Assembly: GCA_963835575.1 (NCBI GenBank)
Contig: CAWIGG010000002.1
Span: 1,216,001-1,280,000 of the forward strand
DNA: 64,000 nucleotides
Reading direction: 5' to 3'
Source of the DNA: an uncultured Spirochaetota bacterium
Lineage (GTDB): Bacteria; Spirochaetota; Brevinematia; Brevinematales; JAOACQ01
The first letter of the stretch is position 1. Each line of letters begins with the position of its first letter. The position numbers and the translations under genes are program-made. The notes under the pieces were generated by a model that did not search any database, had not been told where the DNA came from, and saw only the letters and a program-made list of their open reading frames with translations. Positions 1 through 64,000 of the stretch are shown here, piece by piece.

Positions 1-387
1 AAAATCCACGCCGAGTAAAAATGTAAAACCCATATCCCCGGATTCATTAAGCACCATCGATACTCCCCGGCAGACAGGAAGGAAACTGTTAATATAATCC
101 TGTTTTTGAAGAATCATTTTGACGTTAGTATATCCACTCAGTACTTCAGTAGCCGTCAGCATTCCACCGGCAATAACTGCTTCATCCTTCTGGTTGGTTG
201 AAATAAGTACAATATCGCCGGTAAACCGCTCTACAATATTTTTCTGCATTCCTTCGTCCATTCCGGAGATCACAGCGCTGCCTAACGTCATGAGAAAAGC
301 GCCTAGAAAAAGGATTATACCTATAATGAAGCTCTTACCTTTATGGCGGAGAATATTTCGCCATGCTATTTTAAAAATGAGGCTCAT
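1..387 (-). CDS. ABC transporter permease (MacB/LolE/FtsX-like), 5' part only; runs off the window
   Basis: Not in the ORF track. My translation from ATG at 387 is MSLIFKIAWRNILRHKGKSFIIGIILFLGAFLMTLGSAVISGM..., open to position 1. It lies directly downstream of the ABC ATPase. Confidence 0.85.
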   Translation of the reverse strand, partial: MSLIFKIAWRNILRHKGKSFIIGIILFLGAFLMTLGSAVISGMDEGMQKNIVERFTGDIVLISTNQKDEAVIAGGMLTATEVLSGYTNVKMILQKQDYINSFLPVCRGVSMVLNESGDMGFTFLLGVDF

Positions 388-396
388 ATTTCCCCC

Positions 397-1089
397 CTAA
401 TGGTTCAGATTTTCTATGGAAACAATTTGACCGTCCTTAATTTTAACAACATCTTTTGCGTATTGAAGAACATCCGGATCATGTGTTGAAAAAATAAAAG
501 TAGTTTTTTCAATTTGATTCAGCTCTTTCATAAGCTCAAGAATTGTTGCCCCGGTTTCGGAATCAAGGTTTGCAGTCGGTTCATCGGCAAGAATGATATC
601 AGGATTTGTTACAAGAGCCCTGGCTATGGCCACTCTCTGCCTCTGACCTCCTGATAATTCAGCAGGCCTGTGCTTGACATAATCTTTTAAACCGACTTCC
701 TCAATGAGTTTTTCCGTTCTTTTCCGGATCTCATCTTTTGAGAATTTTTTCATAAGAAGAAGCGGAAACTCAACATTTTCCTGTACATCAAGAACAGGAA
801 TCAGGTTAAAAGTCTGAAAAATAAAACCGATCTTATAGAGACGCAAATCGGTCAATTGCTTATCCGTCATAGATGTAATTTCCTGACCATGGATTTTAAT
901 ACTCCCTGTTGAAGCATTATCAATACACCCGATTAAATTAAGAAGGGTTGTTTTGCCGCTTCCTGAAGGACCGACTATTGAAAGGAAGTCCCCTTCTTCA
1001 ATAGTAAGATCCACGCCTCTTACCGCGTGAACTGTTGTATTACCCAGAGGATAATCTTTTTTAACACCTTTTAATTCAATAATATTCAT
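397..1089 (-). CDS. ABC transporter ATP-binding protein (LolD/MacB-type)
   Basis: Walker A GPSGSGKT, signature LSGGQRQRVAIARAL, Walker B ILADEPT, H-loop STHD. Confidence 0.95.
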   Translation of the reverse strand: MNIIELKGVKKDYPLGNTTVHAVRGVDLTIEEGDFLSIVGPSGSGKTTLLNLIGCIDNASTGSIKIHGQEITSMTDKQLTDLRLYKIGFIFQTFNLIPVLDVQENVEFPLLLMKKFSKDEIRKRTEKLIEEVGLKDYVKHRPAELSGGQRQRVAIARALVTNPDIILADEPTANLDSETGATILELMKELNQIEKTTFIFSTHDPDVLQYAKDVVKIKDGQIVSIENLNH

Positions 1090-1625
1090 GGCGCCTCCCT
1101 TTCTATACTATTATTGAGATAATTTTTCGGATATCATAAATCTAAATTAAAAATATTACAAATTCATAAAATTACATTTTATATGTTAGCAATATTTATA
1201 CCACTATAATTTACTCTTAATATTATACCATTTAATTGAATGAACTCATCATTTCCGTTCTTTTTAATCAAAAATGATATATCAGATGTGATAAATTATC
1301 ATAATTTTACTATTATTAATTTTAAATATATTATTATTTGACGATAACGGCAAGAAAATATTGCATTTTATAAAAGTTAAATGTTTTAAGTTTATAAACA
1401 AACTGAATTCATAATCGCCCAAATCAAATATAGAAAATATTAACCGATTTGATATCGTTATGTAATATATCGTATTGATATATTTTATAATGATATAATT
1501 TTTTTGTCAAGAAATATTTTAGTTTTTTAATTAATCAAATTCCTTAATTGCAGGCATAAATATCTTGAAGCAAACGTTTTTTTAATCAAAACTTCTAAAA
1601 AATAAAAACTCCGCTCAGATTATCA

Positions 1626-3021
1626 GAGTTATAATAGAAAGTTGTGTATAGGAATAAATATTATAAAAAAGATGGCGTACCCTCTATAATTTATTTACGA
1701 CAATAAACAAAAGGAGGAATACGCCATATGCCGAAGCACAACGAAGATTTTAAGCTCTTAGAGGCTTTTAATCAAGATGAAACAGTAGAATTTTTATGTC
1801 TTGAAGAATTGGCAAGGATCGGGGCCAGGGAAATAATCAAGAAGGCTCTGGAAGATGAAATTAATGGGTTTCTTCAGGAGAGAGAGCATTTAACTATCGA
1901 AGACGGGAGAAAGGCAATAGTAAGAAATGGGTATCATAAAGCCCGTCAGATTCTCATTGGTGGAGGGGCTATTGATGTATGTATTCCGAGAACAAGGAAC
2001 CGACTCGGAGGCGACAATTTTCAAAGCCTAATAGTACCGCCGTATATGAGAAAAAGCCTGAGAATTGAGGAAGCCATTCCATTGTTGTATCTCTATGGAG
2101 TCTCAGAGATGGATATGGAGAATGCCTTGAGAGGATTGCTTGGTGAAGAAGCGAAAGGATTATCAGCCTCAAGTATAAGCAGAATGAAACAAGGATGGGG
2201 TAAAGAATATGATGAGTGGCGGACATCCGATTTAAGCGATAAAAAGTATTGCTATATATGGGTTGACGGCATTTACTTCAATGTACAGGGCAGCGAAGAC
2301 CGTTTATGCACTCTTGTAATGATCGGAGCCAATGAGAATGGTGAAAAGGAGATTATTCTTGTTGAAGAAGGTTACAGAGAGAATTCCGAGACTTGGTTAG
2401 GGATATTAAGAAACCTAAAAGAAAAAGGTTTGAAAGGTCCTATTCTTTTTATCGGAGACGGAAGCCTTGGATTCTGGAAAGCAGCCAAAGAAGTATATCC
2501 TGAATCCAGATGGCAGAGATGCTGGGTTCATAAGATAAAGAACATTCTAAACAAGCTGCCCAAAGTATTACAGTCAAAGGCAAAAGAGATGCTTCATGAG
2601 ATATGCAATGCTCCTGATAAGGATAATGCTATCAAAGCTTTTGAATTATTCCAGGCGGTTTTTAATCCTAAATATCCAGCAGCTGTCGAATGTTTAGAAA
2701 AGGATTGGGAGCTTATGATCGAATTTTATAACTGTCCGGCGGAACATTGGGTACATATCCGTACGACAAACGTAATAGAATCTACCTTCTCTACAGTTCG
2801 ATTAAGAACTAAAAAGATGAGAGGCTGCGGAACCAGGGAAACGATTCTAATAATGGTCTATAAATTACTGGATAAGGCATCCAGGCGATGGAGAAAATTA
2901 AGAGGTTATGAAAAGATTAGCCTTGTATTGGAAGGCGCTGTTTTTGAGAACGGAGAGCTTGTAAAAAAGGCAGCATAAAAAAATGAGAGGGTATGTCATA
3001 CACAACATTTGACAAAAACTC
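1626..3021 (+). mobile_element. IS256-family insertion sequence, copy 1 (1396 bp)
   Basis: Imperfect 24-bp terminal IRs GAGTTATAATAGAAAGTTGTGTAT / rc GAGTTTTTGTCAAATGTTGTGTAT. 8-bp target duplication GATTATCA at 1618-1625 and 3022-3029. Confidence 0.95.
1728..2978 (+). CDS. IS256-family transposase
   Basis: Mutator-type motifs RNGY, YIWVDG, IGDG, QRCWVHK, IRTTNVIES. Confidence 0.95.
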   Translation: MPKHNEDFKLLEAFNQDETVEFLCLEELARIGAREIIKKALEDEINGFLQEREHLTIEDGRKAIVRNGYHKARQILIGGGAIDVCIPRTRNRLGGDNFQSLIVPPYMRKSLRIEEAIPLLYLYGVSEMDMENALRGLLGEEAKGLSASSISRMKQGWGKEYDEWRTSDLSDKKYCYIWVDGIYFNVQGSEDRLCTLVMIGANENGEKEIILVEEGYRENSETWLGILRNLKEKGLKGPILFIGDGSLGFWKAAKEVYPESRWQRCWVHKIKNILNKLPKVLQSKAKEMLHEICNAPDKDNAIKAFELFQAVFNPKYPAAVECLEKDWELMIEFYNCPAEHWVHIRTTNVIESTFSTVRLRTKKMRGCGTRETILIMVYKLLDKASRRWRKLRGYEKISLVLEGAVFENGELVKKAA

Positions 3022-3087
3022 GATTATCAATATTTGTTTGTTAATGATAAAATAATTCAAATTATCTCAATTTATTATATAATATTA

Positions 3088-4345
3088 CATTGCTGTCCAA
3101 ATTAGGAAAAATTCAAACACAATTGAGAGTCTTGTGATATCGAAGCTTTCTGGTGAAAAGGAGCATTTAACCAATCCCACAAGTCCCTTCTGGCAAAAAG
3201 GTTGGTCGGAAGCACAGAACAAAGGGTGTAAATCCTCGATTTAAATTTTAAATAACTTAAAAGCAGATAAGCGATCAGAGCCACCCATAATTGGGACAGC
3301 AGAGCGTTTTTTGAAGTGCCGATAAAGCTCTTAACTTTCAATTGCTGTTTAAGAGTCTTGAAAAATAATTCAATCTGCCATCTTTCCTTGTATATTTTCG
3401 CGATGGTTAAGGGAGACCAATCAAAGTTATTGGTCAACAGAACAACCGTCTTTCCGGTTTCAGGATCGATTGCCCTGATCCTTCGGAGCTTACCGGGATA
3501 TTTTTTCACGGAAGTCAGCCCGGTCCATTTGATAATCTGATCGGATGTGATCGTCGTTTGTCTTGTAACGTCATTCCGTTCCAAAACTCTATATTGATAG
3601 TTGCATTTCAATCGGGTGACAAATGTAATTCCTGTATTATCAAGGGATTGAAACCATTCAAAACGGTTATAACCTTTGTCGAAAACAACTACATCGCCCC
3701 TTTCAAGAGGTATCAATGGAGCAATATTTTGTTCATGAATACTGCCTTCTGTAACTATAGCAAAAGCGGGTAGATAACCGGAATGATTGAGCTTCACATG
3801 AAGCTTGACCGCTCCTTTTGTTTTACGGAAAGTCGCCCAATCATAAAGAGACAGACATAAATCAATGGTCGTGGCGTCCAGACTGTAGAGAGGATTCTTG
3901 AAACGGAATTTATGCCGGGGCGCCGCTTCTTCACATTTGGACAGCATACGGTAAAAAATGTTCTCAAAAAGTGATTGAGTCCGATGTTCGTTAGCATATG
4001 CCAGAGTGGAACGGTGAATCGGCCTGATTCCAAGATGATAAAGCGTTGAAGCTTGCGTCGCCAATCCCGCTTCAATCCCCCTTAAACTATCCTGGCCGGC
4101 CAATTGACCAAAAAGCATAGCTGTAAAATGATTCCAGGAACTGAAACCGCGGGAATGATATTCGGCTCCAGTCTCAATAACAGCTTTCTGAAATTCAAAT
4201 CTCGGAAACATTTGCATTATCTGCCCCATTATTGTATGATTATTCATAAGCCTAACCTCCTTGATATGTAATGATTTAGGTCTGCTAACCCTTATCATTA
4301 TAAGGCAAGGTTAGGCTTTTTCAATTTCTAATTTGGACACGTGTG
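3088..4345 (-). mobile_element. IS4-family insertion sequence (1258 bp)
   Basis: Ends CATTGCTGTCCAAATT / rc CACACGTGTCCAAATT. 9-bp target duplication ATAATATTA at 3079-3087 and 4346-4354. Confidence 0.92.
3102..4247 (-). CDS. IS4-family transposase (DUF4372-like N-terminus plus DDE domain)
   Basis: SLDATTIDL, FDKGY, YKERWQIELFFK (YREK-type motif). Start moved to ATG 4247, which follows a GGAGG RBS. Confidence 0.92.
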   Translation of the reverse strand: MNNHTIMGQIMQMFPRFEFQKAVIETGAEYHSRGFSSWNHFTAMLFGQLAGQDSLRGIEAGLATQASTLYHLGIRPIHRSTLAYANEHRTQSLFENIFYRMLSKCEEAAPRHKFRFKNPLYSLDATTIDLCLSLYDWATFRKTKGAVKLHVKLNHSGYLPAFAIVTEGSIHEQNIAPLIPLERGDVVVFDKGYNRFEWFQSLDNTGITFVTRLKCNYQYRVLERNDVTRQTTITSDQIIKWTGLTSVKKYPGKLRRIRAIDPETGKTVVLLTNNFDWSPLTIAKIYKERWQIELFFKTLKQQLKVKSFIGTSKNALLSQLWVALIAYLLLSYLKFKSRIYTLCSVLPTNLFARRDLWDWLNAPFHQKASISQDSQLCLNFS

Positions 4346-4368
4346 ATAATATTAAAAAGGAATTCTTT

Positions 4369-5238
4369 ATGTATTTAGAAAAAGAGGCAATTGAATATTT
4401 TAGAAAATACGATTTCTTAAAAAACATATTACTTAAGATAACTTCTCATGATTTTGGAGAAATACCTTCGCGCCGGATCGGCAGAAATATGGAATTTGAA
4501 CAATACAGGGAATATATCCCCGGTGATGAAGTCCGTGATATAGATTGGAAAGTATATGCCAGAAGCGGTAAAGCCTTTATTAAAAATTACGGAAGCGACG
4601 CCAGCTTCAAGATCCGGATTATACTGGATAACAGCCTTTCAATGAATTATCCCGGCGGCCCTGATTCAAAATTAGAAACAGCCAAAAAAATTATCGCAGT
4701 ATTAACATATCTTCTCATCAATGCTAAAAACAATATTTTCTTATCTGTTTTAAATGAAACTTATACTGATCTGGGCAGGATAAGCCTAAATTATCTGGAA
4801 GATATTTTGCGCCAGGTAAATCCGGCAAATAAAACAGATATAGCCGGAATCAAAATGCCGCCATCTAAAGAAATATGTTATATTATCAGTGACGGTTGGT
4901 GGGATATTAACAACAAACCCGATGAATCGGTTCATTTTCTTATTAATAACAAGATAAATTTTTTACATATTTTATCTCAGGAAGAGATCTCATTGAATTT
5001 CAGCGGCAATTTTGAGCTTACAGACAGTGAGACTTCAGCGAAAACCGATATCATTGTCTCTGAAATAAGATCAGAATATATAAAAAAAATAGAGGAAAGA
5101 ATCCGTACATACAGAACCGCATTTTTAAAAAACGGACTTCTATACGATATATTTCCGCTTCATATTCCTTATTATGTTAATTTAAAAAACTGCCTTGATA
5201 GATCTATTTTTATGACAAATAAAAGGCAGGTATTATAA
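4369..5238 (+). CDS. DUF58-domain protein (MoxR-associated, vWA-like)
   Basis: EFEQYREYIPGDEVRDIDWKVYAR and ILDNSLSM motifs. The ORF-track start at 4333 lies inside the IS4 end, so ATG 4369 is preferred. Confidence 0.88.
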   Translation: MYLEKEAIEYFRKYDFLKNILLKITSHDFGEIPSRRIGRNMEFEQYREYIPGDEVRDIDWKVYARSGKAFIKNYGSDASFKIRIILDNSLSMNYPGGPDSKLETAKKIIAVLTYLLINAKNNIFLSVLNETYTDLGRISLNYLEDILRQVNPANKTDIAGIKMPPSKEICYIISDGWWDINNKPDESVHFLINNKINFLHILSQEEISLNFSGNFELTDSETSAKTDIIVSEIRSEYIKKIEERIRTYRTAFLKNGLLYDIFPLHIPYYVNLKNCLDRSIFMTNKRQVL

Positions 5239-5240
5239 AA

Positions 5241-6923
5241 ATGAGTTTCCTCCATCTTTATTTTCTTTATTTTATTCCTCTTATACTTATCCCTCTTTTA
5301 AGCTTGCTTCTATTCCGTATGAACAGAAAGAAGATGGTGTTTCCGTCTCTGGAAATCATTCAGGGGATCATGAAAAAAAAACTTTCGCATAATAAGCTGA
5401 AAATACGCTTAAAACAATTAATACGTTTTATTATTATCGCCCTTGTTATTCTGGCTTTTGCCGGACCGGTTCCAGGATCTCATAACAATAATCAGGAATA
5501 TACCGTTATCATTGATAATACTCTCTCCATGAGCCTTTTTGAAATAGACAAAATACTTTCCGGCCTTAATGACAAATATACAATTAATAAAACGTATTTC
5601 GGGAAAGAACTTTATGATCCTGAAAAAAAACGCTGGGATTATCATTCTGAACAGACTATCGATATTTTATCATCCGTTCTGGCTAAAGAAAATATCAGAA
5701 AGGCTATTCTGATTACAGACGGTCAGAAAGCCAATTTTAAAAAAACAATCCAGGGCTATAATAAATTACAGGAATTAATCATTATTATTCTTAAAAAAGA
5801 AGAGTATCCGAGAAATATATATATTAAGGACTTTTCATATTTTCCTTTAAGCGCCATTTCAGGAAAAAAAACAGAATTCACTATAAATGTCGGCGGCGAC
5901 TGCAGGAAAAACGATAAGCTGACGCTTATAATTAATGATAAGATAATATTTTCCGGCACTGCTGAACCGAAACTGCGGTTTTCCCGCTTTTTGGAAAATA
6001 CTACAGTTCACCGAGGTTTAAATTGGGGAATTATCAGGTTAGAAGGCGATGATTTTACAAATGATAATTATTACTATTTCCCCATTTTAGCTATTCCAAA
6101 ACCTAGAATATATAATGATTTTGATTCCTCTATCATAACCAGGATCATGAACAGCATTTTTGATTCATATTATTTTACAAGAAATCCATTATCAGCAGAT
6201 ATCGTCTTTTCAAGTACTCTCAGCCGCTTATCGAAAGGAAAGATCAATATCGCTTTTTACGATAACAATGATGCCATAGAAAACGCTCTGCGTCCGCTTT
6301 TAATTTTCCCTGAATTTAAAAACAATCTGACAAAAGATAAAATCAATTCTTCTTTTCCGATTCTCGGCCTTTTGCAGAATGTATCCCTGAAAACCAGGTT
6401 CGTTTTAAAAAATGACAATCCATCGGCTAAGCTCTTAGCCGGTTCAGGGAATATTCCTCTTTTATATGAAATTGAGAACAAAGATATGTCATTTTATTTA
6501 TTCACTTTTTCAATAAAAGAAAATGAGGAAAAACTGAATAATTCTTCTTTTCTTCTTTTGACCGTTAACGAGGTCCTGATGCGGCATTATATAAAGCAGT
6601 TTATTATTGATAAAGAAGAAAAAACATCCGGTCTTTTTTATGATCAAAAAGGACGTATTGCTGATGTAAAAGAAGGCCCCGGCATTTATATGGAAAAAAC
6701 GACCGGCAAGTATATAGTTGAAAATATTCAGGATGAATCGGTTTTTGATTATTATACTGAAAAAGAGCTTTTTAAGATGATTGAACCTGGATTGAAAAAC
6801 AAAACACAGATATTGTCTTATTCTGATAAAACTGAGCAGGGTTCCTCTAACCCGCTTTTTTCATTATCATCGCTGATTATATTAATAGCGATTATACTGA
6901 TGCTAGTGGAAATATTTTTATAA
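5241..6923 (+). CDS. BatA-like N-terminal double-TM protein with vWA-like domain and C-terminal membrane anchor
   Basis: N-terminal LYFIPLILIPLL...VFPSL, VIIDNTLSM, ILITDGQ; hydrophobic C-terminus; follows the DUF58 gene. Confidence 0.75.
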   Translation: MSFLHLYFLYFIPLILIPLLSLLLFRMNRKKMVFPSLEIIQGIMKKKLSHNKLKIRLKQLIRFIIIALVILAFAGPVPGSHNNNQEYTVIIDNTLSMSLFEIDKILSGLNDKYTINKTYFGKELYDPEKKRWDYHSEQTIDILSSVLAKENIRKAILITDGQKANFKKTIQGYNKLQELIIIILKKEEYPRNIYIKDFSYFPLSAISGKKTEFTINVGGDCRKNDKLTLIINDKIIFSGTAEPKLRFSRFLENTTVHRGLNWGIIRLEGDDFTNDNYYYFPILAIPKPRIYNDFDSSIITRIMNSIFDSYYFTRNPLSADIVFSSTLSRLSKGKINIAFYDNNDAIENALRPLLIFPEFKNNLTKDKINSSFPILGLLQNVSLKTRFVLKNDNPSAKLLAGSGNIPLLYEIENKDMSFYLFTFSIKENEEKLNNSSFLLLTVNEVLMRHYIKQFIIDKEEKTSGLFYDQKGRIADVKEGPGIYMEKTTGKYIVENIQDESVFDYYTEKELFKMIEPGLKNKTQILSYSDKTEQGSSNPLFSLSSLIILIAIILMLVEIFL

Positions 6924-7122
6924 TTAAATTATTTTTATCTAACAGTTCTATTTAAACCTTTTATTAAAAGCGGATTGGTCAAGCCAGGCGGGTTTCGGTT
7001 TCTCTACGGTCCTGGCTGATAAAAATGAGATATTTGTCATATCAGATTCTGAATGGGGAAAAATAAGCAGATAAATACAATATCCGCTATATAAAAAAGG
7101 GATTATAAAAAGCCCTTTTTTA

Positions 7123-7599
7123 TTACTCAACGTTTTCCATTTCTTTATCGCTTTTAGCGATGATGGTTTCATCACTCTTTTCATAATTAGGTTCCGCTGT
7201 ACCAAGCTGCTTATCCAGTTCAGCGTCTGATGGAACATTGGATAGCTGTTCTTCTTTATTAAGTTCAGCTTCCTTCGGCACATTGTTTCCCTTATTTGCT
7301 TTTATTGCCAGTATGGCCAGCAATCTCGCCCGCCTGGAATGAAAAACAGCCCTTAAGAACTCTCTTTTATTGAATAGGAGTTTTGAATATTTTTGATGAG
7401 CTGCGGCTTTTGCCAGATCCCCAGTATAAATTTTTCCTTCTTTGACCGCGTTTTTAGCTGCAATTAAAACAATACTTGTTCTGACAAGGAATCTCCTCGA
7501 CGCCATTTTTGTCATAATAATGTTTCTTGAAAAAAGCATAGGAGTGGATAGAATTAATAATGCCAGGGATAATAAAAAGATCCTCTTGGTTAATTTCAT
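7123..7599 (-). CDS. Hypothetical secreted helical protein
   Basis: GGAGG RBS before ATG 7599. Signal-peptide-like MKLTKRIFLLSLALLILSTPMLFS, basic core, acidic tail. Confidence 0.75.
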   Translation of the reverse strand: MKLTKRIFLLSLALLILSTPMLFSRNIIMTKMASRRFLVRTSIVLIAAKNAVKEGKIYTGDLAKAAAHQKYSKLLFNKREFLRAVFHSRRARLLAILAIKANKGNNVPKEAELNKEEQLSNVPSDAELDKQLGTAEPNYEKSDETIIAKSDKEMENVE

Positions 7600-7726
7600 A
7601 TAACCTCCTTTATTCAGCATAATAAAAGAATTATAAGAAAATACCGGCAAATCGTCAAGACTAATTTCAGAAATAAAGAATATTACTTTTTTCTTATTGA
7701 ACGTATTGATATACGGATAGGATAAT

Positions 7727-7798
7727 TACCCCCTGAGGGAATCGAACCCTCGCTGCAGGGTTGAAAACCCTGTGTCCTAACCACTAGACGAAGGGGGC
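7727..7798 (-). tRNA. tRNA-Glu (anticodon TTC); CCA not encoded
   Basis: The reverse complement GCCCCCTTCGTCTAGTGGTTAGGACACAGGGTTTTCAACCCTGCAGCGAGGGTTCGATTCCCTCAGGGGGTA folds as a cloverleaf. Anticodon arm CAGGG-TT-TTC-AA-CCCTG; T-loop GTTCGAT. Confidence 0.97.
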
Positions 7799-8124
7799 AA
7801 ACAATGTTGCCCTTGAAAGGGAAAATATTATACTATGAACCTGTGTTCCTGTCAAAAAACAGGACAATTGAAATTATTTTGAAAAAAATTTGAAGCGATT
7901 TTATTATTTATTGAAAATATTCTTTTTGATATCCGGCATAACCCACAAGAGCCGGACAATTTCCGTAATCGGGAAAGATTCTTTTTCTCTTCAATAAATA
8001 TTTCTAAAAAAAATATTCTTCTTTGACAAATTATTCTTATTTTAATATTATTATAGCTGTATTGTTTCAGATTTTAAACTTTAAATGGATCCAATTAAGC
8101 TAAATAATTAAAAGGAGTCATGAT

Positions 8125-9600
8125 ATGGAAAGCATTTTTTCTAATATAAGGTCTAAAAACCCGAAGGGCATTTATGAATATAATATACTCATTGACGGCT
8201 GCTGGAAATGCGTTTCCAGCGGCAAAAGATTTGATGTCACCAATCCCGCTACCGGAGAAGTAGTCGGAACAGTACCTTCCTGTAATGAAGCGGATGTGCT
8301 GCAGGCTGTGGAATCCGCCAAACAGGGTCTGAATGAAAAAGATTTCGAGCCGGTCCAGAGGCTTGAAGTTATGGATAAGGCGCGTGATATATTATTGGAA
8401 AATCAGAAGGAAGTAGCTGAAATGATTACTCTCGAAAGCGGCAAAGCTATCTCTGTTTCCAATGGCGAGGTTAAATCGACAGCGGAAAGGCTGAAGCTGA
8501 CTATGGAAGAAGCCCGTGTCCTTTACGGCGAATACCTTCCCGGTGAATGGGTTGAGGACACAAAAAGCAAATTCGCCATAGTTCTCCGCAAGCCGCTGGG
8601 TATAGTGGCTGCCATCTCCCCGTTCAATTACCCCCTGTTCCTGGCCGCTTCAAAGATCATACCGGCGCTTCTGGCCGGAAATACTGTGATCGCAAAGCCC
8701 GCAAGCGATACGCCGATCAGCCTGATCATGTTCGCGTGCATACTGGAAAAAGCGGGCCTGCCTAAAGGCGCCCTTCAAATCATAACCGGAAGGGGTTCCA
8801 GTATCGGCGATGCCATCATCACAAATCCGGATATATCCGCAATCAGTTTTACCGGTTCGACCGGCGTAGGTGAAACAATACCTCCCAAAGCCGGCATTAA
8901 GAAACTCCACCTTGAACTCGGCGGAAAAGCATCTGCCATCATTCTTCAGGACGCTGACATCAAACTCGCCGCCTCGCAAATATGCCGCGGCGTCTTCAGG
9001 AATTCCGGCCAGCGCTGCGACGCGGTCAGCCGAGTCCTTGTTGAAAAACCTGTTAAAGAGGAACTAATCTCACAAATCTTGAAAGAATCCGAAAAATACA
9101 AAACCGGCGATCCGATGAACCCGGACACACAGGTCGGCACAGTTATTAATCAGCAGGCGCTGGAGAGGATTCATGGCCTTGTAGAGGACGCTCTGGCAAA
9201 AGGCGCTGTTCTTCTAAAAGGCGGTACTTTTAAGGGCCTCTTTTATGAACCGACTGTCCTGGACAATGTAACCTCGGATATGCGGATCGCATGGGAGGAA
9301 ATATTCGGCCCCGTACTTCCCGTCATTACCGTCAAAGACTGCGATGAAGCCGTTAAAATGTCCAATGCGTCCGAATTCGGCCTGGACAGCTGCCTTTTTA
9401 CTAGAGACTTAAGCCTTGCGCTTAAAATCGCCGGAGAACTGCAGGACGGGAGCGTGACGATCAACTCCGCTCCGGCTCATGGCGTCGGGCATTTCCCGTT
9501 CGGCGGCAACAAAAAATCCGGCCTGGGCCGAGAAGGCATCAAATATTCCATAGACGAACTTACCAAGCTCCATACCATTATAATTTCTGAAAATATTTGA
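8125..9600 (+). CDS. Aldehyde dehydrogenase, probably non-phosphorylating glyceraldehyde-3-phosphate dehydrogenase (GAPN-like)
   Basis: PFNYP, FTGS, LELGGK, GQRC (catalytic Cys), EEIFGP, PFGG.K.SG.GREG. Confidence 0.9.
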   Translation: MESIFSNIRSKNPKGIYEYNILIDGCWKCVSSGKRFDVTNPATGEVVGTVPSCNEADVLQAVESAKQGLNEKDFEPVQRLEVMDKARDILLENQKEVAEMITLESGKAISVSNGEVKSTAERLKLTMEEARVLYGEYLPGEWVEDTKSKFAIVLRKPLGIVAAISPFNYPLFLAASKIIPALLAGNTVIAKPASDTPISLIMFACILEKAGLPKGALQIITGRGSSIGDAIITNPDISAISFTGSTGVGETIPPKAGIKKLHLELGGKASAIILQDADIKLAASQICRGVFRNSGQRCDAVSRVLVEKPVKEELISQILKESEKYKTGDPMNPDTQVGTVINQQALERIHGLVEDALAKGAVLLKGGTFKGLFYEPTVLDNVTSDMRIAWEEIFGPVLPVITVKDCDEAVKMSNASEFGLDSCLFTRDLSLALKIAGELQDGSVTINSAPAHGVGHFPFGGNKKSGLGREGIKYSIDELTKLHTIIISENI

Positions 9601-9650
9601 AGCGGAATTAATTTTATTAATCTGTTCATTCAGTCCTTATTATTATTCAA

Positions 9651-9688
9651 GAGCAGTTACAAAAACTTTAGTTTTTGTAACTGTCCTC
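9651..9688. repeat. Palindromic REP/MITE-end-like element
   Basis: Perfect 14-bp arms CAGTTACAAAAACT-tt-AGTTTTTGTAACTG; similar to the MITE termini at 43109-43312. Confidence 0.75.
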
Positions 9689-9755
9689 AAATAATTTGAC
9701 CATTAAGAAATTTCTTTCTATTATTAAAGATGATGGTTTTTATAGGAGCACAATC

Positions 9756-10139
9756 ATGAATCAATTCATAAATCCTGAATCTGGTCCACAGCCGGCCGGG
9801 CCTTATTCAACAGCCGTATTGACCGCAAACGGCTTTTTGTTTCTTTCCGGTCAGATCAGCCTGGACCCGGCGACAGGGAATCTAAATGGAAGGACTGTCT
9901 CTGAGCAGGCGGTTATCATTCTCAATAATATTAAGAATATTGTTGAAGAATGCTCTTTTTCTCTGCAGGATATTATAAAAGTCGTCATTTATATTACGGA
10001 CATATCACAATTTGCCGAACTCAATAAGCTGTATGAACAGTTTTTCGGCAGTCATAAACCCGTCAGGACAACTGTGGAAGTTTCCCGTCTGCCCAAAGGA
10101 GCGCTGGTTGAAATTGAAGCCGTCTGTTTTCATAGTTAA
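9756..10139 (+). CDS. ridA: RidA/YjgF-family reactive-intermediate deaminase
   Basis: GPYS, LFLSGQI, PVRTTVEVSRLPKGALVEIEA. AGGAG RBS before ATG 9756. Confidence 0.9.
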   Translation: MNQFINPESGPQPAGPYSTAVLTANGFLFLSGQISLDPATGNLNGRTVSEQAVIILNNIKNIVEECSFSLQDIIKVVIYITDISQFAELNKLYEQFFGSHKPVRTTVEVSRLPKGALVEIEAVCFHS

Positions 10140-10170
10140 TCTTATCAGATAAAAAAAGGAGTAAATATTT

Positions 10171-11523
10171 ATGGAACGCAATAAAAGATTGGGCGAGGAG
10201 AAGATCGGCAAACTCCTCTGGTCTTTTTCCCTCCCCGCCATCAGCGCCATGCTTTTAAATGCCCTGTACGGCGTTGTTGACCGGATTTTTGTCGGAAGGG
10301 GCGTCGGTTCTCTCGCTATCGCAGGAGTGATGGTCGGACTTCCTATAATGCTGCTCATTATGGCCTGCGGAATGCTTATCGGTATCGGCGGAAGCGCCGC
10401 GCTTTCGATATTTCTCGGGCAGAATAAGAAAGAAGATGCTGAAAATACCATAGGAAACGCTGTGACGCTCTCCCTTATATTCAGCTTCCTGATAACTTCC
10501 TTAGGGCTTATTTTTCTTCATCCCCTTCTTCGTTCTTTCGGAGCGAGCAATGAAACCATACCCTATGCCGAAAAATTTGTCCGCATCATCCTGTCCGGTT
10601 CCCTGTTCGGGTTTTTAAGTTTCGGCATGAGTAATATCATCCGCGCGGAAGGCAACCCGATGTTCAGCATGGTAACGCAGATGACCGGCGCCGTTTTGAA
10701 CGCGGTTTTCTGCTATGTATTTATTTTCATATTCAAATGGGGTATTGAAGGTTCCGCCGCAGCTACAGTATTGGCGCAGTTCATCACAAGTGTTATGGTA
10801 ATGGGCTATTTTTATACCAAAAAAAGCATCATTCATGTACACTGGAAAAATTTAAGACTGAAAGCGGATATTGTTAAAAGAATACTGTCGATAGGCCTAT
10901 CGCCTTTTTCGATTCAGGCGGCGTTGGGAATTATGATGGCGATTTTTAATTTTCAGCTTGGAAAATACGGCGGCGATATCGCCATATCCGCCTGGGGCGC
11001 CATTAACAGCATCATGCTTTTTATCCTGATGCCGATCTTCGGCTTAAACCAGGGATCACAGCCCATCATAGGCTTTAATTTCGGCGCTAAAAACTGTCCG
11101 AGGATACGGGAAACGCTGAAATTGACGATATTTGTCTCCACCATAATTGTATTTACCGGCTTTATAATCATCCAGATTTTCGCCCGGCCGATCATCAGCG
11201 CTTTTTCAACAAATGACGCCCATCTTGTCGATGTCGGCTCAACAGGCCTGAGAATCTTTCTTGCAATGCTGCCCGTTGTCGGTTTCCAGATCAGCGGCTC
11301 TAATTATTTTCAATCGATAGGCAAGCCTCTTTATTCCATTATGCTCACATTATCACGGCAGATCCTGCTTCTCATCCCTCTGGTCTTGATCCTTCCCCAC
11401 TTTCTTGGTCTATTCGGTATCTGGCTGGCGGGCCCTGTTTCGGATTTTCTTTCATTCCTTCTGACACTGACATTTATTTTAAGGGAACTCAAGAAGCTCA
11501 AAACATTAGAGCGCTGTGTATAA
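10171..11523 (+). CDS. MATE-family efflux transporter (MepA-like)
   Basis: LGEEKIGKLL, YGVVDRIFVG, IIRAEGNP, QPIIGFNFGA; about 12 hydrophobic segments. Confidence 0.93.
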   Translation: MERNKRLGEEKIGKLLWSFSLPAISAMLLNALYGVVDRIFVGRGVGSLAIAGVMVGLPIMLLIMACGMLIGIGGSAALSIFLGQNKKEDAENTIGNAVTLSLIFSFLITSLGLIFLHPLLRSFGASNETIPYAEKFVRIILSGSLFGFLSFGMSNIIRAEGNPMFSMVTQMTGAVLNAVFCYVFIFIFKWGIEGSAAATVLAQFITSVMVMGYFYTKKSIIHVHWKNLRLKADIVKRILSIGLSPFSIQAALGIMMAIFNFQLGKYGGDIAISAWGAINSIMLFILMPIFGLNQGSQPIIGFNFGAKNCPRIRETLKLTIFVSTIIVFTGFIIIQIFARPIISAFSTNDAHLVDVGSTGLRIFLAMLPVVGFQISGSNYFQSIGKPLYSIMLTLSRQILLLIPLVLILPHFLGLFGIWLAGPVSDFLSFLLTLTFILRELKKLKTLERCV

Positions 11524-11535
11524 GGAGCTTATGCG

Positions 11536-12078
11536 ATGAAATTTCTTGAATTGATTAAAAAACGGTATAGTGTCCGGAGTTATCAGAATAAAAAAGTTGA
11601 AAAAGTTAAAATTGAGCGCTGTATTGAGGCAGCCCGGCTGGCCCCATCGGCCTGCAATGCCCAGCCCTGGAAATTTATTGTTGTTGATGATCCGCTGTTA
11701 AAGGAAAAAGTAGCAAAAGCGACTTTCGGGAATGTCATATCTTTCAATCATTTTACCATGCAGGCGCCTGTCATGATTGTAATCGCGGCGGAAAAACCCG
11801 CCGTCCTGCCCTCAATCGGCAGTCAGATTAAAAATCTCCCCTATTATCTTATGGATATAGGCATGGCCGCTGAGCATTTCTGCCTTCAGGCCGCTGAGGA
11901 AGGCCTGGGAAGCTGTATGCTCGGCTGGTTTAATGAAAAGTCTGTAAAAAAAACACTTTCTATTCCGAAAAGCAGAAAAATAGCGCTTTTACTTACGCTC
12001 GGTTATCCGGCAAAAGAAGAAACACCCAAAAAAATACGCAAAGAACCGGATCAGATTTCAAGTTATAATATCTATTAA
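11536..12078 (+). CDS. Nitroreductase-family protein
   Basis: RYSVRSY, APSACNAQPWKF, GLGSCMLG, LGYP. Confidence 0.93.
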   Translation: MKFLELIKKRYSVRSYQNKKVEKVKIERCIEAARLAPSACNAQPWKFIVVDDPLLKEKVAKATFGNVISFNHFTMQAPVMIVIAAEKPAVLPSIGSQIKNLPYYLMDIGMAAEHFCLQAAEEGLGSCMLGWFNEKSVKKTLSIPKSRKIALLLTLGYPAKEETPKKIRKEPDQISSYNIY

Positions 12079-12155
12079 AGCTAATTATACTCTTGCCTAA
12101 TTTTTCATTTCACAGTATTATTATTGGAATAAACATCAGATAAAGAGGATTATTT

Positions 12156-13796
12156 ATGTCCCGTGATGCGAATGAGATCATAGGTAAATTTATCAGGCGC
12201 GCTTTCTGGATGACAGACCCGCAGTCCGCCGAATTCAGGCTGTTTTTTCTGGAAATGATCACGGAACTCAGAAACCTGTCCGGCAGGGATTTTAACGCGG
12301 ATATAACACTGGATGATCTGAAACGGACCGTATCGAATATTACCGACAAATACCCTGTCATAAAAAAGATTTCCCTCAACACCGTCTTTAAAACACTCAA
12401 CGCCATGGATTCGTTTGCCAAAGCCGGAGATCTTTTTTCCATCGCTTCGGCTGTTTCGACCTCTTTTCTATCAATCGGAATGCTCTTTATAGGCCCTATG
12501 CCGTATCTTTTATTAAAAGTATTCGCCCCTAACCGTTTAAAATGCGGTGTGATCATGGGAGTGGGCGGCTTGATCGGACTCGAGCTGTATGATACAAAGC
12601 CCACGCCGGTTATACGGAAACGGAATAAATTCTCACCGGCCACAATCATATCGGGCATTTTTTTTACGGTTCTCCTCCTGTTGTCCATCTTTTTAATCCA
12701 GGTACCATTTTTTTATCGTCTTCTAACTTTTCTCTGTTCCGGTATTCTTTTCTTATTCTTTATCTCGAGCCTCAGCCTCGATATTTTCAATCTGAATAGC
12801 AGAAAGAAAACAAAGGATCCCGCTGATCATGAAATTTTTCAGTTTAATATCAATACCGATAGAACGCTTTCTTCCCATTTCAAACTGGATAATGAAGAAG
12901 CCCGCTTTCTTTTCAGTCTTCAATATACCCTGGCCGAATCCAACATCGAGATGACCGTGGATCCGAAAATCAAAGGGAATAAAAGGATCTGGCTTGATAA
13001 ATGGAAAACCAGCATAGAAGCCGAAATCAGCCGCAAACTTGTCACCAGCCGGGCAATATTGGAAGAGGCTATTTTCGGGCCCATGCAGCGCCTATCAAAA
13101 TTAAAAAGAAACCTGATCTATCTTGAGTGCGCTCTTTTTAAGCCGTTTTTCCCCATTGTGGAATTAAAAAATATAGTCATTCCTGAAAAGGAAAGGACAA
13201 TTTCCCAGAATAATCTGACGGAACTTTCCCGGTCAATGAACATTACAATCCCGCCGAAGATTATTCAAAGTACATATCAATCTTCAATTCAGACGATCAG
13301 TGTGGTCAATCTGATAAAAAAAATCACACAGAGCCTGATCACGCCGTCTTTCGGAGGCTTTGCTCCTTTTTCCGTGATCCAGGATTATACCGGACTGGTC
13401 AAGACATCAACGGCAGTGAGCATCGGAGGCATCGGTAAAATACCGAAAAAAAAGGACCTGATTACTCAGGAAAATTCCTATATCATAGGCGGAGGGATTA
13501 TTCTTGAAAAAGAAATGTTCCCGCTTCTCAGCCAGATAGCGGAATACAGCTCCAATGCCGTACTTTCACAGCTGGCCCGGCTGGCTGCTTCATTTAAATT
13601 ATTTTCCGGCGAACTGCCGGATTATATAAACCAGCTGGAATCGATGCTAACGCTTGAAACCCAGCTGAGAGATACGCTGGTAAAAGTATATAATAATAAA
13701 GGAGCGGACCGCGAAGAACTCCGGCAGTCAATTCATTTCCTGGAAATGGGTATAAAATTAAGCAGGGACACGGCCGAGAAAGCAAAGAGGAGATGA
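12156..13796 (+). CDS. Hypothetical membrane protein
   Basis: 546-aa ORF with GAGG RBS and about 4 hydrophobic segments in the N-terminal half; family not recognised. Confidence 0.7.
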   Translation: MSRDANEIIGKFIRRAFWMTDPQSAEFRLFFLEMITELRNLSGRDFNADITLDDLKRTVSNITDKYPVIKKISLNTVFKTLNAMDSFAKAGDLFSIASAVSTSFLSIGMLFIGPMPYLLLKVFAPNRLKCGVIMGVGGLIGLELYDTKPTPVIRKRNKFSPATIISGIFFTVLLLLSIFLIQVPFFYRLLTFLCSGILFLFFISSLSLDIFNLNSRKKTKDPADHEIFQFNINTDRTLSSHFKLDNEEARFLFSLQYTLAESNIEMTVDPKIKGNKRIWLDKWKTSIEAEISRKLVTSRAILEEAIFGPMQRLSKLKRNLIYLECALFKPFFPIVELKNIVIPEKERTISQNNLTELSRSMNITIPPKIIQSTYQSSIQTISVVNLIKKITQSLITPSFGGFAPFSVIQDYTGLVKTSTAVSIGGIGKIPKKKDLITQENSYIIGGGIILEKEMFPLLSQIAEYSSNAVLSQLARLAASFKLFSGELPDYINQLESMLTLETQLRDTLVKVYNNKGADREELRQSIHFLEMGIKLSRDTAEKAKRR

Positions 13797-13816
13797 GGGC
13801 TGTATTATTCATGCAT

Positions 13817-13960
13817 AGACTTATCCAAAAAGTTTTGAAATAGACCCGCTGGTTTGTACCAAATGCGGCAGTGACATAAAGATCATTCCGGTTTTACAGA
13901 CCGGTTGTTAGTGAGATGTGATGATTTTTTTCTATCAATCTGGCGGCAGAGGGCGCCACA
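13817..13960 (+). pseudogene. Remnant of an IS91-family transposase C-terminus
   Basis: With one frameshift it reads RLIQKV(F)EIDPLVCTKCGSDIKII...LSIWRQRAP, matching the DPLxCxxCG...RAPP tail of IS91-like transposases. Confidence 0.65.
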
Positions 13961-14046
13961 ACGCCGGAATGCGGTCTCTCACTCATCTTTTCAATCGGGA
14001 CTTACCCGCCAAAACCCTTGCTTTTGCGGCCTGAGAAAATTTACGG

Positions 14047-16524
14047 TTATTCCTGGTTGAGGAGGGCGTTTAAAAGGGAAAAGATATAGGAATGATACCC
14101 GAGATAATTCAACTGATAATCCTTGAGCAGTTCTACCAGGCCGGATTTATTATTAACCCCTGTCTTGGAGTAAATAAATCCGATATGTCCTTTGACAGTA
14201 CTTTCAGAAATAAACAATTTTTTTGCGACTTCACGGGTTTTATATCCCTGTAAAAGCAGTAAAAGGATCTCTTTTTCCCTTGGGCTCAAACGGTATTTCT
14301 TGAAGAATTCATCCTGCGGCATGGTTACAGATGACAGGATCGGTTTTACATCAATGGCATTCCACCGGAGAGTATCAGTTTTATCCGGTTTTCTGACAGC
14401 AGAAATATTTACCAGCAAGGTACTGATATTCTCAGCAGATTTATATGATTGTTTTCCTGATTTTGGTATAATTTTTAACTCGGCATATTGAACTTCCTTT
14501 CCAGCCAGGGCTTTTCCGGCCAGCACTTTCATATATTTCTGTTCTTCCGGCCGGAGAAAATCCAGTAAAGATATTTCCCGGATTAAATCCGAGTTACTGA
14601 TATTAAGGCTTTTTTCACCCATCCGGTTGATAAATTTTATAACAAAATTCAGGTCTGTCTCTATCAGTATAGTCGGGAGAAGTATAGCCATTTCACGGAA
14701 TCGTTCTTCTTTTTTTTCTATTTCAATTTTTGCCGTTCTAAGATTTTCCAGTGCCTTTTTCCATTTATCAAATAAATTGATCACATGAAGTATGTTTGAC
14801 ACTTCTTCACGGATCGTGTCATAAGCCAGGGGATTAATTTCTGAGATTTCGAAACGGATAATCCCAAAACGGTTATTTTCATAAACAATCGGTAATAATA
14901 AAACTACAGAAGGTTTTTCTACCGGATAGAGAATATCAGAAAAAATATCTCCTGTTTTTTTTTCCTGATGAATTTCTGAAGCCATGTTCCTCTGGTTCTT
15001 ACGATAGTTCATTAATATAAGGGTTTGCTCAGGTATATTCTCATGAATCCCCGGTATATTTGGAAATAGTTCTATAGTACAGCCGGGAATGCCCATCTGG
15101 GGAAGTTCACGATTGAGAATATTTGCCAGTTTGTCATAATCCGGTGAAAGACTCGTATCCCGGGTAATAATTCTGAGATGATAGAGTATTGCCTCCATAC
15201 CTTCAGCTCTGGCTACTTCGCACCTTTGAATCCATTTGGTCAGAAGAAAAGAGGCGTTTAAAAAAATACTTTCAATATTATTCTGTTCCAATATGGGCAT
15301 CTCAATAATTTGACTCAGAATTTCATCTCTGATAATTGTCAGTATTTTCTGCCAGCTGACAATATTGATAATCCGGGAAGAATGCTGCCCTAGAATTTCA
15401 TTAAAAACCATTAAAAACATAGGATTGGATTTCCTGTTTTTTAAATCAAAATACAGTGAATCTAAAAGAACCGTTATGCTATGGCGGAGATTAGAGATCT
15501 CCTTATTTTCCAGGATCATCTCTTCAATTCTATCGGAAACCGCTGTCTTTACCAGATTAAATTTTTCATCAAGGCTATCCGGCCAAATATCCGGTGATTC
15601 ATCATAACCAGAAACAGTTTTTAACGATTTTTCCGAAGCCGGTATATTCCTCCTGTAAACCGGAAAACATCCGCAGGATTCACGAATAATCAGCCTTGTC
15701 GGCAGGAACAATTCTTGAGGAACTTCCTGCCCCTGAGCAGCCTGGAACAGAATTTCCAATGCTTTCCGGCCTTGTTCAAAAATCGGCTGATAGACGGTCG
15801 TGAGCGGCGGATTCATCAATTCTGCATCCGCCACATCATCAAATCCGACCAGGCCGCAGAAAGCAGGAATATCCAGCCCATGAGTACGCAAAACCCTCAG
15901 AAAAGAAATTGCCATATCATCATTGGAGGATACAACGGCATCGAGTGCTATCTTCTTCTTCAGAATGTTTTCCGCGATATATCCCCCATATTCATAACTG
16001 AAATTTCCGGAAAAAATATACTTTTTCTGAAAAGGAATACGATATTTTTTCAGGGCATCGATATATCCGCGAAGCCGTGCGCGTGCTTCCATATTACTCA
16101 GAGAACCGGTAATAAAGCCGATCCTGCTGTAACTATGGGTCTCTATAAGATGTTCCACAGCCTCCCGCATTCCATTCCGGTTATCTATAAATACACCGGG
16201 TATTCCGGGAATCCGGACACCAATACTGACTTTCGGTCCCGGAAAAAGATCACAGTATTCCCGGAACCGGTCATATCCCATGAAATTTCCCAGTGAACTG
16301 GATGCAAAAATCAGTCCCTCTATTTCCGGTGAGTGTGCCAGATCATAAATAAAATTGTGATTATTATCTTCAGGTATTGGCGAATCAAGATTTCTTCCTG
16401 AAATCATTGCAATCCGTACTGATCTTTCCCTGGCTGCGGAGATAACACCTCTCCATAGAGGTAAATGATACCTACCTTCAATCTGGTTGATTAAAAGTCC
16501 AAATATTTTACTGCTGGTTTTCAT
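14047..16524 (-). CDS. One-component regulator: LacI-type sugar-binding domain, PAS-like domain and C-terminal LuxR HTH
   Basis: IDNRNGM, SNDDMA, VGFDD, PPLTTVYQP, LIIRESCGC; C-terminal LSPREKEIL...LFISESTVKGHI. Start uncertain (16524 or 16590). Confidence 0.88.
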   Translation of the reverse strand: MKTSSKIFGLLINQIEGRYHLPLWRGVISAARERSVRIAMISGRNLDSPIPEDNNHNFIYDLAHSPEIEGLIFASSSLGNFMGYDRFREYCDLFPGPKVSIGVRIPGIPGVFIDNRNGMREAVEHLIETHSYSRIGFITGSLSNMEARARLRGYIDALKKYRIPFQKKYIFSGNFSYEYGGYIAENILKKKIALDAVVSSNDDMAISFLRVLRTHGLDIPAFCGLVGFDDVADAELMNPPLTTVYQPIFEQGRKALEILFQAAQGQEVPQELFLPTRLIIRESCGCFPVYRRNIPASEKSLKTVSGYDESPDIWPDSLDEKFNLVKTAVSDRIEEMILENKEISNLRHSITVLLDSLYFDLKNRKSNPMFLMVFNEILGQHSSRIINIVSWQKILTIIRDEILSQIIEMPILEQNNIESIFLNASFLLTKWIQRCEVARAEGMEAILYHLRIITRDTSLSPDYDKLANILNRELPQMGIPGCTIELFPNIPGIHENIPEQTLILMNYRKNQRNMASEIHQEKKTGDIFSDILYPVEKPSVVLLLPIVYENNRFGIIRFEISEINPLAYDTIREEVSNILHVINLFDKWKKALENLRTAKIEIEKKEERFREMAILLPTILIETDLNFVIKFINRMGEKSLNISNSDLIREISLLDFLRPEEQKYMKVLAGKALAGKEVQYAELKIIPKSGKQSYKSAENISTLLVNISAVRKPDKTDTLRWNAIDVKPILSSVTMPQDEFFKKYRLSPREKEILLLLLQGYKTREVAKKLFISESTVKGHIGFIYSKTGVNNKSGLVELLKDYQLNYLGYHSYIFSLLNALLNQE

Positions 16525-16591
16525 GCATTCAGCCCCGTTTAAAAAACGAACATCTAAAGCTATTATAGGAACACCCTCCTTATTTGTCAAT

Positions 16592-16624
16592 AAAAAAAAA
16601 GCCCCGCGCTAGCGCGGGGCTTTT
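16592..16624. terminator. Intrinsic terminator of the lipoprotein cluster (possibly bidirectional)
   Basis: A9-GCCCCGCG-ctag-CGCGGGGC-TTTT, about 20 nt after the stop at 16644. Confidence 0.85.
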
Positions 16625-16643
16625 AACTATTTTGATTCCGTTT

Positions 16644-17438
16644 TTACCATAGATTTGAAACAGCAAGATTGTCCAGATAGAATATTGTATCCTGATTGGT
16701 GGAGGAGCTGACAAACTGGATTCTAACCTTGCTAAAGTTCGTCCATGAGGCAGTGTTGGTGAGAGAACTGCTGGCATAGCCGATAATGCTGTTTGTGTTA
16801 GAGATGAAAGAAGAAATGTGGCACCATGTATCGGCGACAACGGAAGAAGTATAATAGACTGAATAAATCGGGCTATAGGAGGGAGTATAAAACTCCCATT
16901 GGATAGCTGTCATGTTAGCGCGGCAGGCGGCGGGAACATAAATGTCAAAATTTATGGTGAAATTCTGTCCGCTCATGTCGATCGTCCCTGACAAATTCCA
17001 TTGTATTTCCACACCGGTGGAACCGCTTTGATTCGTTGAATATGCATGCACCTGAACACATGCGTTGGCGCCGACATTTGTTAAGATGGCATTATCGGTA
17101 ATGGCCGGACTGCCGCTGGTAAGATTTCCTTTAGACAGATAGGGCCCGCCGGCCGAAGTATCGAAGTTCTGGTTGATAGCCACTATCGATATGAAACTGC
17201 TGGCACTGCTGCTCGATATTTCCGAGGACGCTGATGATGCTGCTAACGAACTGGCTGCCGCAGAGGAAGCCGTAGAAGCGCTTGAGCTCGATGAATCCAA
17301 CGAACTGGCTGGTACAGAGGACGCTGAAGATACGCTTGAGTTCGAGGATGTGTCGGACGAGGAAGAGTTCGGGGCAGTCGAACATCCCATTAAAGTGAAT
17401 AACGCTAAAACAGATGCTGCAAATAATAATTTTTTCAT
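16644..17438 (-). CDS. Lipoprotein with poly-Ser linker and an uncharacterised C-terminal domain (paralogue 1)
   Basis: Lipobox LMGC; about 60-aa Ser/Ala linker; domain shared with the genes at 22425 and 23126-25507. Confidence 0.85.
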   Translation of the reverse strand: MKKLLFAASVLALFTLMGCSTAPNSSSSDTSSNSSVSSASSVPASSLDSSSSSASTASSAAASSLAASSASSEISSSSASSFISIVAINQNFDTSAGGPYLSKGNLTSGSPAITDNAILTNVGANACVQVHAYSTNQSGSTGVEIQWNLSGTIDMSGQNFTINFDIYVPAACRANMTAIQWEFYTPSYSPIYSVYYTSSVVADTWCHISSFISNTNSIIGYASSSLTNTASWTNFSKVRIQFVSSSTNQDTIFYLDNLAVSNLW

Positions 17439-17503
17439 AAAACCTCCTTTAATTTTATACTCTAGATTTTGTACTTAAAATTTTATACAAAATATCTGTT
17501 TTG

Positions 17504-18598
17504 CTAGGGAGTTACTGTCAGGGATCCGGCATCCATCGATATTTCGTAAAACCCATGCGGGTCCCAGTTTAACACGTTTGTTCCCTGCTTGACCGTGCCG
17601 CCGCCGTTGCTGATGCGGAGATACATACCGGCCGGAAAGTGGTCCGGAAGGGCCCAGCTCCATATCGTGTTGCTTCCGGTATCAACCGGTGTTACTGCCG
17701 ATAAAACCTTCTGCGCTCTCCAGTAGGCCCCGACCCTGGCGACTGTGTCAATCCACATCCAGCCCAGAGCTTTGGCATGCTCCATGCTTCCAGTGACATT
17801 TGCGGTATCGACAGGGGCATACCAATTGGCTCCAGGCAGGATTGTATGGTAGAGGAAAACCAGCCATGTTCCGTTTATATAGTCTGAATCAAGATGACCA
17901 TTCAGGTCTGATGCGGTTTCTCCGCCGGATGCCATATAGACCGGCAGTCTGAACGGGTCTGTGCCGTCGTTCGGCGCAATTGTTCCATTGGCGACCCCGC
18001 GGTTGAGAAAGTACCTATTACTTGCGTATGTTATCCATTGTGTATCACCGTATGGAGAAGCCATGGTCACGACATTGCTCCCGCCTAACTGATCGATAAT
18101 ATATTGCATGTTCGAATCGATTTCTTCAAGCTGGGTGGAAAACGGCGTTCCGCCTGTGCCGGAGTCTGAAAGATCGGCATGAGAATGATGAAATGTGTGA
18201 TTGCCGATCTCATGCCCGTCTTTGACTGCCTGAGACCAGAGGAATTCAAAATTAGCCGATGTATTGCTCCATCCGGCACAGATATAAAATGTCAGGTGAA
18301 CGCCTTCCTCCTGAAGCAAGCTGTAATTCTGGACCTGTGAAGGCTGACCGTCATCGAAAGAGTACGATACTGCGGCCTTAAATCCTGCCCAGTTCAATAT
18401 GATCAGGCTGCCGGGAGCGCCGGCCGGCTTGGGCACATTGGTTGCCGGAGGATAGGGCAGCCCGGAAATTGTACTGTTCCCTTCCGACCCGAATGAAGGG
18501 ACGGATGAAGAGTTGCTGCTGGTGGAAGATCCGGAATCGGAAGAGGGCTGGACTGAACAGGCCGTCAGCATTATAAAGAAAAAAGTGAATACTTTCAT
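17504..18598 (-). CDS. Lipoprotein polysaccharide deacetylase (CE4/NodB-like)
   Basis: Lipobox LTAC, Ser linker, VSYSFDDG, GHEIGNHTFHH, SPYG, VFLYH. Confidence 0.85.
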   Translation of the reverse strand: MKVFTFFFIMLTACSVQPSSDSGSSTSSNSSSVPSFGSEGNSTISGLPYPPATNVPKPAGAPGSLIILNWAGFKAAVSYSFDDGQPSQVQNYSLLQEEGVHLTFYICAGWSNTSANFEFLWSQAVKDGHEIGNHTFHHSHADLSDSGTGGTPFSTQLEEIDSNMQYIIDQLGGSNVVTMASPYGDTQWITYASNRYFLNRGVANGTIAPNDGTDPFRLPVYMASGGETASDLNGHLDSDYINGTWLVFLYHTILPGANWYAPVDTANVTGSMEHAKALGWMWIDTVARVGAYWRAQKVLSAVTPVDTGSNTIWSWALPDHFPAGMYLRISNGGGTVKQGTNVLNWDPHGFYEISMDAGSLTVTP

Positions 18599-18617
18599 AA
18601 ATAAACCTCTGTAATCC

Positions 18618-18654
18618 GGGACAATTCTAAAAACTTAGTTTTTTAGAACCGCCC
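18618..18654. repeat. Palindromic REP/MITE-end-like element
   Basis: GGGACAATTCTAAAAACTTAGTTTTTTAGAACCGCCC; same family as 9651 and 43109. Confidence 0.65.
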
Positions 18655-18682
18655 AACATTTTATGCGGCTGTTTGGATGCAA

Positions 18683-20710
18683 TTATTTACCAAACTGCCA
18701 GTAATCAATTACAAAAGAATTGACAACATTTACAGTGAACCGCAAATAAAGGTCATGCACACCGCTTATATTACTGACTGCCGTAGTGATATTGGTCCAA
18801 CCGGAAGTATTGGTAAAAGTCAGGGAACCTATTTTTGAACCGGAACCCTGCGGACTGTCAATCCATATATCAATTCTCCCGCCGGCCGATCCTGCTGATA
18901 CTTTAGCGGTAAAGGTCACTGCTCCGGTGTCAAAATCCACGCTTTTATATTTAATACAGCTTCCATTGATAATATTGCTGACAATGATCTGACCGGCGGA
19001 CAGAGCCAGCGTCTTAATATATCCGTACTGCCGGTTCATAGTTTCAGCCTGAACAACAGAGTAAGGGTCCATATTTTTCAATTTCTCCACCCCGTTGGTC
19101 GTCTGAACTACTCTGATAATCAATCCATCCGTATCGTAGTAAAGCCGGTCCATGCAGACACTTCTATGATACGCCGTGGATGCGCCCTCCAGGGTTGCCA
19201 GTGTCCGGTCATGGTAGAAGATGTACCAATTCGTACCGATCTGACCGATGGATGCATGATTGTTGTTGCCGTAATTGACAGGAGGATTATCCAGAATCGT
19301 ACCTTTATAGACAAAATTGGACATCGGATTGTCGCTTATCATATAATCAATTGTGGCGTTAGGAGCGCCGGAAAAGTCGGTGGAATAGGAGAAGTAATAT
19401 TTTCCATTGTATTTATGCATATAGGAAGCCTCGAAAAAGCGCGGGGCATCAATTGTCAAAGCCGTTCCGGCTGTATCCAGCATATCAGCGCTGAGTTTGA
19501 TTACCCGTGCATTTCCCGGGCCGCCGCCGCCGAAATACATATAGCCCTGCCCGTCATCATCCACAAAAACCGCCGGATCAAAGCAATAAGTAAGATTGGA
19601 AGCTCCGGGAGTATTTCTGGTAATGATAGCATGGCCGACAGGGTCAGTCCAGGGCCCTTTAGGGGATGAGCTGGTAACGACTCCTATGTTATCTCCGCCG
19701 TTGCCGAAATACATATAATAAATATTGCTTCTGCAGACGATGGAAGGCGCATAGGTGTGAAAAGCCCAGGGTACGGTTTCTACTGTTGATACCGGCTCCC
19801 CGAGATCAGTCCAGTTGACCAGGTCATCCGATGAAAAGACGGAAACATCATTTATAACGTACGAGCTCTGACTGTCCAGATCGTGGGAAGTATAAAGATA
19901 GACCCGGTTATTGTAAAATCCGAAAACAGGATCCGCAGTGAATTTCTGGGAGATAATTGGATTCCCGAGATCCATAAACCATTGCGGTATATTTCCGCTC
20001 AGGTCCGGTATACTGCTGGAAGAGGAAGAACTGCCGGTCTGGCTTCCTGACGTCCCGCGAAAATAGGCGGCTTTCAAATCGAATTCCAATACCCCGGTGC
20101 CGTCAAAATGAATGCCCATAAGGCGCGGTATTTCCAAGGCATAGCCTACAATCTGGTTGACCGGAATGACCACCGTATGCCACTGGCCGTCGCTAACAAG
20201 GCCGTAAGGCGTCAGATCATTCCACCCGGGATAATCCGGTTCCAGCTGGATATTCAACTGGGCTGTAGCGGCAGCGAGCCGGATGATGAGGACAAGACTT
20301 CCGTTGGTAAAACGGCTGAAATCGGTTCCGTTTACCGGACCGGTACTATCCGGGTTTAGCTTGACACCGCTGCTTCCGGAAGTCTTATCTGCCCTAATAT
20401 GGACATAATTACTTCCATCAGTATCAACTCTGTTGGAAACGGTTGCCGTTCCCCAGGTATCGATATGGGAATGCGGCATCAATGGAAGACCGTCGCCGTA
20501 AAACGCAAGGATTTCAGCGCTTTGGGATGGTGCAGATGATTTAGAAGCCGAAGAACCGGAGTTTCCTGCCTGGATTGAACATGCCGACAGCAATACAAAA
20601 GCCAGGATACAAAACACTTTCAAAAACAGTCTCCTCTTTATTAATATTTTTGCCATTGCAAAAAACCGGACTGCGCCCGCAGGACTCAGTCCGGTCCCTT
20701 TATTTTTCAA
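18683..20710 (-). CDS. Lipoprotein GH43 glycoside hydrolase (arabinofuranosidase/xylosidase-like) with C-terminal CBM6-like domain
   Basis: Lipobox LSAC; NPIISQKFTADP, SSDDLVNWTD, YAP, FDPAVFVDDDG, FFEA, NNHAS; CBM6-like QAET...VDF...GVHDLYL. True start is probably TTG 20623, after AGGAG. Confidence 0.9.
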   Translation of the reverse strand: MKNKGTGLSPAGAVRFFAMAKILIKRRLFLKVFCILAFVLLSACSIQAGNSGSSASKSSAPSQSAEILAFYGDGLPLMPHSHIDTWGTATVSNRVDTDGSNYVHIRADKTSGSSGVKLNPDSTGPVNGTDFSRFTNGSLVLIIRLAAATAQLNIQLEPDYPGWNDLTPYGLVSDGQWHTVVIPVNQIVGYALEIPRLMGIHFDGTGVLEFDLKAAYFRGTSGSQTGSSSSSSSIPDLSGNIPQWFMDLGNPIISQKFTADPVFGFYNNRVYLYTSHDLDSQSSYVINDVSVFSSDDLVNWTDLGEPVSTVETVPWAFHTYAPSIVCRSNIYYMYFGNGGDNIGVVTSSSPKGPWTDPVGHAIITRNTPGASNLTYCFDPAVFVDDDGQGYMYFGGGGPGNARVIKLSADMLDTAGTALTIDAPRFFEASYMHKYNGKYYFSYSTDFSGAPNATIDYMISDNPMSNFVYKGTILDNPPVNYGNNNHASIGQIGTNWYIFYHDRTLATLEGASTAYHRSVCMDRLYYDTDGLIIRVVQTTNGVEKLKNMDPYSVVQAETMNRQYGYIKTLALSAGQIIVSNIINGSCIKYKSVDFDTGAVTFTAKVSAGSAGGRIDIWIDSPQGSGSKIGSLTFTNTSGWTNITTAVSNISGVHDLYLRFTVNVVNSFVIDYWQFGK

Positions 20711-22337
20711 TAAAATGATATATTTGTAGCGTATGCATTGATGTTGAAACTTGCGTTGGCATCGGTCAGTGATGTAATGGTGTTTCCATTAATCTTAAAG
20801 TTGTAAAAACTAACCCCATCGATAGTATTGGTTTTACCATAAGCCGGGCTGTTGGTATCTGTTATCCAGGAATGATCTGTACCGACAAGACGGCATTCCC
20901 TGTTTATATTTGCTGAAATATTGGAAAATATCGTATTGGATATGGAACCAATCCCGAAGGCCGTTCTCCAGTTGATACTCTGGACATCCATATCCAGATC
21001 TATAAGCCGTCCGGTGACATACTCGATCCTGATATTATTAAAAAGGGTGCCTGAAATAACAGCCGTATCATCTGCGTCAATGACCAGCGCCCGGTCGACA
21101 AGAATGACATCCACATCGTCATAGGTGACGTTTGATATGGTATCCCCGATGGTCTTGGTTCCGATCTTGCATGCGCCGTAGCCGAAGCAGACGATCTTCC
21201 GGTGAGTAATGCCGTTCACACTCATATAAGGACCGGTTGTCGGATCGACAGTAGTACCATAGGATTGCCCGTCGGGAATATCATCGCTTTTCACGGCCAT
21301 GCAGTCGTCGCCGTCATAGAGGAAGGCGTTGTAAAGGCTGCAGTTGATGCAGTTGTCAAAGTCAACGCCGTCGGTTTGTTCCATGTTGATGACAGCCGGT
21401 TGTTGATAACTTTATAATTGGTGATGGCGATACCGGTGCTCCGGTAAATCAGGGTGGTCCAGAAGCAGGAATCCCGGGAAATGATGCCTTCGACTATGCA
21501 GTTGGTGCTCCCCTCAATTTTTACAAGGAACATCTTTCTGCCGGAAGATTTCAGAACCTTGCCGTTGCCGTCGATGGTTCCTCTTCCCATCAGCCGGGCA
21601 TTGATGACGCCGTTCATACTGATAAAGCCCTGGCTGCACCCCTCGATTATGACATATCCTGCAGGATTAGCCAGCAGTTCGCCCGAAGTCGTGGCGCATT
21701 CCAGAACAGCCCCATCGGCCAGATACATGGTCATGTTGTTCTTTAGATTGAGGGTTTTGGTGCGGTATGTCCCCGGCGGAAAGTAGAGAATATTCCGTGC
21801 CGCGCCTGAAGCCTGATCAATCGCCCCCTGGATGACCGCAGTCACCAAAGTTCCTCCGGTATTGTCCATCCCCGCATAATCCATGATGTTTGTGACATTG
21901 GCATCACCCGGCTTCGGAGGGCTAACCTCGGCGGGATCAATCAGGATAAAAAGCCGTTCCACTCCAAAGGTCTGTGACTGGAGGACCAGATAACCTGGTT
22001 CGGTTGCCGTGAAAGTTATCGTATTTCCTGAGACAGACAGGCTGATGTTTTTGCTGAGCGGACTCAGGGTATAGCCGGAAGCGGATCCGCTGTTTACGGT
22101 CACTGCCACTGAACAATTGGAGCCGGGCCAGTTTAAACGGACATAATTTACCGGGACATCGTATTTGGAAACCCTTTCAACCGCTGCCGGCGATCCGTTT
22201 ATTGCGACCGAATAAATGGAAGCCGCGGATGTCGAACTGCTTGAGGTTCCATTATTGGAGGATGCCGGATTGACGCTGCAGCCGGTAAAGATCAATAAAA
22301 ACAAAAATATTACATTGATAAACCATTGCTTTTTCAT
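20707..22337 (-). pseudogene. GH28-family (polygalacturonase-like) lipoprotein split by a 1-nt frameshift near 21378
   Basis: ORF 21291-22337 has lipobox FTGC, LYFPPGTY and GRGTIDGNG. ORF 20707-21384 has TDGVD and GDDCMAVKS. The junction TGG AAC AA ACC GAC GGC is one base short. Confidence 0.82.
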
Positions 22338-22377
22338 AATAACTCCTCCTGATTTCCCGGGATTGTAAAATAGCGCA

Positions 22378-22411
22378 ATTGCCGGCGAGTTCTGAATAAA
22401 TCGCCGGCAAT
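22378..22411. other. Intergenic hairpin inside the operon (attenuation or mRNA-stability element)
   Basis: Perfect 11-bp arms ATTGCCGGCGA / TCGCCGGCAAT. Confidence 0.55.
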
Positions 22412-22424
22412 CAATTTAATCTTT

Positions 22425-23087
22425 TTAATTAGTATTCAAAACAACGAGATTGGCAATATCAAACATAATATCCTGACCGTCAGCAGGGCTGAGAAACTGG
22501 ATCCTGACCTTGTCAAAGATCCAATCTCCAGGATTTTTTGCGAAACCGCTATAGGTAATATACTGACCTACTTTAATGGGCACGCTTATATGGCACCATG
22601 TATCAGCAGCTATGACTGATTTATCAAAGTAGCATGAATAAATCGGCGTATAGTCGGCCGTGATGGTATTATAAAACGCGAATTGAACAGCGGTCATCAT
22701 TGATCTGCTTGCGGCAGGAACATAAACATCAAAATTAATGGTGAATTTCTGGTCCTTCATATCAGTCGGTTGTTGTAAATCCCACTGTACTTCAACACCG
22801 GTGGCGCCGTATAAATTCTGCGAATAGGCATGGACCTGAACGCAGCTTTTACCGCCGTTTGTTACAATAATACCGTTGTCGGAAATATTTGGACCTGCGC
22901 CGGAAAGCCTCCCTTTAGACATAAAAAAACTGCCGGCTGAGGCAGCGAAACTCTCATCGACGGCCACTACAGGTTTGAAACTATCGCTAACGATACTGCT
23001 GTTACTGCGGACTGTATTGGAACAAGCCGCCAGGATAGACAAAAGCATTGAAGCAAAAATGCTCAGGAAAATCTTTTTCCTTATCAT
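22425..23087 (-). CDS. Lipoprotein with the uncharacterised domain (paralogue 2)
   Basis: GGAGG RBS, lipobox LAAC; CVQVHAY, GATGVEVQW, FTINFDVYVP, DTWCHI, FDKVRIQF shared with the paralogues. Confidence 0.85.
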   Translation of the reverse strand: MIRKKIFLSIFASMLLSILAACSNTVRSNSSIVSDSFKPVVAVDESFAASAGSFFMSKGRLSGAGPNISDNGIIVTNGGKSCVQVHAYSQNLYGATGVEVQWDLQQPTDMKDQKFTINFDVYVPAASRSMMTAVQFAFYNTITADYTPIYSCYFDKSVIAADTWCHISVPIKVGQYITYSGFAKNPGDWIFDKVRIQFLSPADGQDIMFDIANLVVLNTN

Positions 23088-23341
23088 ATAAATCCTCCAG
23101 CCCGAGGGCTTTTCAAATGTGATCATCATTTCTGTATATTTGAAACAGCAAGATCGGCCAGATAGAACAGGATTTCATTACCGGCAGCGGTATCGAGAGT
23201 TCTTAACTGGATTCTGACCTTGTCAAATATCCAGTCTCCGGGATTGCTGGCAAAACCGCTATAGCTGACATTGCTGCCCCCGGTAGTTGAGACATAACCC
23301 TTAATGTGGCTCCATGTATTGGAGACAACGGAGCTTTCATA

Positions 23342-25042
23342 CAGACTGTGTGAAAAAAGAGAATACATTTATAAGATCAGCCATCTAAAGGTTCCTGCTT
23401 ACTTTAAAGAAGAGCCTGAATAAAAAATTACTGATAATCATTGAAATTCAGACTATATTGCGGCTAATAACTTATCAAAACCAGCAATATTCAGAACTCT
23501 TTTAAAATTATAGATAAATGCCGTGAAATTAAACTCGCTTTTTACTTTATCAATCCCCTTCAGCAAGAAATTATTATAACCAAAATTTCCTTTTATTGTT
23601 CCAAATGGATGTTCTGCCAACTCTTTTCTGATTGCAACAATCTTTTGCCCCAATTCACTTCGGACCTTCTCATCGAATTTATCCATATCTTCCTTTCGCA
23701 CCGATAACTTTACCGTCCTGCCTTCTTTGCTTTTTGTGCATAAATGCTTCTTCTCACAATTCTCGTTCCTGCACTTGAATTCCGCTACAGTAATCCCCGT
23801 GTTTTTATCCTGATATACACTTTGATTATTTAATCGTAATCCTTGCGGACAAATCAACTGGTTCTTCTCTTTATCAATCTTGAAATCTTCTGCCAGATAT
23901 CCTTTTGCCGGGATACTTTCTTTCTGCTGCTCTTTGTACCTGGACTTTTTTTCTTTTTCATCGCGCGGGCTTGGAATATAGATTTCATGACCCCCGTCTG
24001 TAAGCGGTAATATCTCACTTTCGCAATAATATCCGGCATCCAGGACATGTATGGTTTTTAATCCCGGTTCGGCTTCAAGTTCTTTCTTTATTTCTTCAAC
24101 TTTATTAACCATATTTCCCGCTTGATGAACATCATTACTTTCATTGGTTACATCCACCGCGACAATCAATTTATTCTTTTCGTCCACTGCTATCTGCGCG
24201 TTGTACAAAACATCCGTTTTCCCTTTATCTTTCCCAATTCTGCCGTCGGGATCATTCCCGTAAACGATTTCAAGTTCCGGATCGGCCTCAAACATTTTTT
24301 TTATCGCTTCTACTTTTTCTTTTCTTGTCTTGAGGCTGTCCAGCTTTTTTTCAATGTTGCTGGATAAAAACTCAAACTCGTTTTCTTCCGATTTATCATT
24401 TTTATCCAATTCCAAAAGATATTTGTCTATTTTTTCATTAATCTTTTTCTCAACTCCTTCAATGCTTTCCCGCCTATAAATATTACCCAGACTGTTTTGC
24501 CCACTTATTTTCGTTCCATCTGTCGCTGTTAATTTAAATGTCAGCAGTTCTAATTTGCGGCATACTTTCAAAAACTCTTTGAAAATGTTTTTTATGCCCT
24601 TAATATTATCCCTTCTGAAATCCGCTATGGTCTTAAAATCAGGCGCTAAGCGGCAGGTCAGCCATATCAGTTCCGTATTCCTTTTACATTCGTTTTCTAA
24701 TTTCCTCGTGGTCCTGACTTTGTTCAAATATCCGTAAATATATATTTTCAACAATACATCCGCTGTGTAGGATGGACGCCCTTTTTTCGCCTCTTTAATT
24801 TTGAATCCCAACCTCCTGATGTTTAGTCTGCTCACATATGCGTCTATAATTCTTACAGGGTTCTTCTCTTCTATCAAACCATCAATAGTTTCCGCGTAAA
24901 GTACTATCTGGTCTCTTGGCTCTCCTGTTATATGGTTCATCTTACACACCTCAAATTTGATTACATATTATACCTTATTAAAATAAATTTGAGGATTTTT
25001 CTCCGCCTTTATTGTCTTACACCGCCTTTTTCACACAGTCTG
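23342..25042 (-). mobile_element. IS1182-family insertion sequence (1701 bp)
   Basis: 16-bp terminal IR CAGACTGTGTGAAAAA / TTTTTCACACAGTCTG; 3-bp duplication ATA on both sides. Confidence 0.93.
23453..24949 (-). CDS. IS1182-family transposase
   Basis: GRPSY, PDFKTIADFR, ATDGTK, YNAQIAVD, DAGY, CPQG, AEHPFGTIK. Confidence 0.95.
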   Translation of the reverse strand: MCKMNHITGEPRDQIVLYAETIDGLIEEKNPVRIIDAYVSRLNIRRLGFKIKEAKKGRPSYTADVLLKIYIYGYLNKVRTTRKLENECKRNTELIWLTCRLAPDFKTIADFRRDNIKGIKNIFKEFLKVCRKLELLTFKLTATDGTKISGQNSLGNIYRRESIEGVEKKINEKIDKYLLELDKNDKSEENEFEFLSSNIEKKLDSLKTRKEKVEAIKKMFEADPELEIVYGNDPDGRIGKDKGKTDVLYNAQIAVDEKNKLIVAVDVTNESNDVHQAGNMVNKVEEIKKELEAEPGLKTIHVLDAGYYCESEILPLTDGGHEIYIPSPRDEKEKKSRYKEQQKESIPAKGYLAEDFKIDKEKNQLICPQGLRLNNQSVYQDKNTGITVAEFKCRNENCEKKHLCTKSKEGRTVKLSVRKEDMDKFDEKVRSELGQKIVAIRKELAEHPFGTIKGNFGYNNFLLKGIDKVKSEFNFTAFIYNFKRVLNIAGFDKLLAAI

Positions 25043-25692
25043 ATAGAGAACCGAGTAAACCGGGACATAACTGTGAAGAATAGTATCATAAAATGCCCAC
25101 TGGATACCGTTAACTCCGGTAAAGCCTCCTCCATTAGTATAGGTAACATCGGGGACATAAACATCGAAATCAATGGTAAAATTTTCTCCTCTCATATCGG
25201 TCTGCTGGAATAAATTCCACTGCACCTCCACACCTGTGGCTCCGTTGGCGTTCACTGCATTTGCATGCACCTCAAGGCATGCATGGCCTGCGTTACTGAC
25301 TATCGTGTTATCTCCGGCAAGTGCGCCCCCCTTTGAAAGGTAAAAGCTGCCGGTCGAAACATCGAAATTATTGGTGTAGGCCACAACCGCTGTGAAACCG
25401 GCACTGGAACTGGAACCACCGCCGCCGCCGGAAGATGCCGGTGAGGTTGAACATGCCGTAAAAACCGATATTACTATAATTCCCAATGCAAAAAGAACAC
25501 TTTTCATATTTAAAACCTCCACTCATTATTTTTTTATACTTTTCATCCGCTTAATAACAAAATCAGAACAAAATATTATAATGGCAGGATCAATCATTTG
25601 ATAGGTGCAAAAAGTCGGGTTTAAAAAAATATTCCGAGGAATTTGCTTTATGTTTTTCAATTTTCAAAATTTATTTTAATTTAGTGAACAAC

Positions 25693-25711
25693 CCAGTACT
25701 ATTAGTACTGG
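25693..25711. promoter_or_regulatory. Candidate operator palindrome upstream of the lipoprotein cluster
   Basis: CCAGTACTA-t-TAGTACTGG with perfect 9-bp arms, about 190 bp upstream of ATG 25507. Confidence 0.4.
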
Positions 25712-25873
25712 TGGATAAAAGATGATATCTTTTAATTTTCCAGTTTAATTAAATTCAGGAAGATTATCCGCTTGCAGAGTAATTAATGACTGTCTACGCT
25801 TATTTTCAATGCAGTCCAGGTATTCAAAAACTTTCTAAATCAGCCGTGCCCATACCAGATCAGGTTTCTTATT

Positions 25874-26152
25874 GTGCGGAAAGAATTCAATCCGGCATTG
25901 AGTGATTCCGCCGTTAATGAATGCTTTGGTTTTTCGGACTGTGAAGCAGAGATTACAGCCAGACTCATTAAGGGAATGAGCTATAACAGCATCAGGCAGA
26001 GCCTCTTTATCAGCCTGGACACAGTCAAGACTTATGTCAATAGAATCTACCGTAAAACCGGCATCAGTAAACGGCAGGAACCGCAAAGGGTATTGCAGAA
26101 TGACGTAAGAGAAAGGAAATATTTTTTCCGGGGCCGGAAAAACTGTTCATGA
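25874..26152 (+). pseudogene. Stand-alone or truncated LuxR-type HTH
   Basis: FSDCEAEITARLIKGMSY...LFISLDTVKTYVNRIYRKTGI; no sensor domain and no clear RBS. Confidence 0.65.
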
Positions 26153-26156
26153 TCTT

Positions 26157-26834
26157 TTAAGCCCCGCAGTTCTTTTTTACCAGATCATAAATAAATCGGG
26201 CGGTAATGCCCCAGATGATCTCGTCCTGCCAGCGGTATAGATAAATCGCCTGGACGGCATTACCCCAAGGTTTTGAGTAGTATTCAGGGAGGTTCAGTTC
26301 CCTGGCCGGAAAGAGAATGATTTCTTTGCCGTCTTTATCAGTATAGGAAGGATGCACCATGAGACGGGCTTTGTATATTTCAGGTTTATTATTTTCAAAA
26401 TAGGAAACGGGAACGGTAAACACCTTCTCCACCTCTTTATGATTAATAGACAGTTCCTCCAGGTTTTTTGTTTTCGCCAGCCCGACAAAACCGTCTATTG
26501 TCGCGCCCATTGAAGCCACAACTGTATCAACACAGCCGATGATTTCAATTTTATTGCCCGGAATGCCCAATTCCTCGGTTGTCTCCCTGAGGGCCGTATC
26601 CCTGAAATTCCTGTCCATCGCCGGGTCGAACATCCCGCCCGGAAAGCAGATTTCGCCGCCATGCCTGACCTGCTCCGATCTCTTTTGAAAAATAAAATGC
26701 AATTCGCCTTCAATTTTCATCAGCAGTATCAGGACCGCCGTATTGATATATTCATCCCTGCCGTTGATGCCGGGACATGCGGGCAGTTTTTTCTTTAAAA
26801 AATCCAGTTTTTCTTTAAGCAAAATGAACCTCAT
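26157..26834 (-). CDS. Nudix hydrolase, CoA pyrophosphatase (NudL-like)
   Basis: HGGEICFPGG...ALRETTEELGI Nudix box; IWGITA. Confidence 0.92.
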   Translation of the reverse strand: MRFILLKEKLDFLKKKLPACPGINGRDEYINTAVLILLMKIEGELHFIFQKRSEQVRHGGEICFPGGMFDPAMDRNFRDTALRETTEELGIPGNKIEIIGCVDTVVASMGATIDGFVGLAKTKNLEELSINHKEVEKVFTVPVSYFENNKPEIYKARLMVHPSYTDKDGKEIILFPARELNLPEYYSKPWGNAVQAIYLYRWQDEIIWGITARFIYDLVKKNCGA

Positions 26835-26949
26835 ATATCAATTTAATCTTAATCATAGTCCATAAACTTTCTTTTATCAATAAAACCCTTTCATTTTTTT
26901 GCAAAAAAAAGTGTTCTATTTTAATCTAAAAAAGAGGGGACATTTTACA

Positions 26950-28947
26950 ATGCCGAAATTTAAGGTCCATGCCAATTACAAACCTTCCGGCGACCAGCCG
27001 CTGGCCATAGAGCAGATCACTGAGAATTTCCTGAACGGAAATAAGGCCCAGACGCTTCTCGGCGTCACAGGAAGCGGGAAGACATTTACAATGGCCCATG
27101 TCATTGAGAATCTGCAGGTGCCGACCCTGATCATGTCGCACAATAAAACTCTGGCTGCCCAGCTTTTCCGCGAGTTCAGGGACTATTTTCCGGACAATGC
27201 CGTCGAATATTTTGTGTCATACTATGATTATTACCAGCCGGAGGCTTATGTGCCTCAGCGCGACCTTTATATAGAAAAGGATGCTAAGATCAATGATGAA
27301 ATCGACAGAATGCGCGTTTCCGCCGTCGCATCGCTCATGGACAGGCAGGACGTCGTCATTGTCGCTTCCGTTTCATGCATCTACGGGCTGGGCGCACCGG
27401 CCGACTACAAACAGCTTATGCTTTTAATTAAAAAAGGAATGGATTCCGGGCGCGACGACATCATCCATCAGCTGATAAAAATCCAGTATGAGCGGAGCGA
27501 TTTCGACCTCACGCGCGCGGCCTTCCGCGTCAAGGGCGATATCATTGATATCCATACCGCCTATTCCAGGGAAGTGATCCGCGTCGGGTTTTACGGGAAC
27601 GAGATCGAATCGATAAAGAGAATGAATTACCTCACCGGCAAATTCATCGAGGAACTCGACAGGGTCGTCATATACCCGGCGAAGCTCTTTCTGACGACCG
27701 ATGATAAAATGAAAGCGGCTATTGTTTCCATTGAGCTTGAGCTGGAGGAAAGGCTTAAACAGCTCAAATCGCAGGGCAAAGAGATAGAAGCCTACAGGCT
27801 TGAGTCCAGGACCCGCTACGATATCGAAATGATGCAGGAAATGGGCTACTGCAGCGGGATAGAGAATTATTCGCGCCATCTCTCCTTCAGAAAGCCGGGG
27901 GACAGGCCTTTTGTCCTGCTTGATTATTTTCCATCCGGTTTCCTGACGATTATAGACGAATCCCATCAATCCATTCCGCAGATAGGCGGAATGTTTAACG
28001 GCGACCGTTCCCGGAAACAGGTCCTGGTGGACTTCGGATTCCGCCTGCCTTCCGCGCTGGACAACCGCCCGCTCAGGTTTGAGGAATTTGAAGGCATGAT
28101 CGGAAAGACGCTTTATGTTTCCGCAACGCCGGCAGATTATGAATTGAAAAAAAGCAGTGCTATAGTTGAACAGATCATCCGGCCGACCGGCCTGATCGAC
28201 CCCGAGGTCGAGATACGAAAGACCGCAGGACAGATTGACGACATCATACTGGAAGTGAAAGCAAGGATCAAAAATCACGAAAGGACACTGATCACGACCC
28301 TGACTAAAAAGATGGCCGAGGACCTTTCGGATTACCTCACTGAAAACGGATTGAAGGTCGCCTATCTGCATTCGGAAATAGAAACGATCGAAAGGGTCGA
28401 GATTTTAAAAAAGCTCAGGCTCGGCACTTATGATATCCTTGTCGGCATCAATCTCCTGAGGGAAGGGATCGATCTTCCGGAAGTCTCACTTGTGGTCATA
28501 CTGGACGCCGATAAAATGGGATTTCTGCGCTCGGCGCGGTCACTGATCCAGATCATCGGCAGGAGCGCCCGGCATATCAATGGAAAAGTCATCATGTACG
28601 CCGACAATATGACCGATTCCATCAATGAGGCGTTGCGGGAAACCAACCGGAGAAGAAAAATACAGATGGAACATAATATAAAAAACAATATTACCCCGAA
28701 GACGATACAGAAGGAAATTACCGATATACTGGAAAGAAAATTAGAGGCTGAGGTAGAAAAAGTCGATAAAATAGCGGAATACAAGAAAAAATATATCGAA
28801 AAGAAGAGTTTATTAAAAGAATTGGAAAAATTGATGTATCATTACTCGGAAAATCTTGAATTTGAAAAAGCGGCCGAGGTCAGGGATGAAATCCTGGCCC
28901 TTGAGGGAAAGAAGAAACCCGCGCCGGATATTCTCCCGGAAGGTTAA
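26950..28947 (+). CDS. uvrB: Excinuclease ABC subunit B
   Basis: GVTGSGKT, YYDYYQPEAY beta-hairpin, DESH, GINLLREGIDLPEV, C-terminal UVR domain. Confidence 0.98.
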   Translation: MPKFKVHANYKPSGDQPLAIEQITENFLNGNKAQTLLGVTGSGKTFTMAHVIENLQVPTLIMSHNKTLAAQLFREFRDYFPDNAVEYFVSYYDYYQPEAYVPQRDLYIEKDAKINDEIDRMRVSAVASLMDRQDVVIVASVSCIYGLGAPADYKQLMLLIKKGMDSGRDDIIHQLIKIQYERSDFDLTRAAFRVKGDIIDIHTAYSREVIRVGFYGNEIESIKRMNYLTGKFIEELDRVVIYPAKLFLTTDDKMKAAIVSIELELEERLKQLKSQGKEIEAYRLESRTRYDIEMMQEMGYCSGIENYSRHLSFRKPGDRPFVLLDYFPSGFLTIIDESHQSIPQIGGMFNGDRSRKQVLVDFGFRLPSALDNRPLRFEEFEGMIGKTLYVSATPADYELKKSSAIVEQIIRPTGLIDPEVEIRKTAGQIDDIILEVKARIKNHERTLITTLTKKMAEDLSDYLTENGLKVAYLHSEIETIERVEILKKLRLGTYDILVGINLLREGIDLPEVSLVVILDADKMGFLRSARSLIQIIGRSARHINGKVIMYADNMTDSINEALRETNRRRKIQMEHNIKNNITPKTIQKEITDILERKLEAEVEKVDKIAEYKKKYIEKKSLLKELEKLMYHYSENLEFEKAAEVRDEILALEGKKKPAPDILPEG

Positions 28948-28953
28948 AAATAT

Positions 28954-29844
28954 ATGCCGGATTACAGAGATGATTTTCAAATTTATCTTACATACGAAAA
29001 AAAGCTGGCTAAAAATACCATTTCCGCTTATATGCAGGATATAGAGGAATTTCTTTTTTCCCTGGACGAAAATTTTTCTGTTGAAGAAGTAGACAAAGAT
29101 GATATTCTTGAATTTATTATATCTCTTAATGAAAGAGGGATTTCCAACCGCAGTATTGCACGTAAAATCAGCAGTTTAAAAGCCTTTTTCATCTATCTTT
29201 TAAAAACCGAAAGAATTGAAGAAAGCCCCATTGAGAAAATCGATTCGCCTCAATACCTTAAAAAACTGCCTCATTATCTGAACCTGGATGAAGTGGAAGC
29301 AATGATCCGGCAGGGCGAAGGCAGGCCGAGAGACATCCGGGATTCTTGCATTATAGAACTGCTTTATTCCTGCGGGCTGCGCGTCAGCGAACTCTGCGGT
29401 CTGAAAACAGGGGATATTTCCTTTGAAAACAGGGTTATAAGGGTGATGGGCAAGGGAAGCAAGGAAAGACTTGTCCCTATCGGCGGAAACGCAATCCAGG
29501 CTGTTAAAAAATACTTCACTTACCGGAGGGAATTATCGCCCCGTAAAGCCCTTCCTGATTTTCTATTTATTTCGAGGCTCGGTAAAAAGCTCACCCGCGT
29601 ATCGGTCTGGTCTCTCATAAAAAAAAGGGCGCTCAATGCCGGTATTGAAAAAGACATCACGCCCCACACGCTCCGGCACAGCTTCGCCACACATCTCTTG
29701 AATAACGGCGCGGACTTGAGGAGCGTCCAGGAAATGCTCGGCCACAGCGATATTTCGACGACGCAGATCTATACCCATGTGTCTTCCGATATTATCCGGG
29801 AAACGCATAGGAAATACCATCCGCTGGAAAAAGGGAACGGGTAA
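28954..29844 (+). CDS. xerD: Tyrosine recombinase XerD/XerC-type
   Basis: LLYSCGLRVSEL, GKGSKER, HTLRHSFATHLL, QEMLGHSDISTTQIYTH. At 296 aa it has no IntI-specific insertion. Confidence 0.9.
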   Translation: MPDYRDDFQIYLTYEKKLAKNTISAYMQDIEEFLFSLDENFSVEEVDKDDILEFIISLNERGISNRSIARKISSLKAFFIYLLKTERIEESPIEKIDSPQYLKKLPHYLNLDEVEAMIRQGEGRPRDIRDSCIIELLYSCGLRVSELCGLKTGDISFENRVIRVMGKGSKERLVPIGGNAIQAVKKYFTYRRELSPRKALPDFLFISRLGKKLTRVSVWSLIKKRALNAGIEKDITPHTLRHSFATHLLNNGADLRSVQEMLGHSDISTTQIYTHVSSDIIRETHRKYHPLEKGNG

Positions 29845-29873
29845 TCCGCTAAGGCACGCGAAGAAACGCGAAT
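29845..29873 (+). repeat. Outer inverted repeat IR-A, left arm
   Basis: TCCGCTAAGGCACGCGAAGAAACGCGAAT; 24/29 match to the reverse complement of 34814-34842. Confidence 0.8.
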
Positions 29874-29895
29874 CAATAGGAAGGCTTATTATACT

Positions 29896-29942
29896 GACCC
29901 CAATTCGGCAGGATTTACAGGATTAAACAGGATGAGCAGGAT
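29896..29942 (+). repeat. Inner inverted repeat IR-B, left arm (four CAGGAT boxes)
   Basis: GACCCCAAT-N3-G-CAGGAT-N3-CAGGAT-N4-CAGGAT-N3-CAGGAT; the same layout is inverted at 34520-34566. Confidence 0.85.
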
Positions 29943-30085
29943 TGAGGAATTACAGGAAGATGGAAGGCGGGAAGAGTGAATTGTAATACTAAATCTGTTC
30001 ACTATTTTAGAGTTTTTCGACAGGTCGTTGTGCGAAGGGCTTGGCAACCGTCGATACGAAAAACGGCACGGATGCCGTTTTCTTA

Positions 30086-30667
30086 CTATTTTTTTGTCCG
30101 ACTATTAAAATTTTTTATAATAATAGATACCCTTTCTTTTATAGTAAAATATTCTAATGCATTATAAAAGTCTTCATCTTTTAATTTTTTAATTTTTGAT
30201 CCAATATCTTTTCTCATACTTTTTATTAAGTTTATATATAATTTACGATTTTCATCTTTAGTATAAAATTGCCTATAAAAGACATCTATATTTTGAGTTG
30301 TAGCTGATTTACCATTCTTCTCTCGATATTCATTGCTTTTTGCTATAACATATTCAAAACATTTAATATTAATGATTGATAGATTATTTATTACATCTTC
30401 ATTAGCATATAACACTAATTTTCTTTCTAATTCTTCAAATTTTGCTTCAATAATTATTTTTTCATTTTCATTTGAAAAAATATTATTATCCCATTTCGTT
30501 TGTAATTCAATAAATTCCTGATAAATTTTAGTTTTTGTGTTTCTAATATCCCTGATTGTTTCTTGGCGTTTTGTAACAAAATAAGTAAGAAATGCACCTA
30601 TTACTAATGTTATTAATGGCCAAGATTTATTTAATATTGATAATAAGTTTGATAGTGTTTCATTCAT
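30086..30667 (-). CDS. Hypothetical AT-rich cassette-like protein with N-terminal TM helix
   Basis: 193 aa, much more AT-rich than uvrB/xerD; followed by a hairpin (30060-30081) and an R''-like GCACAAC (30027-30033, minus strand). Confidence 0.8.
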   Translation of the reverse strand: MNETLSNLLSILNKSWPLITLVIGAFLTYFVTKRQETIRDIRNTKTKIYQEFIELQTKWDNNIFSNENEKIIIEAKFEELERKLVLYANEDVINNLSIINIKCFEYVIAKSNEYREKNGKSATTQNIDVFYRQFYTKDENRKLYINLIKSMRKDIGSKIKKLKDEDFYNALEYFTIKERVSIIIKNFNSRTKK

Positions 30668-30728
30668 TTAAAAACCCCCGATTAAATCCGCCACGACGGC
30701 GGATATATATATTATAAAAAAAGCCGGC

Positions 30729-32063
30729 GGTCCGACTTCAAGACATAGGTTACACTTTAGCTTCAGGACATCGGTAACCCTTTTTGAGTACAAAATGCCC
30801 TTGAATTACTATTTCAGTATAGACCTAAATATAAAAGTATTCAAGTCCATACTACCTATCAGATTATTTTCAAACCACACATCCATAAAAGCTTTGCTTT
30901 TACTTTTTAAACCAATATGATAACCATCCAACGCATTTGTAATAAATACACGCCGACCTTTATAATAAATGTAACCTCTGTTATTAACCTTTCTGCTGAT
31001 GTATCCCTTGGGATATACAACCCAATCGGCTATCCCATCATAACTCCTAACCGATTTTATATAGACCATTGCTGGTGTTTTCATTCCAAGGCTTTCATGC
31101 GGTCTTTCCTCGTTGAACTCTTTTCTCCATTCGTTGAATACTGCCTGGTGCAGCTTCAGGCTACCGCTGATTTTGTTTTCCAGTTCCTTTTTCATATCCA
31201 GGTGCATCCTTTCATGTGCTCCGTTCTGATAGGGAGAGCCGGGATCAATTCTGTCCAGCTTTATGCCCAGAGACAACCACCATGCTGATAGTCTGGTTAA
31301 ACCAAGTAAACCCTGTGTACTGGCAAACGGCGGCCCATTATCGGATTTTATCATACTCGGTAATCCATATTGCTTGAAGAGTCTGTCAAATTCAAATTTG
31401 ACGGAACTAATATCACCTTTTTGCAGTATGGCTATGGATAAAATATATTTGGAATAATCATCACGTACTGTAAGTGGTTCGCATCTTTCCTGCTCGGAGG
31501 TATACCACCAGCCTTTGAAATCCACTGTCCAGATATCATTTGGTTTTTTCGGTGCTACCCTGTTCTGTATTCTTTCCGGATGTATGTGTCGTCTTCTTTT
31601 CCTTAATTCTACAAATCCGGCCTTTTTCAATATCCTTTCGACAGTGCTTAATGAAGGAATTTTATTATCCGGGTGGTTCCTGACATAAACCGACCTGATT
31701 TTCTTAGGTCCCCAATTCTGCTTCGTTTGCTTGATACGGATGATCTCGCAGATTATTTCTTCAGAAAGTTGATTAGGGCTTGAAAGCGGTTTCCTAGATT
31801 TTTCTTGAAGACCGGACAACCCTTCTTCATAAAACCTTTCTTTCCACTTATAACCGGTTTTTGTGCTGATCCCATATTCAGTACAAAGCTCGGTAAAGTT
31901 CACACCTTTTTGGAATGACTTTTCAATAAAAGCTAATTTCAGCTTCATGATATTAACCTCCTTCCAGGGCATTGTCAGCCTCCTTAATGAGATCTGACCT
32001 AATTATACCTGGAAAGTGTTACCTATGTCCTGAAGCTTTTCCGTTACCTATGTCCTGATTTCA
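30729..32063 (-). mobile_element. IS481-family insertion sequence (ends approximate)
   Basis: Two GACATAGGT(A/T)AC-like boxes at each end in inverted orientation; probable CCGGC duplication at 30724-30728 and 32064-32068. Confidence 0.85.
30809..31972 (-). CDS. IS481-family transposase
   Basis: MPWKE start, GISTKTGYKW HTH, WTVDFKG, SDNGPPF, QNGAHERMH, ERPHESL. Confidence 0.95.
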   Translation of the reverse strand: MPWKEVNIMKLKLAFIEKSFQKGVNFTELCTEYGISTKTGYKWKERFYEEGLSGLQEKSRKPLSSPNQLSEEIICEIIRIKQTKQNWGPKKIRSVYVRNHPDNKIPSLSTVERILKKAGFVELRKRRRHIHPERIQNRVAPKKPNDIWTVDFKGWWYTSEQERCEPLTVRDDYSKYILSIAILQKGDISSVKFEFDRLFKQYGLPSMIKSDNGPPFASTQGLLGLTRLSAWWLSLGIKLDRIDPGSPYQNGAHERMHLDMKKELENKISGSLKLHQAVFNEWRKEFNEERPHESLGMKTPAMVYIKSVRSYDGIADWVVYPKGYISRKVNNRGYIYYKGRRVFITNALDGYHIGLKSKSKAFMDVWFENNLIGSMDLNTFIFRSILK

Positions 32064-32077
32064 CCGGCAAGCCTTTC

Positions 32078-32255
32078 GCACAACGGTTAGCGTTTGCGAA
32101 GCCGCTGAGCCATACAGCTATGCTGTAGGCGAAGCGGTTTGGTGAGTCCTGCGTTTTTCTTCTTCGGCCTACCCGACGCAGGGCGAGTGCTGAGCACCGC
32201 AGGCCGTAGCGGCTGAGCGGAGGCCGAGGAGCGGAACGCCTACGCCGGGTTGTAC
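32078..32255 (-). other. attC-like recombination site (178 bp)
   Basis: On the minus strand it starts GTACAAC just after the upstream ORF stop and ends GTTGTGC. The interior is GC-rich with several short palindromes, set between two very AT-rich ORFs. Confidence 0.7.
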
Positions 32256-32546
32256 GAAGGGCACGGCCATTGTTATTTTATATTCAATAGATAATTATGT
32301 ATCATCTCTCTGGCAATTTCAATTACTTCTTTTCTTTCTTCACTTTTAGTTTCTCTTAAATCTTTTAACTTAAATTTAAAATGCCTACTTTTTTCTGTTG
32401 GTAAATTATTTGTATATTGTCCAAAAATACTCCTTTTTTGTTTTGAAATAAAATCTTTCCCAATATTTTTTTCTAAAAGATCTCTAATTTTATATAAAAT
32501 TGAAAACTCTGTATAGGAATATTTGACTGATTTAATGAATAAATCA

Positions 32547-33942
32547 GAGTTATAATAGAAAGTTGTGTATAGGAATAAATATTATAAAAAAGATGGCGTA
32601 CCCTCTATAATTTATTTACGACAATAAACAAAAGGAGGAATACGCCATATGCCGAAGCACAACGAAGATTTTAAGCTCTTAGAGGCTTTTAATCAAGATG
32701 AAACAGTAGAATTTTTATGTCTTGAAGAATTGGCAAGGATCGGGGCCAGGGAAATAATCAAGAAGGCTCTGGAAGATGAAATTAATGGGTTTCTTCAGGA
32801 GAGAGAGCATTTAACTATCGAAGACGGGAGAAAGGCAATAGTAAGAAATGGGTATCATAAAGCCCGTCAGATTCTCATTGGTGGAGGGGCTATTGATGTA
32901 TGTATTCCGAGAACAAGGAACCGACTCGGAGGCGACAATTTTCAAAGCCTAATAGTACCGCCGTATATGAGAAAAAGCCTGAGAATTGAGGAAGCCATTC
33001 CATTGTTGTATCTCTATGGAGTCTCAGAGATGGATATGGAGAATGCCTTGAGAGGATTGCTTGGTGAAGAAGCGAAAGGATTATCAGCCTCAAGTATAAG
33101 CAGAATGAAACAAGGATGGGGTAAAGAATATGATGAGTGGCGGACATCCGATTTAAGCGATAAAAAGTATTGCTATATATGGGTTGACGGCATTTACTTC
33201 AATGTACAGGGCAGCGAAGACCGTTTATGCACTCTTGTAATGATCGGAGCCAATGAGAATGGTGAAAAGGAGATTATTCTTGTTGAAGAAGGTTACAGAG
33301 AGAATTCCGAGACTTGGTTAGGGATATTAAGAAACCTAAAAGAAAAAGGTTTGAAAGGTCCTATTCTTTTTATCGGAGACGGAAGCCTTGGATTCTGGAA
33401 AGCAGCCAAAGAAGTATATCCTGAATCCAGATGGCAGAGATGCTGGGTTCATAAGATAAAGAACATTCTAAACAAGCTGCCCAAAGTATTACAGTCAAAG
33501 GCAAAAGAGATGCTTCATGAGATATGCAATGCTCCTGATAAGGATAATGCTATCAAAGCTTTTGAATTATTCCAGGCGGTTTTTAATCCTAAATATCCAG
33601 CAGCTGTCGAATGTTTAGAAAAAGATTGGGAGCTTATGATCGAATTTTATAACTGTCCGGCGGAACATTGGGTACATATCCGTACGACAAACGTAATAGA
33701 ATCTACCTTCTCTACAGTTCGATTAAGAACTAAAAAGATGAGAGGCTGCGGAACCAGGGAAACGATTCTAATAATGGTCTATAAATTACTGGATAAGGCA
33801 TCCAGGCGATGGAGAAAATTAAGAGGTTATGAAAAGATTTGCCTTGTATTGGAAGGCGCTGTTTTTGAGAACGGAGAGCTTGTAAAAAAGGCAGCATAAA
33901 AAAATGAGAGGGTATGTCATACACAACATTTGACAAAAACTC
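32547..33942 (+). mobile_element. IS256-family insertion sequence, copy 2 (1396 bp)
   Basis: Near-identical to 1626-3021; 9-bp duplication AATAAATCA at 32538-32546 and 33943-33951. Confidence 0.96.
32649..33899 (+). CDS. IS256-family transposase
   Basis: Identical to the 1728-2978 protein except EKISL becomes EKICL. Confidence 0.96.
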   Translation: MPKHNEDFKLLEAFNQDETVEFLCLEELARIGAREIIKKALEDEINGFLQEREHLTIEDGRKAIVRNGYHKARQILIGGGAIDVCIPRTRNRLGGDNFQSLIVPPYMRKSLRIEEAIPLLYLYGVSEMDMENALRGLLGEEAKGLSASSISRMKQGWGKEYDEWRTSDLSDKKYCYIWVDGIYFNVQGSEDRLCTLVMIGANENGEKEIILVEEGYRENSETWLGILRNLKEKGLKGPILFIGDGSLGFWKAAKEVYPESRWQRCWVHKIKNILNKLPKVLQSKAKEMLHEICNAPDKDNAIKAFELFQAVFNPKYPAAVECLEKDWELMIEFYNCPAEHWVHIRTTNVIESTFSTVRLRTKKMRGCGTRETILIMVYKLLDKASRRWRKLRGYEKICLVLEGAVFENGELVKKAA

Positions 33943-34420
33943 AATAAATCAATAATTTCTTTTAAAATAGAATTACTTTTATTTCTTACAATTAATTCAA
34001 TAAAATCATTAAACTTATATTTTGATGGAAGTATTTCTGTATTAATAATTTGATCATATGGTAATATTTCAGTATGTAGATTCTGATATTTTTCTATAAA
34101 ACTAAGTTTTTGTCTAAAAAAATCATTTTTTTCTCCAAAAGTTGCTGATTCAAAAGAAATTAAATATGGTCTATATGAAATTATCAACTGTGTTATAAAA
34201 TAACAATTTATTATATCATAAATACTATTTACTATTTCAGAATCCTTTTTTAACTCAACTGAATTTACTTCTAATGAAATAGAGCCATTTTCGATTAGAA
34301 AATTATAATTTTGATTTTTATAATTAATAATCTGCTCAAAATAATTATTTGGATAATATTTCCAATAGAATTCATAAAGCCCTTCATTATTCATGATAAA
34401 ACTCTTTCATATAATAAATT

Positions 34421-34440
34421 GGCCGTGCCTTTCGTACAAC
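34421..34440 (-). other. Array-head (attI-like) junction
   Basis: Minus-strand GTTGTACGAAAGGCACGGCC just before the first cassette ORF; 19/20 inverted match to 32249-32268; no attC body upstream. Confidence 0.55.
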
Positions 34441-34475
34441 TCGTAATAAATGAAATTACTACTCTATGCCATTAA

Positions 34476-34505
34476 ATTATACCCTGCTATATATTTCTTT
34501 AGCAA
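34476..34505 (-). promoter_or_regulatory. Candidate sigma70 promoter reading into the cassette array (Pc-like)
   Basis: Minus-strand TTGCTA-N18-TATAAT ending 35 bp upstream of the GTT junction. Confidence 0.45.
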
Positions 34506-34519
34506 TATTAAAATTGGTT

Positions 34520-34566
34520 ATCCTGTCAATCCTGCACCATCCTGCCGATCCTGCTCTATTGGGGTC
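34520..34566 (-). repeat. Inner inverted repeat IR-B, right arm
   Basis: Reverse complement is GACCCCAATagaGCAGGATcggCAGGATggtgCAGGATtgaCAGGAT. Confidence 0.85.
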
Positions 34567-34813
34567 CACACATTCGCTTTAATGCCATCGAGCAAGGATT
34601 TTTTACATAAGAGCTTTTATGAATCAGGGTGTAGCCATCCATCTTTTCAGTCTGCATCGCCGGACAAAACCATAAAACGGCTCAAATAAAACTAAATCTT
34701 ATAAAATCCGCCAAATCCGCGTTGATCCGCGTGAACAATCGGATATTATAATATAGAATCGTTAATTAAAGATTTTTTTTATCTTGAGAGTTTAGTTTTA
34801 ATAAATTATTATT

Positions 34814-34842
34814 ATTAGCGTCCATTCGCGTGGCTTAGCGGA
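34814..34842 (-). repeat. Outer inverted repeat IR-A, right arm
   Basis: Reverse complement is TCCGCTAAGCCACGCGAATGGACGCTAAT; ends 5 nt from the stop codon at 34848. Confidence 0.8.
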
Positions 34843-34847
34843 AGACC

Positions 34848-35507
34848 TTAATCCTCTTTTTCCTGAAGCCTTCTTTTGTTTTTAATAAGACGGTAAATAT
34901 CCGCCAAGTTCTTGATGGTTATTTTATTGACGCTCCGCTCAATCCTGCCCATATTCGAATAACGGACAAGGTATTTTTCGCATTCCTGCGCGTCCAGGCC
35001 GCACCAGTGAGCGATATCTTCCGCGCGGACATTCTCCAGCTCGATCGGCTTATTTTCCTGATAGGTGGATGGAATGATCCCTTTTAACTCAACAAGCATC
35101 AGAAGCGTGTCCAGCACTTTGGACTCATTTTCCTGAAGCGAGAGTATTTCAAGCCTCCGCTGGCTGTCAAATATACGCTTCGAAATGATCTTTATCAGTG
35201 AAAGCGCCCATATGGGGTTGGTAATAAGAAGCTCATTAAAATTCTGCTTTTTCAGCACGACAAGCTTGACCGGCGTTTCCGCTATGGCCGTAGCGCTCCG
35301 GGGAGCGTCCTCTATTATGGCCATTTCGCCGAATATAGCCGGAGGATCCATGACATCAAGGGTTTTTTCTTTGTTATCCTGAATTTTTGTCAATCGGATC
35401 TTGCCTTCTTTAATAATATAAAACTCATCGCCCTTTTCATATTCGCAAAATATGATATCCCCTGGATTATAGGATTTCTCATATTTATCCAGGACTTCTT
35501 CACCCAT
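34848..35507 (-). CDS. Crp/Fnr-like cyclic-nucleotide-binding protein
   Basis: GDIIFCEYEKGDEFYIIKEG; FGEMAIIEDAPRSATA phosphate-binding cassette. Confidence 0.9.
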   Translation of the reverse strand: MGEEVLDKYEKSYNPGDIIFCEYEKGDEFYIIKEGKIRLTKIQDNKEKTLDVMDPPAIFGEMAIIEDAPRSATAIAETPVKLVVLKKQNFNELLITNPIWALSLIKIISKRIFDSQRRLEILSLQENESKVLDTLLMLVELKGIIPSTYQENKPIELENVRAEDIAHWCGLDAQECEKYLVRYSNMGRIERSVNKITIKNLADIYRLIKNKRRLQEKED

Positions 35508-35521
35508 AACTTCCGCCTTTA

Positions 35522-36556
35522 TTAAGCGCCCATTCTTTCTTTGGCTTTTTTGGAAAATTCATCAACAGGATGCATCATCACTATTTTTTGAAGAATGGAC
35601 CTTTCGCCTTCTTTATTATTCAACTGTTTATAAATATCCGCTAAAATAAACAAAGTTTTTTTGATCATTATGACATCTTTGACTTCTTTCAGATATTCAG
35701 TGATCTCCTGACTGCATTCATTGAATTTATTCAATTTAAAAAGGGTCGTGAAATACATCATCTTGGCATTATTGATCATTTCAGGATTGATCATTGTATT
35801 TTCAAGGGCAAAAAGGTCTTTGAATATTTTTTCAGCGCTATTATAATCTTCTCCGTTAAAGAACGACTGCGCCCTGTAAAACTTATCCATCACTTCCCGG
35901 ATGCCTAATTTAGAATGCGCGTTTTCCATGCTGATCTTTGTATCGCCGACTGCCGTGATATTACCCGCAATTTCACCATCTATAATCTGATCAATCGGCT
36001 TAAACTCCTTCATAAAACCGGTTTTAACGGCTTCTTCGCAGAGTTCTATCCTGTATTTCGCCTCAGTGACAATATTTGTCTGGGGATACTGCTCAATATA
36101 GTGCTGATAAACCTGAACAGCCTGTTTATACTGCTTTGTGTTGATATAATATTCGCCGATTTTAAAAAGTCCTATATTCGGCGGATAGAGGACATTATTG
36201 CCGAGATAATTATTGACTTTGATCCCCAGATTGCGGAGCTGATTTGACAGGACCCGGAGGAGCCTTTTCATTAATTCGACATTTTTGGATACATAAGCCT
36301 CAAAATCCGGAATCTTGAACTCGATCGTGAGAGAATCCGTTACCGATTCGGCGATCTCATCGCGGGTATGATTTATAATAGCCGATTTCAGCCCGAAGAA
36401 TTCGCCCTGACTCAAAGTCTTGACTATTTTCTCGCCGCTTTCAGGCTGAATAAAACTGAGGTCCACTCTTCCGCTCTTTAAAATAAAAATACTGTCGCCC
36501 CTTTCATGGTCGAAATAAATGATTGATCCCTCTGTAAATTTTCTCTCAGTCGGCAT
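35522..36556 (-). CDS. Cyclic-nucleotide-binding domain plus TPR protein
   Basis: IFILKSGRV, GEFFG; TPR-like LFKIGEYY...YKQAVQVYQHYIEQYP. Confidence 0.85.
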   Translation of the reverse strand: MPTERKFTEGSIIYFDHERGDSIFILKSGRVDLSFIQPESGEKIVKTLSQGEFFGLKSAIINHTRDEIAESVTDSLTIEFKIPDFEAYVSKNVELMKRLLRVLSNQLRNLGIKVNNYLGNNVLYPPNIGLFKIGEYYINTKQYKQAVQVYQHYIEQYPQTNIVTEAKYRIELCEEAVKTGFMKEFKPIDQIIDGEIAGNITAVGDTKISMENAHSKLGIREVMDKFYRAQSFFNGEDYNSAEKIFKDLFALENTMINPEMINNAKMMYFTTLFKLNKFNECSQEITEYLKEVKDVIMIKKTLFILADIYKQLNNKEGERSILQKIVMMHPVDEFSKKAKERMGA

Positions 36557-36608
36557 TTTTTCACCTTCTTAACTCGCTAAAAAGACCATCAGCAGGATAA
36601 TTAAAAAT

Positions 36609-37832
36609 TCAATTTATTGGTAAGAACGGTAGAATTTTCTTGAACTTTAAATTATCCCATATTCTTTTATAAAGGTCAATAGGCCTGCCTATTATAATTT
36701 TATCTTTTCCATTTATCTTCAAAGACTGGTAATTATTTTTAAATTTTTTGAAATTATTTCCGTATTTTTTGTATCCATATAAAGGAATACCTTCTTTTAT
36801 GACCAATTCCACATTATCGAACCAGCTGTTTAATAAAGAGCGGTAAGGGTCCTGCGGGTTCCCTCCATTGATTATCATAAAATCGGCGATATAACCGATC
36901 TCAATTTTCCCCAGGCTTTTTAAGCGGAGCGCTTTAGCCGGATACAGTGTTACCATAAAAGTGAGGATTTTAGGATCAATTTCCTCATGATAGAGATCTT
37001 TATAGAGTGATGAAGCGAACCTCATTTCATCCAGGATATTGAGTCCGCCGGACATCGGTGAATCCGTCCCCAGCGACACATTGACATTTCTTTTCAGAAG
37101 CTCTTTTATATCGGCTGTTTCCTTGAACATATAATAATTTGACGACGGGCACCAGACAACATTCACTTTTTTCCTGGCGAGTTCTTCAATATCACTTTTG
37201 CTGAAAGAAATTCCATGGATAAGGACCGTATGATCGTCCAGCGCGTTCATTTCCCGTAAAATATCAACACCGAGGGTTGATTCCTCATCAAACCCTTCTT
37301 CGATATGCGTAATAAAAGGAACATCATACTCTCTGGCTTCTTTAAATTCCTCAGATATGCCTTTTCCCCATCTCAGGTCAAAGCTGGAACATTCATGCTC
37401 CAGCGCATAATCCTTTAAAACACGGACAGGCATTTTATCTATTATTTCATCATTTACAAGATGCGGCATATGGTCCGAGACCGTCGTAACGCCTGAAATA
37501 AGGTTTTTATAGGCGCCGAGAAGATAAAGGTCATCATTTGATATTTTGTTTCTTTCCAGATAAACATCATGGCTTTTCAGGTCATTATCCCATGGCAGCC
37601 AGTTCAGATAGGGACCTGTACCGATCTTCGGAAAATAAGTCCCGAGAAGATGATCATGCGGATTAATAAGCCCCGGAAAGATCAGCATGCCTGGTTCAAG
37701 TTTTATTTGAAAGTCCGCTTTTTTATCCGGGTCCCCTATTTTTATGATTTTATTCCCCTCAACCGTGATTGAGGCATCTTTTATGACATATTCCGGAGAA
37801 ACAATCGTACCGCCGGTAATGGTGTATTTCAT
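36609..37832 (-). CDS. Amidohydrolase-superfamily metal-dependent hydrolase (deaminase-like)
   Basis: PGLINPHDH, GVTTV, THIEEG, LIHG, VWCPSSN, LGTDS. Confidence 0.9.
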   Translation of the reverse strand: MKYTITGGTIVSPEYVIKDASITVEGNKIIKIGDPDKKADFQIKLEPGMLIFPGLINPHDHLLGTYFPKIGTGPYLNWLPWDNDLKSHDVYLERNKISNDDLYLLGAYKNLISGVTTVSDHMPHLVNDEIIDKMPVRVLKDYALEHECSSFDLRWGKGISEEFKEAREYDVPFITHIEEGFDEESTLGVDILREMNALDDHTVLIHGISFSKSDIEELARKKVNVVWCPSSNYYMFKETADIKELLKRNVNVSLGTDSPMSGGLNILDEMRFASSLYKDLYHEEIDPKILTFMVTLYPAKALRLKSLGKIEIGYIADFMIINGGNPQDPYRSLLNSWFDNVELVIKEGIPLYGYKKYGNNFKKFKNNYQSLKINGKDKIIIGRPIDLYKRIWDNLKFKKILPFLPIN

Positions 37833-37925
37833 ACCACCCCCTCTTGAAGAGGCTGCGCTATAAGTTTTTTCGGAATATCAAAATAAGAACTGAAATAAGA
37901 GCTGATTGACAGGCTTTTTTTGAGT

Positions 37926-38954
37926 TTATTTATGCTTAATCCCGGCTGATTCTATTATTCTTTCTATTATTTTTAACGCTTCTATTCCGTCTTTAAGCGC
38001 AGAAGCAATCGGCAGCTTTCCATCCAGAAAATCAACGCAATTCTGCACCATGCCTGAAAAATAATGCGTTTTGCGGAAAACCTTTATATGCCTTTCTCTT
38101 TTCAGAGAATAAAAACCTTCATAATAAGGACTTTCTTCAGCTTCCCAGAGTTCAAAAAGCCCATTGCCGATCCTTGCCCTGCTTTTCTGAAACGTGATAT
38201 CGATCTCAAACTCAAACTGCTTTGTCTGAAAGCCTAAACTGATAAAAAGAGGGGCTTCCCCAATTCTTCCCATGCATGAAATACCGGAAACAGAGCCTTT
38301 TTTGTCCTTTTTTGAGGACAGCGCTGATTCAATCTTCAAGTCACTCCCGGTCAAAAATCTCAAAATATCAATAATATGAGTTCCGTCCCTCAATAATGCC
38401 CCTCTGCCGTAATTTTCATCTTTGCGCATCCAGGCCGGCGACGGGGTAAAAAGCCTGCCGTATAAAGATTTAACTTCACCGTAGAGTTTTGATTTAATGA
38501 GATTCTGAAGGAGAATATAATCCCTGGAATAACGCCTTTCATGATTGATCAGGACAGGTACTTTTAACCGGCCGGATAATCTCTCAATTTGAACGGCTTC
38601 TCTAAGATTGGCCGCCGCAGGCTTTTCCAGAACAACCAGCCGGGGATGAAACGGAAGAATTTCATTCATTACTTTCAGATGGCTTTCCTCAGGCACAGCC
38701 GCGATCAGTATATCCCAACTGCCGTCATTGAGCATTTCTGAAAGTGTTTTATAAATCCGGGCTTTTTTATAGACCTTATGCCATTCATCCCGCTTAACGG
38801 GATCGGTATCAAATCCTCCCGCAAGAAAGGTCCTGCTGTTTCCCGCAAAAGCGCTTGAATGAGAAGCCGGCTGTTCCCTCTTCCGGTCAAAACCTAGAAA
38901 GAACCCTATTCTACCGAGGCCGATTATACCGGTCCTGTATTTTCCGGAAGGCAT
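37926..38954 (-). CDS. Gfo/Idh/MocA-family oxidoreductase
   Basis: GIIGLGRIG, LEKP, NHERRY, DGTHIID. Confidence 0.9.
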   Translation of the reverse strand: MPSGKYRTGIIGLGRIGFFLGFDRKREQPASHSSAFAGNSRTFLAGGFDTDPVKRDEWHKVYKKARIYKTLSEMLNDGSWDILIAAVPEESHLKVMNEILPFHPRLVVLEKPAAANLREAVQIERLSGRLKVPVLINHERRYSRDYILLQNLIKSKLYGEVKSLYGRLFTPSPAWMRKDENYGRGALLRDGTHIIDILRFLTGSDLKIESALSSKKDKKGSVSGISCMGRIGEAPLFISLGFQTKQFEFEIDITFQKSRARIGNGLFELWEAEESPYYEGFYSLKRERHIKVFRKTHYFSGMVQNCVDFLDGKLPIASALKDGIEALKIIERIIESAGIKHK

Positions 38955-38956
38955 GC

Positions 38957-39598
38957 CTATAATTTAAAACCGACGCCGCAGAGAATTGAAAATCCACCGG
39001 CATCAATCTTTTCACCGACGATCAAAGTCTCATTATCAGTTTTAGATTTCGCGACATTTGAAAAATTATATCCGGTCAGTAAGTAAAGATAGGTTTTTTC
39101 TCCAAGAGAAATCTGAGCGCCGATCTCAATCTGAAATGCCAGAAAGTCGCCCGCGAAGAGGTAGCTCTGCTCTCCTGATGTTTTTTTATAAGTGTTATAC
39201 ATCAGGTCATAACCGACGCCGATCTGGGCGTAAGGCTGGATGATATCGGCGATAACATAGGGAATATCTACCCTGACATTAAGAAATAAGAGAAAGAGGT
39301 TGGCCGTCGTTTCACTGTTTAACTTCGTGGTCGTAAAAGGACCGGATGTGTTGGTACTTTCCTGCGCTTCTGTCGTATAATTAGCCCTGTAATAATCGAC
39401 ATTAAAATTAAGGGAAACCATCTGGTCGAAACGGAATCCTGCCAGCACCCCGCCTTTAAAGCCGACCCCTGTGCCCCAGGGCGCCATCATGCCAATCCTG
39501 GCTTCCAGGTATTTCTGCTGGCCGAATGCGCTTTCCTCACCGTAAACAGCCATTGAACATAATACTAAAAATAATATGGACACTGATAACTTTTTCAT
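38957..39598 (-). CDS. Outer-membrane beta-barrel protein (8-stranded OmpA/OmpW-like)
   Basis: Signal peptide, amphipathic strands, PYAQIGVGY, C-terminal GVGFKL. Confidence 0.75.
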   Translation of the reverse strand: MKKLSVSILFLVLCSMAVYGEESAFGQQKYLEARIGMMAPWGTGVGFKGGVLAGFRFDQMVSLNFNVDYYRANYTTEAQESTNTSGPFTTTKLNSETTANLFLLFLNVRVDIPYVIADIIQPYAQIGVGYDLMYNTYKKTSGEQSYLFAGDFLAFQIEIGAQISLGEKTYLYLLTGYNFSNVAKSKTDNETLIVGEKIDAGGFSILCGVGFKL

Positions 39599-39608
39599 TA
39601 TTCCCCTC

Positions 39609-42386
39609 CTAAAGGGCTTTAACTATGGGGTAACATCTTTCGCAAAGTTCGGGATGTTCCGGGTACTCCCCTACTTTTTCAGAATAATTCCAGCAGCGGG
39701 CGCATTTTTTCCCTTTTGCTTTCTCCGCGAAGACGCTGACATTTTCATCCTGCGCCGTTACTGTTTTTATATTATCCGTCAGAACGGCCTCGGAAACAAT
39801 AAATAAATAACGGAGCGAATCCTTTTGCTCATTAAGCAGTTCGGCATATTGCTTATTCAGCGCTTTTATTTCCACTCTTGTTTCCAGGCTGCTGCCTATT
39901 AATTCCTTGTCCGATTCGCCGCTCCTTAGAAACTCGACCGCCTTGAGCACAACATCCCTCACTTTGAGAATGCCGGTAAACTTTTTATAGATTTCCTCAT
40001 TATTCCACTGAGTGTCCGTATCATTCCAATCCTGCAGATGGATACTGTCTTCCTGGTTTTTCGCGAAATAATTAAGGAATACTTCTTCCATTGTGAACGG
40101 CAGTACCGGCGCCAGCATCAGCATGATGTTCTTTAAAACATAGTACATGGTTGTCTGGGCTGAAAGCCTTTCCCGCGATTCTTTCGGATAGGTGTAAAGC
40201 CTGTCCTTGAGCATATCCATATAAAAAGCGCTCATATCGACCGCGCAGAAATTATAAACTTCCCTGAAAGAACGGTAAAACTCAAAGTCATCATTGAATT
40301 TTACGACGTTCCTGTTCAGCCGGTAGAGAAGCGCCAGTACATATTTATCCACATCCAGGAGTTTATCATAAGACAGGGCTTTTTCAAGCGAAAATCCGGA
40401 CAAATTACCTAATAGATAACGGAAGGTATTCCTGAGCTTCCGGTAGCTTTCCGTGCACTTCTGAATAAGATGTTCCCCTATCCGCATATCATCGCGGTAA
40501 TCCTCAGAAACGACCCAGAGCCGGAGCACATCCGCCCCGAATTTCTCATAAACTTCCTTCGGTGAAACGGCGTTGCCGGCGCTTTTGTGCATGGGTTTGC
40601 CCTGCTCGTCCAGGGTCCAGCCATGCGTCACGATCGTCTTGAATGGAGCGTTATTCTTTATCGCGACCGAGGGCCAGAGAGATGACTGAAACCAGCCCCT
40701 GTACTGGTCGTTTCCTTCCAGATAAACATCGGCCGGGCTGTGGAGATTTTCTCTTTTATCCAGTACGGCGATATGGCTCACGCCCGAATCAAACCACACA
40801 TCAAGGATATCAGTCTCTTTTTTAAACTCCGTATGACCGCATTTCGCGCATTTCGCGCCTGCGGGCATGAGTTCCTGCGGGCTTTTTTTATACCAGGCGT
40901 CTATGCCTTCTTTTTTAACAAGATCTATGATTTTATCAATAGACTGTTTATTGAGGACCGCTTCGCCGCATTTCTCGCAGTAAAAAGCGGGAATCGGAAC
41001 GCCCCAGTTCCTCTGCCGCGAGAGGCACCAGTCCGGCCGTCCGGCGAGCATGTTCTTGATCCTGATCTCGCCCCATTCCGGCACCCATTTGACCTTCGAC
41101 AGCTCATCCAGGGCCTTTTTCTGGAGCTTTTCATCGGAAACGCGGAAAAACCACTGGGGCTTCGAGCGGAAGATGATCGGGTTCTTACAGCGCCAGCAGT
41201 GCGGGTAGCTGTGAGTTATGTCTTCCCTGTGGTACAGGACATTTTTTTTATCCAGCAGTTCTATGATCTTTTCATTGGCGTCAAAAACATTTATTCCTTT
41301 GAATTCGGGGACTTCATCCGTAAAATTGCCTTTATCATCAATCGGCGACAGCAGAGGAAGGTTGTTTTCCTGCCCGATGATGAAGTCTTCCATACCATGC
41401 CCCGGCGCGGTATGAACAATGCCGGTACCCGTATCCATTGTGACATGGATGCCGAATACGATCTTAGATTCCCTGTCTATCCAGCAGTGATTGACCTTCA
41501 TTCCCTCAATATCTTTTTTAGCAAGCGCGACAACTTCTCCCGGCTTTAACTGCCTGGCTGTCAAGACTGAATTCATGAGCTTTTCCGCCATTATGAGGTA
41601 TTCTCCTCCGGTTTTCACGGCCACATATGCCTCATCCGGATGGAAAGAGAGGCCCGTGTTGGCAGGCAGCGTCCATGGGGTCGTCGTCCAGATGAGAACA
41701 AAGACCTTTTTGCCCGATAATTTACCGACATTATGCTTAACGACAGGAAATTTCACATAAATGGAAGGTGATTTATGATCATGGTATTCTATCTCCGCTT
41801 CAGCGAGAGAAGTATTGCAGTTGATGCACCAGTGGACAGGCCGGAGCCCGCGGTATATATAATCATGCTCCACAAGCTTCCCGAAGGCCTCAATAATGGC
41901 CGCCTCATATTCTTCCGACATTGTCAGGTATGGGTTTTCCCAATCGCCGAAAATACCGAGCCGGATAAAGCTGTCCATCTGTATCTTCACAAATTTCGAC
42001 GCGTACTTCCGGCATTCGGAACGGAGGGCAATCGGCGGGATCTTGCCCGCTTTTTCACCCAGTTTCTCGATAACCTTAAGCTCGATGGGAAGGCCGTGAC
42101 AGTCCCAGCCTGGAACATAAGGCGTTTTATAGCCCCGCAGGAATTTATATTTATTGATTATATCCTTGAGAATTTTATTGAGGGCCGTACCGACATGAAT
42201 CTCTCCATTCGCGTAGGGAGGCCCGTCATGGAGAATAAAATCCGGCGCGTCTTTCCTTTTTTCCTGCTGTTTCCTGTAAATCCCGATATTCTGCCATTTT
42301 TTTACATATTCAGGCTCTTTCTGCACAAGGCCTGCTTTCATGGAGAAATCGGTTTTAGGCAGGTTGACCGTCTGGCTGTAATCCAT
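39609..42386 (-). CDS. ileS: Isoleucine-tRNA ligase (type 1)
   Basis: LHDGPPYANG, GWDCHGLPIE, WTTTPWTLP, GTGIVHTAPGHG, WCLSRQR, C-terminal CARCW...LCERC zinc site. Confidence 0.98.
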   Translation of the reverse strand: MDYSQTVNLPKTDFSMKAGLVQKEPEYVKKWQNIGIYRKQQEKRKDAPDFILHDGPPYANGEIHVGTALNKILKDIINKYKFLRGYKTPYVPGWDCHGLPIELKVIEKLGEKAGKIPPIALRSECRKYASKFVKIQMDSFIRLGIFGDWENPYLTMSEEYEAAIIEAFGKLVEHDYIYRGLRPVHWCINCNTSLAEAEIEYHDHKSPSIYVKFPVVKHNVGKLSGKKVFVLIWTTTPWTLPANTGLSFHPDEAYVAVKTGGEYLIMAEKLMNSVLTARQLKPGEVVALAKKDIEGMKVNHCWIDRESKIVFGIHVTMDTGTGIVHTAPGHGMEDFIIGQENNLPLLSPIDDKGNFTDEVPEFKGINVFDANEKIIELLDKKNVLYHREDITHSYPHCWRCKNPIIFRSKPQWFFRVSDEKLQKKALDELSKVKWVPEWGEIRIKNMLAGRPDWCLSRQRNWGVPIPAFYCEKCGEAVLNKQSIDKIIDLVKKEGIDAWYKKSPQELMPAGAKCAKCGHTEFKKETDILDVWFDSGVSHIAVLDKRENLHSPADVYLEGNDQYRGWFQSSLWPSVAIKNNAPFKTIVTHGWTLDEQGKPMHKSAGNAVSPKEVYEKFGADVLRLWVVSEDYRDDMRIGEHLIQKCTESYRKLRNTFRYLLGNLSGFSLEKALSYDKLLDVDKYVLALLYRLNRNVVKFNDDFEFYRSFREVYNFCAVDMSAFYMDMLKDRLYTYPKESRERLSAQTTMYYVLKNIMLMLAPVLPFTMEEVFLNYFAKNQEDSIHLQDWNDTDTQWNNEEIYKKFTGILKVRDVVLKAVEFLRSGESDKELIGSSLETRVEIKALNKQYAELLNEQKDSLRYLFIVSEAVLTDNIKTVTAQDENVSVFAEKAKGKKCARCWNYSEKVGEYPEHPELCERCYPIVKAL

Positions 42387-42527
42387 AGAGATACTCCTGT
42401 TATTGATTTAAAAGGATATTCATTATAAAAAAATATCTCATTTATTTCAAGGAAACTCCACTATTTACATCATAAATGTAATTCCAGTACTGATTATCAA
42501 AATATTTCTCATATAATTTTCAATAAG

Positions 42528-42565
42528 TGCAAATATATTTATCAATGTTGATAAATATATTTGCA
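42528..42565. promoter_or_regulatory. Perfect 18-bp-arm palindrome in the divergent ileS / ygbA-like promoter region
   Basis: TGCAAATATATTTATCAA-tg-TTGATAAATATATTTGCA. Confidence 0.55.
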
Positions 42566-42628
42566 AAAATAGATATCAATTATTAGAATTATTTAATAGT
42601 TAATCAATATGGAATTTGGAGAGCCGTC

Positions 42629-42931
42629 TTGTCTGTCAGGAAAAAGGAATCAAAAACAATCGGCTTGATGATCGGGCTCTATTGCCGTAAAACACATAAA
42701 TTTCAAGGGCTTTGCCCCGAATGCGCGGCATTAATAGTGTATTCAGAAAAGAAAATCGCTAAATGTGTTTGGAAAGATGATAAACCTGTCTGTACCAATT
42801 GTTCGATCCATTGCTTTAATATCGGAATGAGAGAAAAAATCAGGCGGGTTATGAGATATTCAGGCCCGAGGATGATTCTGATTCATCCTTTTTTAGCGAT
42901 AGAACATCTTATCAGGACATTAATGAAATAA
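42629..42931 (+). CDS. YgbA-like (nitrous oxide-stimulated promoter family) Cys-rich protein
   Basis: MIGLYC...LCPEC...KPVCTNCSIHC...VMRYSGPRM...HP; GGAG RBS and TTG start. Confidence 0.88.
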   Translation: MSVRKKESKTIGLMIGLYCRKTHKFQGLCPECAALIVYSEKKIAKCVWKDDKPVCTNCSIHCFNIGMREKIRRVMRYSGPRMILIHPFLAIEHLIRTLMK

Positions 42932-43018
42932 CTCTCACAACAGCCGTCAAATATATGACGCTTTTTTAGTAGTAAGGAAAGCAGGAATGGTTTTTAATAA
43001 ATTGAGAGGTAAAAATAA

Positions 43019-43640
43019 TTGGATCATTTTGTCTGGAAAAAGGAATATGAAACCGGAATAGAAGAAATAGACTCTCGGCATAAAGAACTGTTTGATAGAT
43101 TGAATAAAGGGCAGTTCTAAAAACTCAAATATTTAGAACTGCCGCTATTATATGAGTTCATGCTACCGCCCGAGTTCGCTGTCTAAAAAGATCATCAACC
43201 AGCGAACTTTATACGGTAGCGCCAATTAAATTTACAAGAGATTCTATAACCGGGGCAGTTCCAAAACCTATGTTGGAAATATCTGATTGATTTTGAGTTT
43301 TTGGAACTGCCCTAAATTTATTCTTTCTTTTTATGAAAATAAGGAAAAACAGGAATTAATTGAAATTTCAAAATTTTTACAGAAATATGTCGAATGACAT
43401 TTTAATACCGAGGAAAGATTATTCATTAAATATCTATATCCTTACGCAGAAGATCATATCGATGAGCATGAATCATTCAGAGAATTTCAAAAATCCATAC
43501 ATGCCGAATTAATAAAGGGTAATATAACGCTTTCATACGCTGTTGAAGTTGAAAACAAACTTAAAAACTGGTGGGATCATCATATACTGGAAAGCGATAT
43601 GAAATATGCGCCCTTTTTGAAAAGCGATAAATATTTTTAA
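43019..43640 (+). pseudogene. Bacteriohemerythrin pseudogene (MITE insertion plus in-frame TGA)
   Basis: Not in the ORF track. Rebuilt: MDHFVWKKEYETGIEEIDSRHKELFDRLNK|FILSF...YVE*HFNTEE...YPYAEDHIDEH...WWDHHILESDMKY. Confidence 0.9.
43109..43312. mobile_element. MITE, 204 bp, non-coding
   Basis: 21-bp TIR GGGCAGTTC(T/C)AAAAACTCAAA; 4-bp duplication TAAA at 43105-43108 and 43313-43316. Confidence 0.9.
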
Positions 43641-44908
43641 CTTATAAGATTTAAATCAACCATCTTACCGCATTCCGAAGATCGAAATAATATTAAGCCT
43701 GATCAGGTCATCAATTTTTCGAATGCTCTTTTTCCAGTTCGGAATACGCGACCTTTCCGACCCGCGTCAATGGAAGTGTTGAACGGAACTCCACTTCCTC
43801 CGGCACGCTCCATTTGATCAGGTGCTTTCTGCAGTGTTCAATGATATCCTTTTTTTCTTCTTCTGTCGCTTTTGACGGTTCTTTCAAGATGATAATCGCT
43901 TTAACTTTCTGCATTTTATACTGATCCGGCACGCCGATTACACAGGAAAGTGAAATATCAGGATACTGGTCCAGCACTTCCTCAACCATAACCGGCGAAA
44001 CGCTTACGCCGGAAACTTTGATAATGCGTTTCATCCTCAGTTTAAAATAGACATAACCGTCGCTGTCCATTGAGCAGATATCGCCGGTATGAAGCCAGAT
44101 TAAGCCGTCTTTATGCTTAATTAATGTCTGCGCTGTTAAATCAGGACTGTTCAGATAGCCAAGCATGAGCGTCGGGCCGGCTATACAGAGCTCACCGTCA
44201 TTCCCCGGCGGTAATTCTCCGGTTTTCCCGGGCTCGACAATTTTTGCGCTCATATCAGGCAGGGGAATACCGGCGCTCCCTTCCCGATAAGCTTTTTTCG
44301 GCGTCGCAATGCAGGCTGTAACGGATTCAGTGAGGCCGTACCCTTCCAGCAGCTCAGCGCCGCCTCCCCGCTCTTTTATCAGCGCGTCGAACCGCTCCTT
44401 TATGCTTTTAGGGAGTTTATCGCCGCCAGCGTAAGCTGTTTTCAGACAGGCCAGGCTGATTCTCTTCATGATTTTATTGCGCAGAAGAGCCTCATAAAGT
44501 GTCGGAACGCCGGCCATATATTGAGGCCGTTCTTTTTTGATCAAACCAGCCACTGTTTCCGGAGTAAAACGTGGAACAAGAACGCATTTTCCGCCTCTAA
44601 TGAGGAATGTATGAATGCAGACGCCCAGACCGAAGCCATGAAATACCGGCAGGATGGATAGAATGGTATCGCCAGCCTGGATCGGCCCCTGCGAAGCGGT
44701 CTGCAGTCCGAGGCAGTTGAAATTCCGGCTGGTCAGCATTATGCCTTTGGGAAGGCCTGTCGTCCCTCCGCTGTATAAAATCACGGCGCATTCATCAGGC
44801 TTCAGCGGTGTCACTCCGCATCTGGCAGTAACAGTTGTAGAAATCAGGTCATTCCACCATAGTATCCGTTTATCGCCGCGCGGTACTTTTTTTATTTTTC
44901 TCCCGCTG

Positions 44909-46583
44909 TTGCCTGTCGGTTTTTATAACATGCTTCATGGACATACGGCAGGGTTCCCGTTAAAATAAAACGGGAGAAAAAGATGGCAAGATTTGAAAAG
45001 AACAGCCTGGAGCAGGGTGAGTTCCTCGCGATCAATATAGGCGAGCAGTTTGATGAGAATTCCAGAGAATTTATACTAAAAGAATTCATCAAAAACCGTA
45101 TTAAACTGGAGGATTTCGCGGCTTACTATAAGAACAACCATAGAGGCAGAGAGATTAAAAATCCTCGGGATGTGATCTGTGCGGTACTCTACGGTTACAT
45201 TACGGGAAATCGTATCAGCCGAAAGATAGAAGATTTGCTGAAAAAACACATTGGGTTTATGTATGTTTCAAACCGGCTGAAAATTGACCATTCGGTAATT
45301 TGCGAGTTCAAGGTACTTTTTCAGGAAAAGATCGAGGAGTTGTTCAGCCAGCTTTTATATATACTCAACGAAATGGGGTCTATAGATTGGGACATGGTAG
45401 TGGGTGACGGCACAAAGATCAAGGCCTACGCGAGTAAGAATAAGAATGTGGGAAAGAAACATACCCGGAAGCTGATGGACACTTACCAGAAGATGGCGGA
45501 AAAGATTGTGAAACAAGACCTGGAACTGGAAGAATCTTACCGGGAAGGCAAGCTGGAGCAGCCTTATTACGAAGCGGAGAAGAAGCGGGTATCAAGGCGG
45601 AAAAAGATTTACGATAGTGTTTTGAACCAAATCGATGAATACAAAAAACAGGTAGAGAGAGGGGAAAAGACAGACGAAGAATTCACCAACCTGACTGATC
45701 CCGAAAGCAAGCTGATGTCTGGAAATCCGCATAGTGTGTTTATACAGGGATATAATTCGGCGATGATGGTCAGTAATAATGATGTGATTATAGATTTTGA
45801 AGCAATCACAACACCGGAAAAACAGCATACGGAAGAAATGGTAAAGAGGGTGGAACAGAAAAAAGCGGAATTAAAAGTTGATAAGGCTAGCAAATACCTT
45901 TTTGATTCGGGTTTTCAGGACATGGAAGAGACAATCCGGATGGTGGAGGAAGGAAAAGACCTTTATGTGGATACGAAAGAGCGGGATTTCAGTGATAAAT
46001 CACAGAAGCGAAGAGACTTTAAACTGGAAAAGATTGATGACGAATATATCCTGGGATGCCGGGGCGGCCGTAAGGAAAATGGGTATTTAGATCGAAATAA
46101 CCAAAGATATACATTTTTGTATTCACGGAAGGGCTGTGAAAGATGTCCATTTTTCAGTGAGTGTTATAAAAACATCAAACCGAAAACACAGCAAAAGACA
46201 GTAATTTTCAGTGAGTTTGAATTGAATAATCGGTCTAAGATTGATGCTTATTTAACAAAACTTTACAGCGAAGAAGGGCAAAAGATATACAACCGCAGGA
46301 TAGGTAAAGAACACGTATTTTCAAACATCAAAACACAGAAGGGTTATGTTCAGACAGTTTACAGAGGTCAACGGAAAGTGAATTTGGAGCTATGCTGGGT
46401 ATCCCTTGCGCATAATTTTATGAAATATGCCCAATATTTGAGAAAATAGAGAGGATTTTGTATAGTCTGAGTATCGATTATTCGAAATTTATTATTAAAA
46501 TCAGCTAAGCTGACAAAATTTTTATTTGCCCGCTTATTGTAAGGGGCTGGTTTGACTCCGAAAATGAAATAACCGACAGGCAA
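44909..46583 (+). mobile_element. IS1182-family insertion sequence (1675 bp), distinct from the one at 23342
   Basis: 13-bp IR TTGCCTGTCGGTT / AACCGACAGGCAA; 4-bp duplication GCTG at 44905-44908 and 46584-46587. Confidence 0.92.
44983..46449 (+). CDS. IS1182-family transposase
   Basis: SRKIE, DHSVI, GDGTKIKA, NLTDPES, QGYN, DSGF, CERCP, EHVFSNIK. Confidence 0.9.
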   Translation: MARFEKNSLEQGEFLAINIGEQFDENSREFILKEFIKNRIKLEDFAAYYKNNHRGREIKNPRDVICAVLYGYITGNRISRKIEDLLKKHIGFMYVSNRLKIDHSVICEFKVLFQEKIEELFSQLLYILNEMGSIDWDMVVGDGTKIKAYASKNKNVGKKHTRKLMDTYQKMAEKIVKQDLELEESYREGKLEQPYYEAEKKRVSRRKKIYDSVLNQIDEYKKQVERGEKTDEEFTNLTDPESKLMSGNPHSVFIQGYNSAMMVSNNDVIIDFEAITTPEKQHTEEMVKRVEQKKAELKVDKASKYLFDSGFQDMEETIRMVEEGKDLYVDTKERDFSDKSQKRRDFKLEKIDDEYILGCRGGRKENGYLDRNNQRYTFLYSRKGCERCPFFSECYKNIKPKTQQKTVIFSEFELNNRSKIDAYLTKLYSEEGQKIYNRRIGKEHVFSNIKTQKGYVQTVYRGQRKVNLELCWVSLAHNFMKYAQYLRK

Positions 46584-47093
46584 GCTGATAAGAAAAAAAG
46601 TGATGCTTTTTACCGGGCTTAAGTAATCGCTGATTTTAGTGAGCAGCAGGGTTTTTACATTTGTTTTATCGAGTATCCGGCTGAAATTCTCATAAAAAGC
46701 ATCCAGTGTCACGGCCCAGACGCTCCGGCTTTCCTTTAAATAAAACTCTATTTCAGAAGGCGCCGAGAGAGGATGGATCATGCTGGCCACAGCTCCGATT
46801 TTATTAAGCGCATAAAATAATATGACTGCCTGCGGGCAATTCGGAAGACTAATCGTAACCGTATCAGCTTTTTTCAGCCCGCATAACAAAAGTGTGTCGG
46901 CTGTATGATCTATTTCTGTGAGCAGCTTTTTATATGTGGAACGCGTTCCCATAAAATTATAGGCTGTATTTTCAGGGAAAAGCAAAGCGGCGTCAAGCAC
47001 CATCTCGTACATTGTTTTATCCGGATAAACGATGGAATGCGGAACATCACCGTAAAACTTCAGCCAAGGCTTTTTTTCATTCATAAATCTGCC

Positions 47094-48002
47094 CTATTTT
47101 GATTTCTTCGATCTTTTTTCACTGACTGTACGGCCGCCGTCAGATAAAATCTTATCAACATTTAATTCCGTGTTTTCAAGCAGTTTCGGGTTTTCGATCA
47201 TTTTTCTAAAAAGTTCTATTGACCTGGCGCAGTAAAAACCCTCAGTAATCCTCTCATCCAGGGTAAAAGTAACATTCACAACATCCCTGGCTTTTATTTT
47301 ATTGTTTTCGTCCACAACCGCTTCCTTATGCATCTTTCCGATCATCATAAATATGCTCGCGCTGCCGTATTCAAATAGATGATGATAGGGAGCGTCCAGT
47401 CCGATGCTGCCGAGGTTCGCGAGAAATACGCTTGTGTAAAGGGGGATCGCTTTCATAAGAAAATCGGGCAGCATATTATGGTAATCCAATGAGCGTATCA
47501 GCCATGCGATAAAGTTGATGAAAGGCCTGGGAAAAGAAGCCACAAAATCGATTAATTTATCGTCATCACCTTTTTTCGAGCTCCTGGCTACAGCGAGATG
47601 AGAATTTATTTTTTCCCTGATACCTGCGAGAGTTTCATAGCCGGAAAATACAATCCTGGCATTCGATTCCCCGGCTTCCTCTGTAAACTCTTTCTTAACA
47701 ACAAAGTTGAGACTGATATCCCTGTGTTCGTAAATTCTCCGCCCCGCAATGAAACGGTTCAATTCAGGACGCATTTTAATTGTCCGGACCGCCGCCGCCA
47801 GCATTATGTGGAATAATGTAAGCCTCTTTTCCTTATTCTTTCCCTTATTCGCCTTTTCAAGATACTTAAGCAGATTTGTCATGTCTATTTTTTCAGTAAA
47901 GTATATAAGCGATTCCATCCGTGTTTTCATCAGGTAGGGAAAAATACGCCTGAAGGCTGGGAGTTTTTTCAAATAAATTCCATCTTTACGATGGGTAAAC
48001 AT
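47094..48002 (-). CDS. Stand-alone 2-oxoacid dehydrogenase E2-like acyltransferase catalytic domain
   Basis: PELNRFI, FLANLGSIG, TLDERITEG (canonical DHRxxDG); no lipoyl domain; GGAG RBS before ATG 48002. Confidence 0.82.
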   Translation of the reverse strand: MFTHRKDGIYLKKLPAFRRIFPYLMKTRMESLIYFTEKIDMTNLLKYLEKANKGKNKEKRLTLFHIMLAAAVRTIKMRPELNRFIAGRRIYEHRDISLNFVVKKEFTEEAGESNARIVFSGYETLAGIREKINSHLAVARSSKKGDDDKLIDFVASFPRPFINFIAWLIRSLDYHNMLPDFLMKAIPLYTSVFLANLGSIGLDAPYHHLFEYGSASIFMMIGKMHKEAVVDENNKIKARDVVNVTFTLDERITEGFYCARSIELFRKMIENPKLLENTELNVDKILSDGGRTVSEKRSKKSK

Positions 48003-48230
48003 AACAGCTCCTTTGAATATATTCAAAGTCAGTACCAAAAACAAGGGTTTTTGGACCCGCTTTTTTTTATATATTCATTTAAATTATATATTTTATAAAT
48101 TAAATGGAACTGATAAAACTATCTTTTTCTATTAAAAACCGGAATACAGTGTATTATAAAACTGATCGAAAATCAAGATAAAAATTCAGAGTATGAGGAT
48201 TTTTTCTGATAAGAGATTTATTAATTAAAA

Positions 48231-49750
48231 GTAACTATCCAGCCACTAAAAAATAGTCACATGAAATATTTGCATTGAGCATGAAACCATGCTATTCTAT
48301 AGCATGAATGAAGATAGAAGAGAAAAAGACTGTGCGGCCTGCTTAAAACGATTTGAAGGCATCATTGCTGATTTACAAAACCAGATAAAGGAGCAGGGTT
48401 TAATCATTCAAAGACAAGCGGAAAAGATTAAGAAATTGGAAGAACAGCTTAATAAGGACAGCCATAACAGCAATAAACCGCCGTCTTCCGATAATCCATT
48501 CCAAAATACAGTAAAGAATTTACGGAAAAAGAGCGGTAAAAAACAAGGCGGCCAGTTTGGACATAAGGGAAATACTCTGAAGAAAGTAGAAAGCCCTGAT
48601 AAGATCATAGAACATCAGGTTGAAAAATGTTCCTGTTGTGGAATTGATTTAAGTTCCGAATCAGTTAAGCGGACGGAAAGAAGGCAGGTGTTCGATATAC
48701 CTCCGATAAAAGTGGAAGTTACCGAACATCGCTCGGAAGTAAAAGATTGTCCGCATTGCGGTGCGAGAGTAACGGCGGAGTTTCCGGAAGGCATAACCAA
48801 TAAGGCACAGTATGGAAAAAACATTAAAGCGCATCTGGTCTATATGAAAACATATGGGTTGATACCCTATGAAAGGCTTTCGGAATACGCCGAATGTTTA
48901 TTGGGAGTGCCGCTCAGCAAGGCAACGATTGAAGGATTTATCCGGGAGACCTACAATAAATTAGAAGAGTATGAACAGAAAGTCATAGAACTGATACTAA
49001 AAGAAGTGGTTCTTCACTGTGATGAAACCGGTATTCGGATAAAAGGGTTATTAAAATGGCTCCATGTTGCCTCGAATGAACGTTTTACCTATTATTTTTC
49101 TCATGACAAACGCGGCACAGAGGCGATGCGTGCGATGGACATTCTCACAAGATTTACCGGTATTATTATCCACGATGGATGGAAAAGTTATCTGGAATTC
49201 TTATGCCGTCATGGATTGTGTAATGTACACCATTTGAGAGAGCTAATCTGGATACATGAGGAAATGGGTCAGGAATGGGCTAAGGAGATGGGTAATCTTC
49301 TTATAAGGATTAAGAATGATAAAGAGGCAAGTTTTCCAATACCGGCGGAAAGGATTATAGAATATGATACGGAATATGACCGGATCATCGCGAAAGGATT
49401 TGCTGTAAATCCAACGCCTGAAAAGCCGGAAGGACTTGTTAAACGCGGCAGAAAAAAGCGGGGCAAGGTTTTATGCCTATTAGACCGATTAAGAAAATAT
49501 AAAGAATCTGTCCTTTTATTTATGCGGGAAAAAGATGTTCCATTCAGCAACAATTTGGCGGAACGGGATATCAGAATGATAAAAGTCCAGCAGAAAATAT
49601 CAGGTACATTCAGAAGCTGGAATGGAGCGGCTGCCTTTTGCAGAATCAGGGGTTATATATCTACAGTAAAAAAGATGGGCGTCAGTGTTTATCAAGCCCT
49701 TATTGACGCGTTGAACGGCTCCGCTATTAAATATGCGGCTGGATAGTTAC
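48231..49750 (+). mobile_element. IS66-family insertion sequence, single-ORF (ISBst12-like), 1520 bp
   Basis: 14-bp IR GTAACTATCCAGCC / GGCTGGATAGTTAC; 8-bp duplication AATTAAAA at 48223-48230 and 49751-49758. Confidence 0.95.
48289..49746 (+). CDS. IS66-family transposase (TnpC)
   Basis: NSNKPPSSD, GGQFGHKG, zinc finger CSCCG...CPHCG, HCDETG, HDGW, NNLAERDIR. Confidence 0.95.
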   Translation: MLFYSMNEDRREKDCAACLKRFEGIIADLQNQIKEQGLIIQRQAEKIKKLEEQLNKDSHNSNKPPSSDNPFQNTVKNLRKKSGKKQGGQFGHKGNTLKKVESPDKIIEHQVEKCSCCGIDLSSESVKRTERRQVFDIPPIKVEVTEHRSEVKDCPHCGARVTAEFPEGITNKAQYGKNIKAHLVYMKTYGLIPYERLSEYAECLLGVPLSKATIEGFIRETYNKLEEYEQKVIELILKEVVLHCDETGIRIKGLLKWLHVASNERFTYYFSHDKRGTEAMRAMDILTRFTGIIIHDGWKSYLEFLCRHGLCNVHHLRELIWIHEEMGQEWAKEMGNLLIRIKNDKEASFPIPAERIIEYDTEYDRIIAKGFAVNPTPEKPEGLVKRGRKKRGKVLCLLDRLRKYKESVLLFMREKDVPFSNNLAERDIRMIKVQQKISGTFRSWNGAAAFCRIRGYISTVKKMGVSVYQALIDALNGSAIKYAAG

Positions 49751-49807
49751 AATTAAAAATAAATTATCATTTCCCTAATAATTTCTAAATTAATTATGAA
49801 TTTAAAT

Positions 49808-49836
49808 AAAAAAGAGGCGCGTTTTCACGCGCCTCT
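49808..49836 (-). terminator. Intrinsic terminator
   Basis: Minus strand AGAGGCGCG-tgaaaa-CGCGCCTCT-TTTTT, 18 nt after the stop at 49855. Confidence 0.8.
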
Positions 49837-49854
49837 GATTTTTGTTTTGAATTA

Positions 49855-51669
49855 TTAATGACAATTGTGATTCGGGCACCATCTGATAAAATGATTGTTA
49901 TGGTAATGCCCGCAATTATGATGAAGCTCAGGATCAATAACACAGATCACATCCTCACCGACGATATCTCTTCCATCCAGGGTTTTGCCGAACAGTTTCA
50001 GGATCAGTACTTCTTCATCCTCAACATCACCCAGAGCTTTTACAATATCTTTATTTTTGAAAAGCATAACTAAATCAAGATATCCGTCTCGGCCTAATTT
50101 ATTACCGGCCATCTTATCCAGGGGCTTATCTATAAAAGGATAATATGGAGTTGCGACATCATGATACCATGAAAATACCGGAGAAACACCCGCCAGCTGG
50201 ACAGTCCTGACATCAATAGTCCTGACATTAAAATTGCTTGTGCCGCAAATAGCTACGGGAATAACGCCATGATTATCAATGACAATCTGGCATCTGCTAA
50301 TATCATTATCACAATCATTAACAAAATCACAATCATGATCAATATCATGATCATCAATATCAACATATATATAATTGGGGATTTTATAAGGTTTTATATC
50401 GACTGCGACTTCAATTTTAGTGACAACGTTAATAGTCACTTTTTGTGTTGCGTAAATCACCCCGTCTCCGACAACGCCGACATCGAATGTATAAACTCCA
50501 TCGGGAGTTCCGGCCGGCACTGTGATTTGTATATCAAAATCAAAAGTATTCGTCGCCCTTAAATCAATATCCGTTATTTCCTCTGGAGAAGCGTAGGTAA
50601 GCCAGCTTTCAAAACCGGGAGTGACGACTTTAAGTGAAACGGAACGTATCGTCATGAAAGTATCCAGTATTTTTTCAGCAATAAAGTCTCCAATGTCCTG
50701 CCCGCTAGGTATAGAACCATTGGGGTTGATTTTAAAGGCATAGCCGCCGTTAGTGGCCGCATATTTCTGCCAGATAGGAAAATAATTCCCGCTGTGCATG
50801 ACAAGGAGGTTTACATTCGAAGCTTTCATAGTCAAAAGAACATTCGCAAGGTTCAGGTCGTCAGCTGTCCCCGCTATCTCATCCCTTCCCGGATCGGGGC
50901 CGGTTGATCTGTGGGAACCGTCCAGCATATAATCGAGGTCATGAGTCAGGTCATCGCACCACATCATGAGGTATTTCTTGCTGCCGTTTCTCCAGCCGAC
51001 ATTGGAATCGCTGTAGCTTTCAAACATAATTCTTGTGTAATCAGCCGGAGCATCATAACTGTAGCCTGTTTTCATATGGTAGAAAGCGTTTGAAACAACA
51101 GTTGTGTTATCTGTAAGCGATTGGTCCAGGGAATAAGGATAGTCTTCGCCGGGATATCCGTAGAGGATCGGGCCGTAGCCGCCGCCGCTGTACGTATTTG
51201 TATAGTCCGAATGCGACATAACGGCAAAGTACATATCGGGAATGACCGACTTGATTTTATTCATGATATTAATTGAGTTGACTTTAGCGTTGTTCAACAC
51301 ACTGTACATGCTACCCGTAGTATCAAAACTGAAAATAATGTCGCCTTTCGGCGGAGCCCCCGAAATTACGGCTGTCTTATGCTCTGAAACGCTCTCCCCC
51401 GGCTTTAATGTCACAGTCATCGAATCCGGAGTCAATGTAGACGGAGATTCGCCCGCTCTTGTCAAACCTTTCGTAGCAGCCGAATAATCAATCAGAGGAA
51501 CAGAAGCCGGTGCCATAACGCCTTTCTGGTCTGGACCGTTGGTCTGCAGACCGGAATTCTCCACGGCCGTTGAAGACAGGCTTGTGGATTGGCTATTTTC
51601 CTGAACGGAACAAGCTGCAAATAACAAAGCAAAAATAATGAAGAATAAATAGCTTTGCATCCTTCTCAT
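49855..51669 (-). CDS. Lipoprotein with vWA (MIDAS) domain and His/Asp/Cys-rich segments
   Basis: Lipobox FAAC; DIIFSFDTTGSM; C-terminal DIKP...GVIPVAI...DGYLDL domain. Confidence 0.8.
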   Translation of the reverse strand: MRRMQSYLFFIIFALLFAACSVQENSQSTSLSSTAVENSGLQTNGPDQKGVMAPASVPLIDYSAATKGLTRAGESPSTLTPDSMTVTLKPGESVSEHKTAVISGAPPKGDIIFSFDTTGSMYSVLNNAKVNSINIMNKIKSVIPDMYFAVMSHSDYTNTYSGGGYGPILYGYPGEDYPYSLDQSLTDNTTVVSNAFYHMKTGYSYDAPADYTRIMFESYSDSNVGWRNGSKKYLMMWCDDLTHDLDYMLDGSHRSTGPDPGRDEIAGTADDLNLANVLLTMKASNVNLLVMHSGNYFPIWQKYAATNGGYAFKINPNGSIPSGQDIGDFIAEKILDTFMTIRSVSLKVVTPGFESWLTYASPEEITDIDLRATNTFDFDIQITVPAGTPDGVYTFDVGVVGDGVIYATQKVTINVVTKIEVAVDIKPYKIPNYIYVDIDDHDIDHDCDFVNDCDNDISRCQIVIDNHGVIPVAICGTSNFNVRTIDVRTVQLAGVSPVFSWYHDVATPYYPFIDKPLDKMAGNKLGRDGYLDLVMLFKNKDIVKALGDVEDEEVLILKLFGKTLDGRDIVGEDVICVIDPELHHNCGHYHNNHFIRWCPNHNCH

Positions 51670-51962
51670 TTTTCAGCCTCCCTATATTTTTTTTTATAAT
51701 CCAAATATATAATTGTTTGACTTATTGATATATTTTTCCCAAATGAAAATGTTTTTTAAAAACCCCATTTTAACGTTAAAGATTTTATATTATAATTGCT
51801 TACTTGTCAAAAAGAATTTTATGAGAATATTATTAATCTAACAATTAATTCTTTCCATATCCATTAATTTTATTATCATTCAATGCATTTAAATATAATC
51901 GTATTCAAATATATAAACTGGTCAGGATATTCAGATTATGATATAATGAATTAATTGAAAAT

Positions 51963-52853
51963 ATGGAGTACAAGATGATCGAAATTGGTAAATACAGCCG
52001 CCTGAAAACGGTCAAAAAAACGGATTTTGGGATTTATCTGGACGCCGGAGAGAGAGAAACTTATTCCGAAATCCTCCTGCCTAAAAAATATGTCCCGAAA
52101 GATTTAAAAATCGGTGAATTTATTGATGCATTCATTTATAAAGATTCACAGAACCGCCCCATCGCCACAACGCAAAAACCCAAAATCCTCCTGAATGATT
52201 TCGCTTCGCTTGAAGTCAGGGATATTAATAAATACGGGGCTTTTCTGGATTGGGGAATAGATAACCAGCTTCTTCTTCCCTTCCGGGAACAGCCGGAAAG
52301 CCTGAAGGCGGGAGAAAAAGTGACCGTCATGATGTATCTGGACAGGGTTTCCGACCGCCTTGTCGCGACTTCGCGGCTGGATAAATTCCTTCATAAAACT
52401 TTAAAGCCGGAAGATATAGAATTATTTAATAAAGGAGATTCTGTAAAACTCCTTATATACGAGCGGACAGATATCGGATTTAAAGCGGTGATTATTTCTG
52501 ATAAAATAGAGCATAAATATTCGGGCATTCTTTATCATAGCGATGTTTTTCAAAGGATTAAACCCGGAGACGAAATAAAAGGCTTTATCAAAACAATCCG
52601 GGATGACGGTAAAATAGACCTCACGCTCAGAAAAACCGGGCTTGATGAAATAGCTGCATGCAGGGAAAAAATCCTCAGAACATTGAAGAATACAGGCGGC
52701 TATTTATCTTTGAACAACGACAGCTCTCCTGAAGATATCAAAAAACTGCTGGAAATGAGTAAAAAATCATTCAAAAAGGCCATCGGCATGCTGTATAAGG
52801 ATAAATTGATTATTATTGAGAAACATGGAATTAAATTACTTAACCTTTCCTAA
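51963..52853 (+). CDS. cvfB: CvfB/YitL-like multi-S1 RNA-binding protein
   Basis: FGIYLD, EILLP, GAFLDWG, DGKIDL, SSPEDIK...MSKKSFKKAIG. Confidence 0.9.
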   Translation: MEYKMIEIGKYSRLKTVKKTDFGIYLDAGERETYSEILLPKKYVPKDLKIGEFIDAFIYKDSQNRPIATTQKPKILLNDFASLEVRDINKYGAFLDWGIDNQLLLPFREQPESLKAGEKVTVMMYLDRVSDRLVATSRLDKFLHKTLKPEDIELFNKGDSVKLLIYERTDIGFKAVIISDKIEHKYSGILYHSDVFQRIKPGDEIKGFIKTIRDDGKIDLTLRKTGLDEIAACREKILRTLKNTGGYLSLNNDSSPEDIKKLLEMSKKSFKKAIGMLYKDKLIIIEKHGIKLLNLS

Positions 52854-52910
52854 TTATGTATAATATTGTATTATTACAATCCAAAAATATTTTTCCATAA
52901 GGTCCTTATT

Positions 52911-54215
52911 ATGAAACAGAAAACGGCTTTTGTCTGTTATTATAAAAAAGAAAACCGTTACAGCTTTAATGCTCTTATCGCAGCCTGGGAAACAGACCCT
53001 GATTTTAACAATATCGATGTCCATTACTTTCAAAAAGTCTCAGATTTCACATCATTAAAATCAATAATAGATAAATATGACATAACGATTCTGGGTTTTT
53101 CCTTCACAACGCCGCAGATATTTCAGATAGAAAATATAATGCAGGGATTACAAGATTTATCAGTAGAAATGCCGCATGCTTCTTTATTAACAATTGCCGG
53201 CGGGCCGCACCCGACAGGAGATCCCGGGGGAACGCTCAGGATGGGTTTTGATGCCGTCTTTATCGGGGAAGGCGAACAATCCCTGATGGAATTCATTAAA
53301 ACAATAGATGAAAATAATGATTTTCATCTCATAAAAGGAATCGCCTATATTAATTCTGAAGGGAAGATTATTTACACTGGTAAAAAAGAAGATATCTCCC
53401 TCAACCTGTATCCCCCGATATCCGGAAGACACAAATTATTCGGACCGGTTGAAATAACCCGGGGCTGTCCTCATGCCTGCTCATTTTGCCAGACGTCCAG
53501 GATGTTCGGAAATAAAATGAGGCACAGGTCTGCGGAACAAATTATTCAATATATCAAAATAATGAAGGCATTTCATCTTGAGGCCTTCCGGGCAATTACG
53601 CCAAATGCCTTTTCATATTGCCGGAACGGCGATCAGATTAATTATCAGGCGCTGGAAGAACTATTATCCTCTGTACAAAGTATATTAAAACCGGAAGGCA
53701 GGGTTTATTACGGCACTTTCCCCTCCGAAATCAGGCCTGAGGATGTAACAGAGGAAAGCCTCGCATTGATTAAAAAATATACTGATAATGAACAGATCAC
53801 TATCGGAGCTCAATTCGGCAGCGATAGAATGCTGAATCTGAGCGGAAGAGGACACACTGTCGGCTCAATCCTCAAGGCAGCGAGTTTGACAAAAAAAGCC
53901 GGATTAAAAGCCTGTATGGATTTTATATTTTTTATGCCTGAAGAAACGCCGGATGATTTAAAAGAAACTTTTTCTTTAATGAAAGAGCTGTTAAAATTGG
54001 GCGCTTCCATCAATACTCACAGCTTCCTGCCTTTAGCAGGAACACCTTATTATAGACAGATCAACAATGACCGTCATTATGAACAGTATGTTGAAAAAGA
54101 GCTGAGAAATCTTGGTTTCCTGATTGGGAAATGGCGGCGGCAGAGGGAAATATCCTTCAAACTTGCCGCTGTGTTTGATCAGGGCCTTTTGAAAAGTCCG
54201 GATGTTTTCGGATGA
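52911..54215 (+). CDS. B12-binding-domain radical SAM protein (TIGR04013-like)
   Basis: AGGPHPTG, GEGE, EITRGCPHACSFCQ, GTFPSEIRPE. Confidence 0.88.
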   Translation: MKQKTAFVCYYKKENRYSFNALIAAWETDPDFNNIDVHYFQKVSDFTSLKSIIDKYDITILGFSFTTPQIFQIENIMQGLQDLSVEMPHASLLTIAGGPHPTGDPGGTLRMGFDAVFIGEGEQSLMEFIKTIDENNDFHLIKGIAYINSEGKIIYTGKKEDISLNLYPPISGRHKLFGPVEITRGCPHACSFCQTSRMFGNKMRHRSAEQIIQYIKIMKAFHLEAFRAITPNAFSYCRNGDQINYQALEELLSSVQSILKPEGRVYYGTFPSEIRPEDVTEESLALIKKYTDNEQITIGAQFGSDRMLNLSGRGHTVGSILKAASLTKKAGLKACMDFIFFMPEETPDDLKETFSLMKELLKLGASINTHSFLPLAGTPYYRQINNDRHYEQYVEKELRNLGFLIGKWRRQREISFKLAAVFDQGLLKSPDVFG

Positions 54216-54973
54216 AAAAGATGGTCCAGCAGGTAATCCGGCTTCGGATTGCGGAAGGAAGCGAAAATATTGTTCTTCAGATTGGGGATTTCTTTCGAAA
54301 GTTCTTGAACAAGCTCCCTTATTTTGTTGCGCCTGAGATCCCTCCGGACCATCTGGGAAGGGCAAACTTCTCCGAAAACGGGAAATGCCTCTTCCCTGTC
54401 GTAAATAAAGCTTTCGATCTGAATTTTCCTGACATAGGCGAGCGGCCGTATAAGCGAGATCTTTCCGTCAAAGAGGTCGAGCCTCGGCAGCATGGTGGAA
54501 AGCTCCCGCTTAAAAAAAAGGTTCATCAGGCTTGTCTCAACAATATCATCCAGATGGTGCCCGAGCGCTATTCTGTTGCAGTCCTGTTTGTCAGCGTAGC
54601 GGATCAGCTCAGTCCTTCTCTTCTGGGCGCAGAGAAAACAGATGTCCCTTTTACGGCTGTTTTCGGCGGTCAGTACCTTGACCGTCCTGACTTTTATGAT
54701 ATGGGTATCAAGGCCTGTTTTATCCATGATAAAAGTTGTTAACACGCTCACTTTTTTATTGTATTCTTCATTTTCACCGTTAAAATTATCCACAAACGCC
54801 GGAGATAGTTCGTATTTTATCGGGAGCCGCTTCAGTCTTCCATGCAGGAGCAGAAGGAGGGCAAGGCTGTCCATTCCGCCCGAAAGTCCTACAACGATCC
54901 TGTCGCCCCCTTTGATCATTTCATAGTCATTGATCGCCAGGCCCATCAGTTTTGAAAGATTTTTTTCGGTCAA
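54179..54973 (-). CDS. ttcA: tRNA 2-thiocytidine biosynthesis protein (TtcA family)
   Basis: PP-loop SGGMDS, CFLCAQKRR, IALGHHLDDIVET, LIRPL. Confidence 0.85.
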   Translation of the reverse strand: MTEKNLSKLMGLAINDYEMIKGGDRIVVGLSGGMDSLALLLLLHGRLKRLPIKYELSPAFVDNFNGENEEYNKKVSVLTTFIMDKTGLDTHIIKVRTVKVLTAENSRKRDICFLCAQKRRTELIRYADKQDCNRIALGHHLDDIVETSLMNLFFKRELSTMLPRLDLFDGKISLIRPLAYVRKIQIESFIYDREEAFPVFGEVCPSQMVRRDLRRNKIRELVQELSKEIPNLKNNIFASFRNPKPDYLLDHLFHPKTSGLFKRP

Positions 54974-55108
54974 TTTAAACTCCTTGAAGACAGGAAGAGT
55001 AATATTTTATTGATTTGAGGTTGAGATGTCAATAAAATATAAAGCTTAAGCGTTTTCCCAAAATAAATACTTTTGTTAAAGTTCAGTCAAAGATTAGTTC
55101 ATGAAAAT

Positions 55109-55195
55109 AGCCACAGAATTACACAGAAAAACACTGATTTTTTTTACTTAATATAATGGAACTCATTTTGTGCTGTTCCGTGAAATTCTGTGGCT
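55109..55195. repeat. Inverted-repeat pair with 9-bp internal periodicity and a short AT-rich spacer
   Basis: AGCCACAGAATTACACAGAAAAACAC versus rc AGCCACAGAATTTCACGGAACAGCAC (22/26). Confidence 0.75.
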
Positions 55196-55213
55196 TAATA
55201 GTTATGAATTGTT

Positions 55214-58200
55214 TTAATGCGCCCTGCCGTTCCTCTGCCTCCGCATCTCGTCATAAAGCCTGCCGGCCTGAAGAATGAATGTCTCGAGCCTTGCCTGTAT
55301 GATCTGCGAGAAGGGATTGCCGTCGCATTCGATGCTGAGGAACGGGAGAATATCCATATTCTCCTTATAAGCTGAAACATCCACCTTTCGCCCGGCGTTT
55401 TTTGAAGCGATTTCCTTACCCTCGATTGTCATTTCGGGAAGGACGACAGCTTCCGTCATACGCGAGTTCATACAGCCGAAAGGCCCGACACTGATGACGC
55501 CGCAGTATTTATCAATGAAGTGATAAAGCGCCGAACCGCTGGAAAGGCCCGGCTCTCCCGTCAGCTGGGGCGGGAAGAAATGCATCGAGTGGCTGATGTA
55601 TTTACGGATGTTGATCATTTCGTTCTCAAAAAGGCCGGTTTTGGCGAATATCTTTTTGATCCTCTTTTCATGGTAATCCTGGACGAACACAGAAATCATC
55701 GCCTCGAGGTTACCGATGAATGTCGTTTTCAGCTCATACATCTTTATATCGCGCAGATAGTCCGTGTAGCGGACCCATTCCGAAACGGGCGCGTCCAGCA
55801 TAACGAAGCCGTTATCAGCCAGGATGTCCGGTATGCTCATCAGGGAGAAATGGTCCCTGCGGACAAAAATCTCGCCTATGACGCCGACATACTTGGCCTC
55901 GCTGATCGGCCTTACAAGTTTTATCTTTGATAATTCCCCGGCGCTTTTCTTCAGCTGGCTGTAAAAGGGTACCTTGTTCGTATGGGAGAACGTGCCGAGA
56001 ATTTTATCCCTTTCCTCGTTGAAGATCTCCATACCCCGGACTTTATCCACAGCCATCGCCTTGATAGCGGAGCGTATGTCATCCAGTATGTCGAATGCGT
56101 ACATTGCCTTGGCCATTGAGAGCCTGAAAGGAATGCCCAGCCCGGCGTAACCGTTGTCATTAGAGAGCGGCAGAAGGGCCACATTCCTCAGCTTGAGCTT
56201 CTCGATTGTCGTATTGAGCAGGATCTCGTACTGGCCCACCCGGCAGCAGCCGCCGGCCGCCACCATGAAAATCAGGAGCTTTTCGTCCGGGTTTTTCCGG
56301 TACTTGATGTATTTTAAAACCTCGCCGATGATGTTGATGATCGGCAGGCATTCCTTGCTTGTCGTCACGGAGCGGCCGAGGTCCAGGGCTTCCCTGTCGC
56401 AGACAGGAAGCGCTTCGGCATCCCATCCCAGCCCGCTCAGAACGGCGGCCGTGCTGAGATTGAAAAGGTCCCCCATTGAGGGTACGACAGCTTTGACGTT
56501 TTTGCTTTTCGCGTTCGTCCTGCCGCCGTCGGAATCGATGTAAACGACATTTCCCAGATCGTCCATTTCAACCCTGGCCATGATAAAATGGGAAACAGGA
56601 TCATGGATTTTATCTTTTACTTTCAGATAATTCTTGATCACATCCAGGAAAGCCTCGATCCTGGTATTGACGCCGGCATCGGCCGTATGCGTGTCCACTT
56701 CGATCGTGAGCGAAGGCTTTGTTGCCATAAGGTCGCGGAAATGCTGGACCATCATCGAGTCCAGGGCGCAAAGGAAATTAGTGAGATAGCACCCGAAAAG
56801 CTGGGGATGTCGCTTAACGATCCGCGCCGCCTTGATAATCCTCTGGCCCATTTCCCAGTATGTGTTTTTATAATTTTCTTCCTCTTCATATTCAAGAAAA
56901 TCATAAGGAATGATGTCCATACCGCGCGAAGCGAACTTGAAGGGAACGCCCTTGTTTGTTTCCTCTGCGAAGGCATTGTATGGCCTTCCGAATAGAACGA
57001 TCGCTGTTTTTTCAGGATGTTTTTCCAGGTCCGCTATGATGCGCCTTCCTTCTTCCTTGAGAGCTTTGAAAAACTTTTGCTGTTTTTCAAAAGCGACTTT
57101 ATGAGCCCTTTTACCTTCAGCGCTTGAAAAGCCGAGGTCCTTTGCGATTTGAATGAACTGCTTTTCCTCCGCATCAAAACCCTTCATAAAATTCATTACG
57201 GGGGCGATGAGCTTCGGCCCGTCTTTCCTTCCCCGCAGGAATGTGGCGCGCATATAATGAGGCTCGCCCTGGACGAACATGCAGACGGCCTGGTATTCCT
57301 TGCGGTATTCCTCCTGTTCGGAGACATGCATCTCCAGAATCTGCGGCATGAAGATAAAATCAGGCTTTTTCATAAGCAGGTCCTCGAACATGCCCAGCGC
57401 GATCTGCCCTGAAAGGCAGAAGCTCGTCATTCCCTTGTCAATCCCGGATTGATGAACGACATCGGGCAGAACAACCTTACAGCCTAATTCGTTAAAGAAA
57501 TTAAAAAACATTGGGTAAAGGGTATTGACCTGGAATGAGCGGTTTATTCCGATGACCGGCGCTCCTTCTTTTATCGCAGGATTCGATTTTGTAAATCTTT
57601 CATAGAGCATTTCACGCCGCTTGACGACATGGTTAAACTCGGGAACATTATAGCTGATGCGGTGGAGCTGATTATAGTATTTATTGCATGCCCCGCCGAA
57701 GGGGAATTTTTTGTCCTTGACATGGATCATCGCGATCTCGCAGCGCCTGTCGCAGTTTTCCGCCGTTCCCTGGCAGATGAACAACTTGCCGTAGGATACT
57801 TCCCTGTCGGCCAGTTCCTTGATATCAAAAGAGCTCTTTTTGATCAGCCCGAGGTCTATCATATTTTTTATTTCAAGAGCTACTCCGTAAGCTCCCATAA
57901 GGCCCGGATGAGGCGGAACAACGATCCTTTTGCCCGTCAGCGCCGCCATGGCGACAGGTACGGCCTTATTGTAGCAGACGCCGCCCTGCATGAATATTTT
58001 GTTGCCCACCTGGCGCGAGCCTTTGACGCGGTTGACATAATTGATGCAGATGGAATAGACCAGGCCGGCTATGATATTTTCCTTTGTGACGCCTTCCTGA
58101 AAGGCCATGTTGATGTCGGATGAAATAAAGGCAGCGCATTGGTCGGAGAAATTAGGCGGGTTTTTCGCGCCCAGCGCGATATCGGCAATGTCTTCCATTT

Positions 58201-59566
58201 TAACGCCCAAGGTTTCAAAAGCTGATTCTTCCAGAAAACTGCCCGTTCCCGCCGAGCAAGCCTCGTTCATCGCGTAATCCGAGGCGACTGAATTTGTCAG
58301 GAATGTATATTTCGCGTCCTGCCCGCCGATCTCAAAAATGGTGTCCACGCCGGCGTCAAAATGGGCCGCGGCTTTCGCATGAGCTATGATCTCATTGATA
58401 ATGCCTTCGGTATCCGCGTGAAGTCCGGCGATATAACGTCCGCTTCCCGTCACTCCCAGGCCTGTCACATTGACTTTTGTCCCGCCCAGCTGTTCATAAA
58501 GCGATTGATAGCACTGCCGGGACGCTTCTATGGGATTGCCGTTTGTCCTGAGATATTTCGAATAGAGTATTTTTTCGTCCCTGATGCGGAAAAGCACGGC
58601 CTTTGTCGTAGTCGACCCGACATCGAGGCCGATCAGGCATTCGTCGCCGTCATTCGCTTTTTCAAAATCCATCTGTTTAAAATCGACCATATTAATATAC
58701 TGGGTCAACGGGTTCATAAAATCGAATGATGATTTGATCTTTTTAAAAAATGCGCCTTTTTCAGGCACTATATCCTGCTTTTCCTTTAAAGCCCAGAGCG
58801 CGGCGCCGAGAGCCTCAAAATATGGGGCTTCCTGAGGCACAACAACCTTTTCAAAACTCTGTTTTAAAAACTCGATCACCACATCGTTCTGCGCTGTGCC
58901 GCCCACAACCAGGATTTTCCGGGCGTTCACTCTTACAAGCAGTTCCTCGATCTTTTTGGCGATCATTCTGGCCAGGCCTGCCGTCACGTCCGCTATGCTT
59001 TCTCCCTTGTTCAGGGCATGGGTGCAGTCCGACTTGCAGAATACCGAGCACCGCCCGGAAAGGTGGTGCGGGTTCTGCGACGTCCGCGAAAGAGAAACAG
59101 CCTGCTCGATATTGATGTTCATCCTGCGGATCTGCTGGAGAAAAAATTCCCCTGTGCCCGACGCGCATTTATTTCCGGAGCTGATCCGGGCTATGCGGCC
59201 TTTTTTGTCCATTTCATAAACGATGAAAGATTCTCCGCCGGCCGAGACAATAGCATCGTAATTCTTCTGATCTTCTTTCAGGAACGCGTAAGCGAATTCA
59301 GTCGCTTCCGGTTCGATCAGCGAAGGGATGGTCGTGATTTCCCTGAATTTCCTGCCGGTAATCGCTATATATTTATTTTTCAGTTCATATTCATCCAGTA
59401 TTTTTGTGAAAGTTCCTTTCGGATCGCCGCTATGTTCTTTTACAACCGTATTGACGATCTGTATATTTCCTTCGTTATTTTCAACTTCAACCAGTGAAAA
59501 AGTTGATGCTCCAAGACAGATTCCCACCGCTTTTTCATTCTTTCCGCCGTCCAACGGGTTAGCCAT
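55214..59566 (-). CDS. Acyl-CoA dehydratase activase fusion (two ASKHA activase domains plus DUF2229-like region)
   Basis: GNKCASGTGEF, CSVFCKSD, GLDVGSTTTK, EIGGQDAK, MNEACSAGTGSF, TRIEAF, GPFGC. Confidence 0.92.
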   Translation of the reverse strand: MANPLDGGKNEKAVGICLGASTFSLVEVENNEGNIQIVNTVVKEHSGDPKGTFTKILDEYELKNKYIAITGRKFREITTIPSLIEPEATEFAYAFLKEDQKNYDAIVSAGGESFIVYEMDKKGRIARISSGNKCASGTGEFFLQQIRRMNINIEQAVSLSRTSQNPHHLSGRCSVFCKSDCTHALNKGESIADVTAGLARMIAKKIEELLVRVNARKILVVGGTAQNDVVIEFLKQSFEKVVVPQEAPYFEALGAALWALKEKQDIVPEKGAFFKKIKSSFDFMNPLTQYINMVDFKQMDFEKANDGDECLIGLDVGSTTTKAVLFRIRDEKILYSKYLRTNGNPIEASRQCYQSLYEQLGGTKVNVTGLGVTGSGRYIAGLHADTEGIINEIIAHAKAAAHFDAGVDTIFEIGGQDAKYTFLTNSVASDYAMNEACSAGTGSFLEESAFETLGVKMEDIADIALGAKNPPNFSDQCAAFISSDINMAFQEGVTKENIIAGLVYSICINYVNRVKGSRQVGNKIFMQGGVCYNKAVPVAMAALTGKRIVVPPHPGLMGAYGVALEIKNMIDLGLIKKSSFDIKELADREVSYGKLFICQGTAENCDRRCEIAMIHVKDKKFPFGGACNKYYNQLHRISYNVPEFNHVVKRREMLYERFTKSNPAIKEGAPVIGINRSFQVNTLYPMFFNFFNELGCKVVLPDVVHQSGIDKGMTSFCLSGQIALGMFEDLLMKKPDFIFMPQILEMHVSEQEEYRKEYQAVCMFVQGEPHYMRATFLRGRKDGPKLIAPVMNFMKGFDAEEKQFIQIAKDLGFSSAEGKRAHKVAFEKQQKFFKALKEEGRRIIADLEKHPEKTAIVLFGRPYNAFAEETNKGVPFKFASRGMDIIPYDFLEYEEEENYKNTYWEMGQRIIKAARIVKRHPQLFGCYLTNFLCALDSMMVQHFRDLMATKPSLTIEVDTHTADAGVNTRIEAFLDVIKNYLKVKDKIHDPVSHFIMARVEMDDLGNVVYIDSDGGRTNAKSKNVKAVVPSMGDLFNLSTAAVLSGLGWDAEALPVCDREALDLGRSVTTSKECLPIINIIGEVLKYIKYRKNPDEKLLIFMVAAGGCCRVGQYEILLNTTIEKLKLRNVALLPLSNDNGYAGLGIPFRLSMAKAMYAFDILDDIRSAIKAMAVDKVRGMEIFNEERDKILGTFSHTNKVPFYSQLKKSAGELSKIKLVRPISEAKYVGVIGEIFVRRDHFSLMSIPDILADNGFVMLDAPVSEWVRYTDYLRDIKMYELKTTFIGNLEAMISVFVQDYHEKRIKKIFAKTGLFENEMINIRKYISHSMHFFPPQLTGEPGLSSGSALYHFIDKYCGVISVGPFGCMNSRMTEAVVLPEMTIEGKEIASKNAGRKVDVSAYKENMDILPFLSIECDGNPFSQIIQARLETFILQAGRLYDEMRRQRNGRAH

Positions 59567-59903
59567 ATTCCATAACCTCCAGTTCCCGGCCTGCTGTCAT
59601 AATTTCTATATCGCTGCCGGAATCTTAACCCTAAATTATAACCAATATTTCAAAAAAAGCAAAATTTATTGGAAAAAACTCCCGGCTTTAGACAGTAAAA
59701 ACCAGTAATTAAATCATTTGATGTTATTATTTTTAATAACTAAACCAATTAAAAATAAATATGATTTTATATTCAATTCAAGAAATAAACTTCTTATTTC
59801 TATAATGAATTTCTATAATGAATTTTTGAATAATTTCTCAAATTCCCTTATACTTTTCTATTAGATTACTAACAAGGAGAGAGGCATTGCCTTTATAAAT
59901 ATT

Positions 59904-60569
59904 ATGAAAGAATTCGACAGGCTTTTTGAAATTATTAAAACCCTCCGGAGCGACAACGGCTGTCCATGGGACAGGGAGCAAACGTTTGAAACCATGGCTC
60001 CCAGCCTCATTGAGGAAGTCTATGAGATCGTCGATGCCGTTGAGGACAATAAAAAAGAAGACCTGCAGGAAGAGCTCGGCGACCTTTTCTTTCTTACCCT
60101 GTTCGTCAGCTATCTCGGCGAACAGTCCGGCCGGTTTAAAACGGCGGATGTCCTGAATACAGCCTCAGACAAGCTGGTCCGCCGGCACCCCCATGTTTTC
60201 GGCAATCTGGATGAAAAAAACGTCGATCAGATCATTGTGAACTGGGAATCAATCAAATCTTCGGAAATTAAGAATAAAGACAGAAAGACCCCTTTTGACG
60301 GGATCCCCAGAAAGCTTCCGGAAATCCAGCGGTTTTTTAAAATACTTGAAAAAGCAAAAAGGGCTCATCTGGAAATAGAAAAAATAACCGATGATGAGCT
60401 GTTAAAATCTTTAGGGACTTTTTTAAAGAAGAAAAATGATAAAAATCTTGCCTGTTTTATAGGAAAATTCCTGATTTACACTTTTTCCCGCAACTTTGCC
60501 GTCCCGGCGCTCATCCGGAAAATCGGCAGAAGCTCTTTATCAAGATATAAAAATATTTCAAAAAAATAA
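59904..60569 (+). CDS. mazG: MazG-family nucleoside triphosphate pyrophosphohydrolase
   Basis: GCPWDREQT, EEVYE, EELGD, KLVRRHPHVF; second domain short and degenerate. Confidence 0.9.
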   Translation: MKEFDRLFEIIKTLRSDNGCPWDREQTFETMAPSLIEEVYEIVDAVEDNKKEDLQEELGDLFFLTLFVSYLGEQSGRFKTADVLNTASDKLVRRHPHVFGNLDEKNVDQIIVNWESIKSSEIKNKDRKTPFDGIPRKLPEIQRFFKILEKAKRAHLEIEKITDDELLKSLGTFLKKKNDKNLACFIGKFLIYTFSRNFAVPALIRKIGRSSLSRYKNISKK

Positions 60570-60678
60570 AGAAATTCACTAAAAACATCGATATTATATA
60601 TGTAATTAGGGATAATGGTTTTATCCCCGGCCTTCATGGACGAAGGCTTAAGAAAAATGAATTCCAAGGAGGGAATTT

Positions 60679-60966
60679 ATGATTATTAACGGTTTAAGCC
60701 CGGGTGTGACAATCCCCGAACCTATCACGGCAAATCTTGAAAAAGACAAGCTTGAGCAGGATATCCGCGCAGAAAAGCAGGCTCTCCAAAGCCAGTCCCA
60801 GGAAGAAACAAAAAAGGAAAAGAAATCCCCTGATTTTGAGATGAATGAATACTATTTGAAAGAATTGCTTTTTCTCATGAGTTCAAGGGGAAACGCCGCG
60901 ACTATTGAAAAACTTGCTCAACTGCTTAGAAAAGAAAGGGAAACTTTATCAACTAAAGTGAAGTAA
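60679..60966 (+). CDS. Hypothetical protein
   Basis: Strong AGGAGG RBS; 95 aa, charged and helical. Confidence 0.7.
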   Translation: MIINGLSPGVTIPEPITANLEKDKLEQDIRAEKQALQSQSQEETKKEKKSPDFEMNEYYLKELLFLMSSRGNAATIEKLAQLLRKERETLSTKVK

Positions 60967-61198
60967 TGGGGATACAGACAACAAGAATTCTGTATCATTA
61001 GTTATTTGACATTGAAATTATATTAAAATTTATACCTGCTGCTATTCTAAATGCTTAACAAGGCATATTCTCTTTTATCCTTTTATTTCTTTCCGGTATA
61101 TAATTCCTTCTTCATTTGAAAAAAGCGCTGGCTGATGTTAAGATGTTAACCGCTGATTATTGCAAATTACTTTTCAATATTGTTTTTAGGAGAAGGAT

Positions 61199-62506
61199 AT
61201 GCCGATCTGGAATCCGAAAATTGAAACAATGCCGAGAAAAGGCTTAAAAGAACTCCAATTGATAAAGTTAAAAAAACTCGTTAATTATATTTATGATGAA
61301 GTCCCATTTTATAGGAAAAAACTTCAATTGTCCGGGATCAAACCGGATTCGATAAAAGAATTAAATGATATAAAGCTCCTCCCTTTCACTTCAAAGGGTG
61401 ATCTCCGTGAAAATTATCCCTTCAGTCTTTTTGCCAGGCCCCTCCGGGATGTTGTCAGAATTCACGCTTCAAGCGGCACAACCGGAAAGCCGACAGTAGT
61501 CGGTTATACTAAAAATGACCTGGAGCTCTGGAGCGAACTTATCGCGAGGATCGCTTCCGCAGGCGGCGTCACACAGGACGATGTCGCCCAGGTCGCTTTC
61601 GGTTACGGCCTCTTTACAGGCGGTTTCGGCCTTCATTACGGCCTTGAAAAAATCGGGGCGACTGTCATACCCGCCTCAAGCGGAAATACGGAGCGGCAGG
61701 TCCAGCTGATGAGGGATTTCGGCACAACCGTCCTTATCTGCACGCCTTCCTATGCCCTGCATATTGCCGATGTGGTAAAAGATATGGGCATTGATCCGCA
61801 AAAAGACCTCAAGTTGAAATACGGGCTTTTCGGCGCCGAACCCTGGAGCGAATCGATCCGCAAAGAAATTGAGAAGGGATTGAATATCATAGCTACTGAT
61901 AATTACGGCCTGTCGGAGCTGATAGGCCCCGGTGTTTCAGGCGAATGCCTTGAAAAGAACGGAATGCATATCAACGAAGATTCATTTTTTGTGGAAGTCA
62001 TCAATCCCGTTACGGGCGAATGGACAAACGAAGGCGAAAAAGGCGAACTGGTTATAACCCCCCTGGATAAGGAAGCGCTTCCCCTCCTCCGCTACCGGAC
62101 AAAAGATCTGTCTATTGTCGAAGAGGAACCCTGTAAATGCGGCAGGACATCGGCGCGTATCATGAAGATCATGGGACGGACCGATGATATGCTGATCGTC
62201 CGCGGCGTCAATATCTTCCCTTCCCAAATCGAGGAAGTCCTGCTTGAAGTCGAGGGAATCGCGCCTCACTACCAGATTATAGTCGAAAGGCAGAAGAATA
62301 TCGATACAATTGAAGTGCATGTCGAAGTTACAAACGCCCTCTTCTTCGATGAAATGAAAAAAATCGTCGAGCTGGAAACAAAAATAGTCGACAGGCTCTA
62401 TTCAATCCTGGGAATCAAGGTCAAACTCAAACTTGTCGAACCGAAAAAGATTGAAAGAAGCACCGGTAAGGCCAAAAGGGTTATCGATAAGCGGGATGTT
62501 TATTAA
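61199..62506 (+). CDS. paaK: Phenylacetate-CoA ligase
   Basis: [55 protein letters not shown]. Confidence 0.92.
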
Positions 62507-62507
62507 T

Positions 62508-63875
62508 ATGGAAAGTGTTTTTAAAATCTTTGAAAACAATGCGCTTCTTCCTATAATTATCATTATTATTCTAATTTTCCTGATAGTGATAGGAATACTG
62601 CTGAGCATTAAATTTATGAAGAGGGAGTTATTCCTTGCCAATGTGGAGGATGCTTTAAAATCTAAAAATTATAAAAAGGCCGTCCGTAACGCTCTGCTTT
62701 ATTTAAACGATAAGGAAGGCAACCTGCTTCTGTATTATTACTTGGGTAAATCTTATGAGGGCCTGTCTCAATACCGAAACGCCCTGGAAAGCTATGAAAA
62801 AGCTCTGGCCTGCATTCAGAATGATACATTAAAGCAGCTTGAACCGGAAATTCTCCTAAGGCTGGGTTTTTTATATCAGAAGATCAATAAATTTGATGAA
62901 TCGATCGGATATTATAAAACGCTTCTCAAAATAAATCCTAATAACAGCATCGCCCTCTGGAACCTTGCGGAAATGTATTATAACCAGAATAAAATACCTC
63001 CGGCAAAAAATTATGTTGACAAACTGATCTCTGTAAAATCTAACCATGAAAAAGCCTATCTTTTATCAGCAAAAATCTACAACCATCTCGGCCAGTATGA
63101 ACAGTCGATCAAGCACATTGAAAGCTTTTACAAATTAAATGACGAGCAATCATTAATGCTCAATAATGAAACCCTGATCCTGCTAGCGGATAATTATATG
63201 GCATTAAAAAGATATAATGATGTTTTTAATACTTTAAAACCTCTGCTGAACGAAAAGCAAATCAACGGCGTCAATTTCCTTAAAATCATTTTATCGCTTA
63301 TCTACAGCGGCAGTTTTAAAAAGGCTGTTAAATTAATGTCTGATTATTTAATGAAAATTCCAGTTACTGAAAGATGCTCAATTTTATACCAGGCCGGGAA
63401 TGCCTATCTGGCCATGGATGAAATTTATTCGGCTCTGGACAGCTGGAAGTCCTGTTATGATATCAACCCGAAATATCTCGATCTTGCCGTACTTTTAAAG
63501 AAATATGACGCTCTCAGGAAGAATCCATGGCTTGAAAATATTTTTTCCTCAAAAGATGAAGTGTTTGAAGCTTCTGTAATAAAAAAATTCAGAGTCTATT
63601 CATCTGAAAGCACCCTGGAAAGACAGAAGGATTTTTTTATTTTCAAACAGGAACAAATATGCATAGTAGTATTCAGACATCCCTTTCCTATACCACTTTA
63701 CATATTTAATAATATACAGGATATTTTAAAAAACTTCGGCTATTCAAATCTCTCGGTTGATATTTATACGCTTTTCAGTTTCGATGAGACAAGTATGACA
63801 AGTCCTTTTTATAAAAGGATCAGGGAAATCTCAGGCGATGCTTTCATCTCGAAATTCAAACCGGCTCAAATTTAA
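62508..63875 (+). CDS. Membrane-anchored tetratricopeptide-repeat protein
   Basis: N-terminal TM helix followed by TPRs (YYYLGKSYE...ALESYEKAL; ALWNLAEMYY). Start set just after the paaK stop. Confidence 0.85.
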   Translation: MESVFKIFENNALLPIIIIIILIFLIVIGILLSIKFMKRELFLANVEDALKSKNYKKAVRNALLYLNDKEGNLLLYYYLGKSYEGLSQYRNALESYEKALACIQNDTLKQLEPEILLRLGFLYQKINKFDESIGYYKTLLKINPNNSIALWNLAEMYYNQNKIPPAKNYVDKLISVKSNHEKAYLLSAKIYNHLGQYEQSIKHIESFYKLNDEQSLMLNNETLILLADNYMALKRYNDVFNTLKPLLNEKQINGVNFLKIILSLIYSGSFKKAVKLMSDYLMKIPVTERCSILYQAGNAYLAMDEIYSALDSWKSCYDINPKYLDLAVLLKKYDALRKNPWLENIFSSKDEVFEASVIKKFRVYSSESTLERQKDFFIFKQEQICIVVFRHPFPIPLYIFNNIQDILKNFGYSNLSVDIYTLFSFDETSMTSPFYKRIREISGDAFISKFKPAQI

Positions 63876-63884
63876 AAATCATAT

Positions 63885-64000
63885 CTAATAAAAATCAATG
63901 GTTAACCCGTCATAGGCAAAGAATGTGTTCGCTGGCAGGATTTTGCTGTCCCTTTCATGAAGGAAATGATGCGTTAAATGGATAAAATATGTCTTTTCAG
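63885..64000 (-). CDS. 3' end of a PhnP-like metallo-beta-lactamase-fold hydrolase (partial)
   Basis: Not in the ORF track. My translation is EKTYFIHLTHHFLHERDSKILPANTFFAYDGLTIDFY*; H-x-x-H and AYDGL are typical of this C-terminus. Confidence 0.75.
   Translation of the reverse strand, partial: EKTYFIHLTHHFLHERDSKILPANTFFAYDGLTIDFY

Follow-up and report, generated by a model that had tools for sequence, protein, structure and literature searches.

REPIN/RAYT systems are short multicopy intergenic elements with inverted ends. Bacterial MITEs, as defined in the available parts of two papers (PMC11389934; PMC3575428), may also surround integrons: in the accessible part of the latter, MITE-flanked class 1 integrons and IMU lie between two identical whole MITEs of 288 or 439 bp, and transposition creates a target duplication (PMC3575428). 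CALIN, SALIN and attG insertions are attributed, in the accessible parts of the reports, to loss of the integrase, to rearrangement, or to insertion at off-target positions that share a 3-nt motif (PMC8618304; 10.1101/2022.09.11.507474; PMC11389934). Paired tandem-repeat sites with units of 7-8 nt in Geobacter metallireducens are read as regulator binding sites in the available part of the paper that describes them (PMC2700814).

In the window, i.e., the whole stretch of 64,000 nucleotides that was analysed, xerD and a Crp-like gene are separated by an island of ~5 kb, of which 2.7 kb are made up of two insertion sequences, each encoding a transposase of its own (Table 1). The repeat arms of this island enclose a putative cassette-loading head (candidate promoter plus attI-like site) of the genome's own integron system, which is the main point that the original prediction for this DNA had overlooked.

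Anatomy of the island

Table 1. Features of the island and its flanking genes (positions in the window).
Feature	Position	Strand	Remarks
xerD	28954..29844	+	TIGR02225, 351.7 bits (cut-off 329.6); host gene, left flank
A left-type arm	29836..29873	+	three boxes of 10 bp, the first at 29845; conserved end starts at ~29836-29838
B arm, left	29893..29977	+	core 29896-29942, shared tail to 29977
Truncated attC, cassette 2	30006..30036	-	R'' core, then remnant resembling IS1182-family ends
Cassette 2 gene	30086..30667	-	193 aa, 21.5% GC
IS481-family element	30728..32066	-	inserted ~17 nt into cassette 2; transposase at 30809-31972
attC of cassette 1	32075..32258	-	R'' at 32258, R' crossover ~32084
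Cassette 1 gene	32273..34394	-	~20% GC; split in two by IS256
IS256-family element	32547..33942	+	transposase 32649-33899; 9-bp target duplication
attI-like site	34438..34454	-	crossover core at 34440; sequence match
Candidate sigma70-like promoter	34476..34505	-	10/12 consensus match, 18-nt spacer; faces cassettes
B arm, right	34520..34569	-	inverted-repeat partner of left B arm
C arm	34685..34749	-	outer part of recurrent C-spacer-B compound end; points inward
A right-type arm	34814..34847	-	ends at stop of Crp-like gene
Crp-like cNMP-binding gene	34848..35507	-	PF00027; host gene, right flank

Read inwards from the right, the A-right arm is followed by the C arm, the B-right arm, the candidate promoter, the attI-like site and the cassettes. 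Each arm is a row of direct boxes, and the two ends of A are of different types, left and right. Two nested, box-structured inverted-repeat pairs around two cassettes had been predicted originally, and this picture holds: the boxes measure 9-10 bp, the outer arms (29845-29873 / 34814-34842) match at 24 of 29 positions and the inner ones (29896-29942 / 34520-34566) at 34 of 47, and both cassettes lie between them. The C arm, the two insertion sequences, and the candidate promoter and attI-like site inside the right-hand arms had escaped attention. The stop codons bounding the outer pair (29844 for xerD, 34848 for the Crp-like gene) had been placed correctly, but A does not begin at the first base after the xerD stop: because its conserved end lies ~7-9 nt further left, the element overlaps this stop and the last codons of xerD, and the conserved A-right end runs 4-5 nt further right than had been assumed. 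A general role of left A arms in providing stop codons was considered and rejected, as only 2 of 93 begin directly after a long ORF in a count of ORFs of ≥120 aa. The left B arm (29896-29977) shows an 84% match to C2:1083122-1083209.

In all four same-genus genomes, xerD adjoins crp at an empty site and the island is absent, and its edges coincide with the arms in this comparison, as expected from the prediction; the Crp-like gene is 88-90% identical in four relatives. A second copy of the whole island was not found in the genome, and an Rfam search gave 0 matches.

As in integrons, the cassettes consist of a gene and an attC site with complementary R''/R' cores, and the predicted integron-type nature of the cargo is borne out. 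With one whole and one truncated attC and no integrase nearby, the island has the make-up of a CALIN. Unlike a complete integron, it contains no integrase gene, xerD being convergent and 25% of the way off; on this contig, the nearest array integrases are at distances of ~0.8 and 1.2 Mb, and the others are encoded on different contigs. The attC of cassette 1 is of the same family as the main-array attC sites and 76-87% identical to array copies, and its E-value in the attC model is not independent because the site served as a training seed. Its folding z-scores are -3.0 and -2.8, with a predicted fold that is not one long hairpin. The gene of cassette 2 has one homologue (54%), and its protein has no match in Pfam or NCBIfam; the N-terminal piece of cassette 1 has none in Pfam.

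The remnant beside the truncated attC is probably an IS1182-type end, judging from its sequence: IS1182-like ends were also seen in other broken attC sites, and beyond a comparable junction at C2:1630.5 kb lies an intact IS1182-type gene. An alternative reading of 30006-30026 as attI, with the array running on the + strand, was dropped because similar junctions lead into IS1182-type genes. The IS481-family element has 4 other copies in the genome and the IS256-family element 31 other near-full ones. Neither transposase belongs to the arms, and therefore the earlier statement that neither pair has a transposase of its own stands.

Arms and attI-like sites across the genome

The arm models detected 525 tandem-box arms genome-wide, against 2 in a shuffled genome; the A, B and C families number 154, 52 and 68 arms, respectively, with 0 of each after shuffling. 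Arms are absent from the 92 kb of main arrays, compared with 12.7 per 100 kb. The scan placed 106 of 169 A arms in inward-facing pairs, so that they are not mere singletons, and the view of the arms as ends of multicopy elements that are gene-less or carry cargo and nest in one another is upheld. The assumption of one hotspot proved too narrow, as many loci of the genome show nesting and carry cassettes as cargo. The absence of a target duplication was also corroborated: the flanks of 44 short A elements, the true ends of which are known only to within a few nt, share words of 3.48 nt against 3.60 in shuffled pairings.

The arm families are mostly MITE-like, i.e., multicopy and non-coding with terminal inverted repeats (97 of 141 pairs span ≤350 nt), and some enclose a GxxExxY nuclease gene, which is the recurrent single-gene cargo of arm pairs. 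Six of the nine GxxExxY genes lie within closed arm pairs, and none of the nine is flanked by B or C arms; the three enclosed by A pairs (C4:157426, C6:78851 and C6:112723) are 74-81% alike as against 37-54% to the rest. Among the GxxExxY papers listed, no title or abstract opening dealt with repeats. A cognate IS with the same ends as the MITE-like elements was not found, the transposases within arm pairs having ends of their own. H pairs around IS1182 genes were rejected as autonomous forms, since the IS has here inserted into short H elements, and RAYT/Y1 is not favoured as mobiliser, with two weak Y1 matches in the genome, one of them inside an A/H pair.

The main arrays carry short integrases at their heads (212-214 bits against TIGR02249), for instance at C6:427147-428202 and C2:46.7-47.8 kb, and no canonical IntI in the genome exceeds the TIGR02249 cut-off. 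The attI motif is that of such short, patch-less integrases: of its 45 matches in GTDB, 14 flank an integrase of this type. By a model trained only on the main arrays, the site in the window has the second-best off-array score; it is a candidate attI of the array head by sequence match, and it lacks the upstream accessory boxes found at integrase-linked attI sites. The AT-rich island contains 30 promoter-like matches compared with 19 in shuffles. The candidate at 34476-34505 may act as a promoter; related promoters follow 5 other arm stacks, and 6 of the 12 genome matches to its motif sit behind arm stacks.

At 7 of the 11 top off-array attI-like sites, an inward-pointing arm lies within 450 nt (p 1.5e-5, with score cut-off and distance picked after examples had been seen), and an eighth site is separated from its arms by IS256. 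Looser score cut-offs give 8/18 and 10/32 arm-linked sites. The background is 3% for all core sites and 9.4% for gene starts with free upstream DNA. All seven arms point toward the site and none away, compared with 97 toward and 139 away at gene starts. C3:170856 was not counted because its J arm lies within an ORF. Beside the island, the genome holds ~10 more arm-wrapped putative cassette-loading stations; the integrase-less clusters of this one chromosome that begin with a candidate promoter and an attI-like site inside oriented arms number ~10. Since only ~10 of 187 unpaired arms point at such a site and 1 of 86 short arm pairs holds one, the arm element as a rule comes without an attI.

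Among the sister loci, C4:466119-467141 consists of a C arm, one cassette and a C arm, and the same gap is empty in all four same-genus genomes; C4:356982-357737 contains a site that closely resembles the integrase-linked attI at C2:46588. Further closed examples are C4:370483-372050, C2:1771030-1773546 and C5:158531-166063, and several satellites have no closing arm. The heads of several loci are homologous, i.e., C6:171585 and C4:599179 (z 15.5) and C4:971075, C5:159045 and C4:370813 (z 7-9), and so are the C-B spacers of four sister loci (z 7-18). The head in the window has diverged most. Against the sisters, its C-B spacer reaches z ≤3.9, no higher than the best shuffles, and its promoter region has z 4.0-5.5, which equals or slightly exceeds the best shuffles.

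At the purE locus, one of the four same-genus genomes is empty, one has an unrelated gene and two have other neighbours; no usable synteny was found in these genomes for the loci at C2:1631 kb and C5:158 kb. Arms occur at 0 of the 45 GTDB attI matches and at 0 of 10 orphan attI sites in five relatives, one of which (G006) has several arm-less heads with a common promoter. No match to a narrow arm-plus-attI pattern turned up among 400 other genomes from the phylum, and two hits in metagenomes were both due to chance.

Origin of the island

The island is best explained, with a probability of roughly 0.55, as an integrase-less satellite integron platform inside arm-bounded elements, which was loaded in trans and of which the arm-plus-promoter heads were copied around the chromosome, the arms being moved in trans. 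An outer A element would enclose an inner B/C element, and the compound end of the latter at the right (C arm, spacer, B arm) would lead into the promoter and the attI-like site. A short integron-type tyrosine recombinase from the main-array heads would have loaded the two cassettes in trans, which IS481, IS256 and an IS1182-type element would have struck later. The head with arm and promoter would have been copied as a unit, each copy capturing different cassettes. Movement of the arms without target duplication would most likely be due to GxxExxY (PD-(D/E)XK) proteins, encoded inside full-length forms of the elements, a role that is speculative. A further-reaching reading, tentatively proposed with clearly less confidence, sees in the arms the termini of a so far undescribed system that captures genes without target duplication and in which subtype-matched GxxExxY nucleases act in trans. 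In this genome, it would have acquired promoter-plus-attI heads from a patch-less integron and would spread them as non-autonomous "satellite integrons". One family of recombinases would then supply many first positions, each expressed on its own, and another family of enzymes would move the platforms.

Alternatively, the arm elements could carry an inward promoter only, and cassettes might have landed singly at secondary attG-like, attI-resembling AT-rich sites and been kept because they were expressed, without an attI ever being carried along. At C2:480397 and C2:1631280, the same promoter follows a B arm although no good match to the attI is present, the 20-31 nt from promoter to crossover align poorly among the sisters, and off-target insertion near promoters is documented for IntI1-3 in the available part of one report (10.1101/2022.09.11.507474). 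However, attG sites share only a 3-nt consensus, as far as the accessible sources go, whereas the attI-like sites keep a match of ~14 nt to the integrase-linked attI; two satellites (C4:357102 and C6:171585) retain longer attI-like stretches, and such a site is all but absent from empty elements. This explanation is rather unlikely. It is less probable still that orphan integron heads came to lie at the 3' ends of host genes through horizontal transfer or loss of the integrase, and that arms and insertion sequences then piled up at these tolerant spots without any movement as a unit. Accretion of this kind would agree with the 31 of 45 GTDB attI matches that have neither arms nor an integrase in the 1.5 kb fetched, with the satellites without an upstream arm (C6:144153 and C4:246947), and with IS256, which is also found near arms (7/31 copies within 800 nt). 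Yet, independent insertions upstream of attI would leave both arms there, whereas the upstream arms point inward only; several loci have a closing arm beyond the last cassette, and homologous compound ends recur.

The position beside xerD could also be functional, with XerD acting on the arms as dif-like modules. Apart from the adjacency itself, there is an A arm behind a second gene for a tyrosine recombinase as well (C4:114167). Against this, xerD is an ordinary chromosomal gene in conserved synteny, the A arms are spread all over the genome, and a dif-like layout presumably differs from rows of direct boxes; this possibility is very remote.

In long arrays, only the first cassettes are expressed. 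If the satellite-platform reading is true, satellite heads would multiply first positions and so ease this limit. The locus offers substrates for two enzyme families, i.e., short integrases that lack the IntI patch and nucleases of the GxxExxY type.

Comparison with described systems

Literature searches, in which subscription papers were sparsely covered, revealed no description of arms around orphan integron heads. The elements resemble MITEs, as described in the accessible sources, in being short, multicopy and intergenic, with inverted ends, nesting and capture of cargo. They differ from MITEs and REPIN/RAYT in the lack of a target duplication, in their variable interiors and in that no cognate DDE transposase was found and the Y1 matches are weak. 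The sites of Geobacter metallireducens are likewise tandem-box rows paired on opposite strands at variable distance with adjoining IS, but without a link to cassettes in the available part of the paper, and the arm motifs had no match in 12 of its 19 supplements (PMC2700814).

With MITE-flanked class 1 integrons and IMU, as described in the accessible part of the source, the island shares non-coding repeats on both sides of an integron part, the absence of its own transposase and a movement in trans that is proposed or demonstrated (PMC3575428). In contrast to the two identical MITE copies of IMU, the flanks here are short single arms, 72-83% alike, which belong to several families and are nested and polar; there is no duplication and no integrase gene, and ~10 loci are involved. 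As in CALIN and SALIN, to the extent described in the accessible sources, the cassettes lie away from an integrase gene and can be served in trans, but, unlike in CALIN, SALIN and attG insertions, an attI-like head and a candidate promoter are kept inside oriented repeat arms. The integrase-less clusters of this chromosome thus point to a further route of origin, by mobile loading stations, and suggest that wrapping such stations in repeats is a way of scattering integron platforms around the chromosome.

Arm families and the edges of the island

The inverted repeats of the island belong to families of tandem-box ends, here called arms. Profile scans of the source genome recovered 525 arms in eight families, including 154 A, 52 B and 68 C arms, as compared with 2 matches in a shuffled genome. 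Inward-facing pairs accounted for 106 of 169 A matches, mostly as one left-type and one right-type end. Single arms made up 146 of 307 arm clusters, and same-direction stacks of arms from different families occur at many loci. Looser cut-offs gave 573 matches vs. 15 in the shuffle, 16 located deep inside genes being removed, and 141 pairs, i.e., 97 of ≤350 nt and 44 larger ones. Cargo of the larger pairs includes toxin-antitoxin and restriction-modification genes, ISs and genes of unknown function (scan of 29 of 74 cargo ORFs). A search of 44 short A elements for target duplications found none. The A family has expanded in the source genome, with 136 pattern matches there vs. 0–9 in 40 relatives.

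Seven back-to-back A arms, 9–26 nt apart (including C2:1782244, C5:100599, C6:78801 and C3:129114; C numbers denote contigs), are arranged as tandem insertion or end-to-end junctions would give, and are useful for mapping the true element ends. A pair of tyrosine recombinases occurs twice beside a variant A-like arm (C4:1048164, C4:1061834, C4:1037332), and a nested A/H pair at C2:494938-501365 contains the clearer RAYT-like Y1 gene of the genome, with IS elements alongside.

The island lies between xerD, a chromosomal gene, and a gene for a cNMP-binding regulator. The latter belongs to a tandem pair of cNMP-binding genes (34848-36556; TPR repeats in the second) that faces uvrB-xerD convergently and shows 81–90% conservation within the genus. 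In four of four same-genus genomes, the convergent xerD and crp-like genes have their stops ~25 nt or less apart; four loci from other genera have other neighbors. The 5-kb island is therefore a lineage-specific insertion edged by A arms. The original prediction had correctly put the edges at the arms, with the start directly after the xerD stop; conservation across 70 left-type and 58 right-type A arms shows that each end reaches a few bases further out, so that the left one overlaps the xerD stop. Both predicted arm pairs were recovered in place, and a C arm between the right-hand A and B arms had been overlooked.

Features of the island, in minus-strand order from the right
Feature	Position	Strand	Remark
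A arm, right	34814-34842		24/29 match to closing A arm
C arm
B arm, right	34520-34566		34/47 match to closing B arm
Sigma70-like promoter (predicted)	34505-34476	-	behind B arm
attI-like site	core at 34440	-	between promoter and cassette 1
Cassette 1		-	gene split by IS256
attC of cassette 1			184 nt
Cassette 2		-	IS481 at start, then 193-aa gene without assigned function
attC of cassette 2			cut after R'' by a probable IS1182-like end
B arm, closing	29896-29942
A arm, closing	29845-29873

Cassettes and the attI-like site

The 184-nt attC of the island is of the same family as the attC sites of the main cassette arrays of the genome. These arrays are located at contig ends, total 92 kb, lack any arm and have at their heads short tyrosine recombinases with scores under the IntI cut-off. 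A pattern for the head site matched 45 GTDB loci. Since a short-integrase homologue lies within 160 nt at 14 of these, in both orientations and in bacteria and archaea, the motif is probably, on sequence grounds, the attI motif of that integrase family. Orphan copies are common (31/45). Among the records L047-L091, the motif is divergent from the integrase in several Patescibacteria and Gammaproteobacteria, and co-oriented with it in Treponema, Leptospira and archaea. Under a model trained solely on three integrase-linked attI sites and main-array cassette starts, the site in the island ranked second among off-array sites.

All four IS481-family copies examined (window 30728-32066; C2:2273, C6:167501, C6:414411) sit a few bases into a cassette, adjoining the attC R' core, an apparent target of this family. 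IS1182-family elements are found just after R'' in attC sites (C2:614, C6:413827, C4:972 kb) and in H-type arm elements (C2:1987850, C3:53880, C6:115034). The window also contains an IS1182-type transposase gene (23453-24949) and a second IS256 copy (1622-3039).

Origin of the integrase-less heads

The most likely reading, with a probability of roughly 0.55, is that arm-bounded elements carry heads, i.e., a promoter plus attI, that these heads would have been copied around the chromosome, and that short integrases would load cassettes there in trans, the arms moving by a duplication-free reaction with GxxExxY as the best candidate enzyme. At 8 of the 11 best off-array attI-like sites, an inward arm lies within 450 nt, or at 7 of 11 after exclusion of a site whose arm is inside an ORF; the background is 3% for core sites and 9.4% for gene starts that have free DNA upstream (p = 1.5e-5), the score and distance cut-offs having been fixed after examples had been viewed. 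Looser cut-offs gave 8/18 and 10/32. A further top-11 site is separated from its arms by IS256. None of the top sites had an outward arm alone, and at gene starts 97 arms pointed toward and 139 away. Starting from arms, four more putative integrase-less loading loci (satellites) were found (C4:599179, C4:357102, C4:466206, C2:1631 kb). Closing arms follow the cassettes in the window and at C4:466 kb, C4:357 kb, C4:370 kb, C4:599-605 kb, C2:1771 kb and C5:158-166 kb; none could be found at C6:171 kb, C4:210 kb or C2:1631 kb. At C4:466 kb, two C arms enclose one cassette, and the gap that this element fills is empty in four of four same-genus genomes. Satellite heads sort into related groups; four sisters share a homologous C-spacer-B end, the copy in the window being the most diverged and only weakly tied to them. 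Repeats of this kind have been linked with GxxExxY genes. Six of the nine GxxExxY (PF13366) genes of the genome lie inside closed arm pairs (3 A, 2 D, 1 E), and the protein subtype tracks the arm family.

Next in rank, and unlikely, is that the elements bring only a promoter, behind which cassettes enter at secondary sites. Independent pile-up at tolerant spots comes third and is improbable. Several findings count against arm-borne heads. attI is no regular component of arms, an attI-like site occurring at ~10 of 187 unpaired arms and in one of the 86 short pairs. The genome contains no second copy of the island, and none of its nine GxxExxY genes is flanked by B or C arms. Arms of the families defined here were absent from orphan attI sites of other genomes (0/45 and 0/10), and the association of arms with attI may be a peculiarity of this genome, which is rich in arms. 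Heads have multiplied by a different route in one relative (G006), where several integrase-less attI heads (L114, L116, L119, L120) share a promoter stretch and keep upstream accessory boxes without such arms. An arm-less satellite is located downstream of an hldD-like gene (C6:141.6-144.2 kb): three AT-rich genes with an attI-like site 22 nt past the stop of the host gene. Its attC, which had served as a training seed, fits the array model with an E-value of 3e-21.

Relation to known systems

In excerpts of a report on Geobacter, paired tandem-box sites are described as putative regulator sites (PMC2700814). The literature searched yielded no description of arm-wrapped attI platforms. The island would work like a MITE-integron or IMU composite, but, as far as the IMU is described in parts of PMC3575428, that element has two identical whole MITEs and the island does not. 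It differs from a classical MITE in showing neither target duplication nor a cognate IS, and does not qualify as a complete integron. By the definition in sections of PMC8618304, PMC11389934 and 10.1101/2022.09.11.507474, it is formally a small CALIN. The island is real as observed, an arm-wrapped form of known kinds of elements.
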